Shown here one piece after another: positions 1 to 64,000 of a stretch of DNA of 64,000 nucleotides. Source of the DNA: Mobula hypostoma (taxonomy: Eukaryota); the NCBI RefSeq assembly GCF_963921235.1, contig NC_086101.1, positions 53,506,001 through 53,570,000 of the forward strand. The letters run 5' to 3'. The notes under the pieces were generated by a model. That model was given only the letters and a program-made list of their open reading frames with translations. It had not been told where the DNA came from and made no database searches. The translations under genes were made by a program, and so were the position numbers. The stretch's first letter is position 1; the number at the start of each line of letters is the position of its first letter.

Positions 1-280
1 TGGGACAATGCATAGCCTTTTCACCTTTGATTCGGCCTATGACAGTGGTGTCATCAGCAAACTAGAATATAACATTGGAGCTGTGCTCAGCCACCCAGTC
101 ATATGTGAAAAATGAGTTGAGCAGGGGGCTAAGCATACAGTCTTGTGGTGCACCTATGCTGATGGAGATCGTGGAGGGAATGTTGTTGCCAATCCAAACT
201 GACTGGGGTCTCTAAGTGAGGAAATCAATGATCCAATTGCACAAGGAGGTATTGAGGGCAAGGTCTAGGAGCTTATTAAT
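1..280 (-). mobile_element. Rex1/Babar LINE RT fragment
   Basis: Minus strand reads [22 protein letters not shown]...GAPQDCMLSPLL...FADDTTVIG (RT motifs, with stops). Confidence 0.9.
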
Positions 281-1800
281 TATTGTTTCTACATGAATTT
301 GGAAGGGTTGTATATATTAATTAAGTTGCCCTTGTTGTTTATCCTGTAATATTATATCCAGACAGTTATTATGGATTATTCTACCAGTAATTATTACTAT
401 CTGTAGTAATGGATCAGTTGTAATATAATTTGTAGGATACTGACTGTAAAACTGGATCAGGTTTGTATTTATAGTATGGCATAGTGTATTTTATGAATTT
501 GTATTTTAAAGCAAGATTTTGGTGAATGATGTTTGCCACTTGCTTGTGCCTGTGTAAGTAATCATATTGAGTTAAACTGCTGCAGGATCCTGGAGTGTGT
601 TGGATTGATTCTGGTTTCTCTTGGCATTTTCTACATCTATCGTTTTGTTTTCGTTGGTCTTCTGTTGTGATTTTTGATCATTTTTGTGTTAACTTCCTGT
701 TCCTGTATTGCCATAAGGAACCCTCTGTTCAGCAAACTTCCTTAAGCCTTGAAGTAAATTCTGTCAAAGTTTTTCCTTTATTGCACAATGATCTATTTTC
801 TTTCATTGTTGATATGCCAGAGACTTATGTGTTTCATATTCATGCATTGGTTGTGTTGTATCTTGCTGTTTTGTTTTGTATTCTATTAGCTCTATTACGC
901 CTTTCTTTACATTTAATGTTCTACACTTATCTAGTTCAAAGTTCATATTTATATGTATCTTTAGAAAATTGTTCTATTATTTCAGATATCCAAAGATTCA
1001 AAGTACATTAATTATCAAAGAATATATATATTATACAACCTTAAGATTTGTTTGTTCACAGGTAGCTACAAAGCAAGAAACCTAAAAGAACCCAATTAAA
1101 GAAACTAAAATAAAATAAAAGACCAACACCCAATGTGCAAGAGAGAAAAGAAAAACACAACTCATGCAAAGAGTTGAAGCGAACATCAGTATTCCAAACC
1201 AAATTGAGTCCTCAGTTCCGAACCTTGGAGCAGCCCGGATCTGGCCCAGAGCCTCACTTATCAGGTCATCATATTAACGGGCATGGAGCACAACAGCTGA
1301 GGCAGTCTTCATTGCCCCAGCACCATAGAGGGAGGGGACTGACCATTGCGGAGAATGAGTGAAATCAGCTCTCACCTTGGATCCTGACACCTTGTCTTTT
1401 CAGTCTATCTGGTCCCGCCTTTAAATTGACCAAACAATGGAACAGCAAAAGGCTCTGGTGCTCTGGAGAGAGGAGTGAACATCACAGAGAGCGAGAAAAA
1501 TCAGATCTCGCTTCCGAACTGAACTGGCAATTAAATTGTCTAAACTGAAGATCGTACTTTGCACTAGGACCTGGGTACTGCGTAGGACTTGGGGCCTGGA
1601 CCACACCACCCAGCACCTCGCTCCGGGCCCAGGTTTCACCGCCCAGCCCAAAGCCACTTTCAAGCTCTTCAAAATCAGCTCAGCTCCTAGAGTGATCCAA
1701 CCTCACACCCGGGCCAGTTGTACAGGCATTGGAACTCCATCTGCAATGATTCTGCAACACAACATCTCGGCTCATCTCCCAAACTTGCCACACTATCGCT

Positions 1801-2373
1801 CATATTATTCTCCGTAACTTCCGCCACCTCCAACGGGATCCCACCACTAAGCATATCTTTCCCTCCCCCGCTCTCTCTGCATTCCGCAGGGATTGCTCCC
1901 TACACAACTCCCTTGTCCATTCGTCCCCCCCATCCCTCCCCACTGATCTCCCTCCTGGCACTTATCAGTGTAAGCGGAACAAGTGCTACACATGCCCTTA
2001 CACTTCCTCCCTTACCACCATTCAGGGCCCCAAACAGTCCTTCCAGGTGAGGCATCACTTCACCTGTGAGTCGACTGGGGTGATATACTGCGTCCGGTGC
2101 TCCCGATGTGGCCTTTTATATATTGGTGAGACCCGACGCAGACTGGGAGACCGCTTTGCTGAACATCTACGCTCTGTCCGCCAGAGAAAGCAGGATCTCC
2201 CAGTGGCCACACATTTTAATTCCACATCCCATTCCTATTCTGACATATCTATCCACGGCCTCCTCTACTGTAAAGATGAAGCCACACTCAGGTTGGAGGA
2301 ACAACACCTTATATTCCGTATGGGTAGCCTCCAACCTGATGGCATGAACATTGACTTCTCTAACTTCCGCTAG
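1801..2373 (+). pseudogene. Penelope linker zinc finger + GIY-YIG endonuclease (truncated open frame, 190 codons)
   Basis: Stop-free frame HIILRNFRHLQRDPT...CKRNKCYTC...GVIYCVRCSRCGLLYIGETRRRLGDRFAEH...GSLQPDGMNIDF; includes track ORF 2047..2373. RT is missing. Confidence 0.9.
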
Positions 2374-2760
2374 GCCCCACCTCCCCCTCGTACCCCATCT
2401 GTTACTCTTTTTAATGCACACATTCTTTCTCTCACTCTCCTTTTTCTCCCTCTGTCCCTCTGAATATACCTCTTGCCCATCCTCTGGGTCACCCCCCCCG
2501 TCTTTCTTCCCGGACCTCCTGTCCCATGATCCTCTCGTATCCCTTTTGCCTATCACCTGTCCAGCTCTCGGCTCCATCCCTCCCCCTCCTGTCTTCTCCT
2601 ATCATTTTGCATCTCCCCCTCCCCCTCCAGCTTTCAAATCCCTTACTCACTCTTCCTTCAGTTAGTCCTGACGAAGGGTCTCGGCCTGAAACGTCGACTG
2701 CACCTCTTCCTATAGATGCTGCCTGGCCTGCTGCGTTCACCAGCAACTTTGATGTATGTT
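1802..2760 (+). mobile_element. Penelope-like element (Neptune type), 5'-truncated
   Basis: Perfect 12-bp TSD ACACTATCGCTC (1790-1801, 2761-2772), GIY-YIG coding frame, pyrimidine-rich 3' UTR, terminal hammerhead motif. Confidence 0.95.
2664..2699 (+). ncRNA. Minimal type I hammerhead ribozyme of Penelope terminus
   Basis: agtc-CTGACGA-agggtctcggcct-GAAAC-GTC-gact: stem I agtc/gact, CUGANGA and GAAA core boxes, short stem II, palindromic ACGT in place of stem III, GUC cleavage triplet ending at 2695. Confidence 0.85.
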
Positions 2761-3449
2761 ACACTATCGCTCGCCCCCTTCACCGTTTGCGGTGATAACT
2801 TAACACAATTTACCTCAGAAAAGGTGTGTTGCAGGTATTTTTAGCGATGTTTTTAGTCAGATTTCTTAACTTTTTTAACTACCAGTGAGCTGTTGCACGT
2901 GTTTGTAGTGTCACCTTAACCGGAATTTTGAATTAATTGTTTTAGATTTACTGAAGAAGGAACCTGTAATTTCAAATCATGCATGTATTAAAGGTGTGTC
3001 AAAATATAATTCTTCTGCTTGTCTCTGATTTGATAACCTATTTTCATCTGATTCAGAAAATCAGAGAGTGGCTTTACAGCTAGACAAAACTCTAGTGGAC
3101 AGAGTAAACCTGGAAAATACCTTAGTTTATTTTGATTATGGTGGTTGTTCTTTGTTGGTTGTTAATGGATCATAATACGCCAGTGCTTCAGCGGATGTAG
3201 GAATTCCTGGTTCTGGTGGCGCCATTAAGAAGGCAACTTGTGCAAGCAGTTACGATGAAAATCTTCAAATACTCTCATTTTAGTCTGCTACAGCTGAAAT
3301 CCACGGCTAAGCCATGTACAATGCAATAAGCAACATTGTTTTAAGGCATTTAATCAATCTATCACTATTCAAAGTCAATGAATCTCAGACAGTAGTCTCT
3401 GGTGGCAAGTGTGGTTCCACTTAAGACAGTGGAAGGGATGATGCCACTC

Positions 3450-6400
3450 TAGGTGGTGCACCAATGTAGTGGTTCTGACTCAGTCCTACTCACTAAAAAG
3501 GAACATCTAGCAATCAAGTGTCATCCATTCTATTTGCTGCTGGAGTTTTCAGCCTTCATCTTAGTAGCGGTGTACTTTCCACCTTTGACCTGTGTCAAAC
3601 AGGCTCGAGTCAACTTGAGTTTGTAACAACAGGGATGAAACAGCTCACTCTGATGCCTTTCCCATTATTTTGGGTTTTTTTAGCCAGGTCAGTTTAAAAA
3701 AGGCCCTAAATATTTATTAAGAACATATCACTTGAGGAACCTGAGGAGCCAACACACTGGACCACTGCTATACTACCATCAAGAATGCTTGCCATGCCAT
3801 CCCGATGCCCACAGTTTGGAAGGTCTGATTATCTGGCTGCACTTCTACTGCCTGAGCATAGGCAGTGTATAGTCTGAAGACCTAGCACTAGTAGAGAGGA
3901 CCTTCTTCTTCTTCGGTTGTCCATCGAGATCCGATGATGACGTCCACTCCTTAAACGGTGAGATCTTTGATGACCATACAGTCCTATCCTGGACCCACAA
4001 GCTCTATTGCAGGAGGGACATGTGTATGTGGTAGTGGTGGCAACCATGGCTGCATTTCTCCTGGCTCTCTTCTGCTGTCTTCTGGTTGTTCTTTCCATCT
4101 CCAGAATACGAACCCCGTTCCTACACAGCTGTCACCAAGTGGTACGGTCAGCAGCAACATCCTCCAGGTCCACGGGTCTGATCTTGCACGTTCTTAAAGC
4201 ATTCTTCATCTGATCCTTATAGCGCTTCTTCGGCCTTCCAGCTGAGCGTCGACCATGATATAGCTGGTCGTATAACACACTGCGGGGTAGTCAACATGGG
4301 GTCATCCTTATCACGTGCCTCAGCCACTGCAGCTGACGCTGGGTGATCATGGTCTCAATACTCCTGCAGTTGGTCTTTACAAGTATTTCAGTCCAAGAAT
4401 GTATGGTCAGGGAGGTGTAGGGGAACTTACATTACTGTTTTGAGTCAGTGGACTGGGCAGTATTCAGTGACTCATCTTCAAGTCTGAATGAATATGGCAC
4501 ATTCGTCACTGACATCATTAAGCCTGTGTGAATGAATGTGTACCTACAAGAACATACCGTACATACCCGAATCAAAAGCTCTGGATGACCCAGGAGATTT
4601 GTAGTCTACCGAGTGCTAGATCTGTGCCATTCAAGTCTGGCGATCCAGGACTATATATGAAGCCAGACACGATTTACAGAGGGCTATCTCAAGAGCAAAT
4701 GAACAATTCCAATTGAGACTGGTGCGGAATTGGATGCACATCAACTCTAATGTGGTTTGCAGGCCATTACTTCCTACAAAGCGAAACCTAACATCATGAA
4801 TGGCAGTGATGAGCTCAAAACCTTTTGTGCTCGCTCTGAAAGGGAGTATAAAACTAAAGCTATGAGGATATCTGCAGCATCCGATGACCCTGTGATCTCT
4901 GCAGGGGTCATCGTCAGAACGCCTTTCAAGATGGTGAACATTCACAGGCCCTGATGGTGTACAAAAAACTGTGCCAACCATCTAGTGGGAATCTCAAAGA
5001 TAATTTCAGTCTCTCTTTGCTACAGCTGGAAGTTCCCACCTGCTTCAAAAGGGCAGCAATCATACTAGTGTCCAATAAGATCTGGGTGGGCTGCTTTAAT
5101 GATTATCATCCAGTAGTACTCACATCTACAGTGATGAAGTGCTTTGAGAGGTTGATTATGGCTAGTATCAACTCCAGCCTAAACAGGGACCTGGACCCAA
5201 TGGTATTTGCCAATCGCCACAATGGGTCAACAGCAGGTGTGATCTCATTAGCTCTTCACACAGCATTGTATCACCTGGAAAATGCGAGCACTTACATTGG
5301 GCTGCTGTTTATTGACTACAGCTCAGCGTTTAACACAATCATTCTTACAATTCTGATCAAGAAGCCCTAAAACCTGGGCCTCTGAACCTCAGCTGCAACT
5401 GGATCCTCAACATCATCACCAAAAGACCACAGTCTGTGCAGATTGGAAAGAACATCTCCACTTCATTGATAGTCAACACATGCACACCTCGAGAATGTGT
5501 GCTTAGCCCACTGCTCTATTCTCTCTACACCCATGAATATGGCTAGGCACAGCTCAAATGCCATCTATAAATTTGCTGACAACACAATTATTGTTAGCAG
5601 AATTTCAAATGGTGACAAGAATGCATAAGGAGCAAGATAGATCAGCTGGTCGAGTGGTGTCACAGCAACAAACTTGAACTCATCATCAGTAAGACCAAAG
5701 AATTGATTGTGGACTTCAGAAAGGATAAGATGAGGGAGCACTCATCCATTCTCATCGAGGGATCAGAAGTGGAAAGTGTGAGGATTTTCAAGGTCCTCAA
5801 CATTGCTAAGGATCTATACAGGGCCTAACATGTTGATACAGTTACAAAGATGACATGACAGCAGCTTATTTCATTAGGAGTTAGAGGAGATTTAATATGT
5901 CACCAAAGACACTCGCAAATTTCTAAAGATGTACAGAGAACATTTCTGACTGGCTCCATCACTCTCTGGTATGGGGGTGCAACTGCACAGGATCAAAATA
6001 AACTGCAGAAAGTTCTGAATTCAGTCAACTCCATCATAGGTACTAACCTCACCAACATCCAGCACATTTTCAGGGAGCGATGCCTCAAAAAAAGTGGCCT
6101 CCACCATTAAGGAACCCCATCACCCAGGATATGTCCTCAGGAAGAAGGTACAGAAGCCTGAAGGCACACACTCAATGATTGAGGAATAGTTTTTTCCCCT
6201 CTGCCATCAGATGTCTGAATGTACACTGAACGAGCATAGGACATTGATGATCTCCCATCTCCATTGTCCAAAGTCGATGGCATGATTGGAGTTAATCAAT
6301 GTTTCTGTAATCCATTGTACCCACCGTACGGGGGATTGGCCTGTACAGCTTCACTAGAGCCCTGTTGGCCAGCCTTATCCACTCCCACCTCTCATGATGG

Positions 6401-6470
6401 GGGTGTCGGGTTGGACTTTGAGAGGCTGACATAAATGTACTTTGATAATAAATTTACTTTGAACTTTGAA
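3450..6470 (+). mobile_element. Decayed long Rex1/Babar LINE (APE endonuclease + RT + tail)
   Basis: EHLAIKCHPFYLLLEFSAFILVAVYFPP, NTLDHCYTTIKNA; ORFs 4528/4757/4954 (NDYHPVVLTSTVMKCFERL, LLFIDYSSAFNTI); KFADNTII; tail ataataaatttactttgaactttga. Interrupted at 3903-4392 and about 6235-6430. Confidence 0.92.
3903..4392 (-). mobile_element. RTE-clade LINE 3' end inserted in Rex1
   Basis: Minus: RQLQWLRHVIRM...GRPKKRYKDQMK...YTCPSCNRACGSRIGLYGHQRSH (C2H2 finger) followed by a (GAA)n tail. Host Rex1 is continuous on both sides. Confidence 0.88.
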
Positions 6471-6634
6471 TGTCTGAAAACAAATTTTGCTACTGTTGTG
6501 ATGTGGGAAATGCAGAAGGGAATTGTGCACATCAAGCTTGCTAAAACGTTTAGTTTTAGTGATGTTTTATTGTTGAAATAAAGTTCTTTCATAGTCTTCT
6601 TAATTCATTCAACCAAGAAACAGGCTTCAGTTCT

Positions 6635-7345
6635 TATTGTAATTGCAAGTAAGTTCAGGAAGCTTACAATTAGCCTTTAGTTTTTAATTGTCAGTTGCAA
6701 GCAATAAACTGAAGTTAAAAGTCCATAGGCTGAGATATGGTTTGCAAAATGGTGATCATAAGATGATTGCATATGCATGAGCATGAAGTTAAGAGAATGG
6801 GTTTGTGTTAATTGATTTGCATCAAACCAGACAACATGACCAAGTTATCTGCATCATTGTGACTTGAGTACAAACTGGCAGACTAGACGGATGTTGTCAC
6901 TTAGCACAACATGGTCACAGGTATAGACAAACAATAGTTTTTGTGTACTTGCCATACAGCCTGGACAACATTACTCCTGGGTGCCTGGTCCTCTGTCGTC
7001 ACAAGGTTTTAGAATATTTGTGTTACTTAGTTTCTCCCAAAGGTGTTTGGACCTTCAGAGGTGTCTTATCAATTACAATATGCTTCCTCTATGTATCTCA
7101 CAGACACCATTTGTCAACCTAAAGTATTGAAGTAAACAATGTCATTGTAACTGTTGAAATTGTATTGAATCACCTACAGTTGCCTTTGATCTTAAGGGTA
7201 TAAAAATGTGATGTACCTTTGGGTTTGTGAGCCTCTACCAAGAGTGTCTACAGTATGATCTCTGCTTGCAGTGCTGAATAAAGACCTCTACGTATATCAC
7301 CAGCTTCAGCATTTCTCCGGTGACTTCGATCACAGTTACAACTGA
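6635..7345 (+). mobile_element. Probable solo LTR (boundaries uncertain)
   Basis: TGTAATTG...CAGTTACA quasi-inverted ends, TATA-like GTATAAAA at about 7198, AATAAA at about 7277. No TSD found. Confidence 0.45.
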
Positions 7346-8791
7346 GGTTGAGTATTTCTGACTGCGACACTCCATACTTACATCTGATTAGGCCAATGAC
7401 CATGTATCTTTGGCTGTATTATATATTATCCATATATTGGCCATATCACATATATCATACATTATCTTAGGTGAGGTATCAAAGAACACGGTGGAGAGCT
7501 GGAGAGGTAGATGTGAAGGTGTAGGTGTGTGTGTGTACTGGACTAGCTATCAGAACAGGACTGAGACAGGGCCACCAGTTGCAAGAGGTGTTTAAAGACT
7601 GTTCAGGGCACCAGAGTGGTGCGTGCGTACTCTTTCTGTTGGCAATGACCTAAGTGTGATGTTGCTATTGAGAACACCTGTGGAAAATACCAGAGGATCT
7701 GTGGATACTCATTTGGGGAATTGTTTGTGTGTGCCTGACTGTGTGCAGAATAAATCTTAGAATCAAAGCCCAAGCAGAGATGATGGTGCAGGAATATTTA
7801 ACTTACTATGTAAAAGGATAGGGTTACAGCAACATCTGGGCTTAAATTGTGAAAAGGGGAGAACTCACAGAGTGTATATTCCATAAACTCGAGAAGGTTG
7901 AACAGGAAAGGTCTAATCAGGTGGGTTAAGACCTGGAGTCCAGAGGAAAAGTCAATCAAAGAGGAAGGGAGATAAAGCGACAGTCATTCTGTCTTGTACA
8001 ATTGAAAGAGAGAACAAAGTACCTAGAATCACATTGTGTACAAATAAAAGAGATACAGAAGGAAAAGATGAATACAGAGAACAGCAAAGCGCTCAATGTC
8101 CAAAAAACAAAAGAGCTGATCGTGGATTACAGGAGGAACAGAGACAGGCTTACCCCGATCAACATCAATTGGTCTGCAGTTGAGAGGGTGAATAGTTTCA
8201 AGTTCCTCGGTATGCACATCACAGAAGATCTCACCTGAATTGTACACACTGGCTATGTGGCAAAAGAAAGCACAACTGCATCTCTTCCACCACAGGCGAC
8301 TGAGGAAGTTCAGCACAGGCCCCCAAATCCTCAAGACCTTCTACAAGGGTACCATTGAGAGCATCCTGACTGGCTGTATCACCGCCTGGTACGGGAACTG
8401 CACGAACCTTGACCGCTGGGCACTGCAGAGAGTAGTATGGACAGCCCAGTGAATCTATGGATGTGAACTTCCCTCCATTGAGGACAATTACAGCAGCAGG
8501 TGCGTAAAGAAGGCCTGGAAGATCATTGGGGACACTAGTCACCCAACCATAAACTGTTTCAGCTGCTTTCTTCTGGCAAATGGTACTACAGTATTAAAGC
8601 CAGGACCAACAGGCTATGGGACAGCTTCTTTCTACAAGGAATTAGACTTATAAATTCTCATGTCTGTACATTACGATGAAGTCATAACACAAAGATTTTT
8701 ACTCTCTATTGCCGGGGAAGTGATGACCCCTCCTATAAGACTGTTTGTGGTAACTTATTTTTTATTCTTTTTATTTCTCTTCTAATAGTTA

Positions 8792-9838
8792 TGTAACCCT
8801 TAAGTTCTGTTGGCTGTGTAAGTCTAGGGAAGATCATCTCTGGCCCCACCAAACATGTGAGATTGAGGTGCAAAACCACCTGTTTGTGTGGATGCTGCGT
8901 GATGTGTTAAGGCTGATTTATACTTGTGCGTACGGGCTATGCCGTAGACCTGATTTATACTTTTGCGTAGCCCTACGCTGTAGCGAGCACGCGTAGTTGT
9001 GTCTGCGTCACTCTGCAATTCACCGCCAGCATGTTAGTTGGCGATGGGGTTTCTATGCCACTGTGTTGAGTTTCTTCGTGAGAGACATGGACGAGGAAAT
9101 GCATTTCAAATATTTTCAGATGTCGGCAGGTTGATTTGACGATTTGGTTCATTGTCTCCAACCATTTATTTCGCGTCAGTGTACAGACACGGCGGAGAAA
9201 AGCAACCGGAAATGCAATGCTACCAAGTGGACCAATCACAGTTGTTGCGGTCTGCGTCGCCGCAACGCGTGAGTTACATTTTTGAGGAGGTGCATGTCAC
9301 CCTACGGTGTACAGTATGGCATAGGGTACACAGTACCTACAGCGTACATTTCATGCAGAAGTATAAATTGGGCTTCACTCTGTTACAAATCAGGACCACA
9401 AAATAACAGACAGTACACCATATGCAATTAAACTATTTAGTTTTATAATTCTTAATTTCACTAAAGGGCCCATTTTAATGAAACAATTTAATGTGCACAA
9501 GTTGGAGCTCATGGTTTCCTTTTCGCTGGTCCTCCATCGATTTCCCCGGGCTTCAACCACTCCCGGCCCCACTCCAAGTCCACTCCTTTCTAGTGTCTAT
9601 GACCTCTCCTATCTGGCATCTTCTCTCTTCATCTTCCGTCCAACAAAAGACCCAGATCATCTCGGTCTCAGGCACACAACAATAAAAACACATCCTTCAT
9701 TAGACAGCACACATTCCAAAGCCCCTATTACCTCTAGCCATAACCCAAACACTGCTGCTACAGAAGAACCATTACATTAGCAGTGCTTCTACAAAAAGAC
9801 CATTACATTAGCAGTGAAACCTTTCCCAGAGTGTTACA
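8792..9838. mobile_element. Solo LTR (contains a MITE)
   Basis: TGTAAC...GTTACA termini; 4-bp flanks GTTA/TTTA (1 mismatch). Confidence 0.75.
8910..9374. mobile_element. PIF/Harbinger-like MITE
   Basis: TIRs AGGCTGATTTATACTTGTGCGT / ATGCAGAAGTATAAATTGGGCT, 3-bp flanks TTA/TCA, non-coding CpG-rich interior. Confidence 0.75.
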
Positions 9839-10262
9839 TTTAAATCTATGCACTTGAAATGCTACTGTGATACTGTAATTTCCTTTGGGATCAATAAAAT
9901 ATCTATCTATATGTGGTACAATACAACCTCAGGGATGCCGGATGGATAACGGGCAACTATCAGAGATTTGACTTTGAGAAAATTCAGGAGATGGTAGAAA
10001 TTTGGTTGATGTGGGGATGGTTAAATGTTTGACCAGGACCAATAATTTTCAGCATTCTTTGTTTCAAATACTTAAGGTCTAAGATTCTGGAAGGTGGTTG
10101 TGAATGCGTGTTTTAAGATGTTCTGGTGAATGTTCAACCTTTGAGAGAAAGTAACTAAAATATGAATAACTTGTTTTCAAAAAATGTGTGATGTGTGACC
10201 ACAATGTGAGTTCACCTGTAAGTGAGAGACAGAGAGAGAGCGGGGGTGGGGGGGGGAGGGGG

Positions 10263-10265
<3 letters not shown>

Positions 10266-10320
<55 letters not shown>

Positions 10321-10327
10321 AGAGAGA
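10266..10327 (+). repeat. (GA)n microsatellite
   Basis: Directly visible, preceded by G-runs. Confidence 0.98.
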
Positions 10328-10487
10328 TTGCATGAGTGAGTGGTAAATGAGGGCAAAGTCTGTCATGTGTTGTTAAATCTGTATCAAAAGGGTGTTCGAA
10401 TTAATCCAAGAGGAAGATTTTATTACTTGAAAAGAAATCAATAAGCTCCAAGACCTTGGCTTCAGTACCTTCTTGTGTAATTGGATC

Positions 10488-10652
10488 ACAAACAAGAGAA
10501 AATCTGCACATGCTGGAAATCTGAGCAACACACACAAAATGCTGGAGGAACTCAGCAGGCCAAGCAGCATCAATGGAAAATATAGTCGATTTTTCGGGCC
10601 AAAATCCTTCGGCAGATCTGGCCTGCTGAGTTCCTCCAGCATTTTGCGTGTA
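10488..10652. mobile_element. 165-bp fold-back Penelope-terminus mini-element
   Basis: 15-bp TSD TTGTGTAATTGGATC (10473-10487, 10653-10667); 37-bp inverted arms 10526-10562 / 10619-10655 (2 mismatches); degenerate minus-strand hammerhead in the loop. Confidence 0.9.
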
Positions 10653-11748
10653 TTGTGTAATTGGATCCTGGATTTCCTCACTTGCAGACTACAGTCAGTT
10701 TGAATTGGCAATATCTCCTCCACAATCTCCATCAGCACAAGTTTAGCACAAGTCTCTGCGTTTGGTGGCCTGCTCTACTCGGTTTGCACTTGTGATTGTG
10801 TGGCTAAGATCTAATACCATATTCAAGTCTGCTGATGATACCACTATCCAAGGTGATGATGAATCAGCATATAGGAGGGAGACTGAAAATCTGGCTGAGT
10901 GGTGACATAACAACAACCTCTTGCTCAATGTCAGCAAGGCTAAGGAGCTGACTTCAGGAGAAGGAAGCTAATGGTCCATGAGCTAGGCCTCATCAGAGGA
11001 TCAGAGGTGGAGAGTGTTAGCAACTTTAAATTTCTAGGTGTTATTATTTTGGCAGACTTGTCCTGGGCCCAGCATGTAGGTGCAATTGTGAAGAAAGAAT
11101 GGCAGTGGCTGAATTCCTGAGTTTGAGTATATTCAGTATGACACCTAAAACTTTGACAAACTTCTACAGATGTGCAGTGGAGAGTATATTGACTGGCTGA
11201 TATGGAAACATCATTGACTTTGAATGTAGAGGAGATGGTCCAGTCCATCACAGGTAAAGCCCTCCCAACCATTGAGCACAACTACATGAAACACTGTCGC
11301 AGGAAAGCAGCATCCATCATCAGGGTCCCCATCACACAGGACATCCTTTCTTCTCACTGCTGCCACAGGAAGAAAGTAAAAGTACCTCAGGATCTACACC
11401 GGCAAGTTCAGGAACAGTTACTACCCCTCAACCATCAGGCTCTTGAACAACAGTGGATAACTTCACTCAACTTCACTTGCCCCATTTTTGAAATGTTCCC
11501 GTAACCTATGGACTCATATTCAAGGACTTTTCATCTCATGTTCTTGATATTTATTGCTTATTTATTATTATCATTATTATTTCTTCTTTTTGTATTTGCA
11601 CAGTTTGTTGTCTTAGGCACTCTGGTTGAGTACATTAGTTGGACAATCTTTCATTGATTCTGTTATGGTTATTATTCTATAGATTTACTATGTCCACAAA
11701 ATAATGAATCAAAGGGATGTAAATGGTGATATATACATATGTACTTTG

Positions 11749-12012
11749 GACTAGCGACCTGAAGGTCTTGAGTTCGAGCCCCAGCCGAGGCAACATGTTG
11801 TGTCCTTGAGCAAGGCACTTAATCACACATTGCTCTGCGACGACACTGGTGCCAAGCTGTATGGGTCCTAATGCCCTTCCTTTGGACAACATTGGCGTCG
11901 TGGAGAGGGGAGACTTGCAGCATGGGCAACTGCTGGTCTTCCATACAACCTGGCCCAGGCCTGCGCCCTGGAGAGTGAATACTTTCCAGGCGCAGATCCA
12001 TGGTCTCGCAAG
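11749..12012 (+). mobile_element. tRNA-derived SINE, 5'-truncated, RTE-like tail
   Basis: B box GAGTTCGAGCCC, core GTGTCCTTGAGCAAGGCACTTAA, 6-bp TSD ACTTTG (11743-11748, 12013-12018). Confidence 0.85.
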
Positions 12013-12220
12013 ACTTTGATAATGAATTTATTTTGAACTTTGAACTAAATTTGCAGGATATTTTATCTTAAGAAAAAAATCCTCTAAGAAATTGTGTGTG
12101 GGGTCCCATTTATTCATATTTTCTTTACCTTTGATCTTTAGGATGTGTTTATTGAGTATTAAATGTTTTTTACAAGTACTTTTCAGTTTATATGTGAAGC
12201 TTCAGAAAGAAGAAAAGTAC

Positions 12221-12642
12221 TGATTATTGCTCCCTTCTTCCCCCCAGATTAATATTCTGTGCATCCAATGTTCTAACACCATTCCTACTTCCAGGGCTTG
12301 TCTAACCTAGCCTTGTAAAGTACATTGCAAACTTCATAACCCCATTTTTTTTTATTGGCATCTCATAGTTGGCCATGCTTGCACGAGTTCAGTTTTTCAC
12401 ACTACTTTAACCAAAATCATGTGGACTTTGATAGTTGAAGTGGAAGAGTAGCAAACAGATTAAGGTTAAATTGTCTTTTCAAGCTCCAGAAGAGGTTACC
12501 ACATAGAAGGACAGACCAACCCAAGTAGAAGCAAATTGTGTTTTACACTCTAGCCGTGTGGATACTTTTATGGAAAAGAAACTCAAAGGCATCGTATTGT
12601 TCATAATTTCTGAGCTATGACACAGTGTTACAGTCAATGTAG
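12221..12642 (+). repeat. Local duplicate: 12221-12349 matches 15467-15594(+); 12372-12642 matches 14248-13978(-)
   Basis: Hand alignment; the second block is gap-free over 271 nt with 66 mismatches. Confidence 0.9.
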
Positions 12643-13289
12643 ATTATGTTAACACAAAATATTAAAATAAATAGTGTCAATGTAACCATTCAAACTGTAT
12701 TGATACAACAAAGGTTATATCATAAATGTAAGATTTTCTTTCTGCTGACTGCAGGTTTAACGTTACTAAGGTCAAAGACAAGAATTTATAGTGGACGGGG
12801 AAGGAGATAGTTAATGCTGGAAGATTTCTCAACAATTACAAACATCTGGAAGGAATCCTTTATTTAAAAAAAAACACTAAGTTGTATAATGTTAATCGAG
12901 GATTATGCCATCTCTTGAATGCTGGCTGATTCTGGTATTCGTTAATCTTTTCAGCAAGATTGAAATGAGGGTTTGAAGTACCAGTGGAGTATAACTTTAT
13001 TTAATTGTTAGTTCTATCTATTAAAAAAAAACTTTTTCCTCCATTATTTCCCCAGCAATATCAGGATCAAAAACAGACTTATTACCACTGACATGTTAGT
13101 GAAAGATGGCATCGGACTTGTTGTATTGTGGCAGCAACACAATGTAAACATGTAAAAATATCTGTAATCTACAAAACAAAGAGTACAAAAAGGAGTTGAA
13201 AACACTCGTGATCGATCATTTATCTTACATTTCTATACATTAGCAGTGATACTTTCATGTTCCGTAATCCACCCATAAAATTCTCACTT

Positions 13290-14366
13290 TTACAAAATGC
13301 TGCTTCATAGTTCAGGGATTATGAACAATACTGCATCACTGGGTTTCCTTTCTTTAAAAGCTCTCCACAGTTCGTGGAGCACTCTATTTCGCCAGGTTAA
13401 CCCCAAATGAAGTGGGAATTTTGCCATCCTTTTCTGTATGACCCTGTAGCACTTCCTCAGGTTCACCACTAAATTTAAACTATAGCAGCCAATATGGGGC
13501 TTAGTTGTGCTGCAGTGGGATTATCACTTCCCAGGAAGTGAGAATCAGTAAGGAGATTGAAGAGCTCTGGAGTTCCTATAAATTCTTCTCAGTGCATTGG
13601 AAGATTGAGCAAATCAAAGTCACTGTACTTCTCGGACAAACATTCAGCATTGAGGCCCTGCATTCCACGCAGTCCATGAGGCAGGCCATGTCACTCCCAA
13701 GCCTAACACTAGACTTGCAGATCTCTTTATGCAGAACTTCCCCACAGGAAATTATTATGACATGGACAGTGTAAAAGATTCAGGAATGTCCTCAATTACT
13801 CTTTGGAAAAATTGCAACATCCTCCCTACTCCTGGGAAGGACTGCTAAAAGTAGAGAAGGACCACTTGGGTTGGCATTGAGAACATCAAGTCCATGTGTG
13901 TGAGGCACATTGGCAACCCTGCATAAATAGTGAGAGCACCATTCCCTCGTTACAGCTTTCCCACATATTCTGGCTCACTGCATTGGCTGTAACATTGTTT
14001 CTTAGTTCAGAAATCAGGGACGATACTATGCTATCAGGCTTCTTTTCTTTAAATGTATCCATGAAGCTGGAATATAAATCATCATTTGCTTCTGCTTGAG
14101 TTGGTGTGTCTTTCTATGTGGCAGCTGCTTCCGGAGCTTGAAAAGATGACTTGCCTTTGATCTGTTTGCTGCTTTTCCACTTCAACTCCTGAAACCTATT
14201 CACTTTTGGTTAAAGTAGTGTAAAAGACTGAATCTGTCCAAGCATGGCTGTCCTGTCCTCTTCTTGCAGGAATTGACAGGCAGATGAACTCCATCCCCAA
14301 TTATTATACTGACAAAGACATTCCAAATTGACGTTCTTTAATGTAACAACTGGCAGTAGGGTAAAA
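13290..14366 (-). pseudogene. Putative decayed coding fossil of unknown family with an internally repeated module
   Basis: Stop-interrupted reading NLECLCQYNNWGWSSSACQFLQ...ELKWKSSKQIKGKSSFQAPE...DTFKEKKPDSIVSSLISELR, with echoes LHCPCHNNFLWGSSA and AFKERKPSDAVLFIIPEL downstream. Confidence 0.4.
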
Positions 14367-14421
14367 CTGACAGAAAGAAAAACATACAATCAAAAGGTGT
14401 CCAAATTCCCATTATGGTAAG

Positions 14422-14952
14422 TGTTGTAGCGTGGATGAAATCACTGGAGAGACAGAGTCACTGGTAGATACAAAGCAGCTTCTTTATTCGACACAAGGTA
14501 CAGCAGGCATCATACGGACGGAGACGATCTCCGTAGAAAGGTCTGCTAGTTCAATGTGGGCTCAATATTTATACGCTAAACACAAAGGCAATCACTACTT
14601 AAAAAGTTATAGACAATGCATAGACAATGCTTCCTATTGAAGCTACATACATCCTTTCCTTCCGACGCCAACATGTCTGGGTTGGTATCCACGGCCTTTA
14701 AGAATGTAAGTTAAGTCTACAATACATTTATTTGGCATTTTCTGTGCTAACATAGAAGACAATTAATATTTATAATGCATAGTTAATATTGTCTTCAAAA
14801 CTACAGCATCAGGTCAAACTACGGTGCCAGAAGCATCTGGTATTCACACCCTTTTAGGAAGCGCATTGTCAAACAGTTAAAATAGAAGTCTGGTGGCCAA
14901 AGTCATTTAAGTGTAAAAAAATCATCTACCCAAAAAAAAACTCACTCTAACA
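14422..14952 (-). mobile_element. Solo LTR, 531 bp
   Basis: TGTT...AACA ends; perfect 5-bp TSD GTAAG (14417-14421, 14953-14957); minus-strand TATAAA (14573-14568) upstream of AATAAA (14488-14483). Confidence 0.92.
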
Positions 14953-16399
14953 GTAAGTATAAGGCAAGCATTAAGTATACCACAAATGATACAAAATAAT
15001 ACACAAGATACTGCACACAAATAAGTTCCAAATATATTATAAACATAGGCTACTGGTAAGCAAGTTGTTGCTACATACAATGTATCTTATGCACATTTTC
15101 TCAATCAGTTTAGCCAGAACATGTGGCCCGCATGAATATTCCATCTGTATTTTATCTGCACACAAACTGTTCACATATCTCTGATTTGTGGAAATATGTA
15201 TATACATCAATAAATAATAAACCCAAAGATTACTTTTACATACCGGCGATGCTTTCAAAGACCTGAACGTCAGGATGATGTCGGATGAAAAGGCACAAGC
15301 TCTCCCTCAACTCTACATGGAGAACTGTCTCGATGCCTACTGTTGATGTCATCAACTAGAGACACAGATCACATGACCTAAATGACTGCTATACAAAACT
15401 ACCAGCAAAGGGTGCTAAATGACAAATAAAATAACTGACTACTAAGGCAGCACAATGGCGAACTATTGATTATTACTCCTTCCTTCCCACCAGATCAATA
15501 TTCTGTGCATCCAACATTCTACTCCCAATCCTATTTTCACACCCTGTCTAACCCAGCCACTAAAGTGCATTCCAAACTTCATGACCCTATTTTTGTCTCT
15601 ACAGGAGCCAAAAGGCACAGTGCTACTTTTCTCCCAGTTCTTTTTTTCTCCCATTACTATCCTTGCCAGTCTTGTTATTGAACTGCAGAATAATGAGCTA
15701 AATCAGTACAATCTGTTCCTGAGTGTACCTTATTGGCCCAAATCACCATTTATCTAAATGACACCAAGAGACACTTCAGGAAGAATGGTGGGGAGAGGAG
15801 TGAAACTAGAGGTTGGAGGCTGAAATAACCTGGTGCTGGAAGGTAAGTAGTGGATATCAAAAGATGAACACCATGGTATCTAGTCATAAGGAGTCTTCAT
15901 TAGCTTGGTTTGAGTAATCATTCAGCTGGCTTGGTGAAAAGTAAATCCAAAAATTCAACAATCTCTTAATGCATCTTTCAGACTGCATTGGCTGCACAAG
16001 CCCTCCAAGAAGCATTCTTTTTGAAACCACCAGACTTCTAGCTGCATTCAAACCCTTGTAGCAGCCTGTTCCTTCCCCTTTTGTCACTTCAGCGATGAAA
16101 GTTATGCAGAGGGGCTGACAGTCTCTCACAATAGAGAAGCTACTGGAAGGACTCTGCTACAGTTTCGATGTTTACAAACATCTTTTGATGGAGTAATGAA
16201 ATAAAGTAATAGTAGATTTTTATGCTTTTAACACTGCCACACATGAGCCCAAATGAACTGGCCGTTAATAAGTGTATGGTTGTATATTACATTCCCAGTA
16301 TCTTTTCCTGTTTCTTCAGAAGTGGCAAACACAGGGTAAATGAATTGCAAAGCAGGTTAAGACCATTATAAACAGGATCAGTGTTTAAGTGTTCCTGCA

Positions 16400-16905
16400 T
16401 CAATTTATCTGATGTACCATAGAGAGCATGCTAACTCACTGTCTGGTAAGGGGGGAGGAGGAGGGTGGCTACTGCGCAGGATTGAGGTAAACTGCAGAGA
16501 GTTGTAAACTTAGTCAGATCCATCATGAGCACTAGCCTCCGTAGTATCCAAGACATCTTCAAGGGGCAATGCCTCAAAAAGGCAGCGTCCTTCATTAAGG
16601 ACCCCCCTCACCCAGGTCATGCCTTGTTCTCATTGCTACCATCTGGAAGGAGGCACATACTCAATGATTCAGGAAAAGTTTCTGCCCCTCTGCCGTCTGA
16701 TTTTGGAATGGACATTGAACCCATGAACACTACCTCACTACGTTTTAAAATTTCTATTTTTGCACTATTTATTTAATTTATCTATTTGATATATATCAAC
16801 TTTCTGCAATTCACAGTTTTTTCCCTTTTATTATGTATTGCTGCCACAAAGTCCAGAAACTTCACATCATATATTTGTAGTATTAAACCTGCTTCTGATC
16901 TGATT
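16400..16905 (+). mobile_element. Rex1/Babar 3' fragment
   Basis: CLKKAASFIKDPPHPGHALFSLLPSGRR; tail attaaacctgcttctgatctga. Confidence 0.88.
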
Positions 16906-18086
16906 TTAAAGGATCATGTTATGTTTGATATAGAGGCCTTGACAGGAAAATGGAAGTAAATTATTTTGGAAGGTGAAGGGAAGAGGTTTAGATAGCAGTG
17001 TTTTGCAATGCACTTTCTGAGAGGTGCCTCTAGGGAGTGAAAAAACAACAATCAATTCACAAAAGAGCTATTGCTTTATAACCTAATTACACCTGCATGG
17101 TCTGGTGTTGACCCATGATTACATCAACCTTACTGCATCAGGTTGATCACACAGAGCATTATGGGTACCACCTGGTCAGCGCAGTAAAGCATTCACTGTG
17201 AGTGACACTATTTACTTTAGACTGCCAGTGATGCTATCTGGAGCAGTAGCACAAACAATGGCTGGTCATTTGCACTTTTATATTTGCTAGGCAAACTAGC
17301 TGGCTTTCTTGTGAACCTCCTGACCCATGCCTGACCTCTGTAATTGTGGGCCGCGACCTTTTGTGTTCTTTCATCAATGTTTGCAAAGGGACCTGTCAGA
17401 ACGTGTCGCCATCACTTGCAGGCTGCAAGGTCAGGAACAGCATGAGATTCTCAACTTCCTGTTGAAAGAAATAAGAGAGAGAAAGAGGTAGGGGAAGGGA
17501 AAATGAAAGAAAACCAGCTGTGGTTTGGGGTGACTCCCTTCACCTTCTTGCATAAATAGCACAATCAAATTACCTCACCCAGAGGTGCACTGTCAGGCCA
17601 AAGCTGATGGGTCAGTGCTTGCTGTAATGCCTGCTGAATTAAGTGCAAAGCAATGGGAGATAATGTTTCAGAAGGTAATTACATCATACTCCAGAGCAAA
17701 TAATAGGTACCACATATTTGAATGTGTGATGTAAAAATTACACTTGTAGTAAAGGTATACTTTTGCTGATGAACTATTGTCAGATTTTTGTTGCCAATTC
17801 CAAGCAGAATAGCATAATTAATTTAGGAAAATATTCTCAATCAGCAGTTTAATGTATGATGGTGAATTTCTGGTTAATGTCACCTGATTGGGAAAATTCC
17901 AGAACTGCAGACTTTGCAGGATTTTCACAGCACCTTTATCAGAATCAGAATCAGTTTACTATCACTGCCATGTGTCGTGAAATCTAATAATTTATTTTCA
18001 AAAAATCAGACAAGTTTATTTCCACTTCATCAAACAAGTTCATTAGCTTGACACAGCGATATTGGAATTAATACGTGGACTTCACA

Positions 18087-18570
18087 CATCATGTTTGCTG
18101 TTGTGTGCTGGGGCAGCAGGCTGAGGGTAGCAGACACCAACAGAATCAACAACTCATCCGTAAGGCCAGTGATGTTGTGGGGATGGAACTGGACTCTCTG
18201 ACGGTGGTGTCTGAAAAGAGGATGCTGTCTAAGTTGCATGCCATCTTGGTCAATGTCTCCCATCCACTACATAATGTACTGGGTGGGCACAGGAGTACAT
18301 TCAGCCAGAGACTCAATCCACCGAGATGCAGCACAGAGCGTCATAGGAAGTCATTCCTGCCTGTGGCCATCAAACTTTACAACTCCTCCCTTGGAGGGTC
18401 AGACACCCTGAGCCAATAGGCTGATCCTGGACTTATTTCTTAATTTACTGGCATAATTTACATATTACTATTTAACTATTTATGGTTCTATTACTATTTA
18501 TTATTTATGGTGCAACTGTAATGAAAACCAATTCCCCCCGGGATCAATAAAGTATGACTATGACTATGAC
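18087..18570 (+). mobile_element. Young Rex1/Babar-type 3' fragment with (TATGAC)n tail
   Basis: LIRKASDVVGMELDSL...HPLH...TERHRKSFLPVAIKLYNSS; near-identical copy at 54347-54777(-). Confidence 0.9.
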
Positions 18571-18678
18571 AACTTGCTCCACTCCCTGACACTGATCAAA
18601 AATCATTACTCTGGAGGATGAAAACTCTGCCTTTGCTGGAGAGAGTTTTGTGGAGTTTTAATCTCATTATAAAACATA

Positions 18679-18718
18679 CAGTACTGTGCTAAAGGCTTGA
18701 GCACACATAGACACACAG

Positions 18719-18761
<43 letters not shown>

Positions 18762-18803
18762 TAGATATACAGTATATAGATAGATAGGGTTTGTACAGTA
18801 TTG
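18679..18803. mobile_element. Tc1/mariner-like MITE relic containing (CA)n
   Basis: TA-CAGTACTGTGCTAAAGGCTTGAGCAC ... TTTGTACAGTATTG-TA. Confidence 0.65.
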
Positions 18804-19218
18804 TACTTATCAATGTGGAGCAGAGTGGGAGTCTGTAAATCTTGTGGGAGCAAAGGATGTTGGGAATGGTGAGGGTGGAATGCCACAGGAGGGCTGTGGG
18901 ACGGGTGGCAGAGAAGGAATGCAGAGTTGAAGGGAAGTGTGGCCTGGGTGCAGACACACCTAGCCTTGAGATGCTAGGCAAGGTCATTTGATTCCAAACA
19001 ATTGTTTTATTAATCATTACAAAATGTCTCTCCGGTGTTTTCCATTCCCAACACTCTCCCTTCCACTTTTCCCAACTATGACTCACCTCTCCCTGCCCCT
19101 TTCCCACACTCAGTCCACAATAGAGACCCATATCAGAATCAGGTTTATCATCACTCACATATGTCATGGTTTGTTTTTATTTTGGAGCAGTAATACAGTG
19201 CAATGCATAAAATTACTA

Positions 19219-19283
19219 CAGTACAGTGCAAAAGTCTTAGGCATATATATAGCTAGGGTGCCTTAGACTTTTCAACAGTACTG
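19219..19283. mobile_element. 65-bp Tc1/mariner-like MITE
   Basis: TA-CAGTACAGTGCAAAAGTCTTAGGCA...TGCCTTAGACTTTTCAACAGTACTG-TA: inverted termini and TA TSD. Confidence 0.85.
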
Positions 19284-19289
19284 TAGCAC

Positions 19290-19530
19290 AGAACAGAAAA
19301 TCCACTTTAGCCCACAATGTTGTGCTGACTCTTTAAACTACTTCAAGATCAATGTAACTCTTCTCTACCATGTAGCCATCCATTTTTCTTTCACCTATCT
19401 TTTTCCTCATAAGACATGTTCCCTAATCCAGGCAATATCCTGGTAAATCTCCTCTGCACCCTCTCTAAAGCATCCACATCCTTCCTATAATGAGGTGACC
19501 AAAACTGATTACAATATTCCATCATGTATC
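19290..19530 (-). mobile_element. CR1 LINE 3' fragment
   Basis: EYCNQFWSPHYRKDVDALERVQRRFTRILPGL. Confidence 0.85.
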
Positions 19531-19582
19531 CATTTGCTGGGTAATCATCCCTCTCATTCGTGAAGATGAAGACTGGCCTGAT

Positions 19583-19880
19583 CATAGAAACATAGAAAAT
19601 AGGTGCAGGAGTAGGCCATTCGGCCCTTCGAGTCTGCACCGCCATTTATTATGATCATGGCTGATCATCCAACTCAGAACCCCGCCCCAGCCTTCCCTCC
19701 ATACCCCCTGATCCCTGTAGCCACAAGGGCCATATCTAACTCCCTCTTAAATATAGCCAATGAACTGGCCTCAACTGTTTCCTGTGGCAGAGAATTCCAC
19801 AGATTCACCACTCTCTGTGTGAAGAAGTTTTTCCTAATCTCGGTCCTAAAAGGCTTCCCCTCTATCCTCAAACTGTGACC
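19583..19880 (-). mobile_element. CR1 (HER1-like) 3' end, young
   Basis: RIEGKPFRTEIRKNFFTQRVVNLWNSLPQETVEA; (TTCTATGT)n-type tail. Confidence 0.92.
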
Positions 19881-20799
19881 GGAGTTGAAAATTGCTTGAG
19901 GTACCTGGGGTTTAGTTTATTGCACAGCCTCACTAGTCCTTTTTTTAATTGGAACCTATAGTAATTATATTTATGTCTTGCACTGTACTGTTGTCACAAA
20001 ACATCAAACTTCACAAGATACGTCAGTGATAATAAATCTGATTCTAATTCTGCTTGAGTTGCGAGGTGACTCTTTAACCCTTGTTGTTACCGCTTCAGCT
20101 GACTGCAGTCAAGTTCTCTTTAAAGCGTAAAATTCAAAGATCTTGCTGAGTTCCATGGAATTCCAAAGTGACCGACTGTTAAGAAATTCAGCCACTTAGA
20201 AGCATTTTGTTGCAATGCCATGCGAAGGAAAATCACCCCTTCTCTAGAGAGAAATGCAGTTGCAATCACTTCTGGGTTTAGTCACATTTAATCCACACAG
20301 GTGCTCACTTTAGGAACTGAAGCTTTGATTACATTGAATGTTAGCGTAGGGTTGAAGGGCAGAATGGCCTACTTCAGCTCCCATTCTCTTGTTTCATGTT
20401 CGTATGATTCATGCTAATATGAGGCTGAACTATTGGATGTGCGGAAACCGACATCGTTCTCCTTCATGATAATTCCTGTACTGCTGTGTCGAGGTAGTGA
20501 ACAGGTCTGATGAGCTAGGAATGAACTTGGCTGATTAAGTGGAACACTCAAGGTAGAAATATACCATGAAGCCTACAGTATTGGAATTTACCAAATCAGA
20601 TGATACTAACCAGAATTCTGATCATATTAACTCAGAACATTCAAGAATCTCACCCATTACTAATTAAACAGCTGGTTGAGAATCTTCCTAGATTAAATGT
20701 ACAATCTTGCTTGGAGAAGTGCCTGCAAATGGTGTTCCTGGTACAATCAGGATCCGAATCAGATTTATTATCACTGCCATTTGTTATTTATATATTGAT

Positions 20800-21040
20800 T
20801 GATTGATTGACCCTTTTGGCCCAACAAGCCACACCATCTAGCAATCCACCAACTTTAATCATGCCTAATCACGTGACAATTTATAATAACCAATTAACCC
20901 ATTGGTACATTTTTGGACAGTGGGAAGAAACTGGTCACAGGAAGGATGTACATTTTATAGACAGTGTCAGAATTGAACTCTGAGCTCCAATTCCCCAAGC
21001 TGTAATAGTGTCCCGTTGACTACTACACGACCGTGATGTC
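20800..21040 (-). mobile_element. HE1/V-SINE-like tRNA SINE relic
   Basis: caattaaccc...tttggacagtgggaagaaactgg...gaattgaactc (antisense B box); related copies at 24960, 29905, 45360. Confidence 0.65.
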
Positions 21041-21309
21041 CTATTTTGCAGCACAATACAATCCAAAGGCACAAAAATCTATAAACAACAAAATAAAATT
21101 TAAACAGGAATAACAAGATAATGTTTATGGGCTTACTTACCATTTAAAAATCTGATGGTGGAGGGGTTTAAGCTGTTCTTAAATCATTGAATTTTCAGGC
21201 TCCTTTGACTTGATGGTTGGTAGCGTTGTGCCCATGATGGAGCTGGCTGAGTCGAGGACCCTTAGCATCCTCTTTCAGTCTTACGCATTGAAGGCCCCAT
21301 ACCAGGTTG

Positions 21310-23095
21310 TATTAAACATATAACGAGTAAAAGAGTGGATATCAGATTGCTGGAAAATAACACTGCAGAAAAATAATGGGAGACAAAAAAAAAACAGGTC
21401 AGTTTAATAAATATCTTAGACCAGTCTTCACTATTGAAGACACTTGCAGAGTGCCAGAAATTTGAGAGTATCAGGCAGTAGAATTGAATGTAGTTGCAAT
21501 TACTAAGGAGAAGGTGCTTGAGAAGCTGGAAGGTCAGAAGGTAGATTAGTGACCTGGACCAGCTGGACTATATCCCAGGGTTCTGAAAGAGGTAGCTGAA
21601 GAGATTCTGGAGGCATTAGTAATGATCTTTCAAGAATCATTCGAGTCTGGAATTGTTCCAGAAGAAAACTGTAAATGTTATTCCACTCTTTAAGAAGGGA
21701 TGGAGGCTGAAGAAAGGAAATTGTAGGTCTATTAGTTTGACTTCTGTGGTTGGGAAGATGTTGGACTTCTGGTAAGATGGCGGCACATTTGAACGCAGCA
21801 GCCTTTCGGGGGCCAACCAAAGATGCACTATCCTTTTCAAAAATGTGTTTTTTAAGATTGTAAGGCTGTACTGGACTCCAAGACGATGGGTACAGCAGTT
21901 GTACTGCACCAGTGATCTGTTTGTTGTTCAGAGAAGCCGGCTGCGGTGTCAGAGGAGCTGGCAGATGGGTCGGGGAAGAAAAAGGCAGCAAACAGGTCAG
22001 AGAAGGAGAAACCATCAGATGGCTGGAGAAGGAGAAACCAGAGGTCTGGTCGGAGAGGATAAAGTCAGCTGATGCATCAGAGAAGGAGAAGCTGGCAGAT
22101 GGGCCGGGACAAGGTTCAGAGGAGCTGACCTGGGTTCAGACCGTGCTGTGGCCTGCTACTCAAAGACATCAGAGTTGGTGCATGAAAGCAGCATGCAGCA
22201 TAACTGTGAGTGACTGTCTTCGACGTTTTTCTTGTGATCACAAGATCCTATTGTACATTGATAATACAAGGCCTGTTTCCTTTGTTTGATGGTGAGACAG
22301 GTGATGAGGAAGTAGCATGGCCTCAGTTGTAGCAAGGACTAGGCCTCAAGACATGGGCTTGCCTGCTGCTGCAGTCCAGATGAGGAGATGCTAGAGCGGT
22401 GTAGCATGGCGTCCGTGCTTGGTTGGGGACTGGCCTATCCTGTCGGTGCTGCCCACTAGTGGTCAATCAGTGGATTGACAGGCTGGTTTGCCTGGAGCTG
22501 TACAATCAATTTGCATGAATGTCAGGGCTTTGGACGATATATGTGTTTTTGTTTCCTCATTCTTTTGAAAGTATGTTATGTGCCTTGGCCTCAGAGGAAT
22601 GCTGTATCATTTGACTGTATCCATGTATAGTTTGAATGATAATTAAACTTCATTTGATTTGATTTGAGTCCATTATTAAGGATGAGATTTCAGGGTACTT
22701 GGGGGCAAATGATAAAATAAGCTAAAGTCTGCATGATTTGCTTAAGGGGAATTCTTGCCTGACAAATCTGTTGGAATTCATTGAGGAATTAGCAGACAGG
22801 ATAGACAAAAAAGAGTCAGTGGATGTTGTTTACTTGGATTTTCAGAAGGCCTTTGACAAAGTGACCACATGGAGCTGCTTAACAAGATAAGCTCCCATGA
22901 TATCATGGGATAGATACTAGCATGGGTAGAAGATTGGCTGAATTGCAGGAGGCAAAGAGTAGAAATAAAGGGAGTCTTTCCAGTTGGCTGCCAGTGACTA
23001 GTGATGCTCTGCATTGGTCAGTGTTAGAACCATTACTTTTCATGTTCTATGTCAATGATTTGGATGATGGAATTGATGGCTTTGTAGCCATTTGT
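21310..23095 (+). mobile_element. CR1 ORF2 fragment, split by a family B insert
   Basis: Collinear with CR1 at 32290-33130; gggaagatgttgga|gtccattattaaggatgag rejoins across 21766-22667; MFYVNDLDDGIDGFV. Confidence 0.9.
21764..22667 (+). mobile_element. Non-coding retroposon family B, copy 1
   Basis: Head GACTTCTGGTAAGATGGCGGC; tail aattaaacttcatttgatttgatttga; end-to-end homology with 57975-58797. Confidence 0.85.
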
Positions 23096-23379
23096 GGTTG
23101 TTTGTTGTGACTCAACTAGCCAATCACAGCCATTCTCCATGAAAGGAATCCACTCTAACATCCCAGTTAAGCCCCATGGCACAGCAGGTGGTGAAGGGGG
23201 CAAGATTATGATGTCTGGAAGCCCCTCAGAATATGTGAGTCCTAGACTGGCCTCTATAGCCACCTGAAAACCAAACAATAGACAACCCCTTTAGAGAAAA
23301 TCATACTCGATTTAAGTGAGTGCACTCCTACTGCTGTTGTTCTGTGTTGAACTAATCTGCACAGTGATCGTTCACAACT

Positions 23380-23826
23380 TTCTAAGTTACAGAGAAAGGT
23401 TGAACAAGTTAGGTCTTTATTCTCTGGAGCATAGAAGGTTGAGGGGAGACTTGACAGAGGTGTTTAAAATTATGAGGGGGATTGATAGAGTTGACGTGGA
23501 TGGGCTTTTTCCATTGAGAATGGGGGAGATTCAAACAAGAGGACATGAGTTGAGAGTTAAAGGGCAAAAGTTTAGGGGTAACATGAGGGGGAACTTCTTT
23601 GCTCAGGGAGTGGTAGCTGCTGGAATGAGCTTCCAGCAGAAGTGGTGCAGGTTCGATGTTGTCGTTTAAAGTTAAATTGGATAGATATATGGACAGGAAA
23701 GGAACGGAGGGTTATGGGCCAAGTGCATAACCCTGAGAGGTGAGAGTAAGAGTTTGGCATGGACTAGAAGGGCCAAGATGGCCTGTTTCCATGCTGTAAT
23801 TTTTATATGGTTATATGGTTATATGG
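23380..23826 (+). mobile_element. CR1 3' end with (TATGGTTA)n tail
   Basis: LSYRERLNKLGLYSLEHRRLRGDLTEVFKIMRG...TRGHELRV. Confidence 0.92.
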
Positions 23827-24954
23827 CAATAAACTCGACTTGAGATCCAGAACATGAAACAAACATCTGAAAGTGGAAACCTGAGCTTGGATGGGCAGAA
23901 GTGCTGAGCACAGAAAATTTAGTTTAGAAGAACAGAAGTGCTTGGAAGAAGGTGGAAAGTTGGAGGCCATTGAGGCTCAATAAATGAACACTACAACTAA
24001 ACTGACTCTCAAACATTCTCAATAACCCTTTGTCCCTACTTTCAGCAGGCAAAGGCAAGGAGAAACCTGTTCCTTGTCAGAGCTGGCACTGCTGCCTCTG
24101 ACTTATGGGAACTGCCATGTGCATTGATCCTCATATAAAACCGTGAACTGATGCAGTTAATTAAAGGACTATTGACAGAGCCCATTTGCTGGACTGTTAG
24201 CAATGAAGTCAGCCACCTGAATAAACAGGAATGCTCTGTGTGTATAGAAGTTACCCACAACTGACACTGTTGCCTCCCTCAATATAGTCTTTCACAGCAA
24301 TTTATTTCCTTCTGCATGTTTTCACAACCATTGCTGCTGCTGCTACTGTCGGATTCATCAGCTGCCAGTCATATTTCTATGAACCAGAAAGAGACTCTTC
24401 AATTATAATTCCCATCGTGTGACTTTGCCCACATAATCCAATGACTGGATGCATATTCACAATGTAAAGCTGCTTTGGTTAATACACGAGACCTGACTTC
24501 ATTAGATTTAAATCTATCAGCGCTGGCAGGCAGTGTTCCTCCAAAGGTTCAGGAGTTTGCCATGAAATCTTCTTTATAATTGTGTGCAGTCATGCTTGTG
24601 TCAAATCTGCATCAGTGTTCCCAATTAGAATTTTACCTGCAATGGAGATGGTTGACTTGGAAACGTCTGATTCTTTGGCAACACTCCACGAGAGACATTC
24701 AACATCTTAAATAAAACCAGTAAATGCTGAATCTGATCTGTATGTCAGACAGCATCGGTACACAGAGGAACAGAATCAAGATTAAAGAGTCAAATTGATT
24801 TTTCACATGCACATTGTTTACAATATTTTGTATGGTTCTGCTCTAAACTGAAACTGTCAGGACTGGAAAGTTATATCATCTCTAGATTTGATCAATACTG
24901 ATCTTTACTTCTTTTATTGCTGGTTACACATAGTGTTAAAAAGTATTATTATTT

Positions 24955-25135
24955 GGAGATACGGCACAGCAACAGGACCTTCCGGCTCTAAAAACTCAGA
25001 CCGTCCAATGCACCCATCAGACCAATTAACCTGTTAACCCCCTACATCTTTGGAATGTGGGAGTATGCACTAGCTCCTTACACACAGCGGCAGAAATGAA
25101 CCCAGGTGTCTGGTGCTGTAATAGCACTACGTGAA
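24955..25135 (-). mobile_element. HE1/V-SINE-like relic
   Basis: accaattaacctgttaacccctacatctttggaatgtggga...gaaatgaacccagg. Confidence 0.6.
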
Positions 25136-26389
25136 TGGGGCTGAGAGGGATAAATGATCGAATGGTGGAGCAGACTCGATGAGCTACCTGGCCTAATTCT
25201 ACTCCTATGTAGGTTCGCTGGGGATGGTCCTTAAGTGTCGCCACACATCCTGGCATCAACTTAGCATGCCCACAATGCTCAGCAGAACAACACAAAACAT
25301 AGTCACTTCCTTTCATGGAAAAGTCAGGAAAGCATGTCTTCTATGTTAAGAGATGATGAAAACAAAGATAAATATCAACATTGTCCAGGTAACACAATTG
25401 GCATGGTCTCTATCAAAGAGAGAGTGATGGATGCTTCTTTTTAATCATAGCTGATCTGTGTGAAGGAGCTGTAAATATTGGGAGAGGAATGAAGCCAGTG
25501 GAAAGAAAGAAAGTACTTGCACTTGTTTGAGATAACACAAGAGACAATATTGTCAATTAATGTTGTTTAAGAAGCACTTTGATAGGTACATGGAGGGATA
25601 GAGGGAAAAGGGTCAAATGCAGGAAATTGGGAGTAGTGCGATTGTCACTGTGGCTGGCCTGGAGTGATCGAGCTAAAGGGTCTGAATCTACATTGTATTG
25701 CTCAAAAGCTCCATGGTTCTGAAACTGCAAGATTCTGGAAGAATTCTGAAAGATAATGCTAGAATTACTCAACTTGTCATTCAGCTAATGCATTGAATGT
25801 AAATCAGGATACCAGATGTATATTAATTGGCAGTTATAACACACACTGGAAAGGTCAATTATCCGAAATGGCTGAATTAAAGTTGAAGCTCCTACAGTGC
25901 ATCACACCCAGACAGAAATTGGAACAGCGTAGTAAATTCAAAGGCTGAGATATCAGAGCAGGAACAGAATATAGAATTAAATTGATACTAGACAAAAAGC
26001 TCAGAGTCACCCTTCTGGAAAGAAAAAATGTGTTCTTACAGTCAACAAATGTATATTTGAATTCTTCATTACAGAGACATCAACATTGAATGTAATACTC
26101 TACATTGCAAGAAGTGCAAGGATATTGAAGCTTCACTGTGAAGAATTGTTTAGGACCTTGAACTATGTGTGTCAGGGAGTATTCTGGAGTTATGTGAATA
26201 TAGCAGATATTAATTCAAGCAAGAACCAGTCTTCAGCTCTGATCCCAGTCAGGGGAATAAATTAACACGCGGGCAGAGAAAATGACTGAAAGATGTCTCA
26301 AAGCTCCCTTGATAAAAAGCAAAATCTCTTTTGATTCCAGTGATTCTATCCCACAACTGCTCAAAGTGTAAAAGGAACATATGGAATAG

Positions 26390-26570
26390 TACTTGAGTGC
26401 ATGTGTCAGAAACAGCAAAAAGTCCAGTGTAAATGAGAGAGGAACCATTTGACAAACCATCCACCCACCCACCAACTCCTCAGTCACCTTCTGTCCCGTT
26501 GTGGAACAGCCTGCAGGTGTTGGCTTCATTGGTCAACTCTGAACACACAAAACCCAATAAAAGCAAGGCA
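26390..26570 (+). mobile_element. Old RTE 3' fragment
   Basis: Decayed C-terminal CxxC finger region resembling 3903-4100(-). Confidence 0.45.
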
Positions 26571-27184
26571 TGCAGAAAGACTGCCAACACCCCCCCTGCA
26601 AAAAATAACTAACTTACTTCACTCGTGGGGTTTAAGTGATAGAACAAGTTAAAGTACTAGAATGTAGTGCTTGCTTTGTATTTTATCTGCTATGTACTGT
26701 CCTGTGATCAAGCCACGTGTTCAGTTTTGGCACTCTGAGATGAACATTCCTGAATTTATATCGTGTTTGGCCTAGGGAATATTTTACTTAGTTAAAGCTG
26801 CAGTTCATGTGCATGTTGCACTTTTGATAGTTTTCTTATGTGCCTTTTTTGTGCCTGCACAGTTTAAAGTGCACACATTCAATTAAACAGTGTCTTTAAC
26901 ATCATAAATGGGTGTAGAAGGACAAAGCATAATTAAATAAATCAATCAAAGCATGTTTTTGCAAGGACAACTCTAGTAGAGCCACATCACCAATAAACCC
27001 TTAAAGGCATCTTACACTTTGTACATGTTAATTAAGTCAAGACGCTGCTCTAGTATCCTAAGCATTGAAACTGAAGCACATTTGCAGCATTAATGCATAA
27101 GCATCAAACATTTTTTTTCTCCCTTGACTACGTAAACCTTTGTAAGATGACTCAAGTTAGGCAAGAATTGATTCCTGTCAAAGT

Positions 27185-27580
27185 AAGTCATCCCTCCAAG
27201 TGGAGCACAACTTTGTCGTTGGGTTTGGAGGCTTGTATGCCTCAATGACCTGGAGAGCTATGTTGGTTCGTCAGGGTTTCATGCCTCAGCTCTTGGTAGG
27301 GTCACCCTTGCCAAACCGCTCAAAGAGAGGAAGCCCATCTAAGAGTGGTCCACCAGTCCTCCAAGTTCAGGGTTAGCAAATCTGATTGGCAAAACAAAAT
27401 TGTTATGAAAACAGCAATGAAGAATTCATCTACATCTGAATGTAATGATATGCCTGAGTCTGACAGTATTAAAACCAAGTGGAAGCTACTGACATGATGA
27501 AGGAAGCCCTGAATGCTGCAAGAAATTGAGGACCTTCATAACTGCCTGAAATGCCAGTGGCATAATGGGCAGTAAAAAAA
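27185..27580 (+). mobile_element. Bipartite non-autonomous RTE-derived element
   Basis: RTE/Expander-like 5' UTR (ggtagggtcacccttgccaaac) fused to a short 3' tail (gaccttcataactgcctgaaatgccagtggcataatggg); homologous to 54332-55145(-). Confidence 0.6.
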
Positions 27581-28739
27581 AAACAAGCCAACAACCTCAG
27601 TGATTTGATTTCCAAAAATGTTGCACTCTCTCATTTTCCCAAAGAAAAATTCCAATGCAGGCGAAGTCTATGTTAAAACTATGCACACACAGTTTCCCTA
27701 TAGCAGGTAAATCTGTCACCACTGGATGCGGTGGAGAGTATTATTTTAAGTAGGTTATGAGTCCCTGGTAGAATTAACACTGAGGTCTAATTGCTAACTT
27801 TGCAATCATCTGATGGTGTTTTTTTGAATGATATACCTGGTGATTTTTGTTCTTGTGACATAATGTCAGTTGTACAGACACTATGTGCATTGGTGTGCTA
27901 GTTAAATTGTTCAATATCTGCCTGAGAACGCAGTTCATTGTATTACTTGTTCTGAATGGAGATAATACAGAAAATTCTTCCATAGTCATCTAAAAGCTGC
28001 AGTTACTACGGAAAGCCCAGTCTCTGCATGCAGCTTATCACTTTATCTCATTGGCGCTTTAGTATTGAAACCACATTGTAAATTTTCACTATTGCTAAGC
28101 TTCACATCCACTGCTAATACCCTGTTTCCCTCATGGAATGCATTTAAGCTCACTCCTTCGCCTGATCCCTGACTCTTCTGCACCTATAAATCAAAACGCA
28201 CAACTTTAAAATTCCTTTCTGTCTTTCTGAATGAATGCTTGCTTTTCCTGTCCATTAACCTCTCCCTGGAATGTGCTTTTACTGTCTGAGTCTCCGTTCG
28301 CCTTTATTCTCCTATTAAAACCACCCTCCCTTCCTGGCACCAGGCTGCAAAGTAATATTTCCCGTTTGCTGAATGAAGCGCACTTAACCGGGTGTTTGAT
28401 ATGGTCTAAGGGCTCACAGAGATGCACTGGAGCACGACCTGCTTTTATTTCATGGGGCTGTGGGAGTTCAGAGAGATGGGAGTCTCTTTCAAACTAAGCA
28501 GACACAGTGCTTAGGAAAAGAAAAACAAATAAAAGAACCATAATAGCTTTTTGCAGCACCTAATGCTTTTAAAATTGAAAATGTTAGGTAGACAATGCGC
28601 CAGTGGCTAGATATGAAACATATGCACTGTAGAGCATATTAAAATGATTGTATACCAAAAAGGACAGTGTAGTTCAGAAAAAAAAAGAATTGGCAATAAA
28701 ACAAAAGGTATAAATGTTTGCTCAGGTTTTGCTTTGCTG

Positions 28740-29410
28740 AATGTCCTGGGCCCAGCATGGAAGAGCAATTACGAAGAAAGCACGTTAGCATCTCTACTTC
28801 CTTAGAAGTTTGTGTTTTGGAGTGTATATTGACTGGTAGCATCACAGCCTGTTATGGAAACACCAAAGCAATTAAATGGAAAATCCTACGAAAAGTAGTC
28901 GATATGGGCCAGTCCATCACATGTAAAGCCCTCCTCACCATTGAGCGCTGTTGCAGGAAAGCAGTATCTACTATCAAGGACCACCTTCATGGAGGTTGTA
29001 TTCCCTTCTCACTGCTGTCATCAAGAAGAAGGTACAGGAGCCTCAGGAACCACACCATTATGTTCGGGAACAGTTATTACCCCTCAACCATCAGACTCTT
29101 GTACCAAAGGGAATACCTTTACTCAGCTTCACTTGCCCCATTATTGAACTGTTCGCACAACCTATGGACCCACTTTCAGGGACTCTTCATCTCATGTTCT
29201 CAATATTTATTGCTTATTTATTTATTATCATTATTTCTTTTTTTTTTGGATTTGCATAGTTTTTTGCCAGTTGGTTGTTTGTCTAAACAGATGGGTGCTG
29301 TCTTTCATTGATTCTATTACGTTTCTTGGATTTACTGAGTGTGCCCACAGGAAAACAAATCTCAGGGTGATGTATACTGTATGTACTTCAATAATAAATT
29401 TACTTTGAGA
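28740..29410 (+). mobile_element. Rex1/Babar 3' fragment
   Basis: ORF 28718: ECILTGSITACYGN...FSLLSSRRRYRSL...FGNSYYPSTIRLL; tail ataataaatttactttga. Confidence 0.9.
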
Positions 29411-29904
29411 TATCACAAATTGTTTCATTACTGCTGAAGTATTTTAAAATGTATTTACTATTCTAAAATAAGAAACAAGGGAGCCACACAGATATCTGCA
29501 AACTGATCAAATAACTTGTTTTATTAATTTTGGTTGAGGAGAAAGTGTTGGTTAACAAATATTAAATTATTGAAATTTACAGGTAAACACTTGTGCAAAA
29601 CTGCACGATTGGTATGTAGATGGAAGATAAAGCCCTTGGCTCAGTTCTTGTTGAAGTGAAGGGAGGGAAATGCTTCTTAAAACAGTGAGTATTTGCCCAT
29701 TGAAACAGCCAACAATGTTTCTGCTGCAGTCCTTAATTCCAAGACCTGTCTCTATTTCATTGGGTAAGTTTTATGCATACAGAAGAATGTTTGAACCTGC
29801 TAAAATACCGCTCCTAATGTGGGACTGAAAGGAAAATCACACTCATCAGTATTTGTTTGCTGTAATTCATTCTGAAATAAACTTAAATGGAGTCATGGTA
29901 ATAA

Positions 29905-30345
29905 TTATACAGCAGGAAAACAGGCCATTCGGCCCAATAAACCATTCTGACCATCAAACATTAAACCATCTACACAAATTCTATAACAATTCCATTTTAT
30001 TTCTCTCAAATTCCCTTTCCTTCCCCTTTCTCTGTCTCCCAGATTCTACCACACACGGACTACTGGGGGCAATTTTGAACAGTGTGTCTCATTGAGATGT
30101 GGGAATAAACTGGAGCATGCAGAGGAAACCTATATAGTCACAGGAAGAACGTGTAATGTCCTGTGTTACTGCTGTTTAAAGCTCACTTTCATAGCATTTA
30201 TATCCTGGGTATATGTGCCTCTGACAATAAACTTGAACTTGAAAATGATGTGCAAACAGCACAGACAGCACCAGAGATGAGGATTGAACTTGGATTTCTG
30301 GACCAGTTAGACAGCAGCTCTACTGGCTGTGCCACTGTACTGTCT
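29905..30345 (-). mobile_element. HE1/V-SINE-like relic interrupted by a short Rex1 tail (about 30150-30243)
   Basis: caggccattcggccc, tgtgggaataaactggagca...ggattgaacttgg. Confidence 0.6.
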
Positions 30346-30737
30346 TAAGCAGGGTGTTAAGCACCTCCTGTTTTATGTCACTTATTGCACACGTAACCAT
30401 GGGGAAAATTCATTCTAAATTGAAATTGATCTTCACACAAAAGGTGTCAGAGGAAATCAGTGTGTGAGGCAGCTACTGTGGAGGAAAATGAGCAATCAAC
30501 AGTTACCCGATGTCTTTCCCCCAGCCATCCCTCTGCATCTGCCTATCACCCACACGCTCCTAACACCTGTTCCCCTCCACACCTGTACCCCTTTATTCCA
30601 TGCCCCGCTGCCCTCTCCTGTCAGGTTCTATCATCTTTAGCCCTTTGTCACTTCCATTGATTACTTCCCAGCTTCTGGCAGCATTCGCATCCTCCTTTAC
30701 CTGTCAGCCCTCTTCCTCTCATCTGCCAGCTTTAGTC

Positions 30738-31850
30738 ATGTCAAGTCAAGTCAAGTCAAGTCAAGTTTGTTATCATTTCGACCATAAACTGCTGGTACGG
30801 TACACAGTAAAAATCAAGCAAAGTTCCTCCAGGACCATGGTGCTACACGAAACAACACAACACTACACTAGTCTATGTGAGACAGCATAAGGCTACACTA
30901 GACTACGTAAAACAACATAAAAACTGCACTAGAATACAGACCTGCACAGGACTACATAAAGTGCACAAAACACTGCAGGGCAGTACAATAAATAATAAAC
31001 AAGACAATAGGCACAGTAGAGGACAAGTTACAATATAATAATAAATGATGTAGATGTCAGTCAAGATTCTGGTATTAAGGAGTCTGATAGCTTGCGGGAA
31101 GAAACTGTTGCACAGTCTTGTCGTGAGAGCCCGAATGCTTTGGTACATTTTGCCAGATGGCAGGAGGGAGAAGAGTTTGTATGAGGGGTGTGTGGGGTCC
31201 TTCACAATACTATTTGCTTTACGGGTGCAGCGTGTGGGGTATATGTCTGGAACAGTGGGAAGAGAGACCCCGATGATCTTCTCAGCTGACCTCACTATCC
31301 GCTGCAGGGTCTTGCGATCCGAGAAAGTGCAATTCCCGAACCAGGCAGTGATGAAGCTGCTCAGGATGCTCTCAATACATCCTCTGTAGAATGTGGTGAG
31401 GATGGGGGGTTGGAGATGGACTTTTCTCAGCCTTTGCAAAAAGTAGAGACGCTGCTGGGCTTTCTTGGCTATGGAGCTGGTGTTGAGGGACCAGGTGAGA
31501 TTCTCTGCCAGGTGAACACCAAGAACTTCGGTGCTCTTAACGATCTTTACAGAGGAGCCGTCAATGTTCAACGGAGAGTGGTCGCTCTGTACTCTCCTGA
31601 AGTCAACAACCATCTTTTGTTTTGTTCAGATTCAGAGACAGGTTGTTGGCTCTGCACCAGTCTGTTAGCCGCTGCACCTCCTCTCTGAATGCTGACTCGT
31701 CATTCTTGCTGATGAGACCCACAACAGTCGTGTCATTGGCAAACGATGATGTGATTTGAGCTGTGTATTGCTGCAGAGTCGTGGGTCAGCAGAATGAACA
31801 GCAGTGGACTGAGCACACAGACCTGGGGGGCCCCTGTGCTCAGTGTGACA
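30738..31850 (-). mobile_element. Rex1/Babar RT-to-tail fragment with (ACTTG)n tail
   Basis: ORF 30903..31613 (MVVDFRR...[12 protein letters not shown]...[12 protein letters not shown]...NSFFPQAIRLLN); same subfamily as 47772-50708. Confidence 0.95.
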
Positions 31851-31854
31851 GTCC

Positions 31855-34070
31855 CACTCCTTCCCTCCATCTCTTTAAGTTTGAGGAGAAGGTAAGGTTA
31901 GTATTATAGTATTGCAGTGGAGTAAAAGGAAAGAGAAAGGAGCTGCCCCATATTGATTGGAAGGGGACACTGGCAGTGATGATGACAGAGCAGCAATGGC
32001 TGGAATTCCTGGGTGCAATGCGGAAGGTGAAGGATAGATCCCAAAGATGAAGGAGTATTCTCAAGGGAAGGTGAGGTAACTGTGGCTGACAAGGGATGTC
32101 AAAGACAGCAGAAAAGCAGAAGAGAGGGCATATAATACAACAAAGGATGATAGGAAGTTAGAGAACTGGGAAGCAATTAAAAACCAACAGAAGGCAATTT
32201 AAAAAACCATAAGGAGAGAAAAGATGACATATGAAGGTAAATTTGCTAATAATACAAAAGAGGATACCAAAAGTTTTTTCAGATATATAAAAAAGTAAAA
32301 AAGAGGGGAGTGAATATTAGACCACTGGAAAATACCTCTATAGAGATAGTAATGGGAAATGAAGAAATGGTGAACAAACTTAATAAATATTTTGTGCCAA
32401 TCTTCGTTGTGGAAGACACTAGCAGTATATCAGAAATTTGAGAATGCCAGGGGGCTGAAGTGAGAGTAATTGCTATTACTAAGGAGAAGGTACTTGGGAA
32501 GATGAAAGGTCTGAAGTTTTGATAAGTCAGCTGGACCAGATGGACTACACCCCAGGATTCTGAAAGAGGTAGCTGAAGAGATTGTGGAGGCATTTCAAGA
32601 ATCACTAGATTCTTGGTATGTATGGTTCCGGAGGACTGGAAAATTGCAAATGTCACTTCAGTCTTCAAGAAGGGAGGGAGGCAGGAGAAGGGAAATTATA
32701 GGTCACTCAGCCTGAATTCAGTGGTTGGGAAGATGTTGGAGTCCATTATTAAGGATGAGGTTTTGGGGTAATTGGAGGCACATGATAAAATAGGCCAAAG
32801 TCAGCATGGTTTCCTTATGGGGAAATCTTGCCTGACGAACTTGTTGGAATTCTTTGAGGAAACAACCAGCCTTTGAAATGGTGCTGCACATGAGACTGCT
32901 TTAACAAGAAAAGAGAGAAAAGAGCCAAAGCATCCGAAGAAAGTTACTACTATGGCTAGATGATTGGCTGACTGGCCAGAGGCAAAGAATGGGAATAAAG
33001 GAGGCCTTTTCTAAATGGCTGCCAGTGACTAGTGGTGTTATGCAGGGGTCAGTGTTGGGACCGTTTCTTATCATGTTATATGTGAATGATTTAGATGACG
33101 GAGTTGTTGGCTATATGGCCAAGTTTGCAGACGATACTAAGATACATAGGTGAATGGGCAGGTAGTGTTGAGGAAGCAGTGAGTCTACATAATGATTTAG
33201 ACAGATTAGCAGAATGGGCAAGGGAGAGGGAGATGGAATATTGTGTAAGGAAGTGTATGGTCATGGTCATGCATTTTGGTAGAAGGAATAAAGGCATAGA
33301 CTATTTTCAAAATGGGGAGAAAATTCGAAAATCTGAGGTGCAAATGGACCTGGGAATCCTTGTGAAGAATTCCCTAAAGGTTAACTTGCAGATTAAGTCA
33401 GTGGTGAGGAAGACCAATGCGTTGTTAGTGTTCATTTCAAGAGTACTAGAACATAAAGACAAAGATGTGATGCTGAAGCTTTATTAGTTAGACCACACTT
33501 GGCGAATCTTGGAGTATTGTGAGCAGTTTTGGGCCATTTATCTGAAAAAAAAGAAGTGCTGTCATTGGCGGCGTTCCAGAGAGTGTTCACAGGAATGTAT
33601 CTGGGAATGAAAGGGTTAATGTATGAGGAGCATTTGATGGCTTTGGGTCTATATTCGCTAGAGTTTAAAAGAACAAAGGGTGATCTCATTACAAGTTATC
33701 AAAATATTGAAAGGCCTAGATGTGGAGATGATGTTTCCGTTAGTCGGGGAGTCTAGAACCAGAGGTCACAGCCTCAGAATAGAGGGATGTCCATTTAGAA
33801 CAGAGATGAGGAGGAATTTCTTTAGCCAGAGGGTAGTGAATTGGTGGAATTTATTGCTACAGATGGCTGTGGAGTCCATGTCATTGGGTATATTTAAAGT
33901 GCAGCTTGATAGGTTATTGACTAGTAAGAGTGTCAAAGGTTATGGGGAGAAGGCAAGAGAATGGGGTTGCCAAGGATAATAAATCAACCATGATGGAATA
34001 GCGGAGCAGACTTGATGGGCCGATGGTCTAATTCTGCTTCTACGTCTTCAGGTTTTATGGTATTATGGTC
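31855..34070 (+). mobile_element. CR1 ORF2 long decayed fragment with 3' tail
   Basis: NYRSLSLNSVVGKMLESII, QHGFLMGKSCLTNL, QGSVLGP, KFADDTK, RRNFFSQRVVNWWN. Confidence 0.93.
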
Positions 34071-34330
34071 GTTCTCCTCCCTCTTTCTTTCCAGTTCAGA
34101 TGAAGGGTTTTGATCCAAAACATCAACTATCCGTTTCCCTCTACAGATTATAAACGGGAGAAATTCTGCAGATGTTGAAAATCCAGAGCAACACACACAA
34201 AATGCTGGACTGACTCAGCAGATTAGGCAGCATCGATGGAAATGAATGAACAGTCGACTGAGACCCTTCTTCAGGACAGATGTTGCTAGATGCATTAAAT
34301 TTACTACAAATTCCAGCATCTGCAGTCTCT
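34070..34330. mobile_element. Two nested Penelope termini with hammerhead relics
   Basis: Plus-strand relic 34093-34128; minus-strand terminus 34149-34275 flanked by ACAGAT (34143-34148, 34276-34281). Confidence 0.7.
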
Positions 34331-34679
34331 AAGATGTAGATCTTGTTCTGTCTTTGACTCTGAGTTGTAGCTTACCTTTCACAAACCTCAGAACTTTCAA
34401 ACAGAATGTCTCCACCGAGACTGGCTCTCGGAGCCTCAATGACAATGTAAAAAACTGGAGAGAGTTATTACATGGCAAAGTGCTCACAGAGGCAGCAGTC
34501 CCTAATTAACAATCACCTTTTACCAACAGCAGTGTAGAAGCCGAAAACACAACTCATTGTATGGAATCAATCGGCACACTGAACCGAATAAAATTTGTGA
34601 TATACAAGTGCAGAGGGAAGATTTATTTTCTGGAGTAAAATCATACTCCAGATTGAAAAGGTTAGTGTGTCAGGGCTGG

Positions 34680-35030
34680 AGATGAGGAACTGGCTGGTTC
34701 AGTTTGCTGCTCCACAAGGTTATTTGTCTCTGCACTGAAATTCAGCTCACTGCTCTGCGAGACTTACTCATCGCTGCATTGAACTGAGACTGTGGCCTGC
34801 AAGTAACAGGATTCCGGATTCACCTTCTTGAACTTCAGTTCAGAATGCTATTTGATAACTTTTATTGTTGGTACGATTTGTCTTCTCTCTCTCTGAACAT
34901 TGGGTGTTCGACAGTCTTCTTTTGTTTCAATGGGTTCTATGGAGTTTCTTTGTCTTGTGGCTGCCTGTAAGGAGACAAATCTCAAGATTGTATAAAGTTG
35001 GCAACCTTTGATAATAAATGCATTTTGATA
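34680..35030 (+). mobile_element. Family C-like retroposon 3' part
   Basis: Tail homologous to the reverse complement of 991-1200 and to Rex1 tails. Confidence 0.65.
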
Positions 35031-35209
35031 AACCACTTCTCAAGAACTTGTTTGTAGTTTTCATAAGCACAAAATAAATTTACCTCTGTTACTGGATAAT
35101 GAAGTGAGATGCAGAACTTAAAATAAACCTTTCAACAAAAGTGTAAAGTGTCTAGATGATTGGAAAGATATTGATGTTTTTAAGCTTATTGTTCATTACA
35201 TCCATTATA

Positions 35210-38200
35210 AAACCATATGATATAGAAGCAGAATTAGGCCATTTGCCCCATTGAGTCTTCACTGCTATCTCAACACGGTTGAATTTTCCTCTTGGCTCCA
35301 ATCTACCCCTTCCCCATATTCCCTTCATACCCTGACCAATGAAGAATCTATCAATCTCTGCCTTAACTATACATTAAGCCTTGGCCTCCACAGTTGCTCG
35401 TGGTAAAGAATTCCACAGAATCACCACTCTCTGGCTGAAGAAATTCCTCCTCATCTCCATTCTAAAAGGATGCTCCTCTATTCTGAAGCTGTGTCCTCTG
35501 GTCTGAGACTCTCCCACTAGAGTAAACACCCTCTCCACATCCACTCTATCAAGACCTTTCACCATTCGACAAGTTTCAATGAGATCACCCCTCATTCCTC
35601 TTAATTCGAGTGAATACAGGCCCAGAGACATCAAATGTTCTTCATATGACAAGCTATTCAATCCTGGAATCATTTTCATGAACCTTCTTTGAATCCTGTC
35701 TGTAATATATGAATCAATTTCTCTTAGTGCAATGAAACCCCCTTCCTCACCACTGTGAACTATGTATTAATTTGTTGTCAGCACATGTGCATTTGCTCTC
35801 TCTTTCTCTCTCTCTGTTTCTGTCTCTCTATCTCTCTCTATCTCTTTCTCTCACTACAATGTGAATACACCAGTTAAAGCCACCTCTCATGACTGTGCAT
35901 TTATTTAATTGCTATTTGTTGTGCACAGACATGACAAAATAGCGACCAGTATGAACCCGAATGTTGGGAAATATCATGAAATGCATTGACATTTATGGGA
36001 CAAAACTGTGAGAGTTAAACAGTACGAAAACACCAATGACTGCTACCTGTTTACAATGTTGGGTACTATTCCTAGATGCCCATACTTATGACATAGAGTT
36101 CAAGGGTACCAAACAACACAGCAACATTGCTGGCTTGTCACATCTTCCACTAAAGAAGAAAAAGTCTTCATACTGTGACTCAGCAGAAGTGTTGCACACT
36201 GCACTGGTGGACCAGTTGATGGTGACAAATACCGAAATTCAAGGAATGACCCGGCATTGTCAAAAATCTATGAAATCGCGATGCAAGGATGGCCATGTCA
36301 AGGTAACTCTATGTTTCCAGATTTCTCAGTGAGATGGGACCAACTGTATATATGTCAAAGAACGCTGATGTGTGGATCTCGTGCTGTGGTTCCCTCTAAA
36401 CTGTGCTCCAGAGTGTGAGAAAATCTGCATGAAGGATGCCTGGGTACAGTCTAGATGAAGAGTCTTGCCTGGAGCTACATGTGGTGATTTGGAGTAGAGA
36501 ACCAATTTGAAGACTTGGCTAAAAACTGTTCAGGATGTGAAAAAGTTCAAAATGCACCCCCACAGGCACCATTACATCCATGAGAGTGGCCATCTTCACC
36601 ATGGCAAAGAGTGCATATTGACTTTGCTGGGCCATTCATGGAATCCATGTTTCTGATTGCTCTGCTCGTTTATTCGAAGTGGCCGGAGGTTATACCAATG
36701 AAGTCAACCACGTCAGCAAAGACTGTCTCTGCCCTGATGACTATCTTTGCCAGAAATGGCTTACCAGAACAAATTGTGAGTGACAACAGACCACGGTACA
36801 TGTCAGAAGAATTCCGACTGTTCATGAAAAAAATGACATCAGACATTTCAAGTTAGCTCCTTACCACCCAGCAACAAATGGGTTAGCTGAAAGGTTTATC
36901 TAAACCTTCAAGAAGTCCATTAAAGCAATGGACAGGGAGGACATTACTCTATAGAGCAAGGTGGATAACTTCCTTTTTGTGTATTAGAGCTCTGTTCATG
37001 CAACGACAAATCAAACCCCTGCAATGCTGTTTATGAACAGGGATCTGAGATCTCACGTAGACCTGCTGAAACCAGATCCATGGAGGGAAATGCAGAATAA
37101 GCAGTTCAGCCAGTTGCCAAGTGAAGCAGCAAGGAGCTTCGGGATTGGCCAGGAAGTCCCACCGCATGATCACCGAGAAGACAAGTGGACACCCATTAGG
37201 ATAGCTACAGGAACTGGAACACTGATGTACACAGTGGTTGTTGGAGGCTAGACATGGAGATGTCACGTGGTCCAGATACTGGATGCTCAACTGAAGAACA
37301 CACCTGAGTCAACTGCATCTATCAAGATGGATACATTACAGTAACCGGACTTATCTTTCAGTGATGATATCACTGACAGCAATGTGACAATGGAAACCAA
37401 GCATATTGTCTTTGACAAGACACCTGCCAAACCTGATGTCACTCCACAGGTCCAGAGGCACAATCCTGAAAGAAACAGAACACCACCCAAAAGACTGAAT
37501 CTTTAGAACTCTGAAGTTAGTGATAGACTGTTATTGTGAAAACATGTTTATTTGGAATATGTGTTGTGAAAGGGAAGTGGAATGTTTTGTACATATACAG
37601 TTTTACGTTGCATTAAACTAAAGGGACAGGAGCTGTAATGTATGAATCTATTTCTTTTAGAGCAATGACTCCCCCTCCCCTTAACACTATCTATAGACCT
37701 GTTTCTGGGCATGCACATTTGCTCTCTCTCTGGCTTGAATGTGAATAGTTAAAGCCATCTCCTGTGTACGTGCTTTTATTTAATTGATATGTAGTTCTGC
37801 ACAGACACAACACTCTACAGTTTTCTTCACATCCTTTCTAAGACATGGGGCTCAAAACTGCTCAGATTGCTGCAAGTGAGCTCAACAGTGCTTTATATAG
37901 TCTCAACATCACATCCTTGCTTTCATATTCTAGTCCTCAAATAAATACTAACATCACACTTGCCTTGCTCACCACAGACTCAACCTTCAACTTAACCTTT
38001 AGGGAATCTTGCACAAGGACTCCCAAGTCCTTTTGCATCTCAGTTTTTTGTATTTTCTCTCCATTTAGAAAACAGTCAACAATTTCACTTCTTCTACCAA
38101 AGAGCATGATTATACACCTCCTGAAACTGTATTCTACCTGCCACTTCTTAGCCCATTCTCCTAATCAGTCGAAGTCCTTCTATAGCCTCTCTATTTCCTC

Positions 38201-40765
38201 AAAACTACCTGCCCCTCCACCTATCTTCATATTGTCTGCAAACTTTGCAACAAAGCCATTAATTCCATCATCCAAATCATTGACATATAACGTAAAAAGA
38301 ATCAGTCCCGAGACAGACTCTATGGAACATCACTAGTCACTGGCAGCCAAACAGAAAGGGCTCCCTTTATTCCCGCTCTTTGCCTCATACCAGTCAGCCA
38401 CTGTGTTATCCATACTAGAGTCTTTCTTGCAATACCAAGAGCTTATAGTTTGTTAAGCAGACACCTGTGTGACACCTTGTCAAAGGCTTTCTGAAAATCC
38501 AGGTACACATCATTAACCAATTCTCCTTTGTCTATCCTTCTTGTTTTTTCTTCAAAGGATTCCAACAGATTTGTCAGGTAAAAATTTCCCTTGATGAAAC
38601 CATGTTAACTATAGCTTCTTTTATCCTGTGCCTTCAAGTACCCTAAGACCTTGTCCTTAATGATGGACTCCAAAATCTTCCCAACCAGTGAGGTCAGACT
38701 AAATGGCCTATATTTTCCTTTCTTCTGCCCCTTCCTTTCTTGAAGAGTGGAGTGACATTTGCAAATTTCCGGTCTTCTGTAACCATTCCAGAATCTAATC
38801 ATTCTTCAAATATCATTACTAATGCCTCAATGATCTCCTCAGCCAGCTCTTTCAGAGCTCTGGGGTGTACACAATCTGGTCCAGGTGACATATTTACCTT
38901 TCAATTTCCCAAGAACCTTCTCTAATAATGGTAACTTCACACACTTCATGCCCCCTGACACCTAGAGCTTCCACCATACTGCTGGTGTCTTCCACAGTGA
39001 AGACTGATGCAAAATACTTATTCAGTTTGTCTGCCATTTCCTTGTCCGCCATTACTACTTCTCCAGCATTGTTTTCCAGTGGTCTGACATCCACTCTCAC
39101 CTCTCTTTTACACTTCATGTATCTGAAGAAACTTTTGGTATCCTCTTTAATATTATTGGCTAACTTACGTTCGTATTCCATCTTTACCTTCTTTGTGACT
39201 TTTTAGTTGCCTTCTGTTGGTTTTTAAAAGCTTCCCAATCCTCTAACTTTCCACAGATTTTTGCTCTATTATATAGCCTCTTTTTGGGTTTTATATTGTC
39301 TCTGTTTAATTTTGTTAGCCACGGTTCTGTCATCTTTCTTCAGCATACTACTTCCTCTTTGGGATGTATATATCCTGTGCCTTCCAAATTGCTTCCAGAA
39401 ATTCCAGCCACAGCTGCACTGCCATCATCCATGCCAGTGTTCTTTTCCAATCAATTCTGGCCAACTCTCCTTTCACGCCTCTGCAATTCCCTTTACTCCA
39501 CTGTAATACTAATACATCTGACTTTAGCTTCCCCTTCCCAAATTTCAGGGTGAATTCAATCATATTATGATCATTTTTCCCTAAGCATTTTTACCTTAAG
39601 CTCTCAAATTAATTCTGGTTTATTGCCAGATATCCAATCCAGAATAGCAGATCCGCTAGTGGGCTCAACCATGAGCTGCTCTAAAAAGCCATCTGGTAGG
39701 CAATCTAGAAATTCTCCCTCTTGGAATCTAGCACCAATCTGATTTTCCCAATCTACTTGCATATTGAAGTCCCCGTGACTATTGTAACATTCCCCTTTTG
39801 GCATGCATTTTCTATCTCCCATTGTGATTTGTAGACCACATCCTGGGAGGCAACATACCATCCATGAACCTTGTTCTCATGCACAGAAGCTTCTGTCTGT
39901 TCCCCTAACTAATGAATCCCCTATCCCACAGCATGCCTCTTCTCACCCCTTTTCCTCTGAGTAACACAACTGGAATCAGTGCCAGAGACAAGACCACTGT
40001 GACTTTCCTCTGTTAGGTCAACCACCCCGCCTCCCAACAATATCCAAAGTGATATACCTGTCTTTGAGGGGGATGGCCACAGGGGTACTCCATGCTGGCT
40101 TCATAACCCAGTTTCCTGTGTCCTGCACCTTGCATCTAACTTCCTCTCTATATGTCACCCCCTCAGCCTCCCAATTGATCCAGAGTTCATCCAGTTCCAG
40201 ATCCAACTCCTTAACACAGTTTGTTGGAAGATGCAGTTGGATGCACTTCTCGCAGTTGTAGTCATCAGGGACACCGGCTGTCTCTCTGCCTTTCCGCATC
40301 CCGCAAGAAGAACATTTCAGTATCCTGCCTGACATCTCTACTGTCCCAGATGAACAGATATAAAGGGAAGAAGAAAAAAAATTAACCTCGAGCTTTCCTT
40401 TGCTTTCTCCGACTGAATCCTCTCTTCGCTGAAACGTTGAAGAGCTAAAGCTTCAAGTTCACTAGTCTGACTCTGTACATTTAGACAGCAGCTACTACAC
40501 TTGCCCATGCCTCCCTTTAATTCGCTCTTCCTAATCAATCCCAAGTGCAAATTGGTTGCTAGTCAAAGTTCTATTATGTTGCAGTGACCTGCTGCTCCCT
40601 TTTCTACACGGGCAGTGGACCTGAGTTAAACCACTCCCCCCCCCCCCCGCCCAAACTTCCAATGTACAGAATGGACGCTGGTCAAAGCTCTGCTATGCAG
40701 CAGTGACCCACTGCTCCATTTACTACTCAGGGAGTGGACCTTAGTGAAATCTTCTCCTCTCAAAT
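35210..40765 (-). mobile_element. Near full-length CR1 (5' UTR, ORF1, ORF2, tail), internally deleted and split by Gypsy
   Basis: ORF1 MSGRILKCSSCGM...YNCEKCIQL...LELDEL and IGDSLVRGTD (esterase start); ORF2 GDFN, MEYERKLANNIKEDTKSFFRY, RRNFFSQRVVILWNSLP. Confidence 0.92.
35701..37812 (+). mobile_element. Internally deleted Gypsy LTR retrotransposon
   Basis: LTRs 35701-35936 and 37634-37812 (TGTAAT...ACA), PBS-like aaatagcgaccagtatg, PPT aaagggacaggagc; RNase H end YDIEFKGTKQHSNIAGLSHLP; integrase VHIDFAGPF, SKWPE, GLPEQIVSDN, APYHPATNGLAERF. Confidence 0.93.
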
Positions 40766-41379
40766 TATATTGGAAGACTATTGCATACAAAACTGGAGCA
40801 AGTTACATTTTTGACAATGTTATTGAGAAGAAAAACTCAGCTCAGTTTTCAGATACCGGCTGGTTCATTTCGAAAAAAGGAAAAAAAGGTATGCTTCTTA
40901 GAATAAAAACACTGTAGATTCATCATTCACAGGAAAGGATGTTTTGACTTTTCTTCCCTGAGCTTCTGAAGCTGCCATCAAAGGGTTTAGGATAAAGGGA
41001 CAGTTCAAAATGAGTTCAGTCCGCCATTTGAAACTCTTTTCAAGAGATTTGTCTCAGGAAATCCAGAACACTGTCGTTTTCTGCACAGAAATAATAATCA
41101 TTAGACGCTTTTACCTTATATGGGAATCTTTCATTTACTGAATGCTGACAGTGGGTGTATTACACCATAACTTAACTGAAGAAATTGAGTGCCATACATC
41201 AATCTTTGCTGATCAAAATAAATGAGGCAGTGTAGTAAGTAATGTGGATGGGAAACGAGACTGACAAAATAAACAATATCAGACTAAGTTTCTGGCCAAG
41301 TCTACACCAGATAGAGGTCAGGGAGGAGAAGGGTTTTCACTATGGATCGAAGAAAGACAGAACCAAGTTTTTTTTTATT

Positions 41380-41990
41380 TCTAAATAGCTGAGATGCTTA
41401 GAATTGCAGAGGATCAGAAAATCAGATTAGGAATCACAAATGTTTGTGGGCATGCAACAAAAATAGTTTCAAAGGCAAATGAAAAATTGGTGATTTGCTC
41501 AACTGGGGTGAAATAGAAAAAAAGTGTAAGTTATGCTGCAGATTCAGGTAAGCCCACATCAAGAATCCTGTGTCAGTTCTGGGCACTGGTCCCAGGAAGA
41601 ATGTAATGGTTTTCAGAAAGAGTACAGATTCACAAGTACACTATAGGTTAGTGGCTTACTCCATTCAATTCAGGTGATACTTAAGATGATTTTTTAAATA
41701 GTTTGGATTGATACTTCCAATCTTTGAGTCATACCTTACAGTTCAGTGCAGGACCATTCATTGCTGAAGGCAGGAAGCATTCTCCACATAGATTCAAGTA
41801 GAAACAAGGAATTCACTCACTGAAATCAGTGAGATTGGATTCATCAACAAAATAACATGGCAATAGATAGTTGTTAGTTGAAGCCATCAAAGGATATGAA
41901 GCAAAGACAGTTAAATGGATTGGAGTGGAGATCACCCAAAGTTGGCTGCTCAGTCTAGATTGGTTAAATAGTCTTCTATCACTATGCTGC
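41380..41990 (+). mobile_element. Very old CR1 3' relic
   Basis: Patchy similarity to CR1 3' ends (gtcagttctgggca, ggaattcactc, catcaaaggatatgaagcaaagacag). Confidence 0.5.
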
Positions 41991-42689
41991 TGTGTGCCTG
42001 TAACATAGTATTTATTATAGAAACCTAAATATTTAAATGAAGCAGACGAATTATTAAATTTCCATGAAATTTTGTCTGTCTATTGACAGAATAATAAATA
42101 AAGATAGAGTGTTTCAATAATCAGATCCAAAAATGTTGATGTATCTGTTTGTGGCACTTGTTAAATCAAACTACTTCTACTTGATTTTTATAATTCTACA
42201 TTTGTTTCAAACTCTCAGCCAAGTTTGTTCTTTGCAATAGACTAAATTGAAATGTGTGTTCCAAATGTACACATTATGTTTCCCAGATTAGTAAAGCTGC
42301 ATTCAGCATTTTTGGTGGAGTTCATCATTCAGTTAATGAAACAAGAGAGAGATACAATAATTGCAGTTAGTTCCATTTCTTTATACCATTCTCTCCATTT
42401 ACTTCACTAGAAGGAGGACAAGCACACAGCTAAGGTCTGTAGCTCTTACTAATGGTATTACAACATACAGAGCTATCATGCCACTTGGCACAAAATACTG
42501 TTAGCATTTAATGGCTCCAATTGTTCGCCTGTTTGCACAATCCAATTATTATTTTCAGATTTCTCTTTTAATAAATTGAAGGATTCTTCATTGAAGTACA
42601 GTGCCAACAACTTGAAAAGCAGGCGAGGAAGGCTACAGGCCATCAGTTTGTCATCATGCTAAGAGAGAGCTGTTAAGTTGCAAGTGCCC

Positions 42690-43480
42690 TATATCCCTGC
42701 AACCATGACAAGTGAGATACCTGCCCATTCAAGGCCCTAAACAGTCCTTCCAAGTGAGACAGTGCTTCATCTGTGTGTCAGTCATAGTCATTTTATTTTA
42801 TCTGGTGTTCCTGGTGCATCCTCCTCTACATCAGAGAAATCCAATGCAGATTAGGGTCTGCTTCGTCAAGTGCCTTTGCTCTGTCCACCACAAAAGGCAG
42901 GATTTCCTGCTGGCTACCTATTTCAATTGAACTTCCTATTCCCACATTAACATGGCTGTCCCTGGCCTCCTCTACTGCCATGATGGGGCCAAATGCAGGC
43001 TGGAGGAGCAAAACCTTATATTCTGTCAAAGTGGTCTACAACCTGATGGTATAAACATCAAATTCTCTAACTTCTAGTAACCATTCCCCTCTTCTCTCCC
43101 CCTCCCCTTTTGTTTTACTCCCCCACTCTGGTGGGCTTCTCACCCCTTATCTTGTCCTTCCCACCCTCCAGACATGCCCGTCATCCATCTCTTGTTTCCT
43201 ACCTTCCCTTTACTCCACTCTTCTCTCCCATCAGATTCCTTCCTCCTTCTGTCTCTTCATCTATTACCTTCCAGCTTCTTACTGCACATGCCCTCCCTCA
43301 CCCACTCACCTTCCACCTCACCTGGCAGCATGTACTCCTTCTTCTCCCCCTGCTTTCACCTCTGGCTTCTGCCACCCTTCATTCCATTACTGCTAAAGGG
43401 TCTCAGTTCAAAACATTGACCCCTTATCCCCCTTCGTAAATGCTGCCTGATTTACTGAGTTTCTGTAGCATTCTTGCATG
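42690..43480 (+). mobile_element. Decayed Penelope element (GIY-YIG + terminus)
   Basis: IQGPKQSFQVRQCF...QDFLLATYFN...LEEQNLIF...LQPDGINIKFSNF, homologous to 2020-2373; hammerhead relic about 43388-43420. Confidence 0.88.
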
Positions 43481-44247
43481 ATCCCTTTATCTGATGCAAG
43501 GTCCCAACCTCTGTCTTTGGTGGATGAAAACTCTAAAATGGTAGCTGCTTCTGATAGGAATATGTTGCTTGTTCCATTTTGATCCCAGCAGCAATCCTTG
43601 ATCAGGTATAACATAGTGCAGGATTTCATGAATAAAACATGTGAGATTGTTTTATGTGCTTAACAAGAGACACAGTCCTTTATTTATTTATTTATTTGTT
43701 TGTTTGTTTGCAAATCTGGCCCTACTGACCCTTTGAGACCTGCCACAAAGCAACCCCCAATTTGATAAGAGTGTGCGATTTCAAGTTCCTGGGTGTCAAT
43801 ATCTCTGAGGATCTAACCTGGTTGCAACATAATAATGCAACTATAAAGAAGGCAAGTCAGTGGTTATGTTTCATTAAGAGTTTGAGGAAATTTGATTTGC
43901 ACCTAAAACACTCAAAAACTTCTGCAGGTGTGCCCTGGCGGGCATTTTGACCAGCTGCATCATTGCCTGCTATGCGGGTGGGTGGAGGTGGGGGGGGCTA
44001 CTGCACAGGGTGGAAGTAATTTGCATAAAGTAGTAAAATTAGTCAGCTCCATCACAGGTATTGGTTTCCGTGGTATCAAATACATCTTCAAAGCATCAGG
44101 TGCATCAGCAAGGCAGCATCCATCATTAAGGACGCCCATCTCCCAGGACATGCCCTGTTCTCATTGTTACCATCAGGAAGGAGGTAGAGGAGCCTGAAGG
44201 CACACACGCGACGATTCAGGAACAACCCCTTCCCCTCTGCCATCCGG

Positions 44248-45078
44248 TTTCAAAGGTTCAAAGGTTTAAAGGTACAGTTAATGTCAGAGAAATGTATACA
44301 ATATACATACTGAAATTCTTTTTCTTCGCAAACATTATTGAAAACAGAGAAGTACCCCGAAGAATGAATGACAGTTAAATGTTAGTACCTCAAAGCCCCC
44401 CCCAGCTCCCCCCTCCCATGCACAAGCAGCAACAAAGCAACTGCCTCCCCCCCCACCAACAAAGCGTGCAGCAAAATATCAATAAAGACACAGACTTGCA
44501 GTAAACCAAAGACTACTCATTCACCTGGTAATTNNNNNNNNNNNNNNNNNNNNNNNNNNNNNNNNNNNNNNNNNNNNNNNNNNNNNNNNNNNNNNNNNNN
44601 NNNNNNNNNNNNNNNNNNNNNNNNNNNNNNNNNNNNNNNNNNNNNNNNNNNNNNNNNNNNNNNNNNNNNNNNNNNNNNNNNNNNATCGCTTCTTCTGAGC
44701 TCTGTGCCCAAAGAAATCGGGTCTCTGGGCACACAGCCAGCAGCCAGCTTGCTGCTTTCGATCTTCCGTCCCCCACGACACACGAATTCCCTGCATCAGC
44801 ACCGACCCTGGGTCCACCCACCTCCAGAGCCACGAACCCCTGGAACCCTGAAGGCGCGCTACGTTTCTAGGCCGCATCCTTGGCATATCGCATAGCAGCC
44901 AGTCGTGACACCCCGAGCGCGGGTCCCATTCCCGCAAAGAACCATAGCCAGCGTGTAATTCAAAAGAACCCTGAAAGGGAAAAATAGAGATATTAAAGAT
45001 AACAATAGAGCTGTTTCCGAAGATGTAAGCAAAGGAGTCACCGTTAGGCGCCATTGTCCTCCTAAGCTTCTCCTCCTC
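44248..45078 (-). mobile_element. Non-coding retroposon family A, copy 1 (spans the gap)
   Basis: Head GGACAATGGCGCCTAAC, (TTTGAACC)n tail, collinear with 57047-57908. Confidence 0.85.
44534..44684. other. Assembly gap (151 N)
   Basis: Directly visible. Confidence 1.
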
Positions 45079-45359
45079 AATGGACATTGAACTCATGAAC
45101 ACTACCTCACTACTTTTTAATTATTTCAGTTTCTGCGCTACTTATTTTAACTTAACTGCTTAATATAACATATATAAGTGCTGTAATTCAGTTTTATTTT
45201 GTATATTTCCCATGTATTGCATTGTACTGTTGCCGCTAAGTTAGCAAATTTCACGACATATGCCGGTGATATTAAACCTGATTCTGAACAAACTGACGAC
45301 ATTATATGTGAGTGAACATAACTCAGCGATGCTGTTTGTGTATTATGTAGAACAGTTTC

Positions 45360-45528
45360 TATTCTAACTGGTATGCATTTGGACCACGGGAGGAAGCCCG
45401 AGCACCCGGAGGAAAGCCACGTGGTTCACAGGGAGAATGTACTAGCTCCTTATGGATAGCATTGGAATTGAACTCCAAGCTCTGGAGCAAACTCAGCTGT
45501 GTAAGTGTTGCACTAACCACTGGCACAT
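45360..45528 (-). mobile_element. HE1/V-SINE-like 5' part
   Basis: ggaggaagcccgagcacccggaggaaagccacgtggttcacagggagaatgtac...ggaattgaactcc. Confidence 0.7.
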
Positions 45529-47771
45529 GGGAGGGAGAATCGGTTATAGGACAATAAGTATGATGGTTTTGCTCTGAGAGTTAGCATTGACTCAATGGAC
45601 AAATAAGCCTCCCATATTATGAAGAAAATAGGAGTTTTAGATCTCAGTACAGTGTCAAGGTCTGGCATTACATAACTCGATGTGCACCCCCTCCAAGTAC
45701 AAATAACCACTTGTATTCATACAAGAGCTTCACTCACCAGTGTGGTTTTGATCACATGTTTACCATATGTCAAAATTGCTAATGAACTTGAATTGGTGAA
45801 ATATCTTTGATATTGACAAACGTCCACGAAACCTCCCACCCCTTCCTTTCATCTGTTTGCACCAACTATTTTCCCTCTCTCTTTTAACCAGGGGAAGGGT
45901 CTTGACTAAAATTTCCTCTGTCCATTTCCATCTACGGATGCTGCCTAACCTCTTGTCTTCCTCCAAATTCTTGTTCATTTGTGCAAGTTCCTGCATCTGC
46001 AGCGTCTTACATCTCTCTCCAAAAATAAGAATTGAAGTTCTTATATTTTCTCAATAAAAGAACTAAAACACAAGCAAAGCCTTTGAATACATCTATATCT
46101 ACTGACCTAAATCTGACATAAATATCTGTTTACTATTCTCCCAACAGTTGTTGCTTCCTCTTCATTTTAATGACATTGTTGAACTTCCACCAGGTTAAAC
46201 CTAAGGAAGTTTCAGAGGGCAGATGGATTTCCAAGCCTCAACTGGAGGTTTGTGTTGTCCCATTGGAAGCTAGGAAGAGTCAATTAGTGCTGTACAGAGA
46301 GCACAGGAGAGAATGCTACTTCTGGTTGAAGTCTGCACTAGTTGTTGGATCTTAGGACTTGTCCTGAGAAATACATTTATGTTCTACAGAACTGCTGGCA
46401 TCTTGACAGAAGGTGCATTCCATTGTGCTTTTGATAACTTATTGCTCTCAAGAACTTGATTTCCACAGATTGTCTGCATTAATAACTACACTTCCAAATA
46501 AAAGCAGTTTATTGTCTGCAGACTTCCTTACGATGTTTTAAGACGTTCATAGAAAGTTTAGTTTGAACACAAGTTGTTATATTGCCCCCCAAAAAAAAAT
46601 CTTTCAAGTGAGTTTGTTTCTGTGGTAGTAACAAACAAATTCTCTCCCTCCCCCTGCCTCTCTTTCTCCCTCTCTCACACACACACATTTTTCAAATCAT
46701 AGCTATAGTCAGAAGATATAAATCACAAAACATTTTTATTGTGAGGAATGCAGATACAAATTTATTGCACACAATTTAATGTCCATTACTAAACATGCAA
46801 AGATTTTTACCCCCAAAGAACAAACAAGTTTTATTTCAAGCTGACATTGAAGGTTGATTCAGAGAACGCCAGGAGATTTCTATTTTTTTAAAAACAGAAA
46901 ACTTCTGTAAGCTGTCAGATTTGTGAATAAGGATGTCCTTTTGCCTTGGCCTTTCACCCAGATGGCCTGGAGGTTGCTCTTTAGGATGAGCTGTTGTAGT
47001 ATGCAGCTTGTCTCTGCTGGGGTTATGTACTTGACACCTGTGCATACCGAAAGCCTAGTTATTTCCTCTTTGGCAGAAACACTTAATCACCCGATCATCT
47101 CCATAATCGGAGTGGATTAAAAGTAAGTTTCTCTCGTATTGCAACAGCTGGTATTTCGGACACAACAGCGAACATACTAAAGGAGGAAAAGCATTAAACA
47201 GCTGGCCTCATTTGTTCTTTCGTATGCTCTTTAAAATCTAGAAGCTAACTCAAAGGATTAAGTTAAAAAAGAAAGTTCTGTTCGGCTCAGTTTAAAGGAA
47301 ATTGTGGGTGAAAATATATCTTCAGATCTTCAACTCTTTGCACGATAATCCTTTAAATGTTTGCACTCCCTATATTTAGTGAAGCCTGCAGTGGAGAGCA
47401 GTGGTGTCATTTAGATTTACAATCATTCATTTAAGGGAGCACATGGTTATCATGTATTTTAAGTAGGTTGGTGGAAATGTGACTGTTGTATTAGACAGAT
47501 GAACCCATAGCTTGAAGGAGCTGGAGAAGAGTCAAGTACTTGTCTCTGATGGTGTGATGAAAGGAGATGTGATCTTCCGCTCCACTGCTCACTCTAGTTA
47601 CATCCACCCACACTGGATTGATTAGCTCTATTTTATTCTCAGTTGTTCCCACAATCTTACCATCATGCGATCTTTACTTATGCAGTACAATTCCACTCAT
47701 TTTGCTTATTTCCAACTGGCTTTAATTTGATTATCAGTGAGTCTCTAAATTTATCTTGCTTCTTTTTATCC

Positions 47772-50708
47772 AGCAGGCGTCGTGGCACGGAAGCAGCGGC
47801 CTTTCGGATCTGGTGTTACTTTAATTTAATTTTAAAATTTAATTTTAAGACACAATTTTTGATTAGGGCACATGGATAACAGAGTGACTATCTACCATCG
47901 ACAGATACTGCTACAATACAGAGATTGCCCAAAAACAAACCTTCATGAAGGTCTGCAGGTTAAATTACACACCTCAGCTTGCTGAGGGGATCGGGCCTAC
48001 AGTCCTCGGAGTCGCCTGATGCCGGTGGCCGGAGGTGGAGATGTCGTAAGCGGTGTGCGAGGAAGCAGGCAGAAGTCCATGCCAGGCAAAAAGCAAATCA
48101 TAGCCGGCCGGGTCTCCCGTCCATTCTGCTCTCCAGTGTCCGCTCCCCGGACAATAAATTCTACGTCCGACTCCAACGAAATACTCGGTTGGAGTACAGA
48201 GTCTGCTGTGCATATGTTTTCACAGAAACATGGCTCTCCGATGGAATCCCAGACGCCACCATTCAGCTGGATGGGCTCGTCTTGTTTTGAGCAGACAGAG
48301 ATGCAGATCTTTCTGATAAGACTCGCGGTGGTGGCTTGTGAGTTTACATCAATACAGAATGGTTCAAGAACTCTGTGCTGGTTTCCAGATACTGCTCATC
48401 GCTAGAGGAGTTTGTGGCTGTTAGATGCAGACCATTTTATTTACCATAGGAATTCACCACTGTCATAGTCGGTGTCTACATTCCCCCCAGCGCTAATGCT
48501 AAGAAGGTGCTCTGTGAAATGTATGGGGCTATTAGCGAACTGCAGAACGCACACCCTGATGGACTGTTTATTGTTGCCGGAGATTTTAACCACACAAACC
48601 TTAAGTCAGTGCTCCCTAGATTCCATCAGAACGTGGACTTTGCAACGAGAAGGGAGAACACATTGCACCTTGTTTACACAAACATTCCCGACGTGTACCG
48701 GGCGGAGCCCTGCCCCCACCTCGGCTACTCAGATCACATCTCTGTTATGCTAATCCCAGCATACAGACCGCTCGTCAGACACTCCAGACCAGTTCAGAAG
48801 CAGATGAAAACCTGGCCAGAGGGAGCCATCTCTGCTCTTAAAGACTGCTTTGAGCACACTGACTGGCACACGTTCAGGGAGGCTGCAAATGATGGTGACT
48901 CTACCAGCTTAGAGGAGTACACGGCATCAGTGACGAGCTACATCAGCAAGTGCATCGATGACATCACTGTGGCCAAGACCATCACTACACGTGCTAACCA
49001 GAAGCCATGGATGACATCGGAGGTACGTGCACTGCTGAGGACCACTGACTCCATCTTCAGAGCAGGCGACAAAACACCCCTAACAACAGTGAGGGCCAAA
49101 CTGTCCCGGGCCATCAGAGAGGCAAAGCGTGCACATGCTCAGCGGAACCACAGCCACTTCCAGGACGGCAGCGACACACGGCGCATGTGGAAGGGCATTC
49201 AGGACATCACCAACTACAAGACAACACCACCCGCCTGTGCTGGTGATGCCTCCCTCCCAAATGCGGCGAGGAAGACCACCCCTCCTCCAAGTGACCAGGT
49301 GCTGTGTCTTACAGTGACCAATGTGAGGAGAACCCTGTGCAGGGTCAACCCATGGAAGGCTGCTGGACCAGACAACATTCATGACAGAGTTCTTAGAGGA
49401 TGTGCAGACCAGCTAGCAGAGGTTCTCACTAACATCTTCAACATCTCCCTGAGCAGCACCATCGTTCCTATGTGCTTCAAGGCCACCACCATCATCCCCA
49501 TGCCGAAGAAGTCTTCTGTGTCCTGCCACAACGATTACCGTCCCGTTGCACTCACATCCATCATCATGAAGTGTTTCAAGAAACTCGTCATGAGGTACAT
49601 CAAGACCCTGCTGCCCCCCTCAACTGTTCAACAGATGACGCTATTGCCATCACCCTGCACCTGGCCCTAACCCACCTGGACAAAATAGACACGTACGTTT
49701 GAATGCTGTTCATAGACTTCAGCTCAGCATTCAACACAATCATTCCTCAGAAACTGATTGGAAAGCTGAGCCTACTGGGCCTGAACACCTCCCTCTGGAA
49801 CTGGATCCTAGACTTCCTGACTGGGAGACCTCAGTCAGTCCAGACTGGAAGCAGCATCTCCAACATCATCACACTGAGCACGGGGCCCCCCAGGGCTGCG
49901 TGCTCAGCCCACTGCTGTTCACACTGCTGACCCACGACTGTGCTGCAACACACAGCTCGAACCACACCATCAAGTTCGCCAATGACACGACCGTGGTGGG
50001 TCTCATCAGCAAGAACGACGAGTCAGCATTCAGAGAGGAGGTGCAGCGGCTAACGGACTGGTGCAGAGCCAACAACCTGTCTCTGAATGTGAACAAAACA
50101 AAAGAGATGGTTGTTGACTTCAGGAGGACATGGAGCGACCACTCTCCGCTGAACATTGACAACTCCTCCATAGAGGTTGTTAAGAGCACCAAATTTCTTG
50201 GTGTTCACCTGGCAGAGAATCTCACCTGGTCCCTTAACATCAGCTCCATAGCCAAGAAAGTCCAGCAGCGTCTCTACTCTCTGCGAAGGCTAAGGGAATT
50301 CCATCTCCCACTCTCCATCCTCACCACACTCTACAGAGGTTGTATTGAGAGCATCCTGAGCAGCTGCATCACTGCCTGGTTCGGAAATTGCACCATCTTG
50401 GATCGCAAGACCCTGCAGCGGATAGTGAGGTCAGCTGAGGAGATCATCAGGGTCTCTCTTCCCGCCATTACAGACATCTACACCACACGCTGCATCTATA
50501 AAGCAAACAGCATTATGAAGGACCCCACACACCCCTCATAGAAACTCATCTCCCTCCTATCATCTGGCAAAAGGCACCAAAGTATTTGGGCTTTGACGAC
50601 CAGACTATATAACCAGACCAAGCCATCAGACTGCTCAATACCCAGAGCCTGGACTGACACCAACCTTCTGCCCTCTACTGTGCCTATTGTCTTGTTTATT
50701 ATTTATTG
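47772..50708 (+). mobile_element. Near full-length Rex1/Babar LINE (frameshifted)
   Basis: Short 5' UTR, ATG 47872 (MDNRVTIYHRQILL), [67 protein letters not shown]; ORFs 47979, 48507, 49703, 49699. Confidence 0.96.
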
Positions 50709-50815
50709 ATTGTGGGATCTTGCTGTGCATCAACCTGTTTGCTGCACTCCCCACTTGATAGAAATGACTGTCTTTCTAAAGCAAGCAACCAGCTGTGAGG
50801 TGTAAAATGCATAGG
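50709..50815 (+). mobile_element. DeuSINE-like 3' relic
   Basis: ttgtgggatcttgctgtgca...tgctgcactcccc resembles the Deu domain (recalled consensus, not aligned). Confidence 0.5.
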
Positions 50816-51977
50816 GGCTGTCCTTGAGCAGTGGGCAGACAAAACAGTGTTATGTAGTCTGTTTCTTGCTGGAATTACTGCTATCGTGTATTGTAAATTT
50901 TCTGTAGTGAGTTTTTTGAAGTTTTAACAAACCTTGAGTGATGCTTCCTCAACTTTAACTGGATTTTATTCTGCTTCAGTTATAAGGCTGTGCTCTTTGG
51001 TCAGGAGATGTTCTTGGAATTGAATATTAAAGTGAAGTAGTACTGGCCAAAATATTTATAAAATAACCTATCATATCCTGAACAGTAGAACAAGGCTGGG
51101 GGGGTGGGGGTCAAGTGAAGATTTGTCCAAACATAAACTGTTATTGTAGAATTACTGATGGTCTAGGACCATTGGCTTCAAAGGCCTATGGAATAAAGAT
51201 TGGATTCCTTTCCATGGTGTTTGCATTTTGTGCTTGATTCAGGCCAAATGTATTAGACAGACATACCATTCTGACTCATTTCGATAAGGTAAATAGAAGG
51301 AAGCTGTTCTTACTAGAAGATAATTCAAAGACAAGAGATTTAATATGTTTGGCATAAACAATGAAAAAGAAATTAAAACATTTACAGGAAATGATTGTGA
51401 TCTAGAACTTATTCCCTGTAAAAGTGGTTTGGAAACAAATCAAGCAGAGCTCTCAAGAAGATATTTAATATAGTCCTGAGGCTGCGTGGAATAGGTGGAG
51501 GAAATTGAACTGTCTGTTTATGCTGGTTCTTACTATCACAGTCTCAATGGGCCAAACAGCCTCCAAAAGTGCAGGAACAATTTTATGTTTCCATGAGCGA
51601 GTAGAAGGGGAAAAATATTAAAGCAATACACCAGCTTTGGATTTTACTTCAATTATTGGGATTCAGTCATCACCGACAAGGCGTGACACAAATCATCGTT
51701 CATCAGAGGAGCTTCCAAGACGATCTCCAAGACTATTTTATCCGTCAGCTATACTGGTGGTTCTTGAACTACATAGAGGCCAACCAAGGTAATGATTCAT
51801 GAAGAGCAAAAAGTGATTTAGATGGGGTTTAAATGACCATCAAGCTGTTTAGTAGTTATCATTTAAATCCTTTTACATCCCTTATTATTAACAGATTCAG
51901 GTTCCATAGCTGCTATCATGCAGAATTAACTCAGGTATTAATGGTGCAACATTAACCCCTGCACCTCCAGCATATAC

Positions 51978-52113
51978 TGCAGTCCTGATAAAAGACTTGG
52001 CCCGAACTGTCGACAGTTTACTCTTTTCCACAGATGCTGCCTGACCTGCTGAGTTCCTCCAGCATTTTGTAAGTGTTGCTTGTGATTTCCAGCATCTGCA
52101 GATTTTCTCATGT
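51978..52113 (+). mobile_element. Solo Penelope terminus with degenerate hammerhead
   Basis: agtcCTGATAAaagacttggcccGAActGTCgac...gatgctgcctgacctgctgagttcctccagcattttg. Confidence 0.85.
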
Positions 52114-52692
52114 CCCTTCATCTCTTCTCCATTGTTTACATTCCTCCCATCTGCAAAACTAGAATTTATTGAGATGAATCACTGTTGTATTTGCACATAA
52201 AGCCACTTGCATTGTATTTCAGAAACTTCACCATTGATGAATAAAGCCAGCTTTCATCATTCCAGGGCATTGTACCTGTTTTCTAACTCCACCACGGATA
52301 GTCTCAAGCCCGGCTGTGAAAGAGGGAAGACTGGACATGTTTGTGGTTATACTGCTTAGTATCTAGACAATGGGGATTACACAGGAAAATGTACCAGACG
52401 CACAGGATCACCTGTTATCATACTGAATGGAGGCTCGGTGCTGAGTGGCTTAATCATACTTTCATTTCTTATGTTGTTGCACATGTTTCAGTGGAAAATT
52501 GGAATAATTTCAGCTGAGGTCAGGAAACAGTATGAAGAAGAGCAATGTGCCAAGTTTAAGTATGTTACTTTTTGCTGGACAAAAAAAATGGTTTAACAGT
52601 GAAGGGTCTGAAAGGCCCTGTTGGAAATATGGAGCTAAGGTATGTGTGAAATTTTAAATGGAGCCGAGGAGCAGAAATTGCATAATCTAATC

Positions 52693-53053
52693 TGTCATGT
52701 CATGGTGCACTCACGAAGGACTGAACCCAGGAGCGGAAGAACAGAAGGATCCCCAGGAAGAGATGGAACCAAGAGGTTAAAGGTTGGAATCAGAGCCTCA
52801 GAGGAGTGACTAAGTGACACCACAAGATAATTCATCCTTCCCAACACTATAACCCCACTCAGGCACCGACTGAGAGTCCTCTTTAAATAGTCATAGAATC
52901 CAGGAAGCTCATGCCAGGCACAGTTAACTTGACGAGATCAAACCAAAACTACAAGGATTTATCAACTCTAGTTAAAGCACTGATCAGCAAATACAGGTGC
53001 ACAAAAAGTCGCAGAAGCTCAACGTTCTATGGCAAGTCACAGGTTTCGTGGCA
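52693..53053. mobile_element. Solo LTR, 361 bp
   Basis: TGTCATG...CGTGGCA ends; perfect 5-bp TSD TAATC (52688-52692, 53054-53058). Confidence 0.85.
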
Positions 53054-53299
53054 TAATCAAATGTTAGAGAATGCAAAAGAACTGATTTTCATCATTTCCT
53101 TGAGTATGGGACTAAGGAGTCACACGTTACAGATCAAAACTAAGGGAATTTGTTTATTCACAGAAAAAGAACATTCTCAACATTGTTCATTATCCTTGCT
53201 GGGATGTCCCAAGGGGCAATTTAGCACTGCGGTAGGTCTGGTGTTATAACTTTTTACCCTGTCAGGTGGAACAAAGTGACCTGAGAACATTGATCCATA

Positions 53300-54180
53300 A
53301 TTCCTTGGAAGTGGCATCAAAGGCACTGTAGAAAGGGTCATAAAGAAAGCTTTTGGCATGCTGGCCTTCAAAAATCGGACTAGTGAGTTCAGGAGCTGGG
53401 ATGTGATGTTGATGTTGTATAAGACGTTGGTGAGGCCAAACTTGGAGTACTGTGTGCAGTTTTGGTCGCCTACCTACAGGAAAGATATCGATAAGATTAC
53501 TAGAGTAGTGAAAATTTACAAGGTGTTTCTGGGACTTGAGGACCTGAATGATAGGGAAGGCTGAATAGGATAGGACTTTGTTCCCTGGAGCATAGGAGAA
53601 TGAGGGGAGATTTCACTGAGATGTACAAAATTCTGAGGGGTTTAGATTGTGTAAATACAAGCAAGCTTTTTCCACTGAGATTGGGTGTAACTAGAACTAG
53701 AAGTCTTCAGTTAAGGGGCAAGCAAAAGGGGCCTCAACTTGCCCTTCTGTTCCTTTCCAATATCCTTTGGCTGCATTCTGGTTTGGATGGCTATCAATGA
53801 GCAATGGCCTTGAGCATATTCAGTTACTCTGCTTCTGCAGCTCCTTGGGGTGGAGAATTCCAATGATCCATGGTGTTCAGAGAGAAGAAACTCCTCTTCT
53901 GTCTTAAGTGGCCTGCACCTCATTTTCAAATGATGCCTCCAAAGGGAAAGATCCTTGGGGTATGCACCTCATTTACCTACTCAAAATCTTGTATGTTTTA
54001 ATACGCTCATCTCCCATTCTTCTAATCTCCATTGAATATCGGTTTAACTTGTTGAACGTTTGTTCAATCCTATCATCTCCGCGTTCAATCTACTTGACAC
54101 TACTTCCAGTGCAAATTTACCATACTTTAAATATGAAAAGCAAAACTTTGTCCCAGATGTGTGCTCACCAGCATCCTGGG
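53300..54180. mobile_element. CR1 3' fragments (plus strand to about 53720, then minus)
   Basis: LYKTLVRPNLEYCVQFWSPTYRKDI; MRGDFTEMYKILRG; antisense CR1 pieces follow. Confidence 0.8.
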
Positions 54181-54262
54181 GTATAATATTACAGATAGGT
54201 ATAGCTATAGTTTTGCATCATGTATTCATAAACAGGGATAAAATTTGAAGTTCCATATTTGA

Positions 54263-54265
54263 TTC

Positions 54266-54311
<46 letters not shown>

Positions 54312-54331
54312 CCTCCCTCCCTCCCTCCCTC
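54263..54331 (+). repeat. (CT)n/(CCCT)n microsatellite
   Basis: Directly visible. Confidence 0.97.
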
Positions 54332-55145
54332 CTGTTATGCCGCTGGCATAGTCATAGTCATACTTTATCGATCCTGGGGGAAATTGGTTTTCATTACAGT
54401 TGCACCATAAATAATTAAATAGTAATAAAACCATAAATAGTAATATGCAAATTATGCCAAGAAATAAGTCCAGGACCAGCCTATTGGCTCAGGGTGTCTG
54501 ACCCTCCAAGGGAGGAGTTGTAAAGTTTGATGGCCACAGGCAGGAATGACTTCCTATGACGCTCTGTGTTGCATCTCGGTGGAATGAGTCTCTGGCTGAA
54601 TGTACTCCTGTGTCCAACCACTCCATTATGTAGTGGATGGGAGACATTGACCAAGATGGCATGCGACTTGGACAGCATCCTCTTTTCAGACACCACCGTG
54701 AGAGAGTCCAGTTCCATCCCCACAACATCACTGGCCTTATGAATGAGTTTGTTGATTCTGTTGGTGTCTGCTACCCTTAGGTAGGCACCTTTAGGGCAGC
54801 AATAAAGGACCTTCATCTCTGGCTGTTTTCAGGGCTAACATTATCTTGTCAGTAGCTTGTTTTTTATTAGTATCAGTCATGCAAGTTCCGGGTGGAGAAT
54901 CAGGAATACCATCATGCTCAGATGTAGACGGAATTTTTATTGCTGTTTCCCCAACAAATTTAATTTATCGTTCGATTTTGTTAGCCCTGAGCTGAACCTC
55001 CAAACCTGGATGGCCGGTGAACAACTCATATACTGGCCTCTGCCCTTTGACCTGTTTGGTATGGGTGACCCTACCAAGAGGCAAAGTATAATGCCCTGAC
55101 TCCAGCTAATATAGTTCTCCGGGCACACAAGCCTCCAAGTCACAG
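54332..55145 (-). mobile_element. Bipartite RTE-derived element, split by the Rex1 insert
   Basis: Homologous to 27185-27580; tail ttatgccgctggca|...|tttagggcagcaat rejoins. Confidence 0.6.
54347..54777 (-). mobile_element. Young Rex1/Babar-type 3' fragment
   Basis: ORF 54481..54816; (TATGAC)n tail; near-identical to 18120-18570. Confidence 0.9.
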
Positions 55146-57046
55146 TAAGCTAGAGGCCACCTGTGTTTATTCTTCTTTGTCCAGGTCCATCCGATGAAGT
55201 CATGGGTCCTCTGGGTGGGCTCCACGCATTATTTTACTTGGTGAATGATGATAGCAGGATACACTGTTAGAAAGGCTTCCATGGTCATGATGTGGATATT
55301 TTTGTCGGAAGCCCGGTGTAACTGTTGTCTTAAATTCAGCAATTTATACGGAACAATGGTAATCCTGATCATAGAGTGTCATGGCCAACCCCCAACCACC
55401 CCCTAAAAAAGCTGCCTGTTATCCAAATATGCTTCTTGCACTTGAGATGACAGTGGTTTGGAAAAGATATTACCCTAAGGAGATAGGGCAAATGTCTTTT
55501 GAATCCTGTTTCCAATTAACAAGAATAACTGTCGTTCTCCTTGGCTTTGTCCAGGCGGAGGTGTTACTGATGAAACCCAGAAATACTCATCCGTCACTGC
55601 TGCATTTATACTTATTCCCACTTGGCGACTGCTAAGCAGGTGGTAGCATTTATCATTCTGTCCAGCACCAGACCTGAATATATTTGTGTAATGATTTGAC
55701 TTTCATTCGATAATTCATGTGAATGTTTCACTTGTGATATATGTATAATCCTGATTTGCATGCAATGCACTGATATTAGAGTCCAAGCTTTACCTGAATA
55801 TCAGTATTTTAGTACATTTCCAGCATTTCATCATTCCATATTTTTGCAATACCGGTTTTATAGGCTGTAACAAAACATATTTTCATTATTCCATGTAACC
55901 TCCTGACTGGCAGAAGAAAATCTTTAATTTAAAATGTTGGAGTTCTCTTTCACCTCTTTCCTTTTCTTTTTCACTTTCTACCAATGGTTGTTTTCATCAG
56001 ACCAGATTAGACATTCCTGCTGAATGATCTATCACTTTGCAACAAATGCTCCAAAGAGCAGACATTCCCTACTGTAAAAGGAGCAAATGGAGCAATTATT
56101 GCCCCCAAACTGGGCTGCCTTGTGATTTGATTTATGAGTAAATTGTGCTGTCCTTCCTGGGTCAAATTACATCAATGGTGAAATTTGACAGGACGTCTCT
56201 CTTGGTGGGTCATACCTACAGCAGCTATGAGAATTTATGTTGTTCTTGCTATAATCTTCCAGAATATTACAAGGGAATTTGGATGTTTTCCTGAGAATAT
56301 TCATTCCATGGCTTTTCCATGTCTTAATATTAGACCCCTCCATTCAGTCCCTGTCCTAATCCACCGTGCCCCCCACCCCCACACTAGTCTGTTGCTCCCT
56401 TCCTCGATGTGCAGCTGGTCTCCTAAGGTCATCCTCCTGTCACCAGATGTTCCAATCACCATTCAGCTGCCTATATGATGTGTTGTTTGCCAATCTCCCC
56501 TGTAGGATTTCGTGAATAAGACATGCGAGAGTCGTTTAATGTGTTTAACAAAAGCCACATCACTTTACTTCCATTATGAACGAACCCAAAGCAGTCACCT
56601 TACACTGATGTCATTACATCACTGTCTCTTAAAGTAAACAGAATAATTCAATGACAGTGTTTGTGAAATACGTAGAACTGTATCAATTAGGAACAATATG
56701 TGTCTTCTGTCACCCATTACATTACCCTACAGAGGCCCCTCTCCCCAGAACTCACCAAAACCGGCATTGTCTGTCTGTCTGGAGTCCATATAAGCCGTCT
56801 GTCCTGGGTCCTATGTGCCTTGTGTGGGATAACAGCCGGCACCTCTGGCTCGTCCAGCCGCGTGCTGACATGCCCATGGTCATGTTGTGATGCAGGGACT
56901 ATGGAACCAACCAGGGTTTGGTGGGCTGGTTTAATGCATTCAGCTTTACCCTTCCTACCTACAATAAAAGTGTTTTCACCCTTTTCCAAAATGCAGAACA
57001 GGCCATCGTAAGTGGGTTTAGTGGGGTGTCAATGTGCATCATAGTT

Positions 57047-57908
57047 GAAGAGGCTGAGCAAAGTCAAGATGGCGCTAAATGGCGAGTCCTTTGCTTGCAT
57101 CTTTGGAAACAGCTCTATTTCCATCTTTGATAGCTCTTTTTTTATTTTCCTTTTCAGGTTGTGGGGGTTCTTTTGAAGACCCTGACCTGGAGATACACTC
57201 TGACTTTGGTTCTTCGTGGGCCTCATGACCAGCTGTTTTTTGATATCCCGAGGACGCGGCCTGGAAGGTGAGTGCGCCTTCAGGGTTCCGGAGTTTCGTG
57301 GCTCTGGGGACATGCTGATTCTAGGCCGGTGCCCCTGACTGAAGCGTCACAGGAGAACATGGAACATCGGGAGCAGCCCATTAGCTGCCGGGGGTTGTGA
57401 GTCCAGAGAGCTGCGCCTTTTCGGTGCCGACTCTCCCGGCACAGAGCTCAGAAAAAGCGATGCAATGGACTTTTAATCCTGTAAATCAGCGATTTGTTTG
57501 TTATTTCTCCCCTCTCGCTATGAATTGGGGACATTTTTTTTCCCTTATTAGGGAGAGAGAGAGAGCCTGTGGTATGTCAAATTATTGGGTGAATGAGTAG
57601 TCTTTGGGGTGCTGCAAGTCTGTGTCTTTATTGATGCTTTGTTGCACACTTGAGTGCTCGGTGGAGGGTGCTGATGCTTTTTTGCTGGTGGGAGTGGGGG
57701 TGGGGATGGAGTCATTGCCTGGCTGCTGCTTGAGTGTGGGTTGGGCAGTTGGGGGGTGGGCGGCCTTTGGGGTTCTAATGTTTTAACTGTCCCTCATTCT
57801 TTGGGGCACATCTCTGTTTTCGTGTATGTCTGTGAAGGAAAAGAATTTCAAGATGTATATTGTATACGTTTCTCTGACAATAAATGTACCTATAGAAATG
57901 TATTGAAA
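57047..57908 (+). mobile_element. Non-coding retroposon family A, copy 2
   Basis: Head GTCAAGATGGCGCT; Rex1-type tail gaatttcaagatgtatattgtatacgtttctctgacaataaatgtacc. Confidence 0.85.
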
Positions 57909-57974
57909 AGTGAATGAGATAGAATGTAACAGTCTGGAACCCAAGAGTGTCAAGTACCATGATGGAAGGTTGGA

Positions 57975-58797
57975 ATGATGGCGGTAAAATTGCAGCACGT
58001 TGGAATGCAGCGTCCTCTTGGGGTCCAGCCAAAGAGGCACTCTTCTTTTTAAAAGGTGTTTTTTTATGATTGTAAAACTATACTGTAGTCCAAGAACAAA
58101 ATGTACAGCAGGTTTACCATATCAGCGATCTGTTTGTTGTTCAGAGCTGGTGCTCGTCCAGGAAGAGGAGAAGCCGGCACTCAGCCAGGAGTAGGAGAAA
58201 TTGTTGGTTGGCCGGGAGAAGGTTCTGAGAAGCTGACCTAGGTGCAGACCGTGCTGCTGCCTGCTACTTAAGGACATTGGACTTGATGTGCGAAAGCAGC
58301 ATGCAGTGTAACCGTGAGTTACTGTCTTGGACGTTTCTCTTGCGATCAAAAGATCCTGTTGGACATTGATAATGTGAGATGCCGGGGGTCTGTTTCCCTT
58401 GTTTGGTGGTGAAACAGGCGACGAGGCAGCAGTGTGGCCTCAGTTGTAGCAAGGACTAGGCCTCAAGCAGGCCTGCCTGTTGCAGTCCAGGTGAGATGAC
58501 ACTGGAGGTGGTGTAGTGTGCGTGGTGCCTGTACTCGGTTGGGACCTGGCCTCTCCCATCAGTGCTTCCTTCCAGTGTTTGACAGGCAGAAGCACAGGCT
58601 GGATTGCCCGGAACTGTACTATCAATTAGCATGTCATTCAGAGTTGGACTATACATGTGTTTTCTTGAGTAATGATGTGTGTGTGTTTTTTTTCTCACTC
58701 TCTATTTTGAATGTATATTATGCACCATGGCCTCAGAGGAACACTATCTCATTCGACATATGGTCTGAATGGTAACTAAACTTGATCTGATTTGAAT
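57975..58797 (+). mobile_element. Non-coding retroposon family B, copy 2
   Basis: Head ATGATGGCGG; collinear with 21764-22667; tail aactaaacttgatctgatttga. Confidence 0.85.
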
Positions 58798-61300
58798 AGG
58801 TGTGAAAGAATTGAGTTTGCTAAGGTGGGCAGAATGCTGCTGAGACGCCAACCAGGCAGTCGTGGCACCAGGAATACAATCGCCCAGCACCCGTAGCTGC
58901 CTTCCATACATCAATACAGATGCAGAGGACTACTCCATTGGAGCTGTCCTGGGCCCCAGCAGGACCCAAGGGAGATGATCGTGCTAACACTCGTCCAGCA
59001 GGGAAGCACTCAGGCAGCCTTTAAGGAACAATGAAACCAATTGCACAGGCCATTGGACTGTGGTTGGTATGCCATGGCATGGTGCAGTTTAACTCTGAGG
59101 TCCTGGGACATTGTGGGCCAGCGTTCTGACTTGAATTGGGGACAGTGGTTGGAAGAAATATCGGGTGGGGAGCAGAACCGAGTGACCCAGGTGTTGATGA
59201 ACACCCAAGCCATGTCTGCAGCCGTCGTTGATGTGAGAGAGACAACCTCTGGCCACCCAGTGTTACAGTCCACCATGGTAAGGAGGTGCGTAACACCACG
59301 GGTGGGGAGGACCAGTCAGGTCCACATTCATGCGGTCACTCAGGAACCTCAAACGGTGCCGATGGTACAGCGAACGTGACAGTTAATTTTCACCTGCTGA
59401 CACACAACGCAGGCTGCACTACAGTCTCGCATCTCCTTCCTAAGGATGTGCCACATTAACTTTAAAGCAATCAGTTTCTGTGAAGCCTTCCCACCTCTAT
59501 TCGAGAGGCTGTGAATGGAGGTAAAAACAGTACACCTCCAGTTTGCAGGCACTGTAGGAGCGAGGGCAACCGGTTGGACATCACTCAGGAGAGAATCTCC
59601 TTCATTCCTGAACTTGACGTCAGCCAACTGCAGGCCCATGACTGGTGTTGTGCAAGTCTGGACTCTGGGTGGGAGCTTGGTCAGCTGCCATGTTGGCATA
59701 ATCAACCCTGACGTGTATGGCATCAATGGCAGACCATAAAAGGCAATCATCCTCCACATTACCTTTCCCTTTGATGTGCTGCATGTCAGTCGTAAATCCC
59801 TAATGTAGGCCAGGTGGCGTAGCTTCCGTCCTAACCAAGGTGCCGAACATAAACAAGGACGTAATTCAAAATGCTAAGCTGAATGGGATGAGTTGTTGCT
59901 GATTGACATTTAAAGGCAAAAGAAAGACTTGCAATAGTAAAGGATCTTCTGCAACCACTGGACATCCTGACTAAGCATTGGTTTTGTATATGCTTCTAAA
60001 ATTAATTTCGAAATTTAAATTTAATTAAAATGCACACTGATAGGAGTCGGCGAAACACCTCAACATTATTTGTGTAAAAAAAACACAGCCAACGAGTGCA
60101 GAACAGGATCCTACAAACAGTAATGATGATGAGTAATTCTCCTCATTCTCATTGTGACTTATGGGTGGGGTTTGTGTACTGTGGGGTGGAGGAATGTCGG
60201 TCCTGACATAGTGTGGGCAATATCATCTTGATTTTAAATCACTGAATTTATTACTGGGTTGGGAGTCTCGATACATCATGAACTGATCCAAGGGAAAGCA
60301 ATAAGATCCTTGAAGTTTGTACAAGAGTTTCAACATTCACGTTGGAGCACATCCAGTTACTGGTAATACTGACAAAGGAAAGCAAAGAATACTCATTACA
60401 GCCTGTTTTGGAATTAATTTCCTGATTAAAATGATTTGTGCAAATACAAGCATTATTATGCTAATTAAATCCAAGTACATTGACACAGGAAACCAATAGC
60501 AGCCAAGGCCAAGTATAAGTGGATTTCAGTGGATTTGGACCCCGAGCAATAATTCATTTTAAAGAAACCAAATACAATTTTGCACCACGTTTCAGGTCCC
60601 CAAAGACTTCTCAACCTTTTGATATCCCTGAAGTATAGTACAGAGAAGCCAAGCACTGAGCCTTATGACACAAAGACAATTTCTCACATTATGTGGCTGT
60701 TAACACTACTCATTATTGAGTGCTTTGTAATGATGCATGCTTGTCTTCAATTCATCAGCTCTGGGCTGCTGGCTCACCCATGCTGTTTCATGCTGGTGCA
60801 TTATGATCGCAGTTGGAGATAGCAATCCTTGTGCAGCAGCCCAGGCACGAATGAACTAGGCAACGTTTCCTCCTAAGAAGCAGTGCATGACCCAACTAAT
60901 GATTGTTAAATTTCAGGCAGCTGCCAGCACTTACTCACACAGCAAACACATCAAGCCTCCAGCCGTTAAAGGTACCCCAGCTCAAAGCCACAACGATGCT
61001 TCCTGTGGTCTGACCGGTCTTAGCCTCAGACTGCGAGGCAGCAGAGGGGAGGGAGTGTGTCTCCCCTGCTTTTAGATGGGTTTACTTGTGGGTATGGTCC
61101 ACAGAAGAAGGGGGTCTAGCAAACTACGCTGGCAGGAGATTGCAGAAGTTAGTGCGATATGTGAAGCACTCTGCAATATGGAGGAATGGTAAAGTATGAC
61201 CTCACAAGTTGGATTCAACTGAGAAGCATAACATTTTGAATTACTCTTCAATGCACTGGCTGTCGGAGAATAACACATGACCATGCATACAGCACAGGAA

Positions 61301-61301
61301 T

Positions 61302-61332
<31 letters not shown>

Positions 61333-61575
61333 CTCTCTCTCTCCAATGTGTCAACTCTACTACACACAGATACAGTACATAAGGGTCATCACAAAGAAGG
61401 CATGGCAGGGCCTCTACTCTCCAAGAAGTTTGCATAGATTCAGCACATTACTAAAACATTTGACAAACTTCTGTAGATGCACAGTGGTAGATATCCTAAC
61501 TGGTTGCTTCATGGTCTGGTATGGAAACACCAATGCCCAGAAACAGAAGGGTGATGGATATGGCCCTGTTTTCCA
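61301..61575 (+). mobile_element. (CA)n/(CT)n microsatellite followed by a Rex1 fragment
   Basis: ITKKAWQGLYSPRSLHRF...NFCRCTVVDILTGCFMVWYGN. Confidence 0.8.
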
Positions 61576-62399
61576 TGCCAGCAAATTCATTTGCACTGAT
61601 ATTTTCACGTTATGTTCTTGAAGACAAAAGAAGGAAAATGTCTTACCGTTATCGTTTAAGCAGAGAAATTTGCATGGAAGCAGCTTGTGACATTGATAAC
61701 AATTTATCACTGCAAGATGCAACTGCCCTCTAAAATTTTCCAATTAAAATCTTGTTTTTTTGTCTTTTGGTAATTGAATAAGCAAGATGATTTCTCTGCT
61801 CCATTATTACTGGCTGTATCATAAACACATTCTTGTGCACGCATTTCAAATTTTACAGTAAATTATGAACAAGGCATATCATCTTCCCAGAAGGGCAATT
61901 AACCAAGAAATCTACAATGCAACGTACAAAAATCGCAACTTTAGCATTCTTTATGGTGTGGCTAGATCTGAATTTGTCACTATATTGCAGAACATTGATG
62001 CTTTATGGTTTATGGATTATCCAGGAATATGTTAAGTGCATTGTTCCATGTGTTTTTTTCTTCAGGTGAACACCCCATACATGCTTTGCTTCCTCTTTTC
62101 CAGTCTAAACATCATGATGGGATGTTAACTCCAATAATTTATTGTGACACTCTCAGCCAGCAGACTTAAATAGGTAGATGAAGGTACAGTCATTTAAATC
62201 AGGAGTGGAGTCAAGACAGGCTGTGCCATCCTATTTCATGGATATATTACTGGGGCTGCATGGATGGAGAGAGAAATACTTCGTTTAATTTCTGAAACCT
62301 CAAGCACAAACACTTTACATTGAAGATTGCCTCATTTCATTCTTTCCACATACCTTGTACATGTTCATGCATTTGTCTACTATGTGCTACCAATACATC

Positions 62400-62952
62400 C
62401 TTGTCCAGTACATCACATGAAAAGCCTTGCCCACTATTGAGCACATCTTCAAGGAGCGCTGTCACAAGTATGCAGCATCTATCATCAAGAACCCCCACCA
62501 TCCAGCCCATGCTCTCTTCTCACTGCTGCCATCAAGAAGAAGGTGCAGGAGTCTTAGGTCCCACAACACCAGGTTCAGGAACAGTTATTACCCCTCTACC
62601 ATCAGGCTACTGAACCAGTGTAGATAACTTCACTCGCTTCAACACTGAACTGATACCACCATATGGGCTCACCTTCAAGGACTCTACAACTCATGTCCTT
62701 GATATTATTTATCTATTTATTGATTAATTGATCTATGCTTCTATGTATTTACTTACTTATTTGTTAATTGTTATTTATTTCTTTTGGTGTTTGCACAATT
62801 TGTTTTCTTTTGCACATTTGTTGTTTGTCTTTGTAATTTTTAATTCATTCTATTGTATTTCTTTGTTCTGCTGTGATTGCCTGCAGGAAGATGAATCTCA
62901 GGGTCGTATATGGTGACATATATGTACTTTGATCATTTTACTTTGAACTTTG
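62400..62952 (+). mobile_element. Rex1/Babar 3' fragment
   Basis: AASIIKNPHHPAHALFSLLPSRRR...RFRNSYYPSTIRLLN; tail actttgaactttg. Confidence 0.92.
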
Positions 62953-63126
62953 TATGTTGTCCTATGCAATGAGATGTCCCTCCTTTGAGTCAAGCTCATC
63001 AGGGGACAGACCACACAAGTATTCTTGAGGGCCCAAAATTAATTAATGAAACAATGCTACTAATACTTTAATTTGCTCATGTGTTGTCAATTCAGAGTCA
63101 GAAGATTGTGCGTTCAAATTACGCTC

Positions 63127-63495
63127 TGTTACGGTTTGCACCTGACCGCGTTAGCCTCCGGTATTTGGACATTCTGATTCTCCGGAGTATAGATATCTGC
63201 TGTGGTCCCTTTAAAGATTCTGGCTCACTCCACTAATTGACAGTCATTTTTTGGCACCACGATTTGGATATTTAAAGAACACCTCAACTTAGGTTAGGGG
63301 CTCAATCGCCAGCTCAACTTTGGTTCAGTCTGAGATTGTGTTTAGTATATCTCTCTCTTTTGGATTTTCATCTAGTCTCGTCAGGTTCTCGTCTAGGGTC
63401 TAGTCAAGAGCCCTGTTCTCATCTCAGTCTTGAAGTCATGTCTCGGGTACTCCAGCACTGGATCCTTACCATTCTTGCCTGGGCCTCTCATCACA
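63127..63495. mobile_element. Solo LTR, 369 bp, inside a DeuSINE-like SINE head
   Basis: TGTTAC...TCACA ends; 5-bp TSD CGCTC/TGCTC (CpG decay); host gagtcagaagattgtgcgttcaaattacgctc|cagagacttaagt rejoins. Confidence 0.8.
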
Positions 63496-64000
63496 TGCTC
63501 CAGAGACTTAAGTGTTATATTTTCCACTGACACACAATTGCTGCACTTTTGGAGTCCTTTTTTTTCAAATATTAGGCTGAAATCCATTTCCTTAAGTGGA
63601 TGTAAAGTACCTTACTGACTGTATTTGATGCAATATTGCTTTGTCACTCACATGGTTTTATTTTTCCTATGCTAACCTTATTTTCTTTATCCAAGCCTTG
63701 CATTTCCACACCCGGAGGTCATAACTTTCCTGAGAATGCACCAACAGTTATATTCCTCTTATTAATACAGATATGGAAACACTATCAAGGCAGATTATGA
63801 ATTAAGTGGTCTACACACTGGTATCCAATATATAGGAGAGCTCTAGCATTGTTGCTTCTAGAAAGAGTGAAGAGATGGCATGCAAGAGGGGAAGGTAGCT
63901 TTGTTTGAGGCAAACACTGCCGGCCTAATAAATCATTTCTAAAGTGTGGAGGACCTCGGTTCCAGTCGAGTTCTGATGCATGGCATACCAACATAGTAGC

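Follow-up and report, generated by a model that had tools for sequence, protein, structure and literature searches.

Family B, a non-coding element with two full copies readable in the window (the whole 64-kb stretch of DNA that was analysed), is probably an old, multi-copy retroposon of the non-LTR type that lies outside the strict definition of a SINE and that spread by means of the reverse transcriptase of a Rex1-like LINE. The copies are separate insertions whose 5' ends nearly coincide. They carry the last ~90 nt of the 3' UTR of the LINE, followed by a terminal pentanucleotide repeat of the same kind. The original prediction had described a SINE-like, Pol II-driven parasite of Rex1; the non-coding, non-tRNA nature of the element and its Rex1-type tail stand, whereas the match of its head to Rex1 and the ETS motif do not.

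Two collinear insertions without a Pol III head or coding capacity

The 64-kb window contains two collinear copies of family B, as had been predicted (~820-900 bp each), with a mean column identity of 80% in the MAFFT alignment. By blastn, copy 1 and copy 2 were 73-76% identical, gaps included, over 186 and 625 nt. Copy 1 (21766-22662, + strand; 897 bp) is a complete insertion, the borders of which were taken from insert-free CR1 paralogs and contigs. Its end at 22662 assumes that the final TTTGA repeats the target TTGGA; with this trailing TTTGA (22663-22667), the insert covers 21766-22667 and measures 902 bp. The host is a CR1-like LINE, whose left part (21404-21765, + strand) was recognised by repeat alignments and very high contig depth and whose right part starts again at 22668. 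CR1-like paralogs at 32717-32773 and 38636-38694 (reverse complement) are uninterrupted at the insertion site (..GATGTTGGA|GTCCATT..). Moreover, the sequence ..GTTGGA|GTCCATT.. was intact in many CR1 contigs from three species, in which 21763/21765 was joined straight to 22666/22672. Because both the paralogs and the CR1 contigs read across the empty site, copy 1 is a discrete insertion. The start GACTTC that had been given for this copy was not upheld: since the insert starts at 21766 (CTTCTGG..), the GA of the quoted head is CR1 flank.

Copy 2 (about 57977-58797, + strand) lies in the C-terminal part of a Gypsy-like integrase (58798-59759, - strand), which was recognised by Integrase_H2C2 (E 3.7e-5) and an rve-like translation up to 58798. 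The integrase frame resumes beyond copy 2 (..LSHLF|QPSIMV..), and because it reads on across the element, the insert is fixed at 821 bp, with a junction that is ambiguous by 2-7 nt (left TTGGAAT, right TTTGAAT). The sequence TTGGA is located directly 5' of both copies (21761-21765 and 57970-57974), and TTTGA makes up the final five bases of both (22663-22667 and 58791-58795). With n = 2, this pair reflects either a 5-bp target duplication with a repeated G/T mismatch or a target preference resembling the tail repeat.

Neither tRNA boxes nor a TE-like ORF had been expected, and this was confirmed by ARAGORN, Rfam, the comparison of ORFs and Pfam. No tRNA was called by ARAGORN in the whole window. 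An Rfam search over both copies with E values up to 10 gave a best match at E 0.9, and all matches were far under the gathering scores. A head derived from tRNA, 5S, 7SL, Y, vault, snRNA or HDV-like RNA was considered and rejected, as none of them had an Rfam or ARAGORN match on either copy. The ORFs differ between the two copies, which have none in common, and no ORF of family B matched Pfam; a word search with the single frame that is open in both copies also returned no match.

Additionally, a T6 run at 21848-21853 (+ strand) in copy 1 corresponds to a T7 run at 58059-58065 in copy 2, placed ~85-95 nt from the 5' end in both, and a second conserved run (T5/T8) is found near the tail of both copies. 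Because these conserved T6/T7 and T5/T8 runs would be Pol III terminators, they argue against transcription by Pol III. By definition, a SINE is <700 bp long and has a Pol III promoter inside a head that stems from tRNA, 5S rRNA or 7SL RNA (PMC3531059). Family B has T-runs and no tRNA or Rfam match at its head, and its copies measure 897 bp and about 821 bp. Given its length of 0.82-0.90 kb and the missing Pol III head, it is not a SINE in the sense of SINEBase.

A tail matched by a single Rex1-like 3' end of the window

The 3' part of copy 1 (22575-22662, + strand) ends in (ATTTG)n and matches a LINE end at 30746-30843 (- strand) by both nhmmer and Smith-Waterman alignment; its terminal repeat was called by TRF at 22652-22667. 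The tail of copy 2 (58717-58797, + strand) contributes 37 nt at 81% plus an upstream GCACCATGG box. Eleven Rex1-like 3' ends were located in the window, nine through the C-terminal ..SFFPxAIRLLN motif and two through repeat alignment, and the family B tail resembles just one of them, at 30738-31074 (- strand). Against shuffled sequences, the z values of this match were 3.7 (copy 1) and 5.5 (copy 2), whereas the other ten 3' ends all stayed within +/-1.8 z of the shuffles. In an nhmmer search of the whole window, the two-copy profile found the LINE end at 30746-30843 (- strand) with an E value of 3.9e-5, the only significant non-self match of family B in the window. The alignment comprises 83 profile columns, runs from the GCACCATGG..GAGGAAC box to the terminal repeats and reaches the 3' termini of both elements, which end in pentanucleotide repeats, (ATTTG)n in family B and (CTTGA)n in the LINE. 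With z values of 3.7 and 5.5, an E value of 3.9e-5 and one match among 11 ends, the predicted link between the tail and 30738-30860 (- strand) is well borne out. Family B thus has its 3' end in common with a LINE up to the terminus, followed by short tandem repeats, which is what distinguishes stringent pairs; its 3' part comes from the 3' end of a LINE, as in Bov-A-type elements.

The matching LINE (30738-31869, - strand) is Rex1-like and 5'-truncated. Its 3' UTR is ~330 nt long, of which only the final ~90-100 nt match family B; together with (CTTGA)n, they form the counterpart of the family B tail. This LINE was compared with the 3' part of a long Rex1-like element and was 78% alike at the amino acid level (RT/C-terminal) and 87% at the nucleotide level. 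The long element (47775-50710, + strand) has a 5' UTR of ~245 nt and an endonuclease-RT ORF with stops and an RVT_1 match; its own 3' end is missing after about 50710, and its 5' border is approximate. The clade name Rex1 is the label of the original prediction, and the features seen here are RVT_1, PF09004 and the C-terminal ..SFFPxAIRLLN motif. PF09004 (ALKBH8_N) matched just after the Rex1-like RT at 49699-50538 (+ strand) and 31182-31619 (- strand), with E values of 1e-15 to 1e-20; a LINE-derived segment is evidently part of this Pfam family.

Another Rex1-like LINE is represented by two young, 5'-truncated 3' ends, at 18121-18571 (+ strand) and 54344-54780 (- strand). Their identity is 92%, rising to 96% in the best block of 291 nt; they end in (ATGACT)n and share the motif ..RKSFLPVAIKLYN at the C terminus. 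The family B tail was also folded as RNA: the consensus energy over three sequences was -0.6 kcal/mol, which is not convincing, and a possible ACCAU/AUGGU stem is common to copy 2 and the LINE.

Family B is multi-copy in three ray species and has a conserved central block

All runs were searched as Logan contigs, the summed depth of which is a rough proxy for copy number only. The single-copy flank in run X1 had a depth of about 14.5. Specifically, the summed depth was 212 (15x single copy) in bin 21872-22002, 694 (48x) in bin 22003-22133, 6569 (450x) in bin 22134-22264, 12848 (890x) in bin 22265-22395, 664 (46x) in bin 22396-22526 and 18784 (1300x) in bin 22527-22657. When copy number is viewed as for a SINE, these rough contig depths put the central block and the tail at ~450-1300x single copy and the 5' third at 15-50x. 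The depth profile was similar in runs X5 and X9, and distinct contigs numbered 81 at 22199, 31 at 22570 and 7-8 near 21905. Family B is multi-copy in at least three ray species; by contig depth and by distinct contigs, it is not confined to the two copies of the window, a possibility that had been set against the original prediction.

A central block (22181-22362, + strand) is far commoner and better conserved than the rest of family B, with a summed depth of 450-890 times single copy. Unique contigs of runs X1 and X5 stop exactly on both of its sides, so that the block must have long exact words in common with many other copies. The identity between copy 1 and copy 2 is highest in bin 22134-22264 (83%, vs 30-72% elsewhere), and the uneven depth profile is partly due to how well the two copies agree. 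The repeat blocks D9 and D17 (22102-22350) are 84-88% alike. The central block had no Rfam match and no match to family C, the second retroposon family of the window, or to Rex1 in the window, and a 22-mer from it had no match in a metagenome scan. Its predicted RNA structure (z -1.5 and -1.2) was not convincing. The block may be a core module that is common to other families.

Upstream of it lies a purine-rich, GGAGAA-type region (21935-22110, + strand) with an internal duplication (21952-21974 and 22086-22108, 91%), which is ~95 nt shorter in copy 2. Contigs from other copies contain back-joints in this region (22096>22021 and 22103>21993). GGAGAA repeats of variable copy number had been proposed here; the length does vary, between the two copies and among others, whereas TRF called no tandem repeat in the region.

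Several observations bear on the age of the family. A contig of species B with single-copy depth spans 21736-22184 with 10 differences; it includes 30 flank letters, one letter short of the bridging rule for a spanning junction, and is almost certainly the orthologous insertion. A contig of species C over 21902-22152 showed 7% divergence, like the unique flank. Mobulid genomes measure 3.5-4.0 Gb, and the split between two mobulids is reported at about 20 Mya (bioRxiv 10.64898/2026.10.27.761883). Because the copies are 20-27% apart, family B would be far older than the ~20 Mya mobulid split.

In the host of copy 1, the 3' part of the CR1-like LINE (23313-23836) reached a summed depth of 0.6-1.6 million, compared with ~15 for single-copy sequence, which suggests that all three ray species have nearly identical copies by the tens of thousands.

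Origin of the head and the middle region

The original prediction had family B matching both the head and the tail of one Rex1 subfamily, and only the tail match is significant. Read directly, the 15-mer at 21795-21809 (+ strand) does match 47793-47807, in the 5' UTR of the long Rex1-like element, at 14 of 15 positions, whereas its score is no better than the window background: the 85-nt head reached a local Smith-Waterman score of 13.5, vs 14-14.5 at unrelated sites in the window. The two-copy profile gave this match an E value of 27 in the whole-window nhmmer search. Homology of the head to the Rex1 5' UTR is not supported, as Smith-Waterman, nhmmer and a small targeted blastn all gave results at chance level. 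For the middle, the risk named beforehand was an alignment to the UTR of a longer autonomous LINE. In the one Rex1 5' UTR compared, no significant alignment was obtained; the best non-tail match of the nhmmer profile (E 2.3) fell in the Rex1 5' UTR/ORF start (48012-48141), in collinear order, which is suggestive. A targeted blastn also gave a central match between 22321-22402 and 47972-56 with copy 1 only, which was absent with copy 2 alone.

These results bear on whether family B is an internally deleted, non-autonomous LINE, as Bov-A is of Bov-B, with a head and middle that descend, through divergence or expansion, from the 5' UTR of some Rex1 subfamily absent from the window and that are joined to the 3' end of this same LINE. 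We consider this origin unlikely. In both elements the 14/15 match is close to the 5' end, the best non-tail profile match is collinear with the Rex1 5' UTR/ORF start at 48012-48141, and there are listed precedents for such deletions (PMC4494074). However, neither of the two Rex1 5' matches is significant (E 27 and E 2.3), the score of the head is equalled at unrelated sites in the window, and the central match appears with copy 1 and not with copy 2. Moreover, a Rex1 5' UTR of ~245 nt faces ~800 nt of non-tail sequence in family B.

The second feature claimed for the head was a pair of promoter motifs. Copy 1 has a perfect YY1-type box, AAGATGGCGGC, which was read directly at 21774-21784 (+ strand) and lies 9 nt from its 5' end. 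The sequence AANATGGCG occurs only twice in 128 kb (both strands), at 21774 and 57066, and both sites mark the 5' end of a retroposon copy; this count itself is not above chance, and it is the position that carries the signal. Copy 2 begins with ATGATGGCGG. The heads can be aligned about equally well in two ways, one box-to-box with an 11-nt insertion and the other free of indels; in the latter, the copy 2 site homologous to the copy 1 box is AAAATTGCAGC, and the AAT of the copy 2 box belongs to the flank. The box of copy 2 may accordingly differ in position from its counterpart in copy 1, to judge from the indel-free alignment. Thus, the claim of a YY1 motif at the head stands for copy 1, whereas for copy 2 homology depends on the alignment chosen. 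The ETS motif was lost on inspection: ACTTCCGG occurs in neither copy, and a near-match in copy 1 uses two bases of the CR1 flank and is missing from copy 2.

In L1, the YY1 site at the 5' end sets the transcription start, and the transcript thereby takes the promoter along (PMC11602158). The 5' UTRs of human and mouse L1 resemble copy 1 of family B in having a YY1-type box in the first ~20 nt (PMC11602158); the role of YY1 was shown experimentally for L1, whereas in family B (one copy) and in family C the box is a motif with a putative role. The analogy with L1 is a fair one, and by it Pol II could have started at the head of family B. That transcription did start at a promoter in this YY1-type-box head is possible, though we think it less likely than not. 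In a presumed RNA run, the ratio of RNA to DNA contig depth was 0.01-0.04 for family B and about 0.04 for the flanking CR1; with this ratio below that of the flank, the B-like contigs of the run gave no sign of the element's own transcription.

Both copies contain a polypyrimidine tract with CAG followed 170-275 nt on by GTGAGT (21916-21931 and 22206-22211 in copy 1; 58130-58144 and 58314-58319 in copy 2). A family C copy has the same order (57140-57157 and 57268-57273, AAG|GTGAGT). From its sequence, the polypyrimidine-CAG...GTGAGT arrangement looks like an enclosed exon with splice sites.

Such an arrangement also raises the question of a chimeric retrocopy, in which reverse transcription on a Rex1 tail switched template to an unspliced host Pol II transcript (mRNA or lncRNA) and the insertion landed in a transcribable site and became a master copy. 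We regard this as quite improbable. Many housekeeping transcripts typically have the motif AAGATGGCGGC among their first bases, and its presence at the head would fit a host transcript, as would the retention in both copies of polypyrimidine-CAG and then GTGAGT, exon-like with intron borders. Template switching is also the proposed origin of SINEU heads (PMC4494074). On the other side, a conserved ORF is absent from both copies.

A last reading denies a separate family and takes both copies for 5'-truncated remnants of an autonomous LINE with a long 3' UTR. It can be set aside as barely credible: the depth tends to rise toward the 3' end, as it does in truncated LINE copies, but the two independent insertions start ~1-14 nt apart, and in the only matching LINE the 3' UTR measures ~330 nt, just the last ~90-100 nt of which match.

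A retroposon probably copied by the machinery of a Rex1-like LINE

Spread of family B by a Rex1-like LINE is the reading that we prefer, and as judged from the sequences, such a LINE most likely copied it. The pairing rests on one truncated LINE copy, which is 78-87% like the long Rex1-like element. Tail-dependent trans-mobilisation fits because the tail is specific to one Rex1-like subfamily. The protein of the LINE would recognise the tail on the family B RNA and would copy this RNA at a nicked target by target-primed reverse transcription. The RNA itself was presumably made by Pol II, to judge only from the missing Pol III head and the internal T-runs. It would have started at the YY1-box head, as in L1, or at neighbouring promoters. 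Tail-dependent copying is reportedly established for L2-type LINE/SINE pairs, and not for Rex1. In stringent LINE/SINE pairs, the 3' tail is regarded as the handle for trans-mobilisation (PMC3747384).

Among known systems, non-autonomous LINEs that arose by internal deletion are represented by Bov-A/Bov-B, derivatives of L1 and Vingi, and, in trypanosomes, RIME/ingi and NARTc/L1Tc. Family B resembles them in being short and in having neither an ORF nor a Pol III head, as well as in its discrete copies, its defined 5' end and the 3' end of a partner LINE (PMC4494074, PMC3383444). However, the 5' part of these elements is demonstrably parental, whereas that of family B compares with one Rex1 5' UTR at chance level, and some 700 nt of family B match no known source. 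UnaSINE1/UnaL2 and the sea anemone pair SINE2-5_NV/Rex1-24_NV have the last ~100 nt and short repeats in common with their LINEs, as does family B (PMC3747384). Unlike the SINEs of such stringent pairs, family B has no tRNA, 5S or 7SL head, exceeds 700 bp and contains internal T-runs. A survey in 2013 recorded a single Rex1-partnered SINE, which has a tRNA head and comes from a cnidarian (PMC3747384).

SVA of hominids and Sadhu of Arabidopsis are non-coding, LINE-dependent elements of ~0.9-2 kb that are neither SINEs nor deleted LINEs, and they are transcribed by Pol II or have no established promoter (PMC4494074, PMC3287187). They depend on the relaxed, poly(A)-recognising L1, whereas family B carries a specific LINE tail; moreover, SVA, unlike family B, is assembled from known pieces. 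SINEU is like family B in its short length, its LINE tail and its internal T-runs, which exclude Pol III. Its head is recognisable U1/U2 snRNA, whereas the head of family B matches no Rfam family.

A second family and the wider meaning

Family C is another non-coding retroposon family of the window, with an ATGGCG box close to the 5' end. One copy (57055-57908, + strand) precedes copy 2 of family B by 60 nt in the same Gypsy-like integrase; in the other (44250-45075, - strand), a stretch of 150 N (44534-44683) breaks the sequence. The family C tail is of the (ACCTTTGA) type, a different LINE-type tail, and the family is unrelated to family B. Compared with the LINE ends of the window, this tail gave weak matches (E 0.009 and 0.24). 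Homology among the heads of family B, family C and Rex1 was considered and rejected, since the alignment was unconvincing outside ATGGCG. A segment of copy 2 (58121-58141) and one of family C (57485-57505) are alike at 19 of 21 nt (ATCAGCGATYTGTTTGTT..), with a window-wide E value of 0.45, which could be chance or a small shared module.

The genomes of devil rays, and perhaps of all myliobatiforms, might hold a guild of unrelated non-coding retroposon families of 0.6-0.9 kb. Instead of a Pol III head, each would have a YY1 initiator box like that of L1 at its 5' end, serving as a Pol II promoter that travels with the element, and each would be paired by its tail with a stringent LINE partner, Rex1-type or other. 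We think this generalisation somewhat unlikely as it stands. If it is true, such a guild would be the Pol II counterpart of the SINEs, with family B as an old member that has kept a conserved core module in its centre.

Descriptions of LINE-dependent parasites nearly always concern SINEs with Pol III heads or deleted LINEs. The elements that belong to neither class are few (SVA, Sadhu and SINEU), and their mode of transcription is debated. To our knowledge, almost no dependants of Rex1 have been described. Family B adds a vertebrate case, in which a specific Rex1-type tail and a stringent partner go together with the lack of a Pol III head. If the YY1 head is a functional module shared by ray families, a portable Pol II promoter of the L1 style would also occur in short parasites. 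For genome annotation, such families are likely to be found among the "unclassified" repeats of batoids.
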